This document shows, piece after piece, positions 1 to 64,000 of a DNA stretch of 64,000 nucleotides. This DNA is from Macrostomum lignano (lineage: Eukaryota). The stretch's first letter is position 1. Each line of letters opens with the position of its first letter. The notes under the pieces are model-generated. The model was not told the origin of the DNA and did not search any database. It saw nothing but the letters and a program-made list of their open reading frames with translations. The position numbers were made by a program, and so were the translations under genes. The stretch is from the NCBI GenBank assembly GCA_002269645.1, contig NIVC01000109.1, positions 1 through 64,000 of the forward strand. The letters are read 5' to 3'.

Positions 1-560
1 AAATCCTCTCCGTAGGCTAAAATGTCGTCGACATAGTGCAGCAGGTTCGTGCATCCTGCTAGCATGTATGCTGTTAGTCGACTCATCGTTGCTGGGCTGT
101 TGCTAAGTCCCATCGGCGATCGATTGTACTCGTATACTTGTCCATTGTAGGTTTTGAAAGCCGTGTACTGTCGTGACTCTTTCTCGATTTCAATTTGCCA
201 AAATCCATGACGTAGGTCGAACACCGTGAACAATTTTGCCGTGTTGAGCTTTGCTAGTAGTTCGGAGATCTTCGGTAGGCTTTGCTGATCCGTCGGTATG
301 TACTTGTTCAACAGTCTGAAGTCGCATACGAGTCGTCTTTCGTTTGTCTCCTTCTTCTGTACCAGTAGGCACGGTGAGGAGTAAGCCGAAATAGCTTTGC
401 TGATGATGCCGTGCTTTAGCATTTTATCGATGATTTCGTCAAAGTGTTGTTGCAGATGCTTGGCGATCGGGTACGGCTTGCACTGAATTGGTTCCGTGTG
501 CGGCAGAAGTTTGATTTCCTGTTTGATGTCCTTGGCTCGTCCGATGTCGTAATCATGATG
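1..560 (-). other. Reverse transcriptase domain (partial)
   Basis: PIQCKPYPI, SAYSSPCLLVQKK, RLVCDFRLLNK, TVFDLRHGFWQI, TAFKT, PMGLSNSPATM, YVDD (24-35). Confidence 0.96.
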
Positions 561-3500
561 GCAGAAGGCTTCGTTGTACTTCCACAACAGCTGTCGAACT
601 TTCCTCTTTTGCTGTTCCGTAATCGGGCTGTCATCCAAATTGATCTTCTTTTGAAATTCTTCCTCTGTTAGTCGTGGAGTCGCTTGTTCAATCAGCATAA
701 CCGATGCTTGGGTGTTGAGATGACCGATGCACATTCCTTGTCGTAGATGAACCGTTTCTGTGTTCGGGTTGAAGATTTGTACTGGCAGTTGCTTATCCTT
801 TGCAACCAGCACTAGTGCCGTAGGCATCATGATTTGATGTTTTGCCGTGACTCTCCTGTGTGGATCAAATATCATTGCTTCATCTGCCGCGCTGGTCGTT
901 TTCGCTCTGACCCAGCATGCGCTTTCAGGCTGGATAATGACATCTTGCTGCAGAGTTACTTTCGGTAGTACTCGAATCTGGTTGATCAGCGGTTGCTCCA
1001 CCGTGTCGATCCTAAACGTTTGCTTGTTGAAGTCGAAGGTCAATGGTAGTTGAAGCTGCTTGAACGTGTCGATTCCAACGATGACGTCTTGGTTTGGTAG
1101 TCTGTCGATGATGTACGTCGGGACCGTCAGCTGTTTATTAGCAATTTTCAAGTCGATATCTGCTTTTCCTAGGATGTTGAGTGAATGTCCTCCTGCTCCT
1201 GCAACTGCGATTGCTGCTGGTCGTACCGCGAGTCGTAGCTTGTTGCATAATTGTTGCGAGATGACTGTGATCGAGCTGCCTGAATCCAGTAGTGCTCGAC
1301 ATGGCAAGTTGTTGACAATGACCTGAGCCATTGCTTTGCCAATCTCGGCGTGTAGCGTACAGACGTAGTTTTCCGGCCATTTTGGCTCGTGCTGTTCTGC
1401 TTGATAGTTGGGTGGTTGTATCCTTGGTGCCGTTGGTGTTGTCGGAATCGATGGATATAGCCGCGTTGCTAGTGTCGGTTGCCCTTGAACCTCACAATGT
1501 GCAGTTTCTGTTAGTTCTAAACTGTTGTCGCTTTCCGTTGTCGTTCTTTGCATTATGGCATTCACTGTCTTCTTAGCTCTTGGACAAGTTTGACTGAAGC
1601 ACCGTACGATCGATGAAATGATGAAGATTGCCGTGACAATCCACACAATGCAAGCACCGTAGAAGATGAATCCTTGATAGAGACTGCCTCTTCCATTGAG
1701 CAGCTCCCAGAAGCTATTTGTCCAAAATGATTTGATGGCGCTGTCCATTGAAACAAGGACGGGAAATCTTCCTGTCCCGGTTCCTTTGTCCTTTCTTGTG
1801 AACAGCTGGTGAATCATCTTGCGTTGGGTGATGAACGCTTGCAAGAAGTCGTTGATCGTCCATCCTGGTGTTATCTCGTCAAGTTGGATATCGGCGAATG
1901 GCGTATACTTCGTTCTGTTGAATCGGATTTTCAAATCCTCCATGTCGTAGTTTTCGTCGACGATTACTTCCGGTTCTGTGACGTTTGCTGTCGTTCCAGT
2001 TGTTTTGATGACGTGTAGTGCATTGTCCAGTTGATAGTAGTTTACTGCCGTGGTGCAAGGTCTCGGTATTGCGGTGCCAACGATGATGTTGTGTACCGTG
2101 TCCAAGAATCCCTGAATTCGTTTTCCTTCGTAGAACGCTTCAATCCTTGGCTTATCGTAGCAGGTTGTTGACGTGTTTGACGGCAAGATGTTAAAGTGCT
2201 GTATCGGCGTGCACTTGTATATCAACAGATGCTCGTATATTGGAACTGCCAAAACGTTCGTCATTCCGGTGATTTTACGAAAAGTCATCGTAGGGTTGAC
2301 ATAGTAGTTTTGTCTGGCATAATTTAAGTTGATTGCGTGCATTTTGCAAGTTAGCTGGACCAGTGTTCGATGCAAGTGGTTTAACTGGTTGTGTAGATTG
2401 TGATCCAAAGCCGTTATCTTTGCTGACAACAGCCGGTTTGACACCAGTTTGGGACGTTCGATGTCACGTCGTCTTCTATTCTGTTTTTCTTGTTGCTGAT
2501 ACGTTCCATTGATGATTGCCAAGAAGGTTTGTTTGTCTTCATCCTTTACGTAGACTGGTATCTCTTGTTCCGAGATGAATAGTGTCTTGTCTGTATCCTT
2601 GCATTTCAGTTTTTGCTCGACTGGTTTCTTTTGAAACGTCAGTGCCAAGTCTCCTGACTTTGCCAAAAACGTATTTGACAGTAGTCCTCCTTCAACTGTG
2701 TGATACTTTTGAAGCTTGCAGTCAATTTCCGGCTCAACTTCCCACGCGAAGAAGTATTGTCGTGATTTGTACGGTTCCTCATAGTGTGATTGTGCTCTGT
2801 GCTCAATCTGCCATCGATAGTCTTGATGATATGTTGGACTCAGTGGTAGACTGTGTAGTTCTTCCTTCCGTAGAATCGGCGTTGGACACCATCCTTCACT
2901 GTATCGACATTCGCTTAGTTGCAGCTGTAACGATTCCATTTTCTCGTACGGATTGTAGTAGAATGGAATATTTCTGATCAAGTAGCTGTTGCGTGCCATA
3001 TATTCTTTCCATTTTCCGAAGAAGTGAATATATCGACCGTTGGCTGAATTCTTTGTTCTGAACAGCTGTGCGTTGCCGACCTTCTCATCTGGTTCCAGTT
3101 CACCATCCTTTGAAAATAGTGTTTGATTCCATTGTAGGCATTCCGCGTGCGACACATGTAGCTCATGTTGTTTAAATCGGATCCGGTTCCATTGTCCGCG
3201 CCAAACTTTTTCCACCAGGTGCTTGTCTCTGAAGCATACTATCCCGTGTTGTCGATGCTTCTTGATGTTAGCCTTGTAGAGATCGAGTGTAATCTTCTTT
3301 GGTTTTGTCTGGTTTGTCTTGAAGTAACTGCATTTGATGTCGGTTGGTATCTTGTAGATCATCGGTTGGATATGCGCATCCGTTGGACAAATCATTGGCT
3401 TTTCCGTTGCCGTTGCTTTGGCGACTACTGCTATCAGTAGTATCACGATGATCCAGAATAGCCAGTTTTTCCACTTCTTGGATTTTGCCGTTGTCCTTGC

Positions 3501-5318
3501 TGGCATTGGCTGCGATCGCCATTCGTTATCTTCCATGTCCGCATCATATTCTTTCGGTTGTTCCATTGGCTGATCCAGGCGGAAGGCTTCTGATTCGCTT
3601 TGCTTTTTGGTTATTTCATTATCTTCGTCTGCGGCTTCTTCCGATGTTTCCGTTGTTTCACTCCATTGCGTTTGGTATCTTTTCTCTGTCTTGTAGTCGA
3701 CCGTTTGAATATAGGCTTCACCATTTCGTTTGTATCGGATCTCGTAGCATTCGTCGCTGTCGGAACTCGGCTTTTCTTTCACCTGTTCTTTTTCCATTTC
3801 TTCATCTTTCCATTGTATTTCGTAGCCTTGATCGCTGTCGGAACTTAGATTCTCCGCTCTCGGTTCTTCCTGCATTCCTCTTTCGGCTTGGTAGTCGTTC
3901 GTGTCATCACGCACCTCGCAGTCGTGGTCGTTGCCGTAACTTCTACATTCTTCTTCTTCTTTCATTTCTTTGTCTTTCATGCTCGTTTTGTCGTCATCCA
4001 CTGTTGTCGATTCATAGTTGTTTTCTTCGCCGGTTTTCATCTTTTCTTCGTTGCCGATGTCGCTCTCCGCCTCCTCCCTTGTCTTGTGATTTACTTTCTT
4101 CCTGTTTTCTCTGCTGTCTCCGGTGGTCTCTTTTAATTTGATCATTTCGGTTTCATTCGTCTCTTCTGTGTTGTCAGTGTTGTCCTCGTGCGTCGTCTTC
4201 TTTTCGATCAAGCTGATGTCAAGTTCCGGGACTGTGAAGTCCATTTCCAAGTCGTCAATTGTGAACACTTGCTGTTCTTGCTGTTCATTTTCCGGTGTGT
4301 ACGTGATGGCATTCGCGTATCGTGGCATTGCTTGCGTCGGCTGTCTTTGTGTGTATCTGACGTTGCGTGGCCTGTAGCCATTACTTCTGAAGCGGCCTTC
4401 GTTTCCGAAGCGGCCATCATTTCCGGAGCGGTCATTATTTCCGAAGCGTCTATCATTTCCGAAGCGTCTCATTCCTTGTTGTTGGCGATTTTGATAGTGC
4501 TGCCATGGTTTCTGCGGCTTCTGATTGTTGAATATCTGTCGCGGCTTGTCGTATCTTGTTGACCAATGAGGACAATTAATCTGATAATGTCCTTCTTGTC
4601 CGCAGTAGTAACATCTGGCTGAGGCTTGTTCATTTCGTCTTTTTTGTTCGGCGATAGCAGCTGTCTGGTGCTGCATTAACTTGTTTAGTTGCTGCGTCAG
4701 TTTCTGCACTTCATTGTTGCCTGTCGTCATTAATGGGGCACTGGCTTCCCATTGCATTCCGCAACGCAAAAGGTCTTCTTCGGTTTCGATATTTTCACGC
4801 AAAAGTCTATCCCGAAGTGACGGCTGTGCGTTGTTTATTACGTGCAGGATGAGGTTTTGTTCACGATCCATCAATCGTTGTCTTTCTCTGGCGGCCAATT
4901 CTGCCGCTCCCAGTGGTGGTTGGTCCGCAGCTTGCAGCGGTGGCTGATGCAGTGCCTTAATTATCTGGCGGATATCGTCCACAAAGGCGAGGAAGGATTC
5001 TGTTGCTTGCATCCTTCTGTTATGCAACTTGTGCAGCAGCACTGATCTGTTTGTGCCGCAACGGTTGAAATGCGCGCGCAGTTGAATGATTAGTGCTGGA
5101 TAATTTTGCTGTGTTGCCGCATCCAGCTTGCCGTAAATTTCTCGCGCAGTACCTTGGAGAAGAGGTGGCAGCAGCTGTGCCTTCTCTGGATTTTGTAGGT
5201 TGTATTCCCTACATACCAGGTCAAAATGGTCGACAAATGTGTTAAAATCTTTCTCCATCGAGAAAGTACCGACCGTTTCTTTGATGTCTCTGTGTACCGT
5301 TGGATTGCGCCGCGCCAT
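1..5318 (-). CDS. Gag-Env-Pro-RT polyprotein, 3'-partial, at least 1772 aa
   Basis: Manual translation found no stop between the in-frame TGA at 5343-5345 and position 1. First ATG at 5318 (MARRNPTVHRDIKETVGTFSMEKDFNTFVDHFDLVCREYNL...). Not listed in the ORF track. Confidence 0.93.
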   Translation of the reverse strand, partial: MARRNPTVHRDIKETVGTFSMEKDFNTFVDHFDLVCREYNLQNPEKAQLLPPLLQGTAREIYGKLDAATQQNYPALIIQLRAHFNRCGTNRSVLLHKLHNRRMQATESFLAFVDDIRQIIKALHQPPLQAADQPPLGAAELAARERQRLMDREQNLILHVINNAQPSLRDRLLRENIETEEDLLRCGMQWEASAPLMTTGNNEVQKLTQQLNKLMQHQTAAIAEQKRRNEQASARCYYCGQEGHYQINCPHWSTRYDKPRQIFNNQKPQKPWQHYQNRQQQGMRRFGNDRRFGNNDRSGNDGRFGNEGRFRSNGYRPRNVRYTQRQPTQAMPRYANAITYTPENEQQEQQVFTIDDLEMDFTVPELDISLIEKKTTHEDNTDNTEETNETEMIKLKETTGDSRENRKKVNHKTREEAESDIGNEEKMKTGEENNYESTTVDDDKTSMKDKEMKEEEECRSYGNDHDCEVRDDTNDYQAERGMQEEPRAENLSSDSDQGYEIQWKDEEMEKEQVKEKPSSDSDECYEIRYKRNGEAYIQTVDYKTEKRYQTQWSETTETSEEAADEDNEITKKQSESEAFRLDQPMEQPKEYDADMEDNEWRSQPMPARTTAKSKKWKNWLFWIIVILLIAVVAKATATEKPMICPTDAHIQPMIYKIPTDIKCSYFKTNQTKPKKITLDLYKANIKKHRQHGIVCFRDKHLVEKVWRGQWNRIRFKQHELHVSHAECLQWNQTLFSKDGELEPDEKVGNAQLFRTKNSANGRYIHFFGKWKEYMARNSYLIRNIPFYYNPYEKMESLQLQLSECRYSEGWCPTPILRKEELHSLPLSPTYHQDYRWQIEHRAQSHYEEPYKSRQYFFAWEVEPEIDCKLQKYHTVEGGLLSNTFLAKSGDLALTFQKKPVEQKLKCKDTDKTLFISEQEIPVYVKDEDKQTFLAIINGTYQQQEKQNRRRRDIERPKLVSNRLLSAKITALDHNLHNQLNHLHRTLVQLTCKMHAINLNYARQNYYVNPTMTFRKITGMTNVLAVPIYEHLLIYKCTPIQHFNILPSNTSTTCYDKPRIEAFYEGKRIQGFLDTVHNIIVGTAIPRPCTTAVNYYQLDNALHVIKTTGTTANVTEPEVIVDENYDMEDLKIRFNRTKYTPFADIQLDEITPGWTINDFLQAFITQRKMIHQLFTRKDKGTGTGRFPVLVSMDSAIKSFWTNSFWELLNGRGSLYQGFIFYGACIVWIVTAIFIISSIVRCFSQTCPRAKKTVNAIMQRTTTESDNSLELTETAHCEVQGQPTLATRLYPSIPTTPTAPRIQPPNYQAEQHEPKWPENYVCTLHAEIGKAMAQVIVNNLPCRALLDSGSSITVISQQLCNKLRLAVRPAAIAVAGAGGHSLNILGKADIDLKIANKQLTVPTYIIDRLPNQDVIVGIDTFKQLQLPLTFDFNKQTFRIDTVEQPLINQIRVLPKVTLQQDVIIQPESACWVRAKTTSAADEAMIFDPHRRVTAKHQIMMPTALVLVAKDKQLPVQIFNPNTETVHLRQGMCIGHLNTQASVMLIEQATPRLTEEEFQKKINLDDSPITEQQKRKVRQLLWKYNEAFCHHDYDIGRAKDIKQEIKLLPHTEPIQCKPYPIAKHLQQHFDEIIDKMLKHGIISKAISAYSSPCLLVQKKETNERRLVCDFRLLNKYIPTDQQSLPKISELLAKLNTAKLFTVFDLRHGFWQIEIEKESRQYTAFKTYNGQVYEYNRSPMGLSNSPATMSRLTAYMLAGCTNLLHYVDDILAYGED
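1020..1340 (-). other. Retropepsin-type aspartic protease domain
   Basis: AQVIVNNLPCRALLDSGSSITVIS (DSG at 1278-1286), GAGGHSLNILG flap-like segment, and DVIVGIDTF. Confidence 0.9.
1570..3479 (-). other. Env domain: signal peptide, gB-like class III fusion ectodomain, transmembrane helix
   Basis: Signal KKWKNWLFWIIVILLIAVVAKA (about 3414-3479); 12 ectodomain Cys; 6 N-x-S/T sequons; RRRR at 2466-2477; CYDKP at 2148-2162; TM FIFYGACIVWIVTAIFIISSIV at 1605-1670. Confidence 0.85.
4330..5318 (-). other. Gag domain (capsid-like region, CCHC zinc knuckle, R/G/N-rich tail)
   Basis: CYYCGQEGHYQINC at 4572-4613 fits CX2CX4HX4C; followed by RRFGNDRRFGNNDRSGNDGRFGNEGRF repeats. Confidence 0.88.
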
Positions 5319-6010
5319 TTGTTGATAGGGTAGAACGGTAGTTCAAGATCTGGATCGATTTGTAACGGATCGTCCAGTGTGGTGTTTGCCTCGGAATAAA
5401 CCTCGACTGTAACGAATTGCCTTGTGGTGTCGATTTGTTATTCGCTGGCCTCGGATGCGGTGTGGCTTGCTGCCACTGGTTGTCCTCAAATGAACTTGTT
5501 CTGTTCGCTTGCTGATTTCGCACTTATGCGGCGTCCCGCAAAGTGTATCTTCAAGTTGAAGTGGACTTGTCTTCTTGCTTTGCAAAGTCTTTCTTCTCTT
5601 CTTTGACTCTCTCTCTTTTGTCAATTAACTCTGCTCTCCACGAAGTTTCAATTAATTTCGGTTTTGTTTTAGTTTTTGTGCCGGCAAAATGTTTCAGTTA
5701 TTTTTTGTTTGTTTGCGTCGACGATTCTTTTTATTTTTGGTTTGTTTTCAGTGTACCGACGAAGTTAATTTCGGTTTTGTTTTAAACTCACACTTGCTCG
5801 AGCTCGTCAAAACAAAATTTTAACACGCGTGCTCAAACTGTACTCAAATTTGACAGGTGCTCAAACCTGTACACCAAATTTTACTCGAGTTTCAAAACGT
5901 AACGGACTTAAAAAGTGTTAACTCTAACACGTGCGCGCAAAATTAATGAAGTCGCTCTGTCGTCACTTTACAATAGCTTGGCCAGGCTATTGCTCAAGGT
6001 TTGAGTAGTG

Positions 6011-6030
6011 CCGAGAGGGCGAGATCACCA
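6011..6030 (-). promoter_or_regulatory. Putative primer-binding site TGGTGATCTCGCCCTCTCGG
   Basis: Canonical LTR-CA + 2 nt + TGG arrangement. Cognate tRNA not identified. Confidence 0.65.
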
Positions 6031-6032
6031 AT

Positions 6033-6957
6033 TGATGTGTTCCTTATTACCCGACTTTCGATAATCAAGGAACAATCACTTCTAGCTCAACAGCTAGGCA
6101 ACCCAGTAAGTCAAACGAAGGTATTCAATTACCTTTAATCCGGATTTGAATTTCTTGAGTAGTTCTCGCTAGGAACTTGTCAGTAGATCTCGTAGATCAG
6201 GCGCCTTGATTCTTCAGTTGCTCTGGTCCTGGTTCCTCTTGTACTTCCGATAAGTTCTTCCGGCCGGTATCTTCCGTCAGGACCAATCAGAGGCCTCGTA
6301 GCAACAATGGGTACCCTGCGCCAAACTGCGGTCTAAATTAAGCCTCCTTCTTCTAGCAGTGCCTCTATGCACTCTAGGTATAGCTCCGGAAACCACTGAT
6401 AGTCCTCTAAGATCTATCAGGGGCAGTCCTTCTGGAGACTGCAACCAATGGAGTCTAAACAGACTCAAGAGTCTCAACAGACTCAATTAGACTCAAGTCT
6501 CAATAGACTTGAGCGAGACGTCTCTAACACAACGGGCGCAAATAAGGAAGGCTTACCGCAACAACTCGACCGAGTCTCGATTGACTTGGTAGATCAGGAA
6601 GTCCTCCTAAGGCTTCCTCTTCGGAGCGCTCCTCTTCCGTGGGGAGAATGGCTCCGGTACCGCTTCAGATCGCTTGTATTTATAGACAAGTTTTTGATCC
6701 AAAATAGTATCATGACAATTCACGTGTTGCGCTAAAAGGGGAAAATGGCTCATGGCGTATTATTCTGGTAACATCTTTTTCTGGTAGCGTGATTCATTCA
6801 AAGCTTAGGCGCACATGCGTGTACTTACTTACTTATAGTAGTATTATACGATTATCTTCTTTTTTCCTTTTTTAACGGGAGGTAGAACACTCTACAGTTG
6901 TACGTAATCCTTCATATTCTTGTAACAATAACAACGATAATCAACGATATTACATCA
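6033..6957 (-). repeat. 5' LTR (925 bp) of the env-bearing Gypsy element
   Basis: 6-bp terminal inverted repeat TGATGT/ACATCA; ends 2 nt before the TGG of the PBS; internal TATAAATA. The partner LTR is outside the window, so the boundaries are not confirmed by pairing. Confidence 0.75.
6677..6684 (-). promoter_or_regulatory. Putative LTR TATA box (TATAAATA)
   Basis: Motif lies inside the LTR in the element's sense orientation. Confidence 0.5.
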
Positions 6958-7679
6958 GGAGAAACCGAACACAGTTCCGTGCGAGCGCAGGACGAGTTGA
7001 TTTTTGCTTTTAATTTTCTTTTTCAATTTCCAATCGGGAAAAAGTTGAACAACGGGGGGGGGGGAACGCAGCGGAGAAATACAAGAACTCAGAGACCAGA
7101 AGAGAACAGGGGTTGAAAATAAACCCTCGAAGACGCCACGCACAGATGATGGCGAGTAAAGTCCTGTTATGAATCTTGCAACCACCGAGCGCACACTGCT
7201 TCAAAATAACAAGATTTCCGCAGTCTAAATAGTAATTAATAGCTAGGGTTGCTACTCGCGTATAAGTAGTGTGTTTATTACTATGTAATTATTAAATATG
7301 GGGACAAAGGGCTGAGAAAGATTGCTGGTAAAATTTCAAAATATTAGTTTTATAACTTCATTAAGAGAAACGAAGATAAATTATGTACAAATTACTTAAT
7401 TTATAATTGATAAATCATTCTAGTTAACCGCTAGAACAGGTGCCGGGCGTCTTAAAAATATAGGTGCATTTTTTTATTATTATTTTGCATATTACGGGCT
7501 GAATAGGGTCAGAGGTCAAGCTAAAAATACAGCATGTTGCTGGGTTTACCGGGTACGGCTGAAAGGACACCAAAGTATGACGCAAGTGAAACTGCTGCTC
7601 ATTGGGAAGCTGTGCATAAAAATACAAATGAGGGGCTGTTCAGAAAGTAAGGATGATGATTAAATAAGTTGACGTACGA

Positions 7680-7840
7680 GTAGATGACAGATATGACAGA
7701 AATGGGAGGGATTGGGAATGATAGAGATGGAGGGATAGGGATATGATAAAGATGGGAGAGACATGATAGGCATGGGAGGGATATGACAGATATGGAGAGA
7801 TGATATAGATAGGAGATATGATATGGGAGATACGATGGAT
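7680..7840. repeat. Purine-rich degenerate simple repeat (GGGAGGGATA/GATATGA-like)
   Basis: Visible low-complexity reiteration. Confidence 0.6.
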
Positions 7841-8439
7841 GAGTCACGAAGGGCCGGCCGGAGCACAAGACGCATAAAAGCAATAACAAAGCAGTAATGC
7901 CGGGCGAGCCAATGGCCATAGACAGTGAGGTCGCTGATGAAGCGCGAAGGATTCTGTGCAAAAGAAAAGAAACACGCAACGGAACTGCATACTGGGGAAC
8001 AAAAGTAACCAAAGCATTTTAATGTGTTTTAAATTATTGACGAAGTAACGCGAAAAAAACAAAGCAGAAATTAATGTTAATAACAATTACCTAAACCACA
8101 GTATATATCATAGTATAATAATTAGCAGAAATATTATTATAGAGACAGGCGTGCTGAGAACAAAGAAATGAACGAATGGAAGAGATTTACACAACATAGC
8201 GACACAGACAGACGGAAAAGGAAAAAAGTCGGCCAGACTGCAAAAAATTATGGGATGGGGAAAACACGGCCAGTCTTAAACATCAAACCTAAAAATCGTG
8301 CAACTCTTCAGAAAATAACACCGCACCGCCAACAGCAAGTAGACTGACTGGTTTAAACCAATTTGACGCCATTTTTTAATAGCCACATAGAAACGGCATG
8401 GCAACCATAGGCCCTAGAGACGACATCAATGCTGCATTA

Positions 8440-8720
8440 CAACGGTGTAGCAACTACACGGATAGGATACCACGTAGTAACAGCATAGCAACCACCCCGC
8501 TACAGTATAGCAACTATACTGATGTCGCATAGCAACAGCACAACAACAACACCGATAGCCCATAGCAACTATTCAGATGTGGCATAGCAACAGCGTAGCG
8601 ACTAACCGGATAACGCATAGCAACTGCATAGCAACTACCCCAATACCACATAGCAACGAACGGCGTAGCAACCACACGAATACCGCATAGCAACCACTTG
8701 TAAATAGCAGTAAAACCCAT
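8440..8720. repeat. Degenerate tandem repeat built on ATAGCAAC, downstream of the PDCD4 stop
   Basis: Many TAGCAAC cores at irregular spacing. Confidence 0.65.
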
Positions 8721-8806
8721 CGCACAAACACACTACTGAGCCAGATGCCAAGCCGCCCCAATGCAACTACCTCGAGTCGGTCGTCAATCAATAAATCAAT
8801 CCCATC

Positions 8807-11800
8807 TCACACTAGCGGCAGTCGCGGCTTAACCAAGCCTCCGTCGCCCTCCGACACGAACCGTTTCCGACCCTTAGTGGGCATCTCCTGCTGCAGGCGA
8901 GCGCTGAGAAAGCCCACATGGCCGGCGTGCTGGCAGAATCGCTCCAGCAGCAGGTAGGCGTTCGGCACGTCCAGCTGAATGTCCGGGATGTCGGCATACA
9001 CCCGGCGAAGGCCCTTCTCCAGCTGGTCAACGGTGAGCAGCACCGACTCGGACAGGGCGGCGATGAGGCGACAGACCCGCTGGCACACCTCCATGGTGCT
9101 GCGCTCGATCACCATGACAACGGCTTGGTAGACCAACTCGTGATGGAAGTGAGGCGCCTCCAGCTCCTTGACGCAGCGGGCGGCTTCGTCAACGTCGTTG
9201 CTGGACAGAAATTCGTCCAGCAGCAGCTTCATCTTCTTCACCAGGTGCTTGGTGGGACGGGCCAGGCCGTGGCCGGAAACGCCCCACACCTGAGGATGGG
9301 GTAGGGGTTCGTCAGGGGCGATTCTCGAGGTAGGGTGGAGAGAGTCAGGGGCGATTCTCTGGATAGGGTGGAGAGAGTCAGGGGCGATTCTCTGGATAAG
9401 GTGGGGAGAGTCCGTGGCGATTCTTAGAGAGCGATTCTCTGGATAGGGTGGGGAGAGTCAGGGGCGATTCTCTGGATAAGGTGGGGAGAGTCAGGGGCGA
9501 TTCTCTGGATAAGGTGGGGAGAGTCAGGGGCGATTCTCTGGATAAGGTGGGGAGAGTCCGTGGCGATTCTTAGAGAGCGATTCTCTGGATAGGGTGGGGA
9601 GAGTCAGGGGCGATTCTCTGGATAAGGTGGGGAGAGTCAGGGGCGATTCTCTGGATAAGGTGGGGAGAGTCCGTGGCGATTCTTAGAGAGCGATTCTCTG
9701 GATAGGGTGGGGAGAGTCAGGGGCGATTCTCTGGATAAGGTGGGGAGAATCCGTGGCGATTCTTAGAGAGCGATTCTCTGGATAAGGTGGGGAGAGTCAG
9801 GGGCGATTCTCTAGGTAGGGTGAGGAGAGTCAGAGGCGATTCTCTAGGTAGGGTGGGGAGAGTCAGGGGCGATTCTTAGAGAGCGATTCTCTGGATAAGG
9901 TGGGGAGAGTCAGGGGCGATTCTCTGGATAAGGTGGGGAGAGTCCGTGGCGATTCTTAGAGAGCGATTCTCTGGATAGGGTGGGGAGAGTCAGGGGCGAT
10001 TCTCTGGATAAGGTGGGGAGAATCCGTGGCGATTCTTAGAGAGCGATTCTCTGGATAAGGTGGGGAGAGTCAGGGGCGATTCTTTGGATAAGGTGGGGAG
10101 AATCCGTGGCGATTCTTAGAGAGCAATTCTCTGGATAGGGTGGGGAGAGTCAGGGGCGATTCTCTGTGTAAGGTGGAGAGTCAGGAGCGATTCTCTGGGT
10201 AGGGTGGAGCGATTCAGGGGCGATTCTTTAGGTAGGGTGGGGAGTCAGTGATGATTTGATAGAATTTAGTCAGGAACAAGTGAGGGCCTATTCAAACAAC
10301 AACAACAACAAACAACAAAGTACACTGGATAGTCTCTAGTGTCACAAGGACAAACAAATTCAAACAAGGACATATAGAGGTCAAGCCTCACCTTATCCAG
10401 ACAGTACATGCTATGTGTCATAGTGAGCAGGTTCTCAGCCTTGGCCAGAGCTTTCATAGTGTGGCCACTATCAACCCGGCCCTTGTAGGTGGCCACGAAC
10501 TTGGGCGGCAGCAGGTCATCAGCGATGGCCCTGGCGATGAACTTTCCAATCATGTCGGGCGCGTCCGGCAGGTCGATGGTTAAATCGTCGACCTCCTTGA
10601 GCAAGAGGTCGAATCCGTGGACGAGCTCTTCGCTGGAGACGGCCGGGCCGACCAAGCTGCCCAACAGCTGGGAGGTGAGCTCCCGCTGCAGAGCGTTGCG
10701 CTGCACACTGGCACTGATGGCCAGGTAGGGTATGCGCTCCCTGTGCTGCGGGTTGGTGCGCAGGTCCCGCAGCTGCTGGATCACCTGCGAAGCGAGTTGA
10801 AGAGGCATATCGAATCAGCTTACTTATAGTAGAGTTTCAAAATTTAGATGCCATTTTTGTGAAATCTAGATGCCGCTTTTGAGAGATCTAGATGCCATTT
10901 TTTGAGAGATCTAGATGCCATTTTTTGAGAGATCTAGATGTCATTTTTTGAGAGATCTTGATGCCTTTTTTGAAAGATCTAGATGTCATTTTTGAGAGAT
11001 CTAGATGCCATTTTTTGAGAGATCTAGATGCCATTATTGAGAGATCTAGATGCCATTTTTGAGAAATCTAGATGTCATTTTTGAGAGATCTAGATGCCAT
11101 TTTTGAGAGATCTAGATGCCGCTTTTGAGAGATCTGGATGTCATTTTTGAGAGATCTAGATGCTACTTTTGAGAGATTTAGATGCTACGTTTGAGAGATC
11201 TAGATGCCATTTTTGAGAGATCTAGATGTCATTTTTGAGAGATCTAGATGCCATTTTTGAGAGATCTAGATGCCATTTTTGAGAGATCTAGATGTCATTT
11301 TTGAGAGATCTAGATGCCATTATTGAGAGATCTAGATGCCATTTTTGAGAGATCTAGATGCCATTATTGAGAGATCTAGATGCCATTTTTTCAGAGATCT
11401 AGATGTCATTTTTGAGAGATCTAGATGCTACTTTTGAGAGATTTAGATGCCATTTTTTCAGAGATCTAGATGTCATTTTTGAGAGATCTAGATGCTACGT
11501 TTGAGAGATTTAGATGCCATTTTTTCAGAGATCTAGATGCCATTTTTGAGAGATCTAGATTCCATTTTTGAAAAATCTAGATGCTTTTTCGAGAGATCTA
11601 GATGCGATTTTTTCAGATTTAGTTGTCATTTTTGGGAGATTCAGATGCAATTTTGAGAAAATCTGGAACAACTCGATGCTTATCTAGACGTAAAGTAAAA
11701 AATAAAAAACACACAAACGTGAAGATTTCATACCTCTTTAACCTGGCCGTGCTCAAAGTACTCCTTAACCAGCGCAGTGAACTGCTCCTCAAACTGCTCC

Positions 11801-12798
11801 ATGGTCAGCTTCGGCACAGTCAGCTGCAGTCGGACAGTGTCCTGACTGTCCGAATCATAGTTCGGATCGTTCTCGTCCAGCACGCCGACAGCGTCCAGCT
11901 CGCTGCCCGGCCGGCCCCAGACGCCTTTGCCGCCGGCGCCGCCTTTCTTTGGCAGGCCGCGGAGGCCCGTGCGGCTCTTCCGGCTGTTCTTGCCCAGGGC
12001 CGCGGCGGCGGAGGCGACGGCAGGGGCGCCGCCGGATGACGAGGCTGAGCCGCCGTCTGGTGAACCGACGGAGCCGCCGTTGGTCTCGGGGGCGCCGGAG
12101 TGATGATGCGCGCCGGTGCCAACTACGGTTGCCATGGCGCCAGGGAAGGACACTCGGTGATGGCGCTTGGCGCGCTTGAACACGCGCAGCTCGCGCGGCA
12201 TGGCGTCGGGCGGGTCTTCGGCAACCTGCGGCAGCCAATGGGGGAGTCCTGAGCTGTTGAATCTCACCTTTTATGACTGCCTAAATCTCAGCTGGATATC
12301 TAACATGTCATTGAAATCTCACCCCCTGACTTATACTGGTCCCTAAATCTCACTCCTCAAATGACTCATACTGGTCCCTAAATCTCACTCCTCAAATGAC
12401 TCATACTGGTCCCTAAATCTCACTCCTCAAATGACTCATACTGGTCCCTAAATCTCACTTCTCAAATGACTCATATTGGTCCCTAAATCTCACCACTCTA
12501 ATGACTCATTCTGGTCCCTAAAGTGTCACCCCTAGAATGACTCATACTGGTCTGTAAATCTCACCCCTAATGACTTGCACTGGCCCCTAAATCTCAAGGT
12601 TGTCACTACATATCCTCAAGTCAAATTTAGAGGTCAAGTGAAATTTCAGAAACACGCAGACACCCAACTTACAATGCCGCCACCGTCACCCGCTCCAGCC
12701 GACTCATCGATGGGATCTTCATCAACCAGCTGCTGGTCAACAAAGTCGTCTTCGTTGATAAAATCCGGGTCATTATTGGCAACTCGACGGTGTGACAT
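8807..12798 (-). CDS. PDCD4: Programmed cell death protein 4 (two MA3 domains); exons 12798-12673, 12225-11734, 10784-10392, 9289-8807; about 497 aa
   Basis: Hallmark RGLPKKGGAGGKGVWG...DPNYD and C-terminal RGRK-like KGRKRFVSEGDGG. All introns are GT-AG phase 0 and join in frame. Confidence 0.95.
9300..10250. repeat. Intronic minisatellite, about 30-33 bp unit (GGGGCGATTCTCTGGATAAGGTGGGGAGAGTCA and variants)
   Basis: Fills the last coding intron of PDCD4. Confidence 0.92.
10845..11690. repeat. Intronic minisatellite, about 21-22 bp unit (GAGAGATCTAGATGCCATTTTT)
   Basis: Dozens of tandem copies in a PDCD4 intron. Confidence 0.93.
12290..12600. repeat. Intronic minisatellite, 35 bp unit (CCCTAAATCTCACTCCTCAAATGACTCATACTGGT)
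   Basis: Tandem copies in the first coding intron of PDCD4. Confidence 0.88.
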
Positions 12799-13149
12799 GA
12801 CTAAATTTACAATATTGATTTTTTAAATAGCTAGAATTATCTGCGCTATCACTTTGAGGTTTGAGGAACAAAGTTTTGACCCCCGGCAACTGAGGACAAC
12901 TTCACCGGAATTGAACAAAGCAGGAAGCGGGAAAAACAGGTTTGAAGCGCCGAGGCGAGCCTCTTAACAGTTCAATTTGATAAGATTGTGCTCGATAAGA
13001 TGCTTTTCAATCCAACAAGATTTTAATCGCCCGTTCTAAAGGGGCAATTTTTGAGCATGCATGCAAGAGAGAGGGAGTTCCTGTAGTTAATAATAATATA
13101 ATAATTATTAATTTAATTACACCTGCCTAATGCCTAATGAGCAGATGAG

Positions 13150-13410
13150 CAATGATGAGAATGAGCAACCGACAGCTCAGCCGCAGCTATTGCGCGGCGC
13201 ATCTGAAGGCTGAGTACGGCTGTTCAGTCCAAGGACTGGGGGGTCGCCACACACCCTCAATTACCCCAGCTAATGCTGGCACCCATTTTACAGCTGGGTG
13301 AACTGAAGCATTGCAGAGTTAAGTGTCTTGCTCAAGGACACAAATTGTTCCTAGTAAGTCGAGAATCGAACCCCCGACCTTTCAGTCGTGAGCTTGCGGC
13401 TAAAACATGA
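13150..13410 (-). mobile_element. tRNA-derived SINE with CORE-like domain (family A, copy 1)
   Basis: B-box GGTTCGATTC, then TTTGTGTCCTTGAGCAAGACACTTAACTCTGC..TGCTTCAGTTCACCCAGCTGTAAAATGGG, resembling the MIR/CORE consensus. Near-identical copies at 23655 and 42130. Confidence 0.8.
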
Positions 13411-14084
13411 GCAGACCTCCTAACTAGGTTTCTGAATAAAATTATCTGAAAAAATAGTCAAAAATGCTTTCAAACACGCAAGAGCAGAGCTAAGAGTGGA
13501 GCGACTGCAACAGGGCGTACGCATAACAAAAATTGCGCACTGATTCTTACACACAGCTGAGAAACAAGCGGACCGAGACACCAGCTTGAAAATTTTTGAG
13601 TCAACTTACTTGAGTTTGAGCACACAAAACGCACTCGTGCATGCTAAAAGCAGGTACAGCAGCAGACTATTTTGAATATGCCACTCTACACCTGTTCTCA
13701 CTCGCTGAGAGAGAACACAGACCAGTGTAGAACCCTGGATACCTGGCGAATGCACTTAATTCCGAAATTGTTTTCGAATCTATAAATAAATAACTCCTGC
13801 ACTTTAAACATTACTGCAATAATCATTTTAGATAGAAACTTCAGATAGCATTGCAGTCTATCAACAAGAAACTTTATACAAGAGAAGTTAAACTTGTGAA
13901 CTTGATAAGGAAAGCTTGCTTCAAACTGGCGACTAGCTGAAATCTGTCAGATAAGCAAGCATATAGTAGTGTAAAAACACAACATTCCACTCAAAATATT
14001 TTATAAAACTATATTTTTATAGTCTCTAAAGTGCCAACTGACAATGAAACTAGAATAATAATACTGGTGGACCAGTATGGGGCT

Positions 14085-14345
14085 CTGATGCACCTGCAGT
14101 CCAGGCTCAATTCCAAGTGCAGTCACTTTGATTTGGGGCTAAATTGAAATCTTGGCTTGGCTCTGCTTGTGCCAACCCCCATGCCCAAGGCACAGTAAAT
14201 TGTGCATGCTTAACAAAAATAAAATGAGGGCCACTGTACACTCTTGTGCGAGTGTATGCCTGTGCATGGGACTATATATATGTATCTGCATGCTTATGTG
14301 CCTGCTTAGGAGAATTGACAGAATAGGCAGCAATGCTCCTCTCCA
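14085..14345 (+). mobile_element. tRNA-derived SINE family B copy, heavily C-to-T mutated
   Basis: Aligns by eye with copies at 22660, 31905, 45370 and 60890; most CpG sites are converted. Confidence 0.8.
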
Positions 14346-16184
14346 GTTTTGTTGCTTAAATTATGCCTAAAGTATGCTAATTTACATAAAGTAGCCTCTA
14401 ATAAAAAATAGCAGATTCTAATTTCAAATTGTTAGTCATAAAAAGCTATATTGCAACAATAGCCTAGTAAAAGCAATAAGTAGGAATCAGAAAGATCAAG
14501 CATACTTTTATGCTACTAGACAACATTAAGAAAGACTATAGATAGTCCATAATTCCATTAGTAGGATAAATTAATATTACTTATAATACCAATATTAAAA
14601 ATACTATACTATACTAATAATAGTATAGAACATATGCCAAGATTTTGAGAACCCAATAAATTTTTAATAATAACAGATTGACAAATTTATTGTAATTGCT
14701 TTTTTAAATTGAAAACTTATTGCTAAAGCATTTTGCAAATATTAACAATTTATTATATTGCCCAAAGTTCCCATTTACAAGTATAAAAATTTGCTTGATA
14801 TTAGAAATGGAAAACTAGTTCTTAGCCTTATTAAAAGACTCTAAAAGACATAAACAAAGCTATTAAAAAGTAATAACTAGGCCTAAAGATGCTCTTAATT
14901 TTTTACTTAGATAATTTATTAATTACATATTTTAATATATAAATTTAATCCAATCCATATGCATTTAAACTTTTATAGGTCTAAGTCTTTGATTCTAAAA
15001 TATTTCTTTGGCAAACACCAAACATTCATAAGCATTAAAATTGTTTTTTTTGAAATGTAAATATTTAATTCCTTAAAGAAAGGACTCAAGGCTTAAGGAT
15101 TTTGAACTTGTTCTTTTTTAGCCTAAAGCAACTCATTCTATAATTTAGGCTATTAGCATTCAACAAAGCAATGTTGCATAAAAGAAAATATATAATAATA
15201 ATAAATTAGCTTTTATTTATAAATACAATGATACAAAATGAAACATTTTAAAAATCTAAAAATAAACAAAATTCTTTGAAAATTAAGATCTAAGCCTATT
15301 TTTTATGTATTAAATATACTATATGCTTATGCTAACTATATTATAATAGATAGAAAGATCTTATTTGGCTATCCAACTTTGCCAGAGGCTAAACTGTTAT
15401 TCCATATTGCATTACACTTTGCCATTATGCTATACTGTCATATTACACTATACTATATTATGCCTCATTGGTTCATTATTGAACTACAATGCTATACCAT
15501 ATCTAAGATTATACTACATGCCATAACATTATATTGCATTATACTACTAGCTTAATCTTGCTAGATCTATTGCAACCAAGGTTTGAGTAGCAATGGATAC
15601 CTTGGGAGCAAAAGCTTACTATAACAAATAATTTTGTTTTTAACATTACAGATTGTTAATAGAGATATACAAGTTTGATTCCAAAGCTATTATCAATTGG
15701 TACAACTCTAATGACTGGCTAGACTAAGACTTTGTGTTTCTAGAATGAATATTATTAAACTACAAATTTTGGACCATACTTATCTATTTAATTTTGTGAT
15801 ATGATCTCTTTAATATAAATCTGTCATTGGTATAACCATACTCCAGATCACATAGTATATGCCTAAAAATTTGGGTGTGCATTGGCATTGTATGCCAAAA
15901 GTAGATATGCATAATTGGCATGTATCACTCCTAAGAAAATAGTGTGTATGCATACTTGGTATGTACTTTATAGAATCACATGGAAGAGTTATTATGAAGT
16001 AGAAAATATATGAAGAAAATTTATTTTTAAGCCTTAATTTTAAGCTTTTTGGGTTTTTTAAGCTTGTAATAAAGCATTTAAACAAATCTTTGCCTATATC
16101 AATTTTTTTGCTATAAATAGTATTGCCAAAAAAAGCATAAAAATCAGCTAAATTAAAAACAAGTCATTTATTGTCACAATCATA

Positions 16185-16360
16185 TATAGGGCCTATGCAA
16201 CCTTGGAAATCAATTGGCCATTTTTATTGGCAACACACATATGTAAGTCACTATTGGCTGAGAGCAATCATGTGACTACTATTTCGTCCAATAGTAGCTT
16301 AACTTACATATGTATGTTACCAATAAAAACAGCTAAGTGAATCCCTAGGTTGCACCTAAG
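16185..16360. repeat. Short foldback / palindromic MITE-like element
   Basis: TTATTGGCAACACACATATGTAAGT (16224-16248) pairs with ACTTACATATGTATGTTACCAATAA (16302-16326); the outer arms ATGCAACCTTGG / CTAGGTTGCAC also pair imperfectly. Confidence 0.6.
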
Positions 16361-18149
16361 CATGGTCACAATGTAAAAAAGGTCATTTATTGTTGCAACA
16401 TTGGCATAGTTTTGTGAATGGGCATGCACTTAATTTTTTTGGCATACATTTGTAATTAGGCCTATTCAATTTTTGTTTAGTATGATATGCACCTAGCATA
16501 GGCTTAATCTGGACTATAGTGATATAAGCCTAACTGTAATTTAAAACCTACAAGCTTTTATTAAAGAATCATCAAAGATATATTATAAAATAAACATATA
16601 AACTTGTATATATGCAATTCCAAAATGTTAGGCTTAGGCCCTAGCCTTTTATACTATTTTACATGATTGGCAAAAATCCAAAAAATTGTTCAGATTAAAC
16701 TTTGGGCCTAATTTATAAAAATTATTTTAATCTATTATACTAGGCATCTAAGCCTAGCCTAGGCTTACTCAATAAAATAAAAAAACTAGGCCTAATTTTA
16801 AATAACTAGGGCGCCTAGACTAGGCCTAGGCTATTATTAATACTTGGCATATTCTGCTAATACTAGGCTAATTATACTATAAGTATTAGTAGGCTCTTGT
16901 CTTATTAGCCTATATAGGTCCCCTAATCTGAGGTCCCCTAATATCATTGTGATGCTAGGCCCTTACTTTTTATTAGGCCTAGGCCTAGGTCTATAATATA
17001 AGGGCCTATTCATAGCAAAAATTGAAAATTTCAAAATTTCAAACTAGGTCAAGGCCTACTCTACTCCTGGGTCCTGACAGCACAAATGGATTTTAATTTA
17101 ATTCAACACTGGCCAGATGTTGATCTATAGATGCTAGGATTGCTAGGCCCTAGGCCTATGCAATATGCAAATATTAGGCCTAAGCAAAAACCAAATACTA
17201 TTCAGTGTTCAATCAGCAATCCATGAAAAATTAATAAGAATATAATACTTTGCTGATAGGCAAGGTTTAACAGGCCTAGTCACTAGTAGTCCTCACTATG
17301 CCAGGCCAGCTCTCTGAGCTCTGGCCTAGATCTAGGCCTAGTCAATATTAATACAATACAATCGTCTTGTTCACAATCCGTCTTATCTGCGCTTTTGTAA
17401 AGATCACTGACTGACTTACTATTATCCTTTATAAATCTTGTAAATATTAAAATTGATAGCGGCAAAATCGATCACATGCAGCAACGGCGACGTAGAAGAG
17501 CATAAAAAATTGCAAATCCAGGCACCTGTCAAAACCCGAACGATGATCACGGCATTGTTTTGTCATATTTATTTTAAAGGACAAGTAACAGCAAATCATG
17601 TGGTTAGTAAATTTAACAAATTTTTCGAATATTGCTTCTCTATCAAGCAACGGGTAACTATTAAATATGTAATATGATGCCCAATACTTGAAAAAATATT
17701 TTTGAGTCTTCTGTTAAGCCAGAAGGCAAATAAAGAAAACTGTGCGTCTGTGTACATATGTACTTATAGTTGTGAATATGTTCTTAACGGAAGATTTTCA
17801 CGAACAGTTGCTCTACAACCAGAATAACTCTTATTCAAGCTCCAAGAAATCCAGAATCAGAATTCGGTAGGAAAATGAAAAGCATCGAACAACTTCAGTT
17901 GTGTCATCATATCTCTTTGATCAATAAATTAAGACACAATCAAGTTCAAAAAATCTCTGCTACGAGCGATGGTTAGAGAACTGCACACAGTTCGGGAACC
18001 TTTTTTGAAAACGGAACCAACAAAATGAAAAGTTTAAAAAGCATTCATGCCCAGTTCTGTTTTGGAAAATTAAAAGCTGGTGATCAAAGCTGCGAGTAAT
18101 CAGCTTAGCTATATTTTTTTTATTTCTGACTAACTAATCTTGTATTCTT

Positions 18150-18989
18150 CAGTGGCGTAGTAGGCAAGGGGGCATACGGGGATGTATCCCCCGTGGGCCT
18201 GGTCGGTGGGTGTAAGAAATTGATTTATGGCGCTTAATTTTCCTGTGAACTGCCCATAGGCCAGCAAGTACAAGTAGTAGCAGCTACTCTGTAACGATTA
18301 AATGGCAGACTCGGGATCAAATGACGAAAGGCGTCGAATACATCAGAGGCAAATTTTGTAGCGGTAGCACTCGATGATAGTAACGAATGATGCGGGCGAT
18401 GGCCGCAGTTCTCATTTATTGTAACCGTATGAGTGGGTAGTTAGGCTCGCTAGTTATCAATTCCGTCTGGGTAGTTAATATAGATGGGCCTGAGTATTTT
18501 GCTGAATCCGTAAGGAATGCACTGGGCGGCTGCGCAACAATAAGATAGATGATAGAGCGAGTTGATGAGCCTGAGGCATGGCGATGATGTGATGGCAGCG
18601 ATCGTTTGGTGGCAGTAACTCGTAGCGAGACCCCGTACAAACCGCGCCCCAGCCAGCAGACAGAACAGATAACGAGCGGGCTGGGGGTGGTTTGCGCGAC
18701 AAAGCTTAATTTCAGACTATGCGCGGCTTTCTTATTGGCCGGCGCGAAAACCAACTTGAAAACAGAAATTATCGATCGCATTGTACATAGGCTTTACGAA
18801 CGCCAGGCAATGTTGTTTACAATTCCTTGGGCATTACTAATAAGCAGACGTTTGAGTACGAGACCATCAGATTAACAATATTATAGAATGGCACTGCTTT
18901 CGCTAAAACGGCCCTTGTCGGGGCCACCTCAACTGACAACGTCACTGAGCACCCTGCACCCCCGTGAGAAATTCCTGGCTACGCCCCAG
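18150..18989. mobile_element. Non-autonomous hAT-type element (840 bp)
   Basis: Imperfect TIR CAGTGGCGTAG / CTACGCCCCAG, flanked by a perfect 8-bp TSD GTATTCTT (18142-18149 and 18990-18997). Confidence 0.88.
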
Positions 18990-19039
18990 GTATTCTTGCT
19001 CCAAATTTAACTATATCGTGACCAGTTTGATCTCTTCTA

Positions 19040-19680
19040 GCACAACCGGCATTGCTCTGCTGTCTTCGAGAACGAAATTCTCGTCCTCATGAGCTCCTGC
19101 ACCATGGGAGTGTACAACACTACTAAGCGATCGAGTTTGGGGAAGACAATTAATCTATCATTCTCCACTAAAGCAGTCAATAAAGGTACGTGGATCCATG
19201 TGGGCCTTCCTGACAACGAACTGGCCGAAACCCTGGCCAGGTTGGCTCGACTCGGTCTTTGTCCATGGTCGCGCCTTGGCCTTCACTCACCGCCGTTTCC
19301 ACTCCCATGGCCCTGCTTGGACTCAACCGAGCGGGACATCAGGGCGGTAACTACGGCCCTCTCTAATCATGTCTGTTCTGCCAGGCATCACTATACCTTC
19401 AAGGAAAATTCTTTCCGGTGTTGAGAATACGGAACACTTATCTGTGAATGCCCCCACCTATACTCATTCAGGACACTGCAGGTGCACAGCTACCTCGCGG
19501 CTTAATTAAAGCTGGATCTCTTTGACGTTTTCAGGCCCGAGGATTTATGACAGCTCGTCCGCTACCTATAGGGCTACTGGGTGAGAAACCATTCACCTCT
19601 TAGACTCTCCAAAAAGGGGACCTCTCGCTGCAGACACCGGCACCACGCGCGTCCCGAATCTCAGCTATGTATTTTCAGCT
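19040..19680 (+). pseudogene. Degraded 3' fragment of an RNase H-bearing non-LTR retrotransposon
   Basis: HVGLPDNELAETLAR resembles the RNase H motif HVGIPGNELAD; downstream FRC*EYGTLICECP resembles the C-terminal zinc knuckle. Contains stops. Confidence 0.6.
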
Positions 19681-19999
19681 AAGTTTTATTGCTTTGGTAG
19701 ATTGTTGTAAGCATATAATCATTGCACAAAACTCGTGCAAAGTCAATTAATTCACATGTATACGACATATGCCCACCTACCTAAATTTACACATGTACCG
19801 GTGTTTAATGCGTTCATTAAAGGGCGCATATGATGACAAGTCGGTACATGTCTACTTTAAAAAACATTTTACAGCTTTCTTGATTTTCGAAACTACATTG
19901 AGAAAGTCAACTAAAAGTACGAGCGTAAAAGGACGATTTCAAACGACTCATAAGCAACATATGATACATGTGCACCTCATTAAGTACACCTAGACCATA

Positions 20000-21061
20000 C
20001 GAGGGCTGAGCAATAGGTTTCCGGATGTGCATAGTTGAGAGGCGGCTGACAAAATCTGACACCATGGGTGTCAAGTACATTATATAAGTACAATATGTTT
20101 GTAAAGTTTCAGAAACACTGGTCATATATAGCCAGTGCAGCACTCAAACCAAGCTAGCATACCCACCCTATCTATCAAATTCACAATGGAGCTCAATAGG
20201 AGTCATTTTAGAGCAATGATCTATTACGATTTTAAAAGTGGTTTGCGGCAGCAAGAAAGTCTTGAGCGATTGCGAGGAGCTTTTGGGGATGAAGCACCAA
20301 TTCTAGATCCACCGTTTTTGACTGGTTTGCCGAATTTCGACGCGGCAGGCAGAGTCTGGATGCATGATGAGGAGCGCAGCGGCCAGTCTGTCTCCGCAAC
20401 GACCGAGGATAATGTTGCTGCTGTCCGGGCCATGGTTGAGGATGATGCCCGAGTGACTGTGGCCCAGATAGAGGCAGAGGTGGGCATCTCATCAGGATCC
20501 ATCAGGACGATCCTGCATTCACAGCTCAACCTGAGCAAGATTTCTGCACGCTGGGTGCCTCATCAGCTGGCTCCGGAGCAGAAGGAGGCTCGGGTGACCT
20601 GGTGCCGAACCATGCTCGACAGATTCAACGGAGGCAGTTCAAACTCGGTCTGGGATATTGTCAGTGGTGACGAGTCCTGGATCCATAGTTTCAACCCGGA
20701 GACTAAGCAGCACACACAAGGCTCGACAGGTGGCGTAGTTCCTGGCCGGAGAGCGCATTCAAGAGCTCGGTCATCCACCCAACAGCCCCGACCTGGCCCC
20801 CTGCGACTTTTTTGTGCTTCCACAAATCAAGTGTAGGATGCGTGGAATCCGCTATGGATCACCAAAGCTGCAGTGGAGGCCTTCACACGGCATGTGGAGG
20901 AGGTGCCTGCTTCAGATTGGTCCAGCTGCTTCAGCAAGTGATTTAAGCGCATGAAAATTTGCATCGAATCTGCTGAAGAGTACTTTGAAAAGATTTAACT
21001 GTTTTTTTCTCTCTAACTATTTCTGTCTGGGCACATCCGGAAACTTATTGCTCAGCCCTCG
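20000..21061 (+). mobile_element. Mariner element, internally deleted, frameshifted transposase
   Basis: About 31-bp TIR CGAGGGCTGAGCAATAGGTTTCCGGATGTGC with TA at both ends; WVPHQL and GDESW motifs; rest of the catalytic domain missing. Confidence 0.93.
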
Positions 21062-21274
21062 TATGTCCAAAGCCAAAATTCAAAGAAGGCAATTGATAAA
21101 CAATAAATTCATAGTCAGCACTAGCAGCATCAACATAAATCTTTCATCCAGCAGAAATCTGCTTCATGCACGCAAATAAAACGCGTATAATTCATTAAAG
21201 CAAAACATCTAAACACAAATATTGATTGCCAATAATTTTTCAACAAGTATTTCTTCATTTCCATACCGCGCCGT

Positions 21275-21922
21275 TCAGCCTGACTGGTATTCGGCGGTAT
21301 TATTTCGATATTTGGCAAAGTAGGCGAAAAACTTGGCAAACGCCTTGGCCCGATGATGATGCCGATAGCGCTCCGCTGCCTCCATTTCGGCCAGGCTCTG
21401 GTCCTGACCGTCCGGTGCGAACAGCGGCAGCCAGCCGTGGACTGGCGGGCCTCGCGGCTCCGTGAGCAGTCGGCCGCGGCACTCGCCGTGGAACAGTCGG
21501 ATCTCGCGGCCGGGACCTGGGCAGTAAGCCACAATGGACTTGGCCACGGCCGATTTGTCTGGGTAAGCGGCCAGCAGGCTTGGCAGGCGTTCGTTGCGTA
21601 GAGCCTTCCAGAACCACTTGATGTAGGGTCCTGGCAGGCCGTTGAGAGCTGTGAGCTCTAGACTCGTGTCCTCTATGAGCACAGCTGGACCATTGAGCAG
21701 TTGGGCTGCCATTCGACACTTCTCCATGGCGATCTCCTGGTGGGAGCCCTGCAGCTCTACTAAGTCGAGATCTTGAACAGTGAACGCGTCAGTCAGCTGA
21801 CAGTCAGACAGGAGCTGGTTAAAGTCTTCCAGTTTGCCCTGATTGCCAGTGACAAATATCACTGGTTGCTGGGATAAATTTGGCTGCTTCAGCTGCTGCT
21901 GCAGAGATTTATCCGTAGTCAT
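21275..21922 (-). CDS. ITPA: Inosine triphosphate pyrophosphatase (HAM1/ITPase family), intronless, divergent active site, 215 aa
   Basis: FVTGN..KL, LVELQG, EDTSL, LNGLPGPYIKWF, PRG and HR motifs. Confidence 0.9.
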   Translation of the reverse strand: MTTDKSLQQQLKQPNLSQQPVIFVTGNQGKLEDFNQLLSDCQLTDAFTVQDLDLVELQGSHQEIAMEKCRMAAQLLNGPAVLIEDTSLELTALNGLPGPYIKWFWKALRNERLPSLLAAYPDKSAVAKSIVAYCPGPGREIRLFHGECRGRLLTEPRGPPVHGWLPLFAPDGQDQSLAEMEAAERYRHHHRAKAFAKFFAYFAKYRNNTAEYQSG

Positions 21923-22659
21923 TGCAGAGCCTTGCTCACTGCTGTTGAAACCGCGGCCTTGGACTCCTCCGCAATTACCAAACTGATGTATTGACGTACG
22001 ATGTCACGTTGATTTCCAAACCTAATAGCTCAATTCGCCTTTTCACCACAGACACTTTTGAAAATATAATTAAATATTGGACAATTTTTTGCACTCTTAC
22101 TAATTTTGCAAGTTATATATAAAAGCCACAATGCTTACATTCACTCTATTGTTGATTTAAAAGGCAACCATATGCGTGGTGAATGCAATGAAAAACGTTT
22201 CGTTTCAATGATTAAATATAGCAACTTCTAGTAGGAACGTATTGTAGTCGCTTGTTTTCTCGTCCCCCAGTCTGACCTGAGCTCTGGCAGGGAACATATA
22301 TGACAGTTACAAACTCGGATATTATACACTCCCAAGGACATAGGGGTTTAAAACTTTATTTGATTGGATACTGATCTCTACAAGCTCTAGGAGGTCAATG
22401 GGTGCCAAGGGACGGTTATCTGAGGACACCGTATAGGTTGCGCGGAATTCCTTAACGGCGGTGTACTCGTGCTTGCCTGCTGGTACAGGGTACATTTGGA
22501 TTTGCGATAAAAATTTGGATAAACAACCCTATGTGGAAACACTAGTCATTGCACTTTTATGCAGTCGCGATGCATGATATTGGAATAACACGACTCGCGC
22601 AAACCGGCATGCATGCATCCGATATCAAGCATCCCGACTGCAGAAGAATATACCATTAA

Positions 22660-22925
22660 TTTGGGGCTAAATTGGAATCTCGGCTTGGCTCTACTCGTGC
22701 AATTAACGTCCTTTCAATCCCTAAACTCGGGCCAACCCCCAACCCCAAGGCGCAGTGAAGTGTACATGCCTAACGATAAATAAAGTTAGGGCCGCTGTAC
22801 ACTCCTGTGTGAGTGTGTGCTTGTGCGTATGACTGCAGATCGGCGGAATGGGCAGTAATGCGCCTCTCGCCGGTTATGAGATGCGCGTAAAGTGCGCCGA
22901 AAGGACCATCACTCCGAACCGAACC
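22660..22925 (+). mobile_element. SINE family B copy, 5'-truncated
   Basis: Shares GGGGCTAAATTGGAATCTCGGCTTGGCTC...GGCGCAGTGAAGTGTACATGCCTAACGATAAATAAAGTTAGGGCCGCTG with the other copies. Confidence 0.8.
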
Positions 22926-23177
22926 CTACGTTGAAAGAGGCGAGATTGAAGAGCCAATCAGAAGGCAGCGAGGGGGAGAGAGATAAGATAACAAGACTGA
23001 ATTGGACAGAGAGAGAAAACACAGTAAACAGTGACTAAGAAAGTCGCGACAATAGCAGCCACCCCAGCGTGCAATCTGCAGCCTTCAAGTAGTAATTAAC
23101 GTCGTTTGCAGGCAACTCCGCAGTCAGTGATTGCCGCCCAGATTAACAAGTTTATTTTCCACTACAGAAGCACAACA

Positions 23178-24356
23178 ATGCCAAACAGGACCGCTCCGAT
23201 CTGTCTTGGCTTTCTGCTTTTTGCCGCTCTAGCCGGTAAGATAAGCTTTTACTGACTTAAGAAGCGCAATATTTTTATTTGTTTTATTGAATTGCAAGCA
23301 AATGGCATACCGCTATCGTATTGCACAGGTGCTGGACAGGCCATACACTGTCTGGTGTACCACTACTCGTCGGGCATTACTGGTGGCATTTCTAGGGCTA
23401 TGGTAGTTGAGTGCGGCAGCAGTGTCACCAGCTGTCACAAAGACCAGATAACCGTGACTACGCCCGGCTCGAATCTTAAGTTCAAAAATAATTTAACCCT
23501 AACTGTGAGTAAAAAGTCAGTCTAGTCGCATTTTTGTGTCCGTAGGGGCAGGCTTCCCGTGGGGCAGCTTGAGTGTCCGCTGCCCTGGGTGGCCTTCATT
23601 TTTATTCCCAATAGCAAAACTCGAGTTCTTATATAGCATGAAGTCAAAGCTGGCTCAATGCAACTTGCTCAATGCCACTTGAAGGTCGAGGGTTCGACTC
23701 CCGATCCACTCGGAACAATTTGTGTCCTTGAGCAAGACACTTAACTCTGCATTGCTTCAGTTCACCCAGCTGTAAAATGGGTGCCAGCATTAGCTGGGGT
23801 AATTGAGGCTGTGTGTGGCGACCCCCCAGTCCTTGGACTGAACAGCCGTACGCAGCCTTCAGATGCGCCGCGCAATAGCTGCGGCTGAGCTGTCGGTTGC
23901 ACATCTGGCCCAATTGGGGCAGGTGTAATTGTTATTATCGCAAGTTGAATTTATGTTTATTTTGATTTTTATTGACCATTTTATTGACTTCATTAATGTC
24001 ATAGCAAATCGGAAATTGCTATCGGGAGTTTTTTGCTATTGCAAATTGAAACAATGGCCGCCCGATTTGAAATTTAAACCTTTGCGCATTACAGGCTGGT
24101 TCATATTTTGCAATCACCGCGCACGCTATAAATTGAAGATTTCTCGGACAGCTGTGCATTCGCTTCAATTTCTTATTTGCAGTCTTACAGTGGCAGCTGT
24201 GGCGAGTGCCAAGGCCAATCGTTTGCGGGAACAACTTACATCTGCACAGCATGCAAAACTGACCAGTGCAACTCTGCATTCGCTGACGTGCGCCCCTGGC
24301 TCCGATTGACCCTGGCGCTGCCTGTCCTGATAGTTGCGGCTCTGTGCAACTTCTAG
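23178..24356 (+). CDS. Ly6/uPAR (three-finger) GPI-anchored protein 1; exons 23178-23235, 23329-23504, 24183-24356
   Basis: Signal peptide MPNRTAPICLGFLLFAALAG; 8 Cys ending C..C.TDQCN; hydrophobic C-terminal GPI-type signal; GT-AG junctions in frame. Confidence 0.82.
23655..23910 (+). mobile_element. CORE-like SINE family A copy 2 (in an intron of Ly6 gene 1)
   Basis: Reverse complement of 13150-13410. Confidence 0.82.
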
Positions 24357-24634
24357 GAGCAAAATTTACTGCAGCAAAACTGTTTGTAGTTGGATATGAT
24401 GTATCTGACAGCTATGGCAATAGTTTCGTATTTAATATCTGTTCGACTTTTGATTTGATGAAATACCATCGCACTAAAAATAAACTTATGCATAAATTGA
24501 CAATTTTTCAAAATTATCAAAGTGTTACCAATTTACTGTTGTCATAGGCAAAGGTTGAGTAGTTTACCGTATTTGTTTACAGATCGTCACTAGCTGATTA
24601 GACCTGTTTTCAGAAGTTTGGAGCGACTGTCAAC

Positions 24635-25425
24635 AAACTTTGAGCTGTTTTCGGTAGAAGTTTGGAGTTGTTTTCAGTAGAAGTTTGGAGCTGTTTTCAC
24701 TAGAAGTTTGGAGCTGTTTTCACTAGAAGTTTGGAGCTGTTTTCAGTAGAAGTTTGGAGCTGTTTTCACTAGAAGTTTGGAGCTGTTTTCACTAGAAGTT
24801 TGGAGCTGTTTTCACTAGAAGTTTGGAGCTGTTTTCACTAGAAGTTTGGAGCTGTTTTCACTAGAAGTTTGGAGCTGTTTTCACTAGAAGTTTGGAGCTG
24901 TTTTCACTAGAAGTTTGGAGCTGTTTTCACTAGAAGTTTGGAGCTGTTTTCACTAGAAGTTTGGAGCTGTTTTCACTAGAAGTTTGGAGCTGTTTTCACT
25001 AGAAGTTTGGAGCTGTTTTCACTAGAAGTTTGGAGCTGTTTTCACTAGAAGTTTGGAGCTGTTTTCACTAGAAGTTTGGAGCTGTTTTCACTAGAAGTTT
25101 GGAGCTGTTTTCACTAGAAGTTTGGAGCTGTTTTCACTAGAAGTTTGGAGCTGTTTTCACTAGAAGTTTGGAGCTGTTTTCACTAGAAGTTTGGAGCTGT
25201 TTTCAGTAGAAGTTTGGAGCTGTTTTCACTAGAAGTTTGGGGCTGTTTTCAGTAGAAGTTTGGAGCTGTTTTCACTAGAAGTTTGGGGCTGTTTTCAGTA
25301 GAAGTTTGGGGCTGTTTTCAGTAGAAGTTTGGGGCTGTTTTCACTAGAAGTTTGGGGCTGTTTTCAGTAGAAGTTTGGGGCTGTTTTCAGTAGAAGTTTG
25401 GAGTTATTTTTACTATAAGTTGGAG
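24635..25425. repeat. 23-bp minisatellite (CTGTTTTCACTAGAAGTTTGGAG)n
   Basis: Period 23 read directly; about 34 copies. Confidence 0.95.
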
Positions 25426-26124
25426 CGACTGTCAGGTATTTTGATTATTTTGAAATCAGTCAAAGTTTGACTCAGTTTGCGATATTCATGTACTTTAGAC
25501 ATTTAAAACCATAACAGGAGTTTTGTTTAGTCTATGAGCGAATCACTAAGTAAAGCTCATTGAGATTTCAGCTTAGCCTGAGCAGTTGCTCATTATAAAA
25601 TTACAGTGCATTGTATCCAACCTGATAAGCCATATTTCGGTTAGATCCTGCAAAAGCCAACCCTCAAACCATTGCTCAGCTAGAGGGGCAGACAGATCTC
25701 TAGGACAATACCATCGGAAGCTGCTCCAGCTCCCCCATCCAATAGTGAGTCTTCAACCTAACGTTAAGTCAACTGTAGCGGCATGGAATGAAAGGCCCCC
25801 CCTGCAGTCCGTAACAGTCGCAGCTGAGACTGAGCTGGGTTGGTGAGAGGGGGGCTTAGATGAAGTCTTAGTTACTAAGGTAGGGCTCTGAGTCAGTCTA
25901 GTTGCCATGGACGCGACAATATCCCCCCAGTTGGCTTTGGGCTATTGAACGATCGGGCATCCGCTGTTCTTAACAACCGCCCCTGCAGGCGCCCCATCCC
26001 CAGGGGCCCCAATCTGTATAAAAAGCCGCACCGCTCTCGGGATTCCGGGCCGCAAAGTAGGCTTCAACCCCGTTTCATTTATCGCCTCACTGCCGCAAGA
26101 GCCACTAATAATTACGCCGCCAAA

Positions 26125-26710
26125 ATGCTGAACAAGACCAGCTCAATCTGCCTTGGACTCGGCGTCCTGGCTGTCTTAGTTGGTAAGCTGACTGAAGTAT
26201 AAAATGCATAATGTAGCGCTGTCAACCAAAGCAACAGAACTTGAATTATCATCATCATCTAAAACTGTGTCGCACGCAGGTGTCGGACACGCCATCAGCT
26301 GTCTGACTTACAGCCACATGGGCATTGAAGGCATCCGGGGCACCCCCACTGTGATGGAGTGCGCCAGCTCCGTCACCACCTGCATTAAGATCAACTTCGT
26401 TCAATACTACACCACTTCGACTTCGGGCGTAAAAACCAATGCCAGTCTTACTGTGAGTAGTAGATACATGAGCTGATTGAGCCCTGTCTCAGCATTGACC
26501 CAGCCATACAGCAGCTCTGCTCACTCACCGCACTCGCATTCTCAGGTGTACTCTGGCGCCTGCGGCAGTTGCACTGGCTTGCCGTCCAATTACGTCTGCA
26601 CCACCTGCAGCAGCGACCAGTGCAACTCCGCCTTTGCCGCTGTGCGGGCTGCCGCTCCGCTGACTCTGGCGCTGCCGCTCCTGATGACCGTTGCCCTGCG
26701 CAGCTTCTAA
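26125..26710 (+). CDS. Ly6/uPAR GPI-anchored protein 2; exons 26125-26182, 26280-26452, 26546-26710
   Basis: Same exon phases and Cys pattern as gene 1 (CTTCSSDQCNSAF); signal peptide and GPI-type tail. Confidence 0.85.
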
Positions 26711-27079
26711 AAGCAGCAAGCGAACCTCGGAAGTTTGAGAGAAATTAAATTACTATAAAAACGTTGATAGCTTACCGCAATACTCAAGATCAATATTTCT
26801 GTTTCACGAATAAAAATAACCTAGATTTTCAGCAACTCAACTTTTTCGATATTATTTTATTAAATAACTTACAAAATTTACCCTAATCTATATTCCCTTA
26901 CAAGTATGAGTTTTTATTTTTCAAAAAAAGAAAATTTTCATACATTTTATTCAAAGCTAAATACAATACAACACAGTCTGTCTCTTGATTAAATTTTAAA
27001 CACCTTCTAAAAAATGGAACTCAGTCTAAGTTTCTGATCATTTGACAGATACCATTAAAGTGAATTACTGCAAAAAATG

Positions 27080-29058
27080 AACAGTGATGGTCAGGAGAGG
27101 ATCAAAGTGATGGTCAGGAGAGGTTCGGAGTGATGGTCAGGAGAGGTTCGGAGTGATGGTCAGGAGAGGATCGGAGTGATGGTCCGGAGAGGCTCAAAGT
27201 GATGGTCAGGAGAGGTTCGGAGTGATGGTCAGGAGAGGTTCGGAGTGATGGTCAGGAGAGGATCGGAGTGATGGTCAGGAGAGGTTCGGAGTGATGGTCA
27301 GGAGAGGTTCGGAATGATGGTCAGGAGAGGATCGGAGTGGTCAGGGGCTGTTCGGAGTGATGGTCAGGGGCTGTTCGGAGTGATGGCCAGGGGCTGTTCG
27401 GAGTGATGGCCAGGGGCTGTTCGGAGTGATGGCCAGGGGCTGTTCGGAGTGATGGTCAGGGGCTGTTCGGAGTGATGGCCAGGGGCTGTTCGGAGTGATG
27501 GCCAGGGGCTGTTCGGAGTGATGGTCAGGGGCTGTTCGGAGTGATGGTCAGGGGCTGTTCGGAGTGATGGCCAGGGGCTGTTCGGAGTGATGGCCAGGGG
27601 CTGTTCGGAGTGATGGTCAGGGGCTGTTCGGAGTGATGGTCAGGGGCTGGTCGGAGTGATGGTCAGGAGAGGTTCGGAGTGATGGTCAGGAGAGGTTCGG
27701 AGTGATGGTCAGGAGAGGTTCGGAGTGATGGTCAGGAGAGGTTCGGAGTGATGGTCAGGAGAGGATCGGAGTGGTCAGGGGCTGTTCGGAGTGATGGTCA
27801 GGGGCTGTTCGGAGTGATGGTCAGGGGCTGTTCGGAGTGATGGCCAGGGGCTGTTCGGAGTGATGGTCAGGAGAGGTTCGGAGTGATGGTCAGGAGAGGT
27901 TCGGAGTGATGGTCAGGAGAGGATCGGAGTGGTCAGGGGCTGTTCGGAGTGATGGTCAGGGGCTGTTCGGAGTGATGGTCAGGGGCTGTTCGGAGTGATG
28001 GCCAGGGGCTGTTCGGAGTGATGGTCAGGGGCTGTTCGGAGTGATGGTCAGGGGCTGTTCGGAGTGATGGTCAGGAGAGGTTCGGAGTGATGGTCAGGAG
28101 AGCTTCGGAGTGATGGTCACGAGAGGTTCGGAGTGATGGTCAGGAGAGGTTCGGAGTGACGGTCAGGAGAGGTTCGGAGTGATGGTCAGGAGAGGTTCGG
28201 AGTGATGGTCAGGAGAGGATCGGAGTGATGGTCCGGAGAGGCTCAAAGTGATGGTCAGGAGAGGTTCGGAGTGATGGTCAGGAGAGGATCGGAGTGATGG
28301 TCAGGAGAGGATCGGAGTGATGGTTGGTCACGAGAGGTTCGGAGTGATGGTCAGGAGAGGATCGGAGTGATGGTCAGGAGTTGTTCGGAGTGATGGTCAG
28401 GAGAGGTTCGGAATGATGGTCAGGAGAGGATCGGAGTGGTCAGGGGCTGTTCGGAGTGATGGTCAGGGGCTGTTCGGAGTGATGGCCAGGGGCTGTTCGG
28501 AGTGATGGTCAGGGGCTGTTCGGAGTGATGGTCAGGGGCTGTTCGGAGTGATGGTCAGGAGAGGTTCGGAGTGATGGTCAGGAGAGCTTCGGAGTGATGG
28601 TCAGGAGAGGATCGGAGTGATGGTCCGGAGAGGCTCAAAGTGATGGTCAGGAGAGGTTCGGAGTGATGGTCAGGAGAGGTTCGGAGTGATGGTCAGGAGA
28701 GGTTCGGAGTGATGGTCAGGAGAGGTTCGGAGTGATGGTCAGGAGAGGTTCGGAGTGATGGTCAGGAGAGGTTCGGAGTGATGGTTAGGAGAGGTTCGGA
28801 GTGATGGTCAGGAGAGGTTCGGAGTGATGGTTAGGAGAGGTTCGGAGTGATGGTCAGGAGAGGTTCGGAGTGATGGTCAGGAGAGGTTCGGAGTGATGGT
28901 CAGGAGAGGTTCGGAGTGATGGTCAGGAGAGGTTCGGAGTGATGGTCAGGAGAGGTTCGGAGTGATGGTCAGGAGAGGTTCGGAGTGATGGTCAGGAGAG
29001 GTTCGGAGTGATGGTCAGGAGAGGTTCGGAGTGATGGTCAGGAGAGGATCGGAGTTGG
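27080..29058. repeat. 23-bp minisatellite (GGAGTGATGGTCAGGAGAGGTTC)n with blocks of a GGGCTGTTC variant
   Basis: About 2 kb array, period 23. Confidence 0.95.
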
Positions 29059-30560
29059 GATCACAAAAAATTATTTTGCTTAGGTAGACTTAGGCAGAAC
29101 GCTCGTTACGTCGGACAGAGCTCTCTTTGTCTGTCTTCCCACCTCTCAGCACATGAACGGGCATGCCTGTACTGTCGCTATTGACAACAACTTAGAGGCG
29201 ATAGGGTAATGGTCGATCACATACCTACCTACCGACAGACCATTTTTAGTATATGGGCTGTGTGGGAGCCTATCTGGGGGGTAATCTATCAAATGCTCTC
29301 ATTGTAAGAGTCGTAAAGTTGAGACTTTATGGCTCAACCGGTGTTCCTCTCTCCGCCGGTACAGAGGCTGCCTGACAACACGACCTCCCCATCTCGGTTG
29401 TTTTGTAGATGCGCGGCTAGAAAGGTTTTCATTGCTGCTCCGTCGTTCAGAATTCTATTGCTCAGGTCATGCAGAGATGAGAAAAATCTGTAATAGAGAA
29501 GAGCCTGGGAATTGTTGAGTCAGTAGATTGCGTATTTCATCTGCATAGGCATGCTCTCGCTGCTTGACTTAATCATACTGATTGAGGATTCAACCCGAAA
29601 TATCATCTCCCTTTCTCTTACTCATAGTAGGCAGGTTCTGGGCTTTTCTTCTTTATTTATTCTGACTTGTTTTTGTTATTTTTAGGACATTGTACTTCTT
29701 TTTTGCCGAGTTGCTAACGCTACCTGTCAAGTTCCCTGGGATCTGAGAGGATCGAGAATTTGGTGTCTGAAGCTCAGCCAATCAGATTCGAACTGGTCAT
29801 CCTGGGCTTGTCCAATCAGAAAGTTTGACGCTTGTTATAACAAATCGTCAGCTGGTGAGGCTAGATTATTATTATGTACCTTAACTCTATCTCAATCTCG
29901 CTTAACTATATCTCCATGTTGCTTAAAACCAACAACGAGGACAAGTTAATGTGAGGTTTTCGGATTGGGGAGGAGGATTCTTAAGCAGGGCATGAGTTTG
30001 CTTGATGTAGAGTTGAGCATCTTTATTTTTTAGCTGGTAGATATTTCATTTGTGTGTTATTAATTTTGTCAAATTATCCATCTTCAATAGAGGCCCATAA
30101 TGGAGCTCTATGGAATAACTTTCTGCCTTCTGCATTGAAATAAATATTACAAAATCAAAGGGTTCCTGTACATGCAGGTGGAAGCATTAAAAATGAAAAC
30201 AAAAGACAACACTGAAGACTTAGAAAGACCACAAATAATTTAAAATTGATTTAACAGGAAAATTATATTTTCAGTAATGTAGCAAACATTGTTTATTTTA
30301 AAAAGTTTGGAATGTATTTAAACAAATTGATATGGCCGTATGTATTATTTTGTCCTACAAGACTTTATAAAAGTACATCACATCCTTTCAAACAAATACG
30401 CTCGTAATTTTACAAACTAATAAAATTTTACCAACGAAATATTAGGACAGAGAACTTTTTCTGAAAGATTTTTTGCTTCAATTTTTAACAAATTGGACGT
30501 TAACACGATAAGGCGTCTCTTTCCTAGTCTCGCAGGGTATTCTAGACCATCAGTAGTCAA

Positions 30561-33500
30561 TCAGCCAAGTCGATCCAGCTGCATCACTCGCGTGGGAGGA
30601 ATCTCCAGCTCCTGGTTCACCTGAAAGTTTAATATTGTAGCTCCCGTGATAAAACTCTCCCATTATTAAATTTATAAAAAAATTTTAATATATACGAATA
30701 CCAATAGAGCTATAACAAAGGCAAGTCATATCAAAATATGACCATTGGGTCTGCCTCATACCAAAAGCAATAACACATTTCGAACTGAAAAATGAAAACC
30801 TCCACTCTCCGCAATGTATTTTGGCCTTCTAAAACTTTCCAAGAAACGCGTAGTTTCCCGTCCTCTTACTTGAGAAGTCCTTGACTAAATGCTATGACGC
30901 TAGCGTCCTTCTACTTGAGTAGTCCTTGACTAAATCATATGACGCTAGCGTCCTTCTACTTGAGTAGTCCTTAGACTAAATGCTATGACGCTAGCGTCCT
31001 TCTACTTGAGTAGTCCTTGACTAAATGCTATGACGCTAGCGTCCTTCTACTTGAGTAGTCCTTGGCTAAATGCTATGACGTTAGCGTCCTTCTACTTGAG
31101 TAGTCCTTGACTAAATGCTAAGACGCTAGCGTCCTTCTACTTGAGTAGTCCTTGACTAAATGATATGACGCTAGCGTCCTTCTACTTGAGTAGTCCTTGG
31201 CTAAATGCTATGACGCTAGCGTCCTTCTACTTGAGTAGTCCTTGGCTAAATGCTATGACGTTAGCGTCCTTCTACTTGAGTAGTCCTTGACTAAATGCTA
31301 TGACGCTAGCGTCCTTCTACTTGAGTAGTCCTTGGCTAAATGCTATGACGTTAGCGTCCTTCTACTTGAGTAGTCCTTGACTAAATGCTAAGACGCTAGC
31401 GTCCTTCTACTTGAGTAGTCCTTAGACTAAATGCTATGACGCTAGCGTCCTACTTGAGTAGTCCTTAGACTAAATGCTATGGCGCGAACATCCTACATGT
31501 ACTTCAGCTGTCCTCGCCCTGAGGCTGTTGCGTATTTGAACTGCTGAAACTCACCTTGGACGTGACGTATTGCTGCAGCAAGTGCCTCAGCTCGGCATTC
31601 TGCAGCCGCAGCGCGTCTGTCTCGTTCAATAGGCTGGAACGACTCTGCAGCACGCTGCTGTACTTCTCCATGCCAGCCAGCAAGGCGTCCCACAGCGCCT
31701 CCTTGTCCTCATCTATCAGGCTGCCGTAGCGGGCCCAGTAAGCAGCGTCCTCTGAGTCGTCTCGCTCTTCGATATCTTTCAGGGTGAACTGCTGGCCGCC
31801 GCCTTGGCTCTGGTGCTGGCGCTGCTGGTGGCTGCGCTGCAGCTCCTGCAGTTTGTGACCGGTGGTTGAGTTCGAGATTGGGCTCAAGCCTACTACTGAA
31901 GAAGGGACCGCAACCCAGTGGTCGAGCGCGGCGCTCTGATGTGCCAGCGGCCCAGGCTCGATTCCAAGTGCAGTCACATTAATTTGAGGCTAAATTGGAA
32001 TCTCGGCTTGGGTACCCGTAGGAAAATAATTGTCCCTCAACTGTGTCAAATGGCAAATGAAAAACAGATAGAAAGAAATAAAAAAATAATTGTTTATTGG
32101 CAACAAAAATGGCTTCATCGAGAGTTATTTATAATAGACAATCATAAATGTGCCAATTGGCATAGTTGTGACAGTTGGCAGAATTGCAGATTTTGCTAGG
32201 ACAATTATTTCTCGCCGGGTTTTCTGCTCGTGCAATTATCGCCCTTGAGGGCCAACCCACAAGGCACAGTGAAGTGTACATGCCTAACGATAAATAAAGT
32301 TAGGGCCGCTGTGCACTCCTGTGTGAGTGTGTGCCTGTGCGTATGTCTGAGTACGTATCCGCGTGCTTGTGTGCCTGCTCAGTGGAGTCAGCGGAATGGG
32401 CAGCAATGCCTCTCGCTGGTTGTGTAACAATGTCGCTCAAAGAGCGCCAGGGTGCACGCAGACCCCTGCTTCTATTTTTCATGAAGCTACTGAAGAAAAG
32501 AATATGACGCTAATCTCTTATTAGCAATAATTATAATAATCGAATTCTCACCTGAACAAAGCCGCGAAGAGCCCGTCGAACCCGGTTGGGGTGAATCAAG
32601 GTCACGCGAGACCCGTCCTTGGGCGACACGATGCGTCGAATCTCTTCGGCCGCCTCTTCGCCGGAACCCGCCTCGGAGCCTCCGCCACCTACGGCGCCCT
32701 CTTCCTCCTCCGGCTCGTCCTCCTCGTCGATGGCGCCGCTATCCTGCAGGAAGTAGGGCAGCATCTTGTCGATCTCGTCCTCGGAGGTGATGCCCAGAGC
32801 TGAGAACACGGCGTCCAGCTGCATCAGGTTGCGCTCGTCCTTCTCCAACGGAGCCAGCAGGGTCTTCAATTTCTTCTCGATAAGAAATCCGGCCTCGTCG
32901 CAGACCAGCTCGAGCACGGAGCGAACTATGGACGGGTTGAGCTCGCGGGCTGCCAGACTGCGAGCCTCATCGACTGAGCCGAGCTGCTCGAGGCCGGGGG
33001 CGTCGCCTCCTTCGCGGCTGAGCATGTCGCGAACCACCTGCGCCACCGGGACGCTCTTGGCTCGGTCCGAGGCGCTCACCACGGGACCGACGTTGTCGAG
33101 AAAGGAGCAATCCGGCTCCGTCCAGGGGATGCCCAGCTGCTGCTCGTGCAGGACTCGGTCAGCGTCCAGTAGCCGCTCGGCAAGCTTCTTCGCCTCCTCC
33201 TCGTTCATCAGCCAGATGTCATGGAACTTCTTGCCATCGGCGCCGAGAAGATTCTTTGCCTTCTTCATCAGGTCGCGGAACTGTTCTGTGACTCGCCTGT
33301 TCAAAGTTAAAATGGAGGTTTGGATGGAGGTTTTTACCTAGGAAACTGGCAAATGGTCATACTCCTCATACTAGGGTCTTAGAAAAGCATCGAAGGTCGC
33401 CAACGCTTGGCCTGAACATCGGATAAAGCACCCACACCTGAGCACTGAAGCAGCACACACCTTACCCTTGGACATCTGAGGAATCACATACCTCACACCT

Positions 33501-35978
33501 GAGCATCTGAGGAAGCACACACCTCACCCCTGAGCATGAGGCAGCACACACCTCACCCTTGAGCATGAGGAAGCACACACCTCACCCCTGAGCATGAGGA
33601 AGCACATACCTCACCCTTGAGCACCGTAGGCAGCACATACATAAGTTAATACCCGAACCAAGCAAGCACGGATTAAAAAACTCACCTGTAATCTTCAGTG
33701 AGCTGCTCGTTCTGCTGCTTGAAGTCCTTCTCCTGCTTGCGCAGCTTCACTCGCAGGTTGTTCAGCGCGTCCTGCAGCCGGGTGATCCTTCGCTTTTGCA
33801 GCGATTTGGTCTGCGTGTTATCCTCTTCGCGCTTCTTCAGCACTTGAAAATTGTACTCGAGCTTCTCCAGGTTCAGCTGAAACGTAGCCTTCATCATCTG
33901 CACCTGCTGTTGCAGCCGCTCGACGTCCTGCTCGAGAGTGACCTTCAACTCGTTGAACTCCTCGGCGTGTTGGGTTCGCAGGGCGCTCAGCTGATCCTCG
34001 AAGTCGTCAACGCGGAGCTGCCTGGCCTGAAGGTATTCGTTCTGCCGGTCCACAATCTGCTTCATCAACGCCTCCCAATCCGACGTCTGTCGCTCCATCG
34101 TGTCCTCCCGCTGTTGAACGAAAGCTTTTTCAATCTGCAGCAGCTCCTGCTTGTAGGCTCGAGTCATGGTTCGCACCTGCTCTTCCATTCGCTCCACCAG
34201 CAGGTCGATTTCTTCCGACTGTTTCTTCAACTCTTTCACGTAGAGCTCGTCTTTGGCTTTGAGCTCGAATAGCAGCTCGTTGATGAGTTTGTTCTTCTCG
34301 TCGATTAGCGAGTCACAGCCCTCCTGCTGAGCTTGCAGCATCTCGTGCAGATCCTGAGAATATTTTTGAGGCATCGCATGCTTAATATCCACTTATCTGT
34401 CTTAGTGCTTGTCTCTGCGTGTGTTTTCGTCTGTGTACCTGCGTCTTCTTGCCTTTATGTCTGCCTGCCTGTCTGACTGTATGTCTCAGTGTCTCTTTGT
34501 TTGTGACAGAATCCTATTTTCTGCCTTAGTGTTTGTATGTCTGCCTGTCTGTCTGACTGTATGTCTCAGCGTCTCTTTGTTTGTGACAGAATCCTATTTT
34601 CTGCCTTAGTGTTTGTATGTCTGCCTGTCTGTCTGACTGTATGTCTCAGCGTCTCTTTGTTTGTGACAGAATCCTAGTTTCTGCCTTACTGTCTGTCTGT
34701 GTCTGTCTGTCTGTTTGTCTACTCAGCAAGCTCTATAAATGCCTCTAAATAATCCCTACCTGCGGAATCTCCTTCTGCAACGCGATCTCCCACTTCTTGG
34801 TGATGTCGTCGAACTTCTCTGTGGCGGCCTTGGCCTCGGCCTCCAGCTTCTCTCGCCGCAGTCGACGCGCCTCGTCATCCTCGATGCGGCGCGCGTTCTC
34901 CCTGGCGTCGCCAGCAACGCGGACGTTGGTGAGAAACTCGTTGCCGTCGCGCAGCAGCTTCGTGTTGCGCTGCCGGCTGGCCTCAATCTGCTTCAGACTC
35001 TTGCTGAGCTCCTCGATCTTCACGCCCTCCTCCTCGTCTGTGCCTTCGGCCCTGGAGATTGTGTTTGGGTTAACCATGTAGGCACTTCGATTTAAACTTG
35101 TCGAACTAAGCTTTACTGTTTCTAATGAACAGTATATTTCTAAAAAAGTAGTTTTAGATTTCAATGACTTCGTTCTCTGTTATGTAAAATGTGAAAAAGC
35201 TTGACAATAATTTCTATTTTTCTAATATATCTGATAGTAGCTCATAGGAAGATAGACGGGAAATCAAATCTCCTACTTTTTAATTCTCAATTAAGCAATG
35301 TATACTATGTATGCTTTATAAACATCAAAATTATTAGTAAATTTTGTTGACAGTCTTTCAATAGCTTTTGAATTTTATGATTTTTTCATTAAAATTTAAA
35401 ACAGTAAAGTTTAAAATAAGCAAAGTCGTTTAAATTAAAATATCAATATGTCTATGAGATATCAATAATGTCTATGAGATAAATTAATATGCTCCCACAG
35501 AATATTATATGATAGCCAAACTAATATGATTTTGTAGTAGTTTAGTAAAGGAAAAAGCTGGGATCATTTCATGCTTAACAAAAGATAAGTTTCAAAAGCA
35601 GGTTTAAAATTATAAGATAGTTTTAAATTCTATGAACTCGTTTGCTACATAGGTGAAGTAAATGATAATTTTTAGCATTATTGAAATGGAAAAACAAGGA
35701 CTTTTATTGTTGCATAAGATTTTATAGATATATGCACAAATAAAATAAGTTGTACTGAAAAGTCGTGCACGAGAGCTAATGAAAACTATATCTGCCTTAC
35801 TTAATTTTCCTATAACTTTAAATTTAAAACGCCTTTTTGCAGTATTTCCGTAACCGTACCTTCTTTGTGCTTCAATGCGTCGTTCGATACGCAGACGTCT
35901 TGCTTGAATTCTTTCCTGGATGTCTTCTGATTCGACTGTAGGTTCAGGCTCTTCATCTTTCTCTTGACTGTTCTTCAT
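30561..35978 (-). CDS. DRC1: Dynein regulatory complex subunit 1 (CCDC164); exons 35978-35860, 35051-34760, 34353-33686, 33296-32552, 31845-31555, 30620-30561; about 724 aa
   Basis: EKLEYNFQVLKKR, IWLMNEEEAK, LGIPW..PD..FLDNVGPV, LWDALL.GMEKY and EIPPT match DRC1 family motifs. Exons total 2175 nt and join in frame. Confidence 0.93.
30880..31480. repeat. 45-bp intronic minisatellite (CTACTTGAGTAGTCCTTGACTAAATGCTATGACGCTAGCGTCCTT)
   Basis: About 13 copies in the last DRC1 intron. Confidence 0.93.
31905..32470 (+). mobile_element. SINE family B copy interrupted by a MITE (DRC1 intron)
   Basis: tRNA-like head with GCTCGATTCC; body split at about 32013/32221. Confidence 0.8.
32014..32220. mobile_element. 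Candidate MITE (about 207 bp) nested in the SINE
   Basis: Imperfect TIR ACCCGTAGGAAAATAATTGTCC / GGACAATTATTTCTCGCCGGGT; absent from the other SINE-B copies. Confidence 0.65.
33440..33640. repeat. About 30-bp intronic tandem repeat (GCAGCACACACCTCACCCTTGAGCATGAG-like)
   Basis: Visible tandem copies in a DRC1 intron. Confidence 0.8.
34390..34720. repeat. About 80-bp intronic tandem repeat with CTGT microsatellite
   Basis: Three to four copies of ...GTCTCTTTGTTTGTGACAGAATCCTATTTTCTGCCTTAGTG... Confidence 0.8.
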
Positions 35979-37126
35979 TTTCAAATTTAAAATATGAAAT
36001 AGTATTCGAAGACTAAATATCAGATAAACGGGTGTGAAGCTTGTTATCAATAAAAGAAAATTATATTGAAGTTAAAAGGTACCATAGTTCCAAAACACCA
36101 AACATCTTTGTGCACAATAAGAGAAATAAAAAGAATTTAATATTTTTTCAACAAAAAACTAGATGAAACATAGGTTCTTTAAACATTTTTTGATTTTTTG
36201 ACCGTTCTATAACAAGACATTTGTTTTACTCTGTTTTCTGCATTATTTAAACCCGTCGGTATTTTTGACTCAAGATAGCGAAGAGTATATCGAAGCTATA
36301 TAATAAAAAGGAAGGCAATAAAATTTAGAATTGTTATACTAAAAAACGGTATTCGTAAAAATCATTAGATTTTTTGCATTCACAGCAAAAAACACAAAAA
36401 GAATAAGGAGTAAATGTTTTATGCTATAAGTACCGACGGACACACTTTCTGAATTTTATTTGCTTTTTATTATTACGTGCATGCTCTGTGTTCTGTACGT
36501 TTTTATATGTTATCGTTTGAAAAAAATCAATTGATCTGTCTGTTCACCGTTCGCCAGTGTTTTCCAGCCTTCTAAGTATTTGTTTATTGTATTTTTCTTT
36601 TACGCTATTCTTATTTCTTGCTTTTTCTTTCTTAAAAACGATTGCAATATTGATTACCTTACATATAACTTTTTACTATAAAAAACGTACATTCTTTGGC
36701 TGAGAACTCCCTTCTTTCGGCACTTGCACATTATTAGTGCAATGTCATTACTTTTGAGACAATCATTGGATCTTTTAAACCTTCTCGATCGTAACGCGAA
36801 GAATCTTGTTCCACTATACCAACAGAAATCGGCCGTAGCTATTATAAATGATTGAATGTACGAGTGTAATTGGTAGGCTGGTGCACACACATGGCTACCT
36901 AAACAAGCTGGTTTAGTGCCTGTTTCATTAGCTCTTTCTCCCTCTCTCTCTCTCTCTCTCTCTCTCCCTGTCCCTACACGAACCGACGGTAAATAATATA
37001 AACCTTGACTGGATGCGTAGTGAATACACGTGTATAAAGCCTATAAACCTGTGAATGTTAAAAACTGCAAGACGACATTGAAGAATTGACTTATAATAAT
37101 ACTAAACAGTCCAACAGTATTTAATA

Positions 37127-39105
37127 ATGACCTACTCATACTCATTTCGAGTCACAACGGTTCGCTTATTTGGCTTGGCCAGGCTGCTCACAATTTGGCG
37201 AGCCTCAGTCTACAAGCTGGTTTTTCTTGAGCTGCTGATCTACTGCCTGCTGTATGCTACCGGCTCGTGCGTTTATCGATTTGCCCTCAGCCAGACTCAG
37301 AAAAAGTGCGTTAGTGAGTTTTCAGATGCTGTTTGCATGCTTATTCGCACGTGCCTGATGAAATTAGCACCCGTATTTCACTCCTATCTCCGCAAGCGAT
37401 TCCCATTTTGTCATGCGATCTGCTGCATGCCCCTCCCCATTTTTCTAGCCAATCACAGCTCATCTATAGGCCGGTGACGTCACTTGACTGCTAGGCGACA
37501 TTGGTCAAAGAAAGCTCAAGGTCATTTTTATCACGCATCACGCGCATGATACGTGATCTTTACTCGATTTAAGCGAGCCAATTTTTCCCTTTTTTCCCTA
37601 CCTTGTCGAGGTTCACCCCTAGGTTCGCAGACACAAAAAAACCGACATCTTGATAGTCTAGACTTATAAAACTACCCATTTAACAAAAAATACTGTATAT
37701 TTCGGAGAAGAACAAAGACTCAAATGATGAAGCAAGTTCATAATGAACTTTTATATCCCTTTGTTAGCTTTTTAGTGAATTTTTTTAAATAAAGGAGCTC
37801 TAAAGTTTAAAGCCAAGACTCAAGAGCAGTGGCTGGACTTGAAACTCACCGATGGGTTAAAACTAATCCACCACACGAACATGTCAATACTGTAAATCAG
37901 ATATGAATTAACAGACAGTTCTTGCCAAAGTTACTGATTGTTTTTGTTGTCTCCAAAAAGCTTCCAAGCTGCATAGCATTCTAAAATTCGCGCACAGTTT
38001 GTCATTGCTAAATTTAGGGGCAAAATCGTTGCCAGCAAATACAGTATAACAAATCATGCGGGCAAACCAAATTAATTCTAGGCAGAAAGTTTTTCTCGCT
38101 AATTTCCTGTTCCCCTGCGGGAATAATTATAATATGCTAATTAGGCCTTTTTTGCATGCCAAATTTCTGTATTTTCTTGTAAAGAAATTTTATTTTTTTA
38201 CAGACACGACTGCTAATCTGACTACAGACACCGTAAATCTGACTACAGACACAGTCAATCTGATTGCAGACACTGCCAATCTGACTATAGCCAATGTCAA
38301 TCTGATTACAGACACTTGTCATTCTCCCTACAGACACTTGTCATTCTCCCTACAGACACTTGTCATTCTCCCTACAGACACTTGTCATTCTCCCTACAGA
38401 CACTTGTCATTCTCCCTACAGACACTTGTCATTCTCCCTACAGACACTTGTCATTCTCCCTACAGACACTTGTCATTCTCCCTACAGACACTTGTCATTC
38501 TCCCTACAGACACTTGTCATTCTCCCTACAGACACTTGTCATTCTCCCTACAGACACTTGTCATTCTCCCTACAGACACTTGTCATTCTCCCTACAGACA
38601 CTTGTCATTCTCCCTACAGACACTTGTCATTCTCCCTACAGACACTTGTCATTCTCCCTACAGACACTTGTCATTCTCCCTACAGACACTTGTCATTCTC
38701 CCTACAGACACTTGTCATTCTCCCTACAGACACTTGTCATTCTCCCTACAGACACTGTCAATCTGACTACAGCAACTGTCAATCTGACTACAGACATTGT
38801 CAATCTCACCTCAAATACTCGTAGCTACCTCAAACTCAAACCCGAAGATGAACCCGAATCCAATTCAGACTATTCGAAAAGGTGGTAGTGTACTGCGGCA
38901 CACTCGAGAACGTCCTGCCGCTGACATTCGTGCTCGGTTTCTACGTGAGCGTCGTGGTGCAACGCTGGTGGTCTCAGTTTATGAACATTCCCTGGCCTGA
39001 TCGGTGAGTCTTGGTACGAAGCCAATGCGAATAATATTAATAATTGCAGGAGGGCCGTGGGGCATCCTGGCACAACGCTATCCATCTATCTATCAATCTA
39101 CCTAC

Positions 39106-39141
<36 letters not shown>

Positions 39142-39186
39142 ATATCTATATATCTATATATCTATCTATCTATCTATATATCTATA

Positions 39187-39283
<97 letters not shown>

Positions 39284-42200
39284 CATCGTTCCAGGATGAT
39301 GGCCTACATCAGTGCGCTCATACCGGGCCTTGATGAGGCCACGGTGACGCTGCGCAGAACACTCATCCGGTACCTGCTGCTGTCAGAGGTGCTGCTGTTG
39401 ATGGCAGTCAGTGCGCCCATCAGGAAACGATTTCCGGATGTGGAAAGTTTGGTTCAGCAGGGTGAGAATCAGGAGATTGAAAATTGCTTTTTCGTGTTTT
39501 AATAGATGTGCAACTTCATTGAACCATAGTACCAAAGAGAATCAGTTGAGTGCTAAGAAAAATCAGTGAAATTTCAATGGGTGATCGACATTGGAGTGCC
39601 AAGTAGAGTCAGCAGGGTGCCAAGTAGAATCAGTGGAGTGCCAAGTAGAATCAGTAGAGTTATCCAACCCCGACCCTCCAGGCCTGATGACCAATCAGGA
39701 ATACGAGCTCTACAATGACGATAAAGTGCCGCATATCTCATCCAAGTACTGGCTGCCAACCCACTGGTGCGCCATTCTGCTCGGTCGGGCCAGGCGGGAA
39801 AAGAAAATCAAGGACAACTTCAGTCTGATAGTGCTGTTGAATGTGAGTAGCGCAGATCATTTGGTAACCGTTCTCATATTTTCTCAGGCGCAGAAATACC
39901 ATTGCTAATAAATTATTGCACCTGCAGGAGTTGAGCACCTACAAGAGCTGTTTGGGCACCGTGTTCTCCTTTGACTGGATCAGCCTGCCGCTGGTTTACA
40001 CTCAGGTAGAGTAAGAGACTGCGGGGGGGGGGTAAATTCTTAACCTATCATCAAGGAGACCAATTTTTTAAAGGCCGATTCAAAACCACTAACTGGTGGC
40101 AGAGTAGTCTAGCTTGAAAAGCTATTTTAATTGACATCTGCCCGTTCCTCAGACTCCTGGGCGCCAATACTGAGACACACGCTCACACAGCTTTGTACAC
40201 AAATCCGAAGTTAATCTGTGGTCGTGCAAGGAATCGAACTGTTCTGATACGCTCATATTATAACTTTCTCTCGCACAGGTGGCAACAATCTCAGTCTACG
40301 GATTCTTCATCAACACGCTGCTGTCCCGCCAGTACCTGAACCACACCAGCGTTCGCGCCGAGTTCGGGCCGGAGGTGTCGGCCAAGTACGCCATCGATCT
40401 GTACGTGCCGATCGATACGCTGCTGCAGCTGTTCTTTTACCTGGGCTGGCTTAAGGTAAACGGGGGTTTTTTATTATCGGAACTATTTTAGCCAAAGAGC
40501 CCAAGTAGAGAAGGGAGATGAGAGATGAGAGGCGAGAGGAGGGGAGAGAGTAGAGTGGGGAGATGAGAGATGAGAGGCGAGAGGAGGGGAGAGAGTAGAG
40601 TGGGGAGATGAGAGATGAGAGGCGAGAGGAGGGGAGAGAGTAGAGTGGGGAGATGAGAGATGAGAGGCGAGAGGAGGGGAGAGAGTAGAGTGGGGAGATG
40701 AGAGATGAGAGGCGAGAGGAGGGGAGAGAGTAGAGTGGGGAGATGAGAGATGAGAGGCGAGAGGAGGGGAGAGAGTAGAGTGGGGAGATGAGAGATGAGA
40801 GGCGAGAGGAGGGGAGAAAGTAGAGAAGGGAGATGAGAGATGAGAGGCGAGAGGAGGGGAGAAAGTAGAGAAGGGAGATGAGAGATGAGAGGTGAGAGGA
40901 GGCGAGAAAGTAGAGACGAAGATGAGAGAGGAGGGGAGAAAGTAGAGAGGGGAGATGAGAGAGCAGGAGAGAAAGTAGAGAGGGAAGATGAGAGAGGAGG
41001 AGAGAAAGTAGAGAGGGGAGATAAGAGAGGAGGGGCGAGAGGAGGGGAGAAAGTAGAGAAGGGAGAGAGATGAGAGATGAGAGATGAGAGGCGAGAGGAG
41101 GGGAGAGAGGAGAAAAATAAGAATGAGCTGAGAAAAGACACAAACCTTGAACGGGCCGGGTTGCCATTGTGAAGTTTTAAAGGACCCGAGGACCGGGTAG
41201 AGGCTTCGGGAGTTTGCCAACCCCTGCTCTTCAGCCATGGCTCGTGGCCATTAAAAATTGCTGTCACTCGTGAGCAGGTGGCCGAGCAGATGCTCAATCC
41301 GTTCGGCGAGGACGACGACGACTTCGAGTGCAACTTCATCGTCGACCGCAACCTGAAGGTCGGCCTCTACGCAGTCGACGGGGCGCTCAGACGCGAGCCG
41401 ACGCTGCAACGAGACGTCTGGTGGCAGTCGGGGGACCCGCGCCTGTCCTACACCGAGGCGTCGGAGAAGTTCGCCATGGCCGACGGCTGGTTCGGCTCGG
41501 CGGCCAATATCGCCGTGCCGTCTATTGCGCCGACCGACTCGACGGCGTCCCGAATCAACCTGCTGCCAGGCATCCCGGAGGTGACTCCGCTGGCAGGCGC
41601 AGTTGATGGCGACAACGACGAGGAAGACGGCGAGGACAATGATGAGGACAATGATGAGGAAGAGACTGGATCTCGAGTTGGTCGTCGACTGTCGCTGTTG
41701 TCGAGGTCGCTGAGCCACGGCAGGGAAGCTTCGGCTGCGGATTTCGAAGCGGCAACCTCCGCCGCCGAGGCGGGTCGCCGACTGCCGCCGCTGCTGCACG
41801 AGTTGAAGAAGCCGGCTGGTGAGACAAGTTCAGCTTTTTTCAGTTGCTTCAGGTGAGGTGAGGTGAGGTGAGGTGAAGTGAGGTGAGGTGAGGTGAGTTG
41901 AGGTGAGGTGAGGTGAGGTGAGGTGAGGTGAGGTGAGGTGAGGTGAGGTGAGGTAAAGTGAAAAGTTTCATATCTGACTAAAGTTGATGCTATGCTTCAT
42001 CGTGGCATTAGCTTACATCTTCAAAAAATAATTGAGGTTTTGAAATAAGAGGTTTGACGTTTGAATTCTATAGAAATAATAGTAATCAATAGAGACCAAC
42101 TCAAGCACCGAAATGTGGGAGTTTGCCATGGGCAGATGTGCAGCAACCGACAGCTCAGCCGCAGCTATTGCGCAGCGCATCTGAAGGCTGCGTACGGCTG

Positions 42201-42969
42201 TTCAGTCCAATGACTGTGGGGGGGGGGGTCGCCGGGGTCGCCACGCACCCTCAACTACCTCAGCTAATGCTGGCACCCATTTTACAGCTGGGTGAACTAG
42301 GAGCAATGCAGAGTTAAGTGCCTTGCTCTAGGACTCAAAGTTCTCTGAGTCGGTCGAGAATCGAACCTCCGATTGGACTATCGAATTATTGAGCTACTTG
42401 TGAGAAACTTGTAAGCAATCCTCGATTAATCCAAGCAAAACAAAAAACTTCCTGAAGGCAAACGAGGCGACCGCAGGCGGACAATATCCACTTCAGTTGA
42501 TCAGCGAAGACTATCGCAGCAGCAGCAGCAGCAGCATCCGACAAGTCCGCAGAAGACAGCCAGCGAGAGCGAACCGAGGACCTCGCCTGCAGCCGAGTCC
42601 GACCTGTGTCGTTCGCTTCCAGACGCGCAGTTTCGCTTCGGCCGCAAGGAGCTGCAGGACATTGTGGACGGCCCTGTCGGGAGGCTCTCCGCCAGACTGC
42701 CGGAGATCGCTGAGCAGCCAGCCCAGAGCGCCGAGAGACGGCAGCGTCAGCGACGACACACAAGCCAGCAGCCAGTCGATGAAGAGTTTGAAATGACGGC
42801 TGCTGCAACAATGGAGAGCTCGCCGGACCAGTCGCAGCAGGATGAGCATCGAGACGGCAGATCCACTGCAGCCAATGCTGACGTCGGTTCCGGTGTCTCA
42901 TTGTCGTCGTCCTCCGGCAGTTGCAACGAATTGTTGGAAGTTTCTGAGCCACCGAAGCCGCAGCTGTGA
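37127..42969 (+). CDS. Bestrophin-family Ca2+-activated chloride channel; exons 37127-37305, 38869-39003, 39295-39461, 39682-39842, 39928-40005, 40279-40455, 41278-41818, 42497-42969; about 636 aa
   Basis: [51 protein letters not shown]. Exons total 1911 nt and join in frame. Confidence 0.93.
38200..38810. repeat. 22-bp intronic minisatellite (ACAGACACTTGTCATTCTCCCT)n flanked by 21-bp diverged units
   Basis: Read directly; accounts for the repetitive ORFs at 38056-38888. Confidence 0.95.
39080..39282. repeat. (TATC)n microsatellite, intronic
   Basis: Read directly. Confidence 0.95.
40505..41110. repeat. 45-bp GA-rich intronic minisatellite
   Basis: Period 45 read directly; decays toward the 3' end. 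Confidence 0.93.
41853..41957. repeat. (GTGAG)n pentanucleotide array
   Basis: Read directly; starts just downstream of bestrophin exon 7. Confidence 0.95.
42130..42380 (-). mobile_element. CORE-like SINE family A copy 3
   Basis: Matches 13150-13410. Confidence 0.8.
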
Positions 42970-43294
42970 TTGGAGTCGGGACTAATCAGACTTTAATACC
43001 TTCCAATATCACAGTTAGTCTTAATAGAATGGCTCGCACACATCCACTTAGCCTTTGTTCTGTTGAACTACTAACAGTAGCTTGCTAGATTTGTTAGAAT
43101 AAATATTTGCATACGTTTTTCAAACGTGTCGTGATAATGCAACGATTTTTCTCGGGCTCTTTTTCTAACAAAATCAAATTGAAAAATCGACTGATTTAAT
43201 AAAAAATATAACAAGATCAGCATAAAAGTATGCATAAATATACTATAGTACGCTCGTAGGTAATAGACTATCCAAATAATATGATTGCTGAGTG

Positions 43295-43600
43295 GTGAGG
43301 TGAGCTGAGCTGAGCTGAGCTGAGCTGAGCTGAGCTGAGCTGAGCTGAGCTGAGCTGAGCTGAGCTGAGCTGAAGTTGAGGTGAGTTGAGGTGAGGTGAG
43401 GTGAGCTGAGGTGAGGTGAGGTGAGGTGAGGTGAGGTGAGGTGGGGTGAGGTGAGGTGAGGTGAGGTGAGGTAAGGTGAGGTGAGGTGAGGTGAGGTGAG
43501 GTGAGGTGAGGTGAGGTGAGGTGAGGTGAGGTGAGGTGAGGTGAGGTGAGCTGAGGTGAGTTGAGGTGAGGTTGAGGTGAGGTGAGGTGGGGTGAGGTGA
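43295..43600. repeat. Compound (GCTGA)n/(GGTGA)n pentanucleotide array
   Basis: Read directly. Confidence 0.95.
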
Positions 43601-44488
43601 GTTCCACATCAGATCAATATTTATTAAGCGGCTCAGCAGCTGATCCAATGTTTAATCAGGGCATGGCTACAGCTTCATAAAGGAACTGAAGTTGATTGCA
43701 ATGGAAATAACATCACTATAAGCTAGCATTCACCAGTGCTATTTAAAGCAAATTAATCGATATTGATAGCAGCTATCAACATCAAACCCGGATATTTGCA
43801 ACCAAGGCCAATTTAAATTGCAAATTTCTCTCTCTATTCATAGATTAGACATCCAACTCAGCGCTTGAACTGGTTCAGTGTAGACCGGCTGGTGAATTTG
43901 TGAGAAAGCCGGTCAGTTGACCACCGCAAGCGCACACATCCGCTACCAGATTAGCCACTAATTATGCACAAACAGATGGAAGCATGTGTCAGGGGAAAGC
44001 AAATTTGGTTTGAGCGCTTATGGTAAACGCGCCATACCTGATATTGTCGGTATTTTTAGTAAATTTTGAGCATTTATATATTCTGCCTGAATAAAAATAT
44101 CTCAAACGGCATCGTTAGTGCTACTATTGATAAAAATATTAAATTCTAGTTCGTAATGTTTCGACAGCAGCCAGTTGCAGTTTCAGGAATAGTTTTAATT
44201 AGCATAAAAATATCTGAATAACCAATCATAAGCTATTAGTGAAGCAAAAGTCTTAGCTGAAATAATATATTATAGTTATTACAAATTTCGGAAGCTTAAA
44301 AAGTCATTCTCTATAAAAAACAGAAAAGCACAGAGAAATCTTGAGTAAATGAGGGTCTCTCTCGTAGTCTCTCCGTTATTTTTAAAAAATCGGAACTTGA
44401 AGAAGCTGAGCTTTGATGTCTACAGCACAGCACACCTGTTGGTTACAGAAAAGTTCATCTGCCTTGATCGCCTTACGATCCCCCAGCC

Positions 44489-47400
44489 CTACATATCCCA
44501 TGACGTCACCAGTTCGCCGTGCTCGTCGATGTGTCCGATGATCTTCTCGTAGATCGTCTCGAGACTGTCCGACAGACGGGGGGCCGACGGTTCGGGACTG
44601 ACCACCGTCGCGTACTCCATGCGGGACAGGTCCTGGGTAAACCGGTTCAGGTAGATGAGGCTTAAATGCAGATTAATTAACTAATTAATCTCTCTTCCGT
44701 CTCTATACGACCAGCACCAGGGCTTTAGCACCAGGGGCGCCAGCACCAGGTGCGCCAGCACCAGGGGCGCCAGCACCAGGTGCGCCAGCACCAGGGGCGC
44801 CAGCACCAGGGGCGCCAGCACCAGGGGCGCCAGCACCAGGGGCGCCAGCACATCAAAAATGAGATACCAATTATGGAATGCAACCAAGCTACCCACCCTG
44901 TACAGGTAGTGCGATTTCCTGTACTCCTGCTCCAGCTCGAGGGCCGACGGTCCCGCACCGATGCGCTTTCGGTAAAAGTAAATCGATAACGCAGCTACTA
45001 AAAGCAGCAACGACAGCAGGCCGAACAGAACTGGTAGAAAACTGCTTTGTTCGTCCCGCTTCCCTTTGTTGCATCTTGTGACTCCTGAAATTCGAATAAT
45101 TGCTACTCGAATGTCCATTTCTGTTGATCTGCATATGTCAACAAGGAGACATAAGCGGCCTTACCTGCTGATTGCAAAGATGAACAGCTCCGCTTTATCG
45201 TGAAATTAAAGATTTCCCTCTGTGTAATCAAACAAGAAATTGTTATATTTTCTTGATAGCTGTCAGTGTTGCCAGTCAGAACTGCTGCATCTTCCAACGA
45301 GTCATTCCAAAACGGCTGAAGGTGGTTTTTAAAAATTGGTTTCATGCAGTCATGCCATTTTTTATTGAGGCTGGCACGCTTTAAGCGACATTGTCGCACA
45401 ACCGGCGAGAGGCATTGCTGCCCATTCCGCCGACTCCCCTGAGCAAAGGAACACAAGCGCGCGGATACGTACGCAGTCATACGCACAGGCACACACTCAC
45501 ACAGGAGTTTACAGCGGCCCTAACTTTATTTATCGTTAGGCATGTGCACTTCACTGTGCCTTGGGGGTTGGCCCTCAATGGCGTTAATTGCACGAGCAGC
45601 GCCAAGCCGAGATTTCAATTTCGCCGAACTGAACCTTTGGGCTACGCCCCCCCCCCCGGGAAATGTCATGCTTCAGAGCTACTCACAGAGCCAGTAGAGT
45701 TCCCATCGATGAAGCACTGAGCGCTGGCTCTGGGATTTCCTCTCCATTCCTTCGACAGGCTAAGCGTGGTGTTAAAATGGGTTCCGTTGAAGAAAGAGAT
45801 CGACAAACTTGCTTCTGCTTGGTCTGAGGGGAATTTTTTTAAAAAATTCTTGGCGATTATCAAGTCTCCATTACAGTCACGAAAAACTATTCACAAAGGT
45901 AGTTGAGTAAATATTCAATATAGGAATGCCTGCATTGGATTCTTATGGGGAACGAATAATAAGCAGAAGCGCTGCCCGACCGCCCGAGGACTCGGCTGCG
46001 TCAGTCGGTGATCGAGACCGTCATGCTGTACAACGCCGAGACGTGAACCCTAACCGCTACGCTGAAGGGGCAGCTGGACTCGGCGCACTCGGGGCTGCTC
46101 TGAGTGGTCTTACGAGCTGACGAGAGCTTCGGGCTCAACTGCAACGCCCGTCCACCTTCCTTGAGCCGGCGGCGACGTCACCTGGCGAACCACGTGATCC
46201 AGGTCGAGAGCTACTGCCCCCAGCCTCTACAGAGACGCCCTCATGACTTGACTCATCTAGGTTTCGTCTTTTGTTGTTCTTATTATACGAGCTAATAACC
46301 CTTTGGTGCTGAAGCTCAGATGTTAAATTTAATATGCAATTAGTGATCACAATTAATAACTTTAACCAAACTTTTGACAACTCACAATGAACAGTAACAT
46401 TCTGTGTGAATCTGCCATCCACATCTTCGAGGCCATGCTGAGAGACCCTGCACTCCAAGGATCCTCCGTTCATCTGCCTTGTGGAACTCAAGCTGAACTC
46501 AGATTCCACCAGCGTCTCAACGCCTAGATTTTGAGCCTCGGGGTTGTTCTGGGCCCTGGTCATGCTGGTGCTGAGACCCTCGGCTGTCCGCAGCCAGCAC
46601 CGGTGACTGGGCTCAGGGTTGCCACCAACTGACCGAACTGAGACTGACACGGGCTCGCCCTCCTTCATCACCAGAGGCTGAGTTGCATTCCATGAGCTGC
46701 TTGACGCGTCTGTTTTTGTGCAGGTGCGAGCATGGATGGTTAATTGTCTCAGCAATCTGAGTTGCTGATGGGTCAGAGAAGCTGAACTGCAATCCACTCA
46801 CATGACACATCGATTTGCTCACTGCTGACAGACTGATTGAATACAAGTGTGCCGTCTGCATGAGTCTGAGCGACCTGGCAGATGACTCTCATCTGGTTGT
46901 GGCTGGCCGATGCATTGAGTCGCCACACTGATGAAGCATTTGACTCAGATGGCAGCTGGAGTCAACAGAGTCAGTAATTTATAAATTTATGCATAATTTT
47001 TGCATTGACAATTCACAGTGAGAAACTCACACTGAGCTGTTTCAGATTCGATCCACCGATTGAGCAGAAGTGCTGAGCAGGCGGATTTCCTGTTTCCAGC
47101 GTCTGCAGGGTGACTTGAGCTTCTCTTCCACTGCGGATTCGTCCAGGAGGCAGCTTGATTGACAGGCCGGAGCTGCGGTCTGAAATGCAGTTCGGTATGG
47201 CAGTCAGGTGAGCTGCATTGGGGTTGAACTGGTGAACTGGTTCCGCATTGGATCTAACTGGTGAACTGGTTCCGCATTGGATCTAACTGGTGAACTGGTT
47301 CCACATTGGATCTAACTGGTGAACTGGTTCCACATTGGATCTAACTGGTGAACTGGTTCCGCATTGGGTTTGATTGGTGAACTCGAGTCACGCAGATCAT

Positions 47401-49664
47401 TGAGAATGCATCCAAGAACAAGCAGAAGTACATTGACACTTACACAGAACTGCAGGCAGCTCGCGACGAGCCGTTTCATCGAACAGTCCTGACTGGTTCA
47501 CCTGACACAAAATTGATGCTGAGCTTCCCCAGCTCCTGCTCACAGTCACTGAGAATGTGCTGCTTGAGTTCGTGCTCTGAAATGAGTCAGTTTTCACAGC
47601 TAAATGTCAGATCATTGTTGCCATGCACCCAATACACAGGTGCAACCATGGGTCAGTGTGAGACTCACTGATAGCAGCTGAAGCGCTGTGTTTCCATTTC
47701 GCTGTGACTGCACAGAGCAGCTGTGGCTGATTGGCATCCAGCAGCAACCCGGTGTGTCAGCTGTCAGATTGACGGCTGCTCCGTCTGTCCAGCTGGTGTT
47801 TGCGGGGAGCAGAAAGTGAGTGGTGCAGGGCTCTGGAAGGGTTTGAGTAGTGAGTGGTGCAGGGCTCTGGAAGGGTTTGAGTAGTGAGTGGTGCAGGGCT
47901 CTGGAAGGGTTTGAGTAGTGAATGGTGCAGGGCTCTGGAAGGGTTTGAGTAGTGAGTGGTGCAGGGCTCTGGTAGGGTTTGAGTAGTGAGTGATGCAGGG
48001 CTCTGGAAGGGTTTGAGTAGTGAGTGATGCAGGGCTCTGGAAGGGTTTGAGTAGTGAGTGGTGCAGGGCTCTGGAAGGGTTTGAGTAGTGAGTGGTGCAG
48101 GGCTCTAGAAGGGTTTGAGTAGTGAGTGGTGCAGGGCTGTGGAAGGGTTTGGGTAGTGAGTGGTGCAGGGCTCTGGAAGGGTTTGAGTAGTGAGTGGTGC
48201 AGGGCTGTGGAAGGGTTTGAGTAGTGAGTGGTGCAGGGCTATGGAAGGGTTTTAGTAGTGAGTGGTGCAGGAAAACTGATTGCCAGACTGACTCACTGGC
48301 GGACTGCACACCCAGTGTGTGCGAAGTGCCAATCGCAGTCCCACCACTGCAGCTGTGTTGGCACTTCAAATCCGCCCCGTGCATCCACATCCGCACTTTA
48401 AAAGTTCTCCGAATCAGAGAGCTGGCCGAGACCGCACTCTGAAATGTGAATTTTCACCTTTGCTGTTTGATTCCCATATCAGGTGCAAGCTCAAGTATTC
48501 TTAGTCGAAATTTTACCATATTTAAATACAAGAGATTGCTGCCGTTCCGCATTCTGATGCTGCAGTTTGATGCAGCAGGTGCTCTGCAGTTTTCTGGCAG
48601 CCGAGCTCGAATCATCACTTTCTCATTGAGCTTGAGCTGAGACAAGTCTTCCACAAAGCATCCGCTCTGATATTGCCTGCAGAAGTCAGCTGGAGAGCAA
48701 CCAGAGCTGCTGTCTCTGTTACGCTGAAAGCAGTCTCTTTTCTCAATTTCAAGCAGCACAAAGTTCATAATCTTGTCAGTCTGATTGGCTACGAACTTCC
48801 TCAGCAGCACATACTGCGCCATCTGCAATGCGATGCTGCAGCACTGCGAATTCCAATATTGAAAGAGTTGCAGCAACTGGGTGACAAACCTTGCCATCGG
48901 TCTCAGCTGAGCAGGTCACTTCATGCACCAAGTGCGACCTGAGTGAACTGCTGCTGTCATTCCTGGTGAAGCCGCAGTGTTGGAATCCGGACAGACTGTG
49001 ACTGAAATTGTCTGCAGTGCAGTTATGATCCAGACCATCTGGCTTCTCCTCACTGAGCAGCACTTCGATGCCCAGGGCTCTGTGGCTCTCTGAGAAAAGT
49101 TTAGTGGGAAAATCTGATTTCAAAATATTGTTCAGATTGATACTGAAATGTGAGTAGGACTCACCCTCCTGTCTCCCATAGACAGTGATGGAGCGCACTG
49201 GGACACTTCGGGTCAGCTTCAGTAGCAGCCACTGGTAGCCGGAGGGGTCCGGAGTGTCGGTGGTATGAAAATAGGTCCACTGCCTCGGCTTGTCCATTGA
49301 TCTGATGAAGCAGTCGCATTCTGGGTGATTGTAGATAGACGATTGCCAGGCATTGGCGATCTCAGCTCTGGAGACCTTGATGGCACAGCCTGTAAAGAGT
49401 TTTTTTAGAAATTGTAACTACTTAAAAAAGCAATTACTTAGTACTCGTAGTCAAAAACTCCAGACGTTGAGAATGTTAACAACAGACGTCTCACAGAAGG
49501 TAGAATTCACTCGAAGTTGAAGGAAGTCTGAGTAGTACTTTTAAAATAGTTTTCTGCCTGAAATCTCATCTTGCTTCCTACAGATTAGGATTTTTGACAG
49601 ACTCACAAAATCTCAAGCAGCACAAGCTGCATCCGAAAATCATCAGGATCAGCCGGCCGTCCAT
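44489..49664 (-). CDS. Type I membrane receptor: signal peptide, F-type lectin (FTP)-like domain, about 5 Ig-like domains, TM, cytoplasmic Tyr motifs (copy 1, multi-exon)
   Basis: Signal exon 49664-49607 (MDGRLILMIFGCSLCCLRF); FTP-like AWQSS...FHT...WLLLKL...ITVYGR...LSILEFAV; Ig segments with GGNPEP and GGSLECRV; TM LPVLFGLLSLLLLVAALSIYFY (exon 45084-44897); last exon 44632-44489. Internal exon boundaries are only partly resolved. Confidence 0.7.
44715..44830. repeat. 15-bp intronic tandem repeat (CAGCACCAGGGGCGC)
   Basis: Read directly. Confidence 0.9.
45370..45650 (-). mobile_element. SINE family B copy (intronic)
   Basis: Matches 60890-61253. Confidence 0.8.
45985..46250 (+). pseudogene. 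RTE-clade LINE reverse transcriptase C-terminal fragment
   Basis: SVIETVMLYNAET*TLTATLKGQLDSAHSGLL resembles the RTE motif ESVLLYGSETWTLT...RLD. Confidence 0.65.
47220..47375. repeat. 29-bp intronic tandem repeat (AACTGGTGAACTGGTTCCGCATTGGATCT), about 5 copies
   Basis: Same unit is expanded in the paralog at 58470-58925. Confidence 0.88.
47815..48270. repeat. 34-bp intronic tandem repeat (GAGTAGTGAGTGGTGCAGGGCTCTGGAAGGGTTT)
   Basis: Read directly; the paralogous array at 59340-59575 is shorter. Confidence 0.92.
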
Positions 49665-49937
49665 TGCAGTCTGCTAGGCCCCTACTCTACGATTTTTTCG
49701 TAGTGGAATTTGAGCAGAGCACTAGTTAGCGAGGGCTTCCAGAAGCTCAGCAATGGTGAATCAAGTAAGTTTAGGATCTTTACGAGCGTATAAAACTTTT
49801 CTTTGATAAGACTTAACCTGCATCAGCCGAAGACCGCAATCTTTTATTTTATATCCTAGAACTTAATCCCAGACTGCAACTGTTGTCCAATGAAATCTAA
49901 GCAGCCATTTTAATTGACATGTACAGGCAGGAATGTC

Positions 49938-52282
49938 TGTAGCAACCCTGATGCCCGTAGCTTGTATGACATGCTCCTGGTGTACATATGTTATGTACAT
50001 CCAATGTGCTTCCTCTGTACGCATTGTCAACTGCAGAGTCGCTGCTAAATACAAACTGAAATCGGTCACACGGAGTCGTACGTGGGTTGAAGACTATTTC
50101 GGTTCCACACGGCACACGGCTCTCTCTCGGCTTTACTCTCAGTGGCGTTATTATGGCAGCCAAATTTCTCTGACTGCCCCCACCTGAGTCATTCTCCGTG
50201 TCAGCAGACCTTCACAACGCGTTCAACCCCGGCTTGAAGATTTCATCGATGCGTCCATCAGGTATCGCCAACGAGAAGCAAAAGTAACTACCCAGCTACA
50301 CAGCAGGCACGGAAATCGCCGATATCATCCGCGAGGAGGCCAAGCCTGCTGCGACCACAGAGGACGGCCAAGTCACCCAAGCAACCTGCACTTCGGACAA
50401 ACTGTGCAAGCGGCTGCTTCAGGAGGCAAACATCAGTCTGGAGGAGGCCCTGCGGAACCCGAGGGCGTTCGAAGCTACTGAGGAACCGAGATGGAGAAGG
50501 CAGACTCGCACATGGCCAGCGTTGCCAAGGGCGACAAGGTGAGGACGAACCGGCGTGGCCCGGCTCAGATGAACAGCAGGCTCGGCGACAGCCGCAGCGC
50601 ACCTGCTACCGCTGCAGCGAGAAAGGCCCCCCATCTACAATGCAGCCAAGGGAAAGATCTGCCACAACTGCGGAAGGCCCAACCACCTTGCTCTTGCCTG
50701 CCGTCAGCCTCGGCAGTCAAACAGCAGTGAATTAGCACCAACGCTGTCTTTACAGCTGCCGCTGGCTCCATCAACGAGGACGTGTTCACCCTGTTCAACA
50801 GCGACAAATACCCCTCCGACGTCTCGCTGACTGTGCAGGTGACCTCTTATGATGATCGAGAGCGGAGCCAGCTGCAGCATCATGATCTCTGCACCTTCAG
50901 CACGCTCAGCCTGCCAAGTTCACTCCCTAAAATGGCCGAACTTGGCGCCGACGGGGTACCGACACCCATCAGGATTGTGGACCGCCGACCTTGAAATCAA
51001 AGTGGTAGCGGCCAGAACCATCGTGACCTTTCACATCATAGACGGCGAGGGCCTCTTCGTCCTATGCCGCACACAGGATGCGGCGATCGGAGTGAGGCAA
51101 CCACAGCCTTTAAGACCGATGGATATTCCGGACGGTGCCTGGCTGCTAGGAATGGATTTCTACTGCCCAGTGCAAGGCCAGATGCTCGACGACGGCGGGA
51201 AGCGTGATCCCCTACATGCGGAGGCTGTTCAGCAGATACGGCATCCCCATCAAGGTGGTCACCGACAACGGCCCACCGTTCTGCTCGGCAGCTTTTCGCA
51301 GCTTCCTCGCCTTGTACGGCATCCATCACCGCCTGATCTGCCCGCTGCACCCAGAATCCAACAGAGCGACGGAGCGAGTCAACCGCAGCGTCGGGAAAGC
51401 GATTCAGACGGCGCTGGCCGAAGGTCGGAACTGGTGGGAGGCCATCGGGGACTGGCTGCTGGCGTTCCGCACGATGCCACATCGAGCGACCGGCCGCGCA
51501 CCGGCGGAGCTCTTCATGGGCAGGACGATTAACGACGGCATCCCGACCATCAAACCTGCAAAGTTCGTCAATGTCAACCACGAAGAGGTTAAAGGCTGGA
51601 ACAAAAACCATGTCCAGAACAAGAAGGGACGGTTTGATGGCGGCACGGTTGTCAAGGAGCAAGGCCTCAGAGTTGGAAACAGAGTTTTGAGAAAGCGTCA
51701 ACCAAACAAACTGCAGCTGCCGTTTGAGCCACGTCCGTGGACAGTCAAGTAGGTCCAGGGGAGACACGTGTGTCCTGCAGCGTGGCGAGCAGTCCTACAT
51801 GCGCCAAGTCTCACAGCTGCGGTCCCTGGTCGACCTGCTACTGGTGCACCTGCCGTCTAGCCCGCCGACCTATCCAGCGGTAGCATCGCAACGCGAGAGC
51901 ACCCGAGACCTGCTGGAGATAGTGTGCTCAGCTAAAAACTGTGATTTTTTATTGCTTTGGTGTTTGAACTGAAAGCCAAGTAATTGTGTTTGTTTCTTTT
52001 GCTTTTTTATCCCCTGGAAATCTTTTCGGTTTGAGAAGAATTGGAGGTGCCCAGTTCCCAGTGCCCGGTAGCTTGTATGGTAATGATTCATGCTCCTGCT
52101 ATACATACGCTATGTACATCCAGTGTGCTTCCTCGCGTTGATTCCTCGGTGTTGAGTGTGCGCATTGTTAACTGCAGAGTCGCAGACACATAAAAATATA
52201 AATCGATCCTATGTGGTTTGAGGCTTTCTCGGTTCAGCACAATTCATAGCTCTCTCTCTCGCGGCTTTTCTCACTCTCTACA
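49938..52282 (+). mobile_element. Internally deleted Gypsy (Mag/K02A2.6-like) LTR element: diverged LTRs, gag knuckle and integrase core, no RT
   Basis: Similar LTRs at about 49938-50141 and 52048-52282; TGGCG after the 5' LTR; purine tract before the 3' LTR; KGKICHNCGRPNHLALAC; integrase YGIPIKVVTDNGPPF...ERVNRS (51204-51752). Confidence 0.75.
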
Positions 52283-52899
52283 GCATTGACCGCAGAAATT
52301 TTAGAAATGCAATTTAGAATTGCGGGCAAGCAAGCCCTGTTGCCTATACATTGTTCGTGTGTCAGGATGTTGACCACAAATGAAGACTGATGCATGGAAG
52401 TATATGGAGAAGCGAGTGTGACGAGATTTCTGCATTAGAAGTTAATTAGCAGGCCAAAAAATATTTATAAAGAAAACAGGTCAGGAAAATGGCTTACCAA
52501 GTTACTTCCTTCAGCGTTGCTTCTCCTTGATTATACGAGTCATCCATCAGCCTCTTCTTGAAGCACCTTGAGTCATCAGTTCGGGTGGTAGAGGACGCGG
52601 ACACGTCGAACAGCCCGTCTGTTCATTCCTTATCAGTTTCGTTTGTCTGCCTAAGAGCGTACGTGGTAGTAGATGATCAGCCCCTCAGTCAAGTCCTCGC
52701 AGCTTCGGACGAGCGTTAGCGTCGCAGTTGGACTGGCTAGCTTTTTCAGCGTGCTGCTGACTGTCTCTGTCATCTGCTGCCCAGTGGCAGCAGTCGTCGC
52801 ACTGAATAAGGCAGCATGATAGTCCGCAATGAATCAAGTGTATCAGCTAGTGTATCAATGTATCACCTGCATCAGTTGGTGTATTGGTGTTTGAACTGC

Positions 52900-53700
52900 C
52901 GCTTGGGATTAGCTCAATTGAGATGGATCGGCCTCGTCCCATGTCCGATCATTCTACAACATCAACGACGCTGGAGCTGAAGTAAGCCAAAGGCCCTCAG
53001 CTCCGACCAACTGCCCATACTTCTAAACTGGTTTGTCAATGTCAGCTGACATTCACCAACGCATGATCCAGGCAGCCCGACGAACCAATCAAAACCTATC
53101 ATGCACCACCCACAATCACGCGCTAGCCGACGAGGAATCCCAAATTGAGTGGGATTACCTCAGATCTGGAGATAACCCTGTGTAAGATACCGCATTCAAG
53201 CCACCAAGGAGAAGCAAGAAGCAAGTGTGAAGCGAACCTCTTGACTTACTGCGGGCCGGTACCGAGAGGACGTGTTTCTAACAAAGGCATAGCGCTAGTA
53301 GGCCCATCGTGAGTTCGAGTCTTATTTAAGACACGGATAAAGAAGCTTATAGACAGGACGGCCACCTCCAACCTGCGCCAAAGACAATGGCAAGGATCGT
53401 GAGCTTTTCTAAATTTCCATGCTACCAGTGGCAAGATGTGGAGCATCGCAAAACAAGTACTCGAAAATCAGACCACCCTTTGCAGATTCAAGTCACACCA
53501 ATAAGGCTCGTTTGCCTCGGAATACACCAGACACCAGAGTTGCCAGCTGTGCACCCCGGACTGACAACGAGCAAGGTACCTGCACCAAAAAGTCTCGCTT
53601 GGCGCTGTCGGTCATTAAGCATGTCTTCTACCACTCGCGCTAGGAGAGCATTTACTCGCAAATCTGGTGCTCAGCTCCCCTAACCCAGTGAGTTCAACTT
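52900..53700 (+). pseudogene. Degraded LINE fragment (end of APE endonuclease and downstream region)
   Basis: ALSSDQLPILL resembles the SDHLPI motif; remainder is disrupted. Confidence 0.4.
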
Positions 53701-54429
53701 CCTGCCTCGGCAAATAATGCATCCTGGCCATGAGCCTCTGGTACCGTCTTTAATCCAGGTGTGAGCTCAGCGACAGCGGCAAACTTTTGTCGGCCAGCTG
53801 GTGGATGAATGACCAGCTGGCTGCTCCGATGATCCCAAACTATCGAAGATAAAAACTTCAAGCAGAATTTTCAGAATTTTTAGGCATTAGCATCGACAGA
53901 ATGAGCATGGCACTTGACAAGTAAAAAACGGCTGTTATTCTTAACACACATTTTAGTATATTAGACACGAGAGACTTAAATATTATCAACTTTCCAATTT
54001 AGGAGCGTATTTTTTAACCTATACTGTACTGTTGTATTGCTAACAAAGTCTAAATTTGTAGTCGCAACAGGCATGACAAAAGAAAATTATTGGGAAATAT
54101 ATTTTTTTTCTTCAAAATTCTGTTTACATTTTTACTGTGCAATAAACAATGCTAGCTAAAAGGAAATGAAACCACAACGAGTGATAACCATCTTTAATGT
54201 TATTGAAAGCGTAGATCAACCGAGGACCGTGTTAAAAGTCGTTAGTCACAATACACCGCATAAGGTTTAAAAATTCAGGGATACAAACAGCATATGCTCT
54301 ACGCGGTATTTACACTTTAGTTTTCAGAGAACATCCCGCAGCTAGCCGCCCTCAAGTTTTGCACCCGTTGCTTTAATCGAAACCGCCATAAATTTCTCAA
54401 AGTCAGCATTCCGACCAATGCGGCTTCAA

Positions 54430-55030
54430 AAAAGTTCTATCATATGCACAGAGCCATGAATCTCGAAGACAGTGTTGTAGTGATGGGTGTCGCATCTGAA
54501 GCTACAGTTAGTTACTTCAAAAATGAGCATCGCTCTGGCCGCCGACCTTCGGAATCAGCTAAGCCCAAAAAATGCAGAGCTCCTGCGGCAGTTGGTGCAA
54601 TCAAACCATGGATCGGTGTTTACAATCCCGAAAATAAGCAGCAGTGGCACTTTCCCAAAGAAGAGCTTCATACGAAAGTCAAGAGGCCCAGGAGTTGTTG
54701 GCAAACAGATGGTGGTTGCTCAAAGTCTTTCAGGAGCTCCGCAACCAGCTCCCAAGAACCAAAACCGCGAAATTCTGTTGCATCACGATAACGCCTTCGC
54801 CCACACCCAAGCAGGAACTCCCTGGAATTTTTGGGCGCTAAGAGCGTCCATCTCGTAACCCACCAGCCCAATTCATGAGACCTCAACTACCTGCGACCGC
54901 TCGCTGTTCCAGAAAGACAAAAAGGAGCTAAAGGTCAGCGGTTCGAATCCGATGAATCCGAGACTGTTTTGTTGTGTTAAATCATGCATTCGTGTTGCCA
55001 GAGAGTACTTTAAACAGCTGTAGCTCGTAA
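54430..55030 (+). pseudogene. Degraded mariner transposase remnant
   Basis: EHRSGR, WIGVYNPENKQQW, ILLHHDNAFAHT, HQPNS*DL and KGQRFESDE spread across frames. Confidence 0.8.
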
Positions 55031-57748
55031 TTTTGTATTCCCATAGGTACATTATTACCATATTAGTATGACTTAAGAATTTCAGCACAGCTCTCGCAAC
55101 AGAATATCCTCAGGGATAATTTTCCGCATAGAAACTTATTCGCTTCCTTATAAATAAAAATCGAGTGAAGTGATCAGTCCTAATCAATAATTTGCTGTTC
55201 CTTATTGAAAAGCCTCTGAATAACAAAATAGCAAAAAAATGATAAAAACTCTGGAGTGAATATTTTCCGAGATAAACTTGTTTAAAAAATTAAACACATC
55301 ATTTTTTGAGAACAAAGTTCTGCTAGTCATCAAAAACAAATTCTCCGTTGCTTTGACAACCAAAATCGGTCATCATCGATGCAGGCATTGGTAGATGTAG
55401 CATTTAGCACCTTTTAGCGAAAACTTTCTATCGATAGTCTATTTGCTCTTATTCGCATAAATCATGAAGATAGCTTTCTTAGACAGAATTTCCTCTCAGG
55501 TATTTCATTCGCCATCATCAGGGACTTCGGCGATACATTACCATGGTCGCTTTGCAATCAAGGCGTCATTCGATATTACCTCTGCAATTCTTTGCATCTA
55601 TTTTAGAGATGAGGCATACTAACATAAATCAGGGTTCAGCCTTTGGGATTGATACGAATTGCTCCATCAAATGGCTTGCTTCATCTTCTACAAGTTCATA
55701 CATGTCTCGATTCCTCAAGGTGAGCTTTGCCTTGCCTTTGAACAAAGCAAAACAAATCTAAAACGCACCTTTAAATTCCAAAAAGTTTACAGGCAACCAA
55801 ACTAAAGCGATTCCACATCTGCCTTGATCGCCTTACAATGCCCCGCCCTACATATCCCATGACGTCACCAGCTCGCCGTGCTCGTCGATGTGTCCGATGA
55901 TCTTCTCGTAGATCGTCTCGAGACTGTCCGACAGACGGGGGGCCGACGGGTCGGGACTGACCACCGTGGCGTACTCCATGCGGGACAGGTCCTGGGGTAA
56001 ATTGAGATTTTCCGGTCAACATTGATTCAGAAGCCTAATTAAGCCTAAAAAACTAAGAGGTTAATTAGTTGCAGTACTCATGTGAAATGTAAAAGGTAAT
56101 CGAGGCACCAGTTTACGGAGAAGGTGGCTACTTCTGGAGCTGTGTCTTGGTGAATAGAGACGAATCTACAGATGTTTTGCAGATTCACGTGTTGACAATT
56201 GCATGCAAAAGTAGAATAGGCACTACTTTTGAAAAAAGGTGTCGTTTTGATAATCCTGCGTTGTACAAGTCTTATCATAGAGTATCGGTACGGCAAAGAA
56301 CTACTTAAACTGAATATTTGTAGCTTAACCTGTCCCAGATGAATGTTTAAGGCGTGCAGGTCACAGCTAGGATAATGCGACAAAAAGACAGACCTACCTT
56401 GTACAGGTAGTGTGACTTCCGAAACTCCAGCTCGAGTTCCAGAGATGAGGATCTGAGCCCGAGACGCTTGCGTGGCATGAAAATTGGCATCGCAACTGCT
56501 AAAAGCAGCAATGGTAGCAGGCCGAACAGAAAGAAAAAGAAACTCGCATCTCGTGAGCTACTAAATGGCTCGTCGGTTTCTGGCAGCTCTAAGGATCGAT
56601 GATTTACCAGAGCATATTTTTTACACAATTCTTTGTCTTTTAGATTAGGCAAGGACTAGAGCGACTCACCATTAAAATTCAAAGTCCAGTTGTACATTTT
56701 TGTGAAATTCACGTCTCCTCCTTCCTGCGTTACCACGCAGAGCAAGGTCAAGTTATCTTGATTTTGCACGCCATTTTCGTACGTCAGCGAGTGGGATGCA
56801 TTCTCGTGCAATGTCCCCGAATCCTGCAAGGTTCGAAGTCATCAACAGTGAACAGTAAATTAAAGAGTTCGAACTAAGAACACAGATTGAGAAGCTCCAC
56901 ACAGTTTCTCACAGAGCCAACAGAGTCCCCATTGATGTGGCACTGAGCACTGGCGCTCGGGTTGCCACTTGATAAGCTGAGCATTGCGTAATGGCAAGTT
57001 CCGTTGAAACCGGATGTCTGCAGACTGACGTTCGCCCGGTCTGAAGGGAAATTTAAGGAAATGAGGCGAACAACTTCTTTTAGTCAGGAAAATAGCAGCG
57101 TACATTGAATACTTACAAAATACAGACACAGTTTGCTGGAATTCCGAACTCAGGTCTTCAATTCCTTCCTGACAGACTCTGCACATCACAGAGCCACCGT
57201 GCATGCGCCATGTTGAGGTCAAACTAAAGTTAGTGCGGAGTTTATCATTTATCGAAATGGTTTTGATCATGCTGATATTGGCACCATCAGCGGTCCGCAG
57301 CCAGCACCGGTGACTCGGTTCAGGGTTGCCACCAACTGACCGAACTGAGACTGACACAGGCTCGCCCTCCTTCATCACCAGAGGCTGAGTTGCATTCCAT
57401 GAGCTGTTTGACGCGTCTGTTTTCGTGCAGGTGCGAGCATGGATGGTTAATTGTCTCAGCAATCTGAGTTGCTGATGGATCAGAGATGCTGAACTGCAAT
57501 CCACTCACATGACACATCGAGTTGCTCACTGCTGACAGACTGATTGAATACAAGTGTACCGTCTGTATGAGTCTGAGCGACCTGGCAGATGATTCTCATC
57601 TGGTTGTGGCTGGCCGATGCATTGAGTCGCCACACTGATGAAGCATTTGACTCAGATGGCTGCTGGGGAAGTCGGTAATTTATAAATTTATGCATAATTT
57701 TTGCATTGACAATTCACAGTGAGTAACTCACTCTAAGCTGTTCCAGAT

Positions 57749-58028
57749 GGACTGGCTAGCTTTTTCAGCGTGCTGCTGACTGTCTCTGTCATCTGCTGCC
57801 CAGTGGCAGCAGTCGTCGCACTGAATAAGGCAGCATGATAGTCCGCAATGAATCAAGTGTATCAGCTAGTGTATCAATGTATCACCTGCATCAGTTGGTG
57901 TATTGGTGTTTGAACTGCCGCTTGGGATTAGCTCAATTGAGATGGATCGGCCTCGTCCCATGTCCGATCATTCTACAACATCAACGACGCTGGAGCTGAA
58001 GTAAGCCAAAGGCCCTCAGCTCCGACCA
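57749..58028 (+). other. 280-bp copy of 52730-53009, flanked by a 271-bp direct duplication (57478-57748 and 58031-58301)
   Basis: Direct sequence identity read by eye. Confidence 0.88.
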
Positions 58029-58469
58029 GAGATCAGAGATGCTGAACTGCAATCCACTCACATGACACATCGAGTTGCTCACTGCTGACAGACTGATTGA
58101 ATACAAGTGTACCGTCTGTATGAGTCTGAGCGACCTGGCAGATGATTCTCATCTGGTTGTGGCTGGCCGATGCATTGAGTCGCCACACTGATGAAGCATT
58201 TGACTCAGATGGCTGCTGGGGAAGTCGGTAATTTATAAATTTATGCATAATTTTTGCATTGACAATTCACAGTGAGTAACTCACTCTAAGCTGTTCCAGA
58301 TTCGCTCCACCGATTGAGCAGAAGTGCTGAGCAGGCGGATTTCCTGTTTCCAGCGTCTGCAGGGTGACTTGAGCTTCTCTTCCACTGCGGATTCGTCCAG
58401 GAGGCAGCTTGATTGACAAGCCGGAGCTGCGGTCTGAAATGCAGTTCGGTATGGCAGTCAGGTGAGCTG

Positions 58470-58925
58470 CATTGGGTCTAACTGGCGAGCTGGTTCCGCA
58501 TTGGATCTAACTGGTGAGCTGGTTCCGCATTGGATCTAACTGGTGAACTGGTTCCGCATTCGGTCTAACTGGTGAACTGGTTCCGCATTGGATCTAACTG
58601 GTGAACTAGTTCCGCATTGGGTTTAAAAGGTGAACTGGTTCCGCATTGGATCTGACTGGTGAGCTGGTTCCGCATTGGGTTCAACTGGTGAACTGGTTCC
58701 GCATTGGATCTAACTAGTGAACTGGTTCCGCATTGGATCTAACTGGTGAACTGGTTCCTCATTGGATCTAACTGGTGAACTGGTTCCGCATTGGATCTAA
58801 CTGGTGAACTGGTTCCGCATTGGATCTAACTGGTGAACTGGTTCCGCATTGGATCTAACTGGTGAACTGGTTCCGCATTGGATCTAACTGGTGAACTGGT
58901 TCCGCATTGAATCCAACTGGTGAAC
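58470..58925. repeat. 29-bp intronic tandem repeat, about 16 copies
   Basis: Period 29 read directly. Confidence 0.92.
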
Positions 58926-59339
58926 TGGGAACATGCATCAAAGAACAAGCAGAAGTACATGGACACTTGCACAGAACTGCAGGCAGCTCACGACCAGCCG
59001 TTTCATTGAACAGTCCTGACTGGTTCACCCGACACAAAACGGATGCTGAGCTTCCCCAGCTCCTGCTCACAGTCACTGAGAATGTGCTGCTTGAGTTCGT
59101 GCTCTGAAATGAGTCAGTTTTCACAGCTAAATTTCAGATCATTGTTGCCATGCACCCAATACACAGGTGCAACCATGGGTCAGTGTGAGACTCACTGACA
59201 GCAGCTGAAGCGCTGTGTTTCCATTTCGCTGTGACTGCACAGAGCAGCTGTGGCTGATTGGCATCCAGTAGCAACCCGGTGTGTCAGCTGTCAGATTGAC
59301 GGCTGCTCCGTCTGTCCAGCTGGTGTTTGCGGGGAGCAG

Positions 59340-59575
59340 AAAGTGAGTGGTGCAGGGCTCTGGAAGGGTTTGAGTAGTGAGTGGTGCAGGGCTCTGGAAG
59401 GGTTTGAGTAGTGAGTGGTGCAGGGCTCTGGAAGGGTTTGAGTAGTGAATGGTGCAGGGCTCTGGAAGGGTTTGAGTAGTGAGTGGTGCAGGGCTCTGGA
59501 AGGGTTTGAGTAGTGAGTGGTGCAGGGCTCTGGAAGGGTTTGAGTAGTGAGTGGTGCAGGGCTCTGGAAGGGTTT
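59340..59575. repeat. 34-bp intronic tandem repeat (paralogous to 47815-48270)
   Basis: Read directly. Confidence 0.9.
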
Positions 59576-60479
59576 GTAAGCCTGACTCACTGGCGGACTG
59601 CACACCCAGTGTGTGCGAAGTGTCAAGCGCAGTCCCACCGCTGCAGCTGTGTCGGCACTTCAAAGCCGCCCCGTGCATCCGCAGCCCCACTGTAAAAGTT
59701 TCCAGAATCAGAGAGCTATTGAAGGTCGCCCTCTGCAATGCGAACGCCCACCTGTGCTGCTCACTTCCCATATCAGGTGCAAGCTCAAATATTTATCTCA
59801 ATCGAACTCTTACCGAACTCAAATACAAGAGATCACTGCCGTTTCTGATGCTGCAGTTTGATGCAGCAGGTGCTCTGCAGTTTCCTGGCAGCCGAGCTTG
59901 AGTCATCACTTTCTCATTGAGCTTGAGCTGAGACAAGTCTTCCACAAAGCATCCGCTCTGATATCGCCTGCAGAAGTCAGCTGGAGAGCAGCCAGAGCTG
60001 CTGTCTCTGTTACGCTGAAAGCAGTCTCTTTTCTCAATTTCAAGCAGCACAAAGTTCATCATCTTGTCAGTCTGATTGGCCACGAACTTCCTTAGCAGCA
60101 CATACTGCGCCATCTGCAATGCGATGCTGCAGCACTGGGAATTCCTATATTGAAAGAGCTGCAGCAACTGCGTGATGTAGTGACTGACGCCAGAGACAGA
60201 AGTTAAGCTGAACCAAACGTATACGGCCCCGACTTGGGCGTGGGGCACGAATATATATTTGAGCTCAAAGCTCTGTAATCGATTGCTCTAGAGTAAGTGT
60301 ACATCTGCGATGCAATGCACACAGGAGTTAAAATCAACGTGCCGAGAAGGGGGGCGCAGAGTACAACATCTTTCCCCTTTCGCGGAGATTAACGAAGTAA
60401 AATCGGATTTAAGAAAATAAATGTCATGCGCAAAAAAGGTTTATAGGTTAGTACATCAGTTTTGCACGAAAAAAATCAG

Positions 60480-63400
60480 TTCCTATAATCGGTTTGCTTT
60501 AGTTTGCAGCTTCTTGGATGCGGACGGTTTTCGATTGGCAGCTCCCCCGCACCGGCTTCGGCCGGCGGCTTCGCGGGTGCTGGAGGGGCCGTCGGGTCGC
60601 CTTCTGGACCGCCGGTCTTGTCTGGTCCGTCTCCTGTTGGCCGCTCTGGCAGTCGCTTGACGTCGCTGACGTGGCGCATGCAGTTGCTGCCACCCGTGCT
60701 CTCCAGGATGATAGAGTCGCCTTTGACTTCCGTGACCGTCAAGGGCTGAATTTCAAATGGCGTGTCCGTTTTCGATGGCTGGATCTTTCTGAGGAGGACT
60801 TTATCGCCAGCTTGGATGCGATGCTCTGCGGCGGATCTTGTCGCATCGGCGTACTGCTTCATGACGGCCTTGTACTGACGGTCTCTGTTTTTTTATTAGA
60901 GGCAGGTGGGTTGTGTGCACCCTGGCGCACTTTAAGCGACATTGTCGCACAACCGGCGAGAGGCATTGCTGCCCATTCCGCCGACTCCCCTGAGCAGGCA
61001 TACAAGCGCGCGGATACGTACGCAGGCACACACTCACACAGGAGTGTACAGCGGCCCTTTATTTTAACTTTATTTATTGTTAGGCATGTACACTTCACTG
61101 CGCCTTGGGCGGTTGGCTCTCAAGGCCGTTAATTGCACGAGCAGAGCCAAGCCGAGATTCCAATTCAGCCCCAAATTAATGTGACTGCACTTGGAATCGA
61201 GCCTGGGTCGCTGGCACACCAGAGCAGCTGCGCTACCGCTGGGCTACGGCCCCGACGGTCTCTGTTCCTGACCGTCTTTGCTGGAGCCTGCGGCTTGACT
61301 CCTGGAATGCAGTCTTGGACTGGTCTACCGAACATCAGGTCGGCTGGAGCGAATCCTGTGGCCGTGTGCGGAGTGCTGCGGTACGCGGCGAGCCACTCCT
61401 GTAATGCCATCCTCCAGTTGGTTCTTTGGGCATTGGAGATGCGGAGCCCATTGGCCTTGGGATGGTACGGTGTGTTGCGCCGGTGGCTGATTCCGTGGCT
61501 TGTGACGAAACTCCTGAAGGCTTCTGAGATGAATGTCGGACCGTTGTCCGTTACGATCCGCTGGGGAATCCCGAAGGTCACGAAGACCTTCTGTAACTGT
61601 CTGGTGGTGCGGTCAGCTGTGATCAACTTCATCGCCACGACGATGGGGTAGCGCGAGTAGTGGTCTACGATCACCAGGAAATGCCGGCCGTTGGCAGGTC
61701 CAAGAAAGTCGATGCCTTTGGTGGACCAGGCAGACTCCAGCAGCTCAGTCGGTTGCAGTGGGGCTGCCGGAACTTCCGCTTGATGGTTGGTGGCCGCACA
61801 TTCTAGGCACTGTGCCACCAGTTGCTTGGCCTCAGCTGACATTCCGGGCCACCAGACCTTGGAGCTGAGTCGGCGCAGTGTTTTGGTCTCGCCTTGATGT
61901 CCTTGGTGAGCCAGCTGGTGGACAGCGGGCCGCTGGGCTTTTGGGATTACCAATCTTTGGTCTCGCAGCAGAACGTCAGAAGCCTCGGTCAACTCGTGCC
62001 TGGCGGCGTGCAGTCGTCGGATGCTGTCGTCCCGCAGATCCCAATTGCCTGTTCTCAATGATGACAGCACAGTCGATAGAATGGAATCACGGGCCGTGGC
62101 TTCCCGGACTTGCTGCAGGGACAGGCCTCTCTCGTGGTCGCAGCTTGCGTGATGCTGCCGATGAATTTTGAGTCCAGGATCTCGCCGATGTTGATCGATG
62201 TCGGAGCGGGCTCTGGCTGCCGGCTGAGGATGTCGCTCGGGTTGAATGGGCCTGGCTGATAGATGACGCTGAACTGCATGTCCTGGATGCTGAGCGCCCT
62301 GCGTTCGATGCGTGGAGGTGGGCGCGAGCCGGGCTTCAGCATGAAGGTCAGTGGTTTGTGGTCGGTGACGACAGTGAAGTTGGCGGCGCCGCTGAGATAG
62401 TGTCGAAATTTCAGGCAGCCGAACTTGATTGCGAGAGCCTTCCGTTCCGTCTGTGAATACCTCGACTCGACTGCCGATAGGGCTCTGCTTGCGAATGCTT
62501 GGATGAGCCGTCGGACTGAATCTGGCAGAGAATGGCGCCGAGTCCGATGGGGCTGGCGTCGATAACGAGTTCGGTGTGCCGGTGCTTGTCAAAGAAGACC
62601 ATTGTGCTGTCAACCGCGATGCGATCTCGGACTTCTTGAAAAGCCTTGGCCTGCTGCTCGCCCCACTGCCAGCTTGCACTCTTCTTGGTCAGGTCCCGCA
62701 ACGGCCTCGTCATGTCTGCTAGGCCTGGCATGAAGCAACTGACAAATTCGTAACCAGACTGAGGAAGGAGCGGAATTCGGAGGCGTTCATTGGCTCTTTG
62801 AGCTTTTGATCGCAGACACCTTGGCTTCAGCTGGCTGGATCCCTTTTGCCGACAGTCGCATGGCCAGGAAGTTGACCTCCGGCACCGCAAATTTGCACTT
62901 GGACGGTTTGAGAGTTAGGCCGTGTCCCTGAAGGTGTTGAAGGCAGCTGGCTAGGCGACTGTTGTGCTCCTGGATGTCGCGGGCATACACGATAATGTCG
63001 TCGTGCACCCATCTCACTCCTGGCAGGCCGCTGAGTACTGTAGACATCACACGCTGTAAGATTTCTGCTGAAGCCGACGTGAAGCCAATACAGGGGCGCG
63101 TGAGTCTCATTAGGCCCAGTGGTGTCGAGAAGGTCAGAAACTTGCGTGATTCCTGATCGACCTTGATTTGGTGAAAGGCTTTGTTGATGTCTAGCTCCGA
63201 GAAAAATTGCGAGCCGGCCATTTCGTCGGTGACTTCTTCAAAGGTCGGAATCGGCTGCTTCTCCGGCATCACGTATTGATTGAGGTCTCTAAGGTCTTGG
63301 GTGATTAGCACCTGGTTCGAAGTGCTTTTTGGCACCACTACCATTCTAGCGACCCATTCGGAAGGCTTAGATACTCGCTCGATGATGCCTTCGCTGAGCT

Positions 63401-64000
63401 GGGCGTCGAGCTTCGAATCAGGCTTCGTCGGGCGTCCTTCATGGCTGCGTCTCGTAGGTGGATTGGCACTCGACTAGGCGGGTGGCACACTGGGATGGCG
63501 TTGTCCTTGAGTCGGATGCTCACTTCGACTTCCTTGACGCAGCCAACTCCTTGGAAGAGCGCGGGTGCTTTTTGAGGATGTTGTCAAGCTGAAGGTTTGC
63601 TGGAAGGTTAGCCGAGTTGGCCTCCGGACTCGAGGACTCCATTGCCATTGCCTTTGCTTTGCTGGCACTCCCGATGCTGTTGATGTGGGTTTCCGGTGCC
63701 GGACCCACTCGTAGTGCACCGAACTTCTCGCTCATTGCCCTTTCGAGAATGGTGACGCCCGAGTCTTGCACTTCTGGGAAGTCCACTACCTCCTCGAGAC
63801 CGCTGATTTTGACAAGGAGCTCAGCTCTGCCGGTGGTTGCCAGTGGTGTCTTCGAGCCGAACGGGTACAGCTGCCGTGCTGATCGAAGCAGTGGCGTTTT
63901 GGCTGTTTTGAGATCTTGAAAAGTAGCCATAACGATGACGTTGCAGCTGGCGCCACTATCGATAAGCGCCTCGACCGGCTTACCGTTGATAGAGATGCTC
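60480..64000 (-). mobile_element. Degenerate Gypsy (Mag/K02A2.6-like) pol: protease, RT, RNase H, integrase; frameshifted; continues past the right edge
   Basis: VEALIDSGASCNVI; ELDINKAFHQI; WVHDDIIVY; ELVIDASPIGLGAIL; HQGHQG...CLEC; GIDFLGP; VTDNGPTF. Split across several frames. Confidence 0.92.
60890..61253 (-). mobile_element. Full-length SINE family B copy inserted in the Gypsy integrase
   Basis: A-box TAGCCCAGCGG, B-box GCTCGATTCC, A-rich tail, 13-bp TSD GACGGTCTCTGTT (60877-60889 and 61254-61266). Confidence 0.9.

Follow-up and report, generated by a model that had tools for sequence, protein, structure and literature searches.

The yeast element Ty3 carries no env and makes its Gag-Pol by frameshifting. 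Sacco and colleagues are said to have described in 2022 the nematode endogenous retroviruses (NERVs), with a continuous gag-env-pro-pol orf, a nyamivirus-like glycoprotein and accessory orfs. Ty3/gypsy elements of GAG-ENV-POL type with a gB-type env are reported from nematodes, bryozoans and flatworms in the main text of Chary and Hayashi (eLife 2026, PMC13524379), where nematode metaviruses are also stated to place ENV before POL (Sacco et al. 2022, as cited in PMC13524379). The same source lists Platyhelminthes_Rhabditophora_Mlig_errantivirus_2 with 16 copies, LTRs at 0-863 and 9727-10591, and a primer-binding site at 865-877 that reads GCGAGATCACCA on the other strand (PMC13524379).

The window analysed here is a stretch of 64,000 nucleotides from Macrostomum lignano (contig NIVC01000109.1, positions 1 to 64,000), and the features of its first element, all on the minus strand, are collected in Table 1. 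The element is likely to belong to the GAG-ENV-POL type of Ty3/gypsy LTR elements, to have been amplified recently, and to encode a class III fusogen within a single polyprotein. With the GAG-ENV-POL errantiviruses it shares a Ty3/gypsy pol, the gag-env-pol order, a gB-type env between a signal peptide and a transmembrane (TM) helix, and multiple copies. The preliminary description had considered the architecture possibly undescribed, a claim that has to be withdrawn: the order was already published (PMC13524379; nematodes 2022), and public databases already contain single Gag-Env-Pol proteins, 8 among the top 150 env relatives. The listed Mlig_errantivirus_2 has the same 864-nt LTR, 2-nt gap, 12-nt primer-binding site and length class, a match by description only; a search of seven supplements with a six-residue env motif gave 0 matches, and the 11.67-kb form reported below exceeds the length of the listed element. 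Because the gene order is published and the Macrostomum family has very probably been catalogued already, the arrangement itself is not a discovery.

Table 1. Features of the element in window coordinates.
Feature	Position	Strand	Basis or remark
5′ LTR, 864 nt, TG...CA	6033..6896	-	866 nt identical with a sister copy's 3′ LTR
TATA-like box in LTR, putative promoter	6678..6684	-	sequence only
ATTAAA poly(A)-like signal in LTR	starts 6139	-	sequence only
Primer-binding site TGGTGATCTCGC	6019..6030	-	2 nt past LTR
Conserved CTG, strong Kozak context, probable non-AUG start	5375..5377	-	10/10 full-length loci
Gag-Env-PR-RT open frame	3..5318	-	translation; no stop; 3′ side cut by contig end
Gag capsid-like domain	4614..5318	-	profile matches and weak fold matches
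CCHC zinc knuckle (nucleocapsid)	4572..4613	-	PF00098, E 8e-4, just under cut-off
Acidic spacer, fast-evolving, frame kept	3483..4286	-	30% D+E
Internal signal peptide, predicted	3408..3482	-	A-x-A cleavage pattern, hydrophobic core and basic n-region present
Env ectodomain (578 aa), a class III fusogen like gB or nyamivirus G	1674..3407	-	
Furin-type site RRRR	2466..2477	-	sequence pattern
Env transmembrane helix	1605..1673	-	hydrophobicity
Late-domain-like motifs in TM-to-protease linker	1404..1460	-	sequence only
LYPSI	1460-1446	-	linker motif, YPx(L/I) class; ends in I where canonical is L
PTAP	1436-1425	-	linker motif
PPNY	1415-1404	-	linker motif, PPxY class
Aspartic protease, DSG 1286-1278	1041..1331	-	PF13650, E 1e-9
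Reverse transcriptase, N-terminal part, YVDD 35-24	3..359	-	PF00078, E 8e-18

Translation of the minus strand from 5318 to 3 yields 1772 residues with 0 stops, which confirms the single stop-free frame claimed from the ATG at 5318 to the window edge; the zinc knuckle (4613-4572), TM helix (1670-1605), protease DSG (1286-1278) and YVDD (35-24) lie where the preliminary description had put them, and its signal peptide at about 3414-3479 matches the first hydrophobic segment (core 3464-3408). The whole window-copy protein has only two hydrophobic peaks. Base composition alone would leave the whole frame free of stops with a probability of 1e-41; the corresponding values are 1e-9 between gag and env and 1e-3 between TM helix and protease. 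Contig NIVC01000109.1 breaks off inside the reverse transcriptase (RT), and the window copy is not extendable because window base 1 is contig base 1; sister copies supplied the sequences of RNase H, integrase and 3′ LTR. The sister copies run on in the same frame through RNase H and integrase, bearing out the expectation that no second env follows integrase. One intact sister copy encodes a polyprotein of 2498 aa counted from the ATG, and the three full proteins scanned all have the order ZF-env-PR-RT-RH-IN with nothing env-like past IN.

The genome contains 69 env matches, and the ten full-length loci, which were picked for long frames, all have a single orf of 2480-2538 codons. The element family is recently amplified and multicopy: LTR pairs are 99.6-100% identical where compared (10 copies). 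A purine tract precedes the 3′ LTR in sister copies, and the six loci read for target duplications gave 4 bp at four insertions and 5 bp at one. Among the 30 best env loci, 16, including that of the window, have zinc knuckle and protease in one stop-free frame, and 14 are broken by indels or stops. Families whose env is 64% and 26% identical have the fusion as well. The junctions are matched by contigs of four public runs from four studies, three of the runs showing 0-1 differences; none of the four is recorded as RNA and two are guessed to be RNA. The family appears well represented in public runs.

Many single-base indels in the assembly would suit a misassembly, or an env gene nested in one copy. 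The probability of either is negligible: both junctions, at which the window has no stop or frame change, are spanned by contigs from independent runs, env has 69 matches in the genome, and the layout recurs in several families and in proteins of other animals. The env arrangement is neither an artefact nor a nested insertion. It is also very improbable that a programmed frameshift or stop divides env from pol and that the open junction is a variant. Five of the 30 assembly copies share the loss of a single base in the Env tail with a stop after it, but this gap falls on a base that is polymorphic (A/G) between subfamilies; the runs carry the A/G substitution and no such indel among the differences listed, seven indel entries lying outside that list. 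The window's subfamily lacks a slippery heptamer, and the families have none in common.

Splicing or early termination could still set the Gag:Env:Pol ratio from one DNA frame, the full polyprotein being one product among several. Capsids need far more Gag than Pol, and a database gene model of the Macrostomum family, P0003, lacks 33 linker residues that correspond to a GT-AG stretch (window 1495-1397). P0003 is, however, a chimeric model of 3074 aa, a strict pattern search of the orfs of two subfamilies found no donor match and no pyrimidine-rich acceptor, and in the two runs guessed to be RNA no joint is listed and contigs span the junctions unspliced, evidence that is weak because contigs drop rare forms. 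Splicing or early termination is considered unlikely to set the ratio. Equal output of Gag, Env and Pol would be wasteful, which counts against a single-polyprotein scheme, and an unseen splice could alter the ratio.

The Gag region has capsid profile matches to dArc2, dArc1, PNMA2 and Ty3 Gag (E 7e-8 to 1e-5), and the best fold matches of its predicted model, retroviral CA and Arc, are weak (E about 0.01); no matrix domain is evident in this region. A Ty3/Arc-type capsid with a CCHC nucleocapsid, with which the fold search weakly agrees, is as expected of Metaviridae, as are the paired TG...CA LTRs, short target duplication, primer-binding site and polypurine tract, and the PR-RT-RH-IN order with a Ty3-like RT. 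Yeast Ty3 has the same PR-RT-RH-IN order, and its RT is the best solved relative of the RT (E 6e-28). Putative cleavage sites of the element's protease were assigned by visual comparison with a Ty3/gypsy pattern. The acidic spacer has dN/dS of 0.30-0.58. The idea that its length is required to span the capsid shell was dropped because the distance from zinc knuckle to env varies widely in relatives, from under 100 to about 500 residues.

The AlphaFold model of the Env ectodomain (pLDDT 80.5) has herpesvirus gB as its top Foldseek matches (E 1e-21) and also matches the folds of rhabdo-like and nyamivirus glycoproteins (E 6e-24). The PF24664 match in Env is weak, and an Atlas search gave a first match of 0.90 to a PF24664 cluster with a low recognition score, a lead only. 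An Env profile found nothing meaningful among PDB sequences, and a word search of proteins returned the family's own protein alone. A hydrophobic segment occupies the place of the signal peptide in all seven proteins compared, and every in-genome family read has R-x-K/R-R at the furin-type position. Purifying selection acts on Env, with a dN/dS of 0.05-0.09 in three comparisons.

That a complete fusogen bearing a furin-type site is so strongly conserved by purifying selection suggests that fusion matters. This speaks against a scheme in which Env is translocated and conserved but particles bud only into internal membranes and reinfect the same cell or syncytium, with no spread between cells. 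The internal signal anchor would bind Gag to the ER from the outset, as internal budding would have it, and the main text of PMC13524379 calls the transmission mechanism outside Drosophila unknown; we regard confinement to the cell or syncytium as improbable. The particle probably has an envelope and can spread from one cell to another.

A class III gB-like ectodomain between signal peptide and TM helix, encoded between gag and pol with no env past integrase, places the element with the GAG-ENV-POL errantiviruses of HSV/gB type. Its continuous gag-env-pro-pol orf is a feature also reported for NERVs, and the top viral fold matches of its Env include nyamivirus glycoproteins; it differs from NERVs in its cargo, a pair of RING orfs. 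In an RT tree of 17 rows, midpoint-rooted and built from env-bearing relatives only with no outgroup, the element groups with flatworm protein P0004 (100/99), apart from Globodera and Caenorhabditis proteins; it does not form a clade with these two nematode proteins. In function it would resemble a NERV, but it is not classified among them. Belpaoviridae were rejected, as no Bel/Pao Pfam family matches up to E 0.5 and env precedes the protease, and Retroviridae because a gag-pro-pol-env order with a class I Env is not found.

Resemblance to sister copies begins at window 6896, the outer edge of the LTR. One guessed primer tRNA pattern, a Trp-like variant, gave 0 matches. The 1336-nt leader contains 0 ATG where 23 are expected, and the conserved reading frame probably starts 20 codons upstream of the ATG, at the CTG (window 5377). 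Sister copies keep this CTG in the frame of the ATG; in the window copy it is one base off, as a one-base indel beside the ATG, seen there alone among 11 copies read, puts the extension out of frame; the in-frame extension is present in contigs of all four public runs. Across its 20 codons, two subfamilies differ by seven synonymous changes and one non-synonymous change.

The linker between the TM helix and the protease contains three late-domain-like motifs. Across 34 in-genome loci, which are related rather than independent, P(T/S)AP is found in 31, YPx(L/I) in 33 and PPxY in 29. At least one late motif is present in 12 of 36 database relatives that have a TM helix and protease, whereas shuffled controls average 2.4 and none of 2000 shuffles reaches 12; these relatives are not independent samples, and two are the Macrostomum family itself or its nearest relative. 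YPxL alone is weakly enriched among the 36 (47 of 2000 shuffles reach 4). The other 24 lack any canonical late motif, and an ESCRT step is therefore not universal. The linker is proline-rich, a caveat on motif counts. A search for env-less sister elements returned 13 proteins, with no close env-less relative among them.

Sequence, structure prediction and conservation support the flavivirus-like topology proposed earlier, while topology, cleavage and the 1:1:1 stoichiometry are still inferred. Ribosomes would scan the AUG-free leader and start at the conserved CUG or the next AUG. CA-NC and the spacer would be made in the cytosol before the internal signal peptide opens the translocon. Signal peptidase would release the N-terminus of Env, so that Gag would stay anchored by the signal segment as a stand-in for a matrix domain, and the Env TM helix would stop transfer, so that linker-PR-RT-RH-IN would hang on the cytosolic face. 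There the PTAP, YPx(L/I) and PPxY motifs may recruit ESCRT, which would couple budding to Env and pack Pol without a frameshift; furin would cut Env, and the element's protease would free CA, NC and the enzymes. The flavivirus capsid is likewise tethered through an internal signal sequence until proteases release it. In HIV, PTAP and YPXnL serve as late domains of p6, the C-terminal peptide of Gag (PMC12789967), whereas the late motifs here follow the Env TM helix and not the nucleocapsid. Both the flavivirus polyprotein and HIV p6 are functional analogies; no homology is claimed.

Taken jointly, these features tentatively suggest a reading somewhat short of an even chance: the budding signal may sit on the Env-Pol joint and not on Gag, with late domains recruiting ESCRT while Pol is membrane-tethered, Gag held by a C-terminal signal anchor with no matrix and started at CUG, and two captured double-RING (E3-ligase-like) genes at the usual place of env. 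If true, this would be a route of retroelement assembly that makes the coupling of envelope, budding and Pol packaging obligatory; functional late domains would link ESCRT-driven budding to an Env-Pol precursor, unlike the Gag-driven budding of retroviruses.

The main text of PMC13524379 contains none of the terms 'polyprotein', 'fused', 'single ORF', 'frameshift', 'RING', 'splic', 'ESCRT', 'late domain', 'PTAP', 'budding' or 'CUG'. Literature searches, in a comparison that leaves aside Sacco et al. 2022, found no report of the late motifs, CUG start or RING pair, and the budding signals beside the Env anchor and the extra RING-finger genes appear previously undescribed. The late-domain cluster, CUG start and RING pair make it checkable how an enveloped particle arises from one membrane-threaded polyprotein, and the element, being young and multicopy, is a good object for its study.

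The two double-RING orfs lie downstream of pol and are the sole orfs between pol and the 3′ LTR. No homologues were found among proteins of near length, and an Atlas search led to generic RING clusters. The long form with both RING orfs measures 11.67 kb, and short-form copies measure 10.5-10.6 kb.

Translation of the minus strand from position 5318 yields 1772 codons without a stop up to the window edge, which is contig base 1, so that contig C109 itself terminates within the RT. The preliminary description had reported this single frame, and its CCHC zinc knuckle, transmembrane (TM) segment, protease DSG and RT YVDD were all found where it had placed them. From base composition, the chance of a frame this long staying open is about 1e-41; for the gag-to-env and TM-to-protease stretches taken by themselves it is 1e-9 and 1e-3. 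The whole frame product has only two hydrophobic peaks; Pfam matched its protease and RT, and weakly its knuckle, with no match in the glycoprotein region. Between protease and RT (window 1040-519, minus strand) is a conserved domain of ~170 aa (dN/dS 0.04-0.05) without a Pfam match, which, judged by eye, may have a dUTPase-like fold.

The AlphaFold model of Env, made with 72 sequences (pLDDT 80.5), has herpesvirus gB for all of its best matches among solved structures (E 1e-21, TM-score ~0.4-0.46) and a rhabdo-like virus (E 6e-24) and a nyamivirus glycoprotein (E 8e-24) as the best among predicted viral structures; Env is a class III fusogen. The N-terminal capsid-like domain of Gag matches dArc, PNMA2 and Ty3 Gag by profile, with weak fold support, and the nearest solved structure to the RT is that of Ty3. 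There is very little doubt that the element is a retroelement of Gag-Env-Pol architecture.

Features of the element and its sister copies
Feature	Location	Strand or place	Description
5′ LTR	6896-6033	minus	864 nt, TG...CA
Primer site	2 nt after 5′ LTR	minus	12 nt
Furin-type site in Env	2477-2466	minus	sequence motif
RING ORFs	L042:1284-2655 and L048:100-1423	3′ of pol	sister copies

Of the 30 best env loci in the assembly, 16 read through from knuckle to protease in a single frame without a stop, and the other 14 are broken, mostly by single-base indels or stops. Five of the 30 lack the same single base in the Env tail, at a position where subfamilies differ; public sequencing runs carry a substitution there and no such indel among the variants listed, and the gap is probably a consensus error. 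Contigs of runs X1 (3328-5091), X4 (3360-5091) and X17 (3262-4657) bridge the gag-to-env stretch without differences, as does an X7 contig (1184-2192) the TM-to-protease stretch; the best-matching runs are not necessarily independent of the assembly. The junctions are real, free of stop or frame change as first described, and not a misassembly. In one DNA-run contig, window 170 is joined to 1828 with a 16-letter insert at the joint; this deletion variant has lost the protease, part of the RT and the Env TM. X17 carries the label of another organism (organism B) and, compared over window 1-7100, contains 90% of the element's words with substitutions of its own; either its source is closely related to the host or the sample is mixed.

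The fused layout is also kept in related families at 64% and 26% env identity. The third env family (26%; L055 on C1189 and L056 on C2598) includes a locus, L055, with three CCHC knuckles, and C1189 had no RING match among scored candidates. Three comparisons give Env a dN/dS of 0.05-0.09, evidence of strong purifying selection, which also acts on RT (0.00-0.01) and protease (0.05-0.11); the spacer is less constrained (0.30-0.58). The patchiness of dS along the element points to recombination among subfamilies.

A search of the assembly with the env region gave 69 matches (a lower bound, 66 of 272 candidates being scored), the top 12 at 100% identity. Each of ten loci, chosen for long frames, has one ORF of 2480-2538 codons, and in three scanned proteins env is followed by protease, RT, RNase H and integrase in that order, so that the last two, which the preliminary description had proposed to look for, are present in sister copies. 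The window copy is 99.97% identical to one sister over 6898 nt; because their flanks differ, it is a separate insertion. A purine tract precedes the 3′ LTR in sister copies. Six measured loci, two of which have common flanks and represent one insertion, are 11,673-11,675 nt (three) or 10,500-10,614 nt (three) long, with target duplications of 4 or 5 bp; these duplications and the 99.6-100% identity of sister-copy LTR pairs indicate that the family moved recently. Copies or RING pairs are clustered on C87, C2121, C1130, C669, C3033 and C2447, some ~10 kb apart, which suggests tandem arrays. Tandem repeats surround several insertions (L033, L034, L035, L037), and minisatellites with units of ~8-45 nt abound in window 8800-64000, as do dispersed repeats.

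An env profile matched 305 cluster representatives. Among the best 150 env relatives, which are gene predictions with possible false introns in some, eight combine knuckle, env, protease, RT and integrase in a single protein, and in none does RT or integrase precede env. Pfam found pol domains in all eight and PF24664 upstream of pol in four. The named single-protein relatives belong to a flatworm, Globodera and Caenorhabditis tropicalis. A 17-row RT-RH tree without an outgroup, built as first proposed, joins the element to the flatworm protein (100/99) and places it away from those of the two nematodes. Judging from these relatives, a flatworm is the probable host.

The architecture, which the preliminary description had thought possibly undescribed, is not new: errantiviruses of Nematoda, Bryozoa and Platyhelminthes with an HSV/gB-type ENV in GAG-ENV-POL order are reported in PMC13524379, which credits the nematode case to Sacco et al. 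2022 and whose preprint version agrees on these points. Its table lists a flatworm element (LTRs 0-863 and 9727-10591, gB-type ENV, 16 copies) whose 12-nt primer site is identical in sequence and offset, very probably, from that description, the family of the window element. The words "polyprotein", "fused" and "single ORF" are absent from its main text, and the late-domain cluster, CUG start and RING cargo were not found there. The order is certainly published already, and the single frame very probably so. The abstract of Sacco et al. 2022 reportedly mentions a "continuous gag-env-pro-pol ORF". The remaining interest of the element is in the late-domain cluster, the CUG start and the RING cargo.

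LYPSI, PTAP and PPNY all fall within 19 residues of the TM-to-protease linker, motifs of the same classes as retroviral late domains, which occur in HIV p6 (PMC12789967). Of 34 in-genome loci, 31 have P(T/S)AP, 33 YPx(L/I) and 29 PPxY; YPx(L/I) is retained in distant families, and PSAP in two of three distant proteins. One or more of these motifs occur in 12 of 36 database relatives that have a TM and a protease motif, versus 2.4 in shuffled linkers (0/2000 shuffles reach 12); the other 24 have none.

The open frame, the domain order, the hydrophobic segments, the motifs, the selection and the recent insertion are all seen directly; established cell biology would add a mechanism. The internal signal would begin translocation and be cut by signal peptidase, the Env TM would halt transfer, furin would cleave Env, and the element's own protease would trim Gag and Pol. 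Because Gag has no evident matrix domain, the signal anchor may provide its membrane attachment. Pol would be held to the Env TM via the late-domain linker, which could recruit ESCRT and, with no frameshift needed, also package Pol; there is no conserved slippery site. The frame, order and architecture first described stand, and the first interpretation is borne out in part; the proposed polyprotein topology is likely, and ESCRT recruitment is a more doubtful step. Splicing may instead shift Gag:Env:Pol ratios: a 99-nt GT-AG stretch (window 1495-1397, minus strand) spans all three late motifs, and the family's database gene model P0003 lacks exactly its 33 residues, but no joint in the public-run contigs supports this skip, and none is listed for the two runs guessed to be RNA (no run is on record as such).

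In all ten loci compared, the 64% family included, the ATG is preceded at a distance of exactly 20 codons by a CTG in strong context, which probably serves as a non-AUG start, and the extension is conserved at the protein level; the 1336-nt leader contains no ATG, versus 23 expected. A one-base indel puts the extension out of frame in the window copy, likely an assembly error because contigs of all four runs have it in frame.

In long copies the interval from pol to the 3′ LTR, a region past the contig end in the window copy, holds two paralogous ORFs of 222 and 210 aa. Each encodes a pair of cysteine-rich, RING-like units, which match Pfam RING families at scores mostly under the cut-off, and a database search restricted to near lengths found no homologues. 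A second family has both ORFs at 36-42% identity; pN is well under pS (0.15 vs 0.70, 0.24 vs 0.66), and the ORFs are broken or lost in many copies. In one family the first starts MGNALS, which we take to be myristoylation-like. Further paralogues (~26-50% identity) are clustered on C272, C1405, C4009, C1063, C1064 and C273, and may belong to a host gene family from which the cargo came, or to other elements.

Follow-up and report, generated by a model that had tools for sequence, protein, structure and literature searches.

Candidate ESCRT late-domain motifs in the cytosolic Env tail of a gag-env-pol Ty3/gypsy errantivirus from the flatworm Macrostomum lignano

Errantiviruses of the Ty3/gypsy type with a gag-env-pol gene order and an HSV/gB-type Env are described from nematodes, bryozoans and flatworms (Chary and Hayashi, PMC13524379), and one of them, Platyhelminthes_Rhabditophora_Mlig_errantivirus_2, is listed there and placed in Ty3/gypsy. 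This 2026 survey covers ectodomains and Pol, and gives transmission mechanisms as elusive for most of these elements; a 2012 review (PMC3383448) stated that use of ESCRT by errantiviruses was unknown. The main text of PMC13524379 has no matches for late domain, ESCRT, budding or cytoplasmic, and its seven supplements have none for ESCRT or PTAP. The literature as we searched it has no mention of late domains on the Env tail of an errantivirus; closed-access papers and figure supplements may hold one. The element type is thus already known, and what we add to the published account is the late motifs on its Env tail and the consequences of a single-frame topology.

The motifs described here belong to the same three classes as the late domains of retroviruses, examples of which are HIV-1 p6 (PTAP and YPXnL), RSV p2b (PPXY), EIAV p9 (YPXL) and HTLV-1 (PPXY and PTAP). 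Retroviral late domains are likewise clustered, exchangeable in order (PMC8402826) and located in a disordered proline-rich stretch, and HIV p6, whose motifs are given in PMC10532540, precedes the protease as does the flatworm tail block. However, retroviral late domains are in Gag, whereas the flatworm motifs follow the transmembrane (TM) helix of a fusogen in a family whose Gag has none, and the likeness is one of sequence features. Foamy viruses offer another likeness, as retroelements in which budding depends on Env and Gag is without classical membrane targeting; their Env is a separate class I protein. The foamy virus late domains nonetheless lie in Gag (PMC8952818). Two further viral membrane proteins are informative. 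One is bluetongue virus NS3, a membrane glycoprotein reported to interact with ESCRT and carrying a PPXY, although it is a non-structural protein of a non-enveloped virus, and is neither a fusogen nor fused to Pol. The second is the West Nile virus E protein, a viral fusogen with late-domain-like PXAP and YCYL motifs, which are in the body of E and not in a long cytosolic tail (PMC3766686).

The window analysed here, a stretch of 64,000 nucleotides of Macrostomum lignano contig NIVC01000109.1, contains an element of this class at its left end on the minus strand. An open frame (3..5342; 1780 codons without a stop) runs off the contig start, and the single Gag-Env-Pol reading frame counted from its first ATG (5318) occupies 3..5318 and is cut by the contig start inside the reverse transcriptase; in other copies the open frames reach 2538 codons. 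The window copy has a one-base difference from the run contigs just upstream of this ATG, and a sister family uses the same start. Reading along the minus strand, the frame encodes Gag with a CCHC zinc knuckle (4572..4613; PF00098), an acidic linker, an internal signal peptide or signal anchor between Gag and Env (3405..3461, residues 628–646; hydropathy 2.41, with lysines before it), a gB-like ectodomain (1674..3404) with a putative furin-type RRRR cleavage site (2466..2477), the Env TM helix (1605..1673, about residues 1224–1242; hydropathy 2.43, and a helix in the model), a 92-residue cytosolic tail that forms the linker between Env and protease (1329..1604), an aspartic protease (1041..1331, residues 1338–1434; PF13650 E 1e-9, PF00077; DSG in the 1275–1292 region) and the N-terminal part of a reverse transcriptase (9..359; PF00078 E 8e-18). 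The linker joining the zinc knuckle to the signal peptide (window 3465–4300) is long and strongly acidic. Upstream of the frame are a primer binding site (6019..6030), a 12-mer identical to that of the published element, and a 5′ LTR of 864 bases (6033..6896, TG...CA; published LTR span 863–864); the 3′ LTR falls beyond the contig start, and RNase H and integrase Pfam domains are seen in a 100%-identical record, P0067. The LTR, the tRNA primer binding site and the order of Gag, Env, and protease-RT-RNase H-integrase fit the gag-env-pol errantivirus type, and the element shares with Mlig_errantivirus_2 and the published class (PMC13524379) its gene order, a gB-type Env between signal and TM helix, a multicopy state, the primer binding site 12-mer and the LTR length.

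The modelled ectodomain has a gB-like class III fold, and a fusion activity is predicted. All of the top listed Foldseek matches to a model of the ectodomain and tail (mean pLDDT 70, pTM 0.41) are to herpesvirus gB, the best with E 7e-20 and a TM-score of 0.35. The ectodomain also matches PF24664 with E 1e-5, although at 24.1 bits this is below the cut-off of 27 for that family; among named proteins, the closest Pol relatives come from nematodes and carry PF24664, and matches in the ESM Atlas (at 0.82) to viral fusion glycoproteins serve as leads only. In the window's element, and for families A and B1 among those described below, Gag begins with Met-Ala, 235 residues ahead of the zinc knuckle, leaving no matrix-sized region, which suggests that it has neither a matrix nor a myristoyl anchor.

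An earlier note on this DNA described three clustered ESCRT late-domain motifs in the Env tail just before the protease, and its positions agree exactly with the frame translation. LYPSI (1446..1460), PTAP (1425..1436) and PPNY (1404..1415) are on the minus strand in frame 3..5342, with 19 residues from the first residue of LYPSI to the last of PPNY, and the 23-residue segment quoted in the note corresponds to 1401–1469 of the same strand and frame. They match the late-domain definitions P(T/S)AP, YPxL/I and PPxY, and are candidate ligands for the ALIX V domain (LYPSI, which also fits a YxxPhi sorting signal), the TSG101 UEV domain (PTAP) and NEDD4-family WW domains (PPNY). The note took LYPSI for a near-match to the ALIX consensus, which undersells it, since YPXL/I is given as a PalA/ALIX-recognised form in PMC10532540, and LYPSI is thus a proper ALIX-type match. 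The Env-tail context is borne out by the TM helix upstream of the block and the Pfam aspartic protease downstream. The placement on the cytosolic side of a fusogen agrees with the gB-like ectodomain (by model and Foldseek) and with the predicted topology, in which the block follows the only TM helix after the ectodomain and would be accessible in the cytosol. The C-terminal part of the tail is predicted to be disordered, the last 74 residues of the model (614–687) being low-confidence coil with pLDDT <50. Just after the motifs there is a Trp-Pro pair (1374..1379, minus strand) that is invariant in all seven aligned family members and is probably the start of a protease-proximal segment.

P[TS]AP, PPxY and LYPx[LI] each have one match in the whole 1780-codon frame, and the combination of LYPSI, PTAP and PPNY is the sole such triple in the 127,996 six-frame residues of the window. 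Shuffling the 92-residue tail brings the three motifs together in 4 of 200,000 trials, and shuffling the proline-rich stretch of 32 residues that contains them does so in 0.04%, figures that are flattering as the region was picked post hoc. Comparisons between copies and families extend over three distances.

At least 61 matches to an Env-tail query are present in the source genome, and 11 of these are full-length with 100% identity. Among 90 loci, 58 give alignments of at least 80% across the TM-tail-protease region, representing 39 distinct haplotypes, and the three motifs are intact in 53 of these close copies; one of the others has PPAP, three are gapped inside a motif codon, and one lacks coverage of the block. 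L or M precedes the motif tyrosine, and PPxY has N, T, G or I at its variable position, with both prolines and the tyrosine fixed among shared variants (those present in at least two copies). The ten fixed motif codons include four with shared synonymous variants and none with shared non-synonymous variants, compared with 17 synonymous and 14 non-synonymous variants over 47 codons of the upstream tail, 16 and 6 over the 33 codons of the remainder of the tail, and 43 and 10 over 93 protease codons. This contrast is in the expected direction and is weak (Fisher p 0.044 and 0.069), and some of the copies may be haplotype duplicates. Exons of the host ALIX and TSG101 genes are each present at three loci (L091–L093 and L095–L097), so some of the identical element copies may reflect haplotype duplication and not separate insertions.

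There are also departures among the close copies. A common frame break in the tail, upstream of the motifs, is present in L028, L042, L046, L047 and L049, and another at a different position in L043, L044 and L045; in these copies Env ends early and the motifs fall in the Pol frame. The LTRs beside the frame-broken copies are 91–100% like that of the window, and the best-supported run-contig rows show no such frame break. The shared breaks may represent either a real sub-lineage or a recurrent assembly error. A second type of departure is seen in P0001, a gene model of the window's family in which the entire motif block is deleted in frame.

Searches of the source genome yielded eight families with Env, TM helix, tail and protease in one frame, and their tails are 17–60% identical; a ninth tail (L032) was not counted because of its 91% identity to L031. 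P[ST]AP is present in seven of the eight tails, compared with 0.24 expected from shuffles, and YPx[LI] in six (0.37 expected), while PPxY is in one (0.45 expected) and at chance level. Every family tail has at least one of the motifs, and permuted decoy motifs occur in at most two of the eight. The order varies, in that the window's family has YPxI-PTAP-PPxY and four of the others have P[ST]AP followed by YPx[LI], and the spacing varies too, so that the four-letter words are kept across tails that no longer align; such order swaps fit exchangeable late domains (PMC8402826). In all six YPx[LI] motifs the tyrosine is preceded by L or I. Departures include PPAP in D2, the lack of YPx[LI] in C1 and C3, and PNAP with YPRI in L032, which has a long open frame. 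Lysines are present in every tail. In a quick Env tree the eight families group as a single clade (support 92); they are therefore not independent draws, such that shuffle p-values overstate their independence. Conservation beyond the flanks is seen across the families in the case of P[ST]AP and YPx[LI], where the linker drifts, and within the window's family alone in the case of PPxY. From these tail sequences P[ST]AP plus YPx[LI] is the apparent conserved core, and the full triple is limited to the family of the window.

More distant relatives were collected by a search of 1.84 billion representatives, which gave 60 matches. Twenty-one of these had no locatable tail (eight without an anchor, seven ending early and six without a TM call, including P0004, which ends just after a PSAP), and five more were dropped (two own-genome families, two with mis-called TM helices and one truncated), leaving 34 tails. 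At least one motif is present in 11 of the 34 (2.27 expected) and none in 23, with P[ST]AP in five (0.31 expected), YPx[LI] in four (1.16) and PPxY in three (0.83); without P0005, which groups in the own-genome clade, any motif is present in 10 of 33 (2.17). In the ectodomains of the same 34 proteins, used as a control, any motif is found in four (5.17 expected), with P[ST]AP in two (0.32 expected). Among 42 tails, no 4-mer is shared as widely as P[ST]AP (its two words counted as one), which occurs in 12; the next occurs in four. The motif-bearing rows are scattered over the quick Env tree, which is compatible with repeated gain or loss, and their share is similar with an in-frame protease (6 of 17) and without one (5 of 17). 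No canonical motif is present in the stretch examined of a nematode element. Profile searches with the Env alignment returned no records beyond those already found, and none of 98 pattern matches in a metagenome scan was confirmed.

We conclude that the motifs probably are ESCRT late domains that act from the Env cytosolic tail of a gag-env-pol Ty3/gypsy errantivirus, with binding and budding functions predicted from sequence. The internal signal would thread Env into the ER with Gag on one side and the tail and Pol on the other, both cytosolic. Gag, with no matrix-sized region and no N-terminal glycine, would reach the membrane through the signal anchor or Env, and Env trimers would gather the tails at the bud neck. 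There PTAP would bind TSG101 (ESCRT-I), YPSI would bind ALIX and PPxY a NEDD4-type ligase, and ESCRT-III would cut the neck. Scission would precede protease activation, and as Pol is attached to the Env tail, fast scission would retain the enzymes in the particle until the protease frees them, by analogy with HIV Gag-Pol, where fast scission is shown to keep the enzymes inside before their release (PMC4900648). A caution is that the conserved look-alikes in West Nile virus E proved to be independent of TSG101 and ALIX (PMC3766686).

The candidate partners are encoded in the source genome, with matches to the TSG101 UEV domain (E 7e-39) and the ALIX V domain (E 8e-20); HECT ligases are numerous and may include one of the NEDD4 type. 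The host UEV keeps what we take to be the PTAP-pocket residues T58, Y68, N69, I70 and M95 (human numbering) and has a histidine at Y63, and the host ALIX V domain keeps a Phe-Tyr pair that presumably corresponds to F676-Y677.

A broader and more tentative proposal, which we hold to be somewhat doubtful, is that the class III fusogen of this clade is the organiser of budding, providing late domains from its tail, towing in Pol, and replacing the matrix and late-domain roles of Gag. If so, scission, Env incorporation and enzyme packaging would be tied together in one polypeptide, and the element would provide an example of a viral fusogen that bears late domains, along with direct evidence from sequence that Ty3/gypsy elements leave the cell in an ESCRT-dependent way, a trait arising in several lineages. 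The position of the motifs on a Pol-fused fusogen tail suggests an assembly logic unlike that of retroviruses, and how such elements may leave the cell. We note that conserved late domains would point to selection on these flatworm elements for making membrane-wrapped particles, something that cannot be read from the presence of the genes by itself, and that the tail motifs are short, named binding predictions.

The earlier note had the budding signals moving to the fusogen tail, and such a move from Gag is conjectural, as four of the seven families examined have a motif on the Gag side of Env as well, downstream of the zinc knuckle and ahead of the signal, and the tail has the position that p6 has in HIV, just before the protease. 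The Gag-side motifs are PPxY in B1, B2 and C1 (chance 5–11% each) and PSAP in C2, with a YPPI also in C1; the chance values for the four families are 2–11% each. No late motif is present in Gag of the window's family, nor on the Gag side in D1 and D2. In this clade, late motifs thus flank Env on both of its cytosolic sides, and relocation from Gag to the Env tail is one possible history. The loci concerned in this observation on the Gag-side linker are L031, L032, L034, L108 and L038, and families without a tail PPxY often have a PPxY there.

A different history is an insertion of env downstream of nucleocapsid and upstream of a late-domain peptide that had always preceded the protease, leaving a p6-like end of Gag stranded downstream of Env. 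The block would then still recruit ESCRT, as a relic of the Gag/Pol junction that is perhaps freed by the protease, and nothing would have moved to Env. Several observations agree with this: the block is directly before the protease, as is HIV p6; the distance from motif to protease is fairly constant (19–56 residues before the cut-off used); and two Gag-Env records, P0061 and P0029, halt about 30 residues past the motifs and so resemble a Gag ending in p6. However, these two ends are gene calls, the Gag identity of both records is by eye (a capsid-like region and zinc knuckle, with no Pfam match at 1e-4), and as they stop without a protease the motifs belong there to the Env frame. A further motif, LYPNL, is present in the N-terminal Gag region of P0061. 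Moreover, there is no motif before the protease in six of six env-less Gag-Pol database proteins (>250 residues upstream), nor in two env-less Gag frames from the source genome, although this is a weak comparison, the proteins being distant (24–36% identity) and not true sisters. Even with such an origin, the present-day block stays physically attached to the Env tail up to its cleavage, and we consider the stranded peptide an unlikely account.

We also considered a spliced gag-pol transcript that would make the block a true C-terminus of Gag, and rejected it, as no joint skipping env alone is present in the contigs of four runs; such contigs can show the presence of a transcript form and not its absence. 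One long skip, from 2645 to 6033, removes gag too; it comes, at very high depth, from a run whose kind is unknown. Contigs from two runs span the end of the ectodomain, the TM helix, the tail and the start of the protease.

It is similarly improbable that the motifs are trafficking signals, with YPSI acting as a YxxPhi signal for clathrin adaptors and PTAP and PPxY in ubiquitin-dependent MVB sorting, for Env turnover or exosome loading. Every YPx[LI] also fits YxxPhi, but six of the nine YxxPhi matches in the eight family tails have a proline at +1, and all six have a hydrophobic residue at −1, which the ALIX motif needs and YxxPhi does not; the tyrosines are also 54–89 residues from the TM helix. 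There are precedents for such uses, in that a late domain in the E-cadherin tail serves vesicle loading (PMC9511404), the EIAV YPXL is tied to both AP-2 and ALIX (in a reference title in PMC8402826), and ZAM particles take an endosome/exosome route (PMC3383448). Sorting overlaps with our preferred reading as late domains, because endosomal sorting and budding share machinery. Finally, chance matches in a linker rich in P, T and A, or residues kept for the structure of a protease cleavage site, are very improbable and are largely refuted for P[ST]AP and YPx[LI], since composition-matched shuffles and permuted decoys fall far below their counts and the motifs are kept, in altered order and at altered spacing, in tails that cannot be aligned, even though PPxY alone is not enriched across families and two-thirds of the distant tails lack motifs.

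Two other features of these loci are of note. In families C1 and C2 (L037 and L038) the ectodomain has a long threonine-rich, mucin-like insert between basic cleavage-like sites. In the window, exons of a PDCD4-like gene with two MA3 domains (8807–12270) are on the same strand as the element and end ~2 kb upstream of its LTR.
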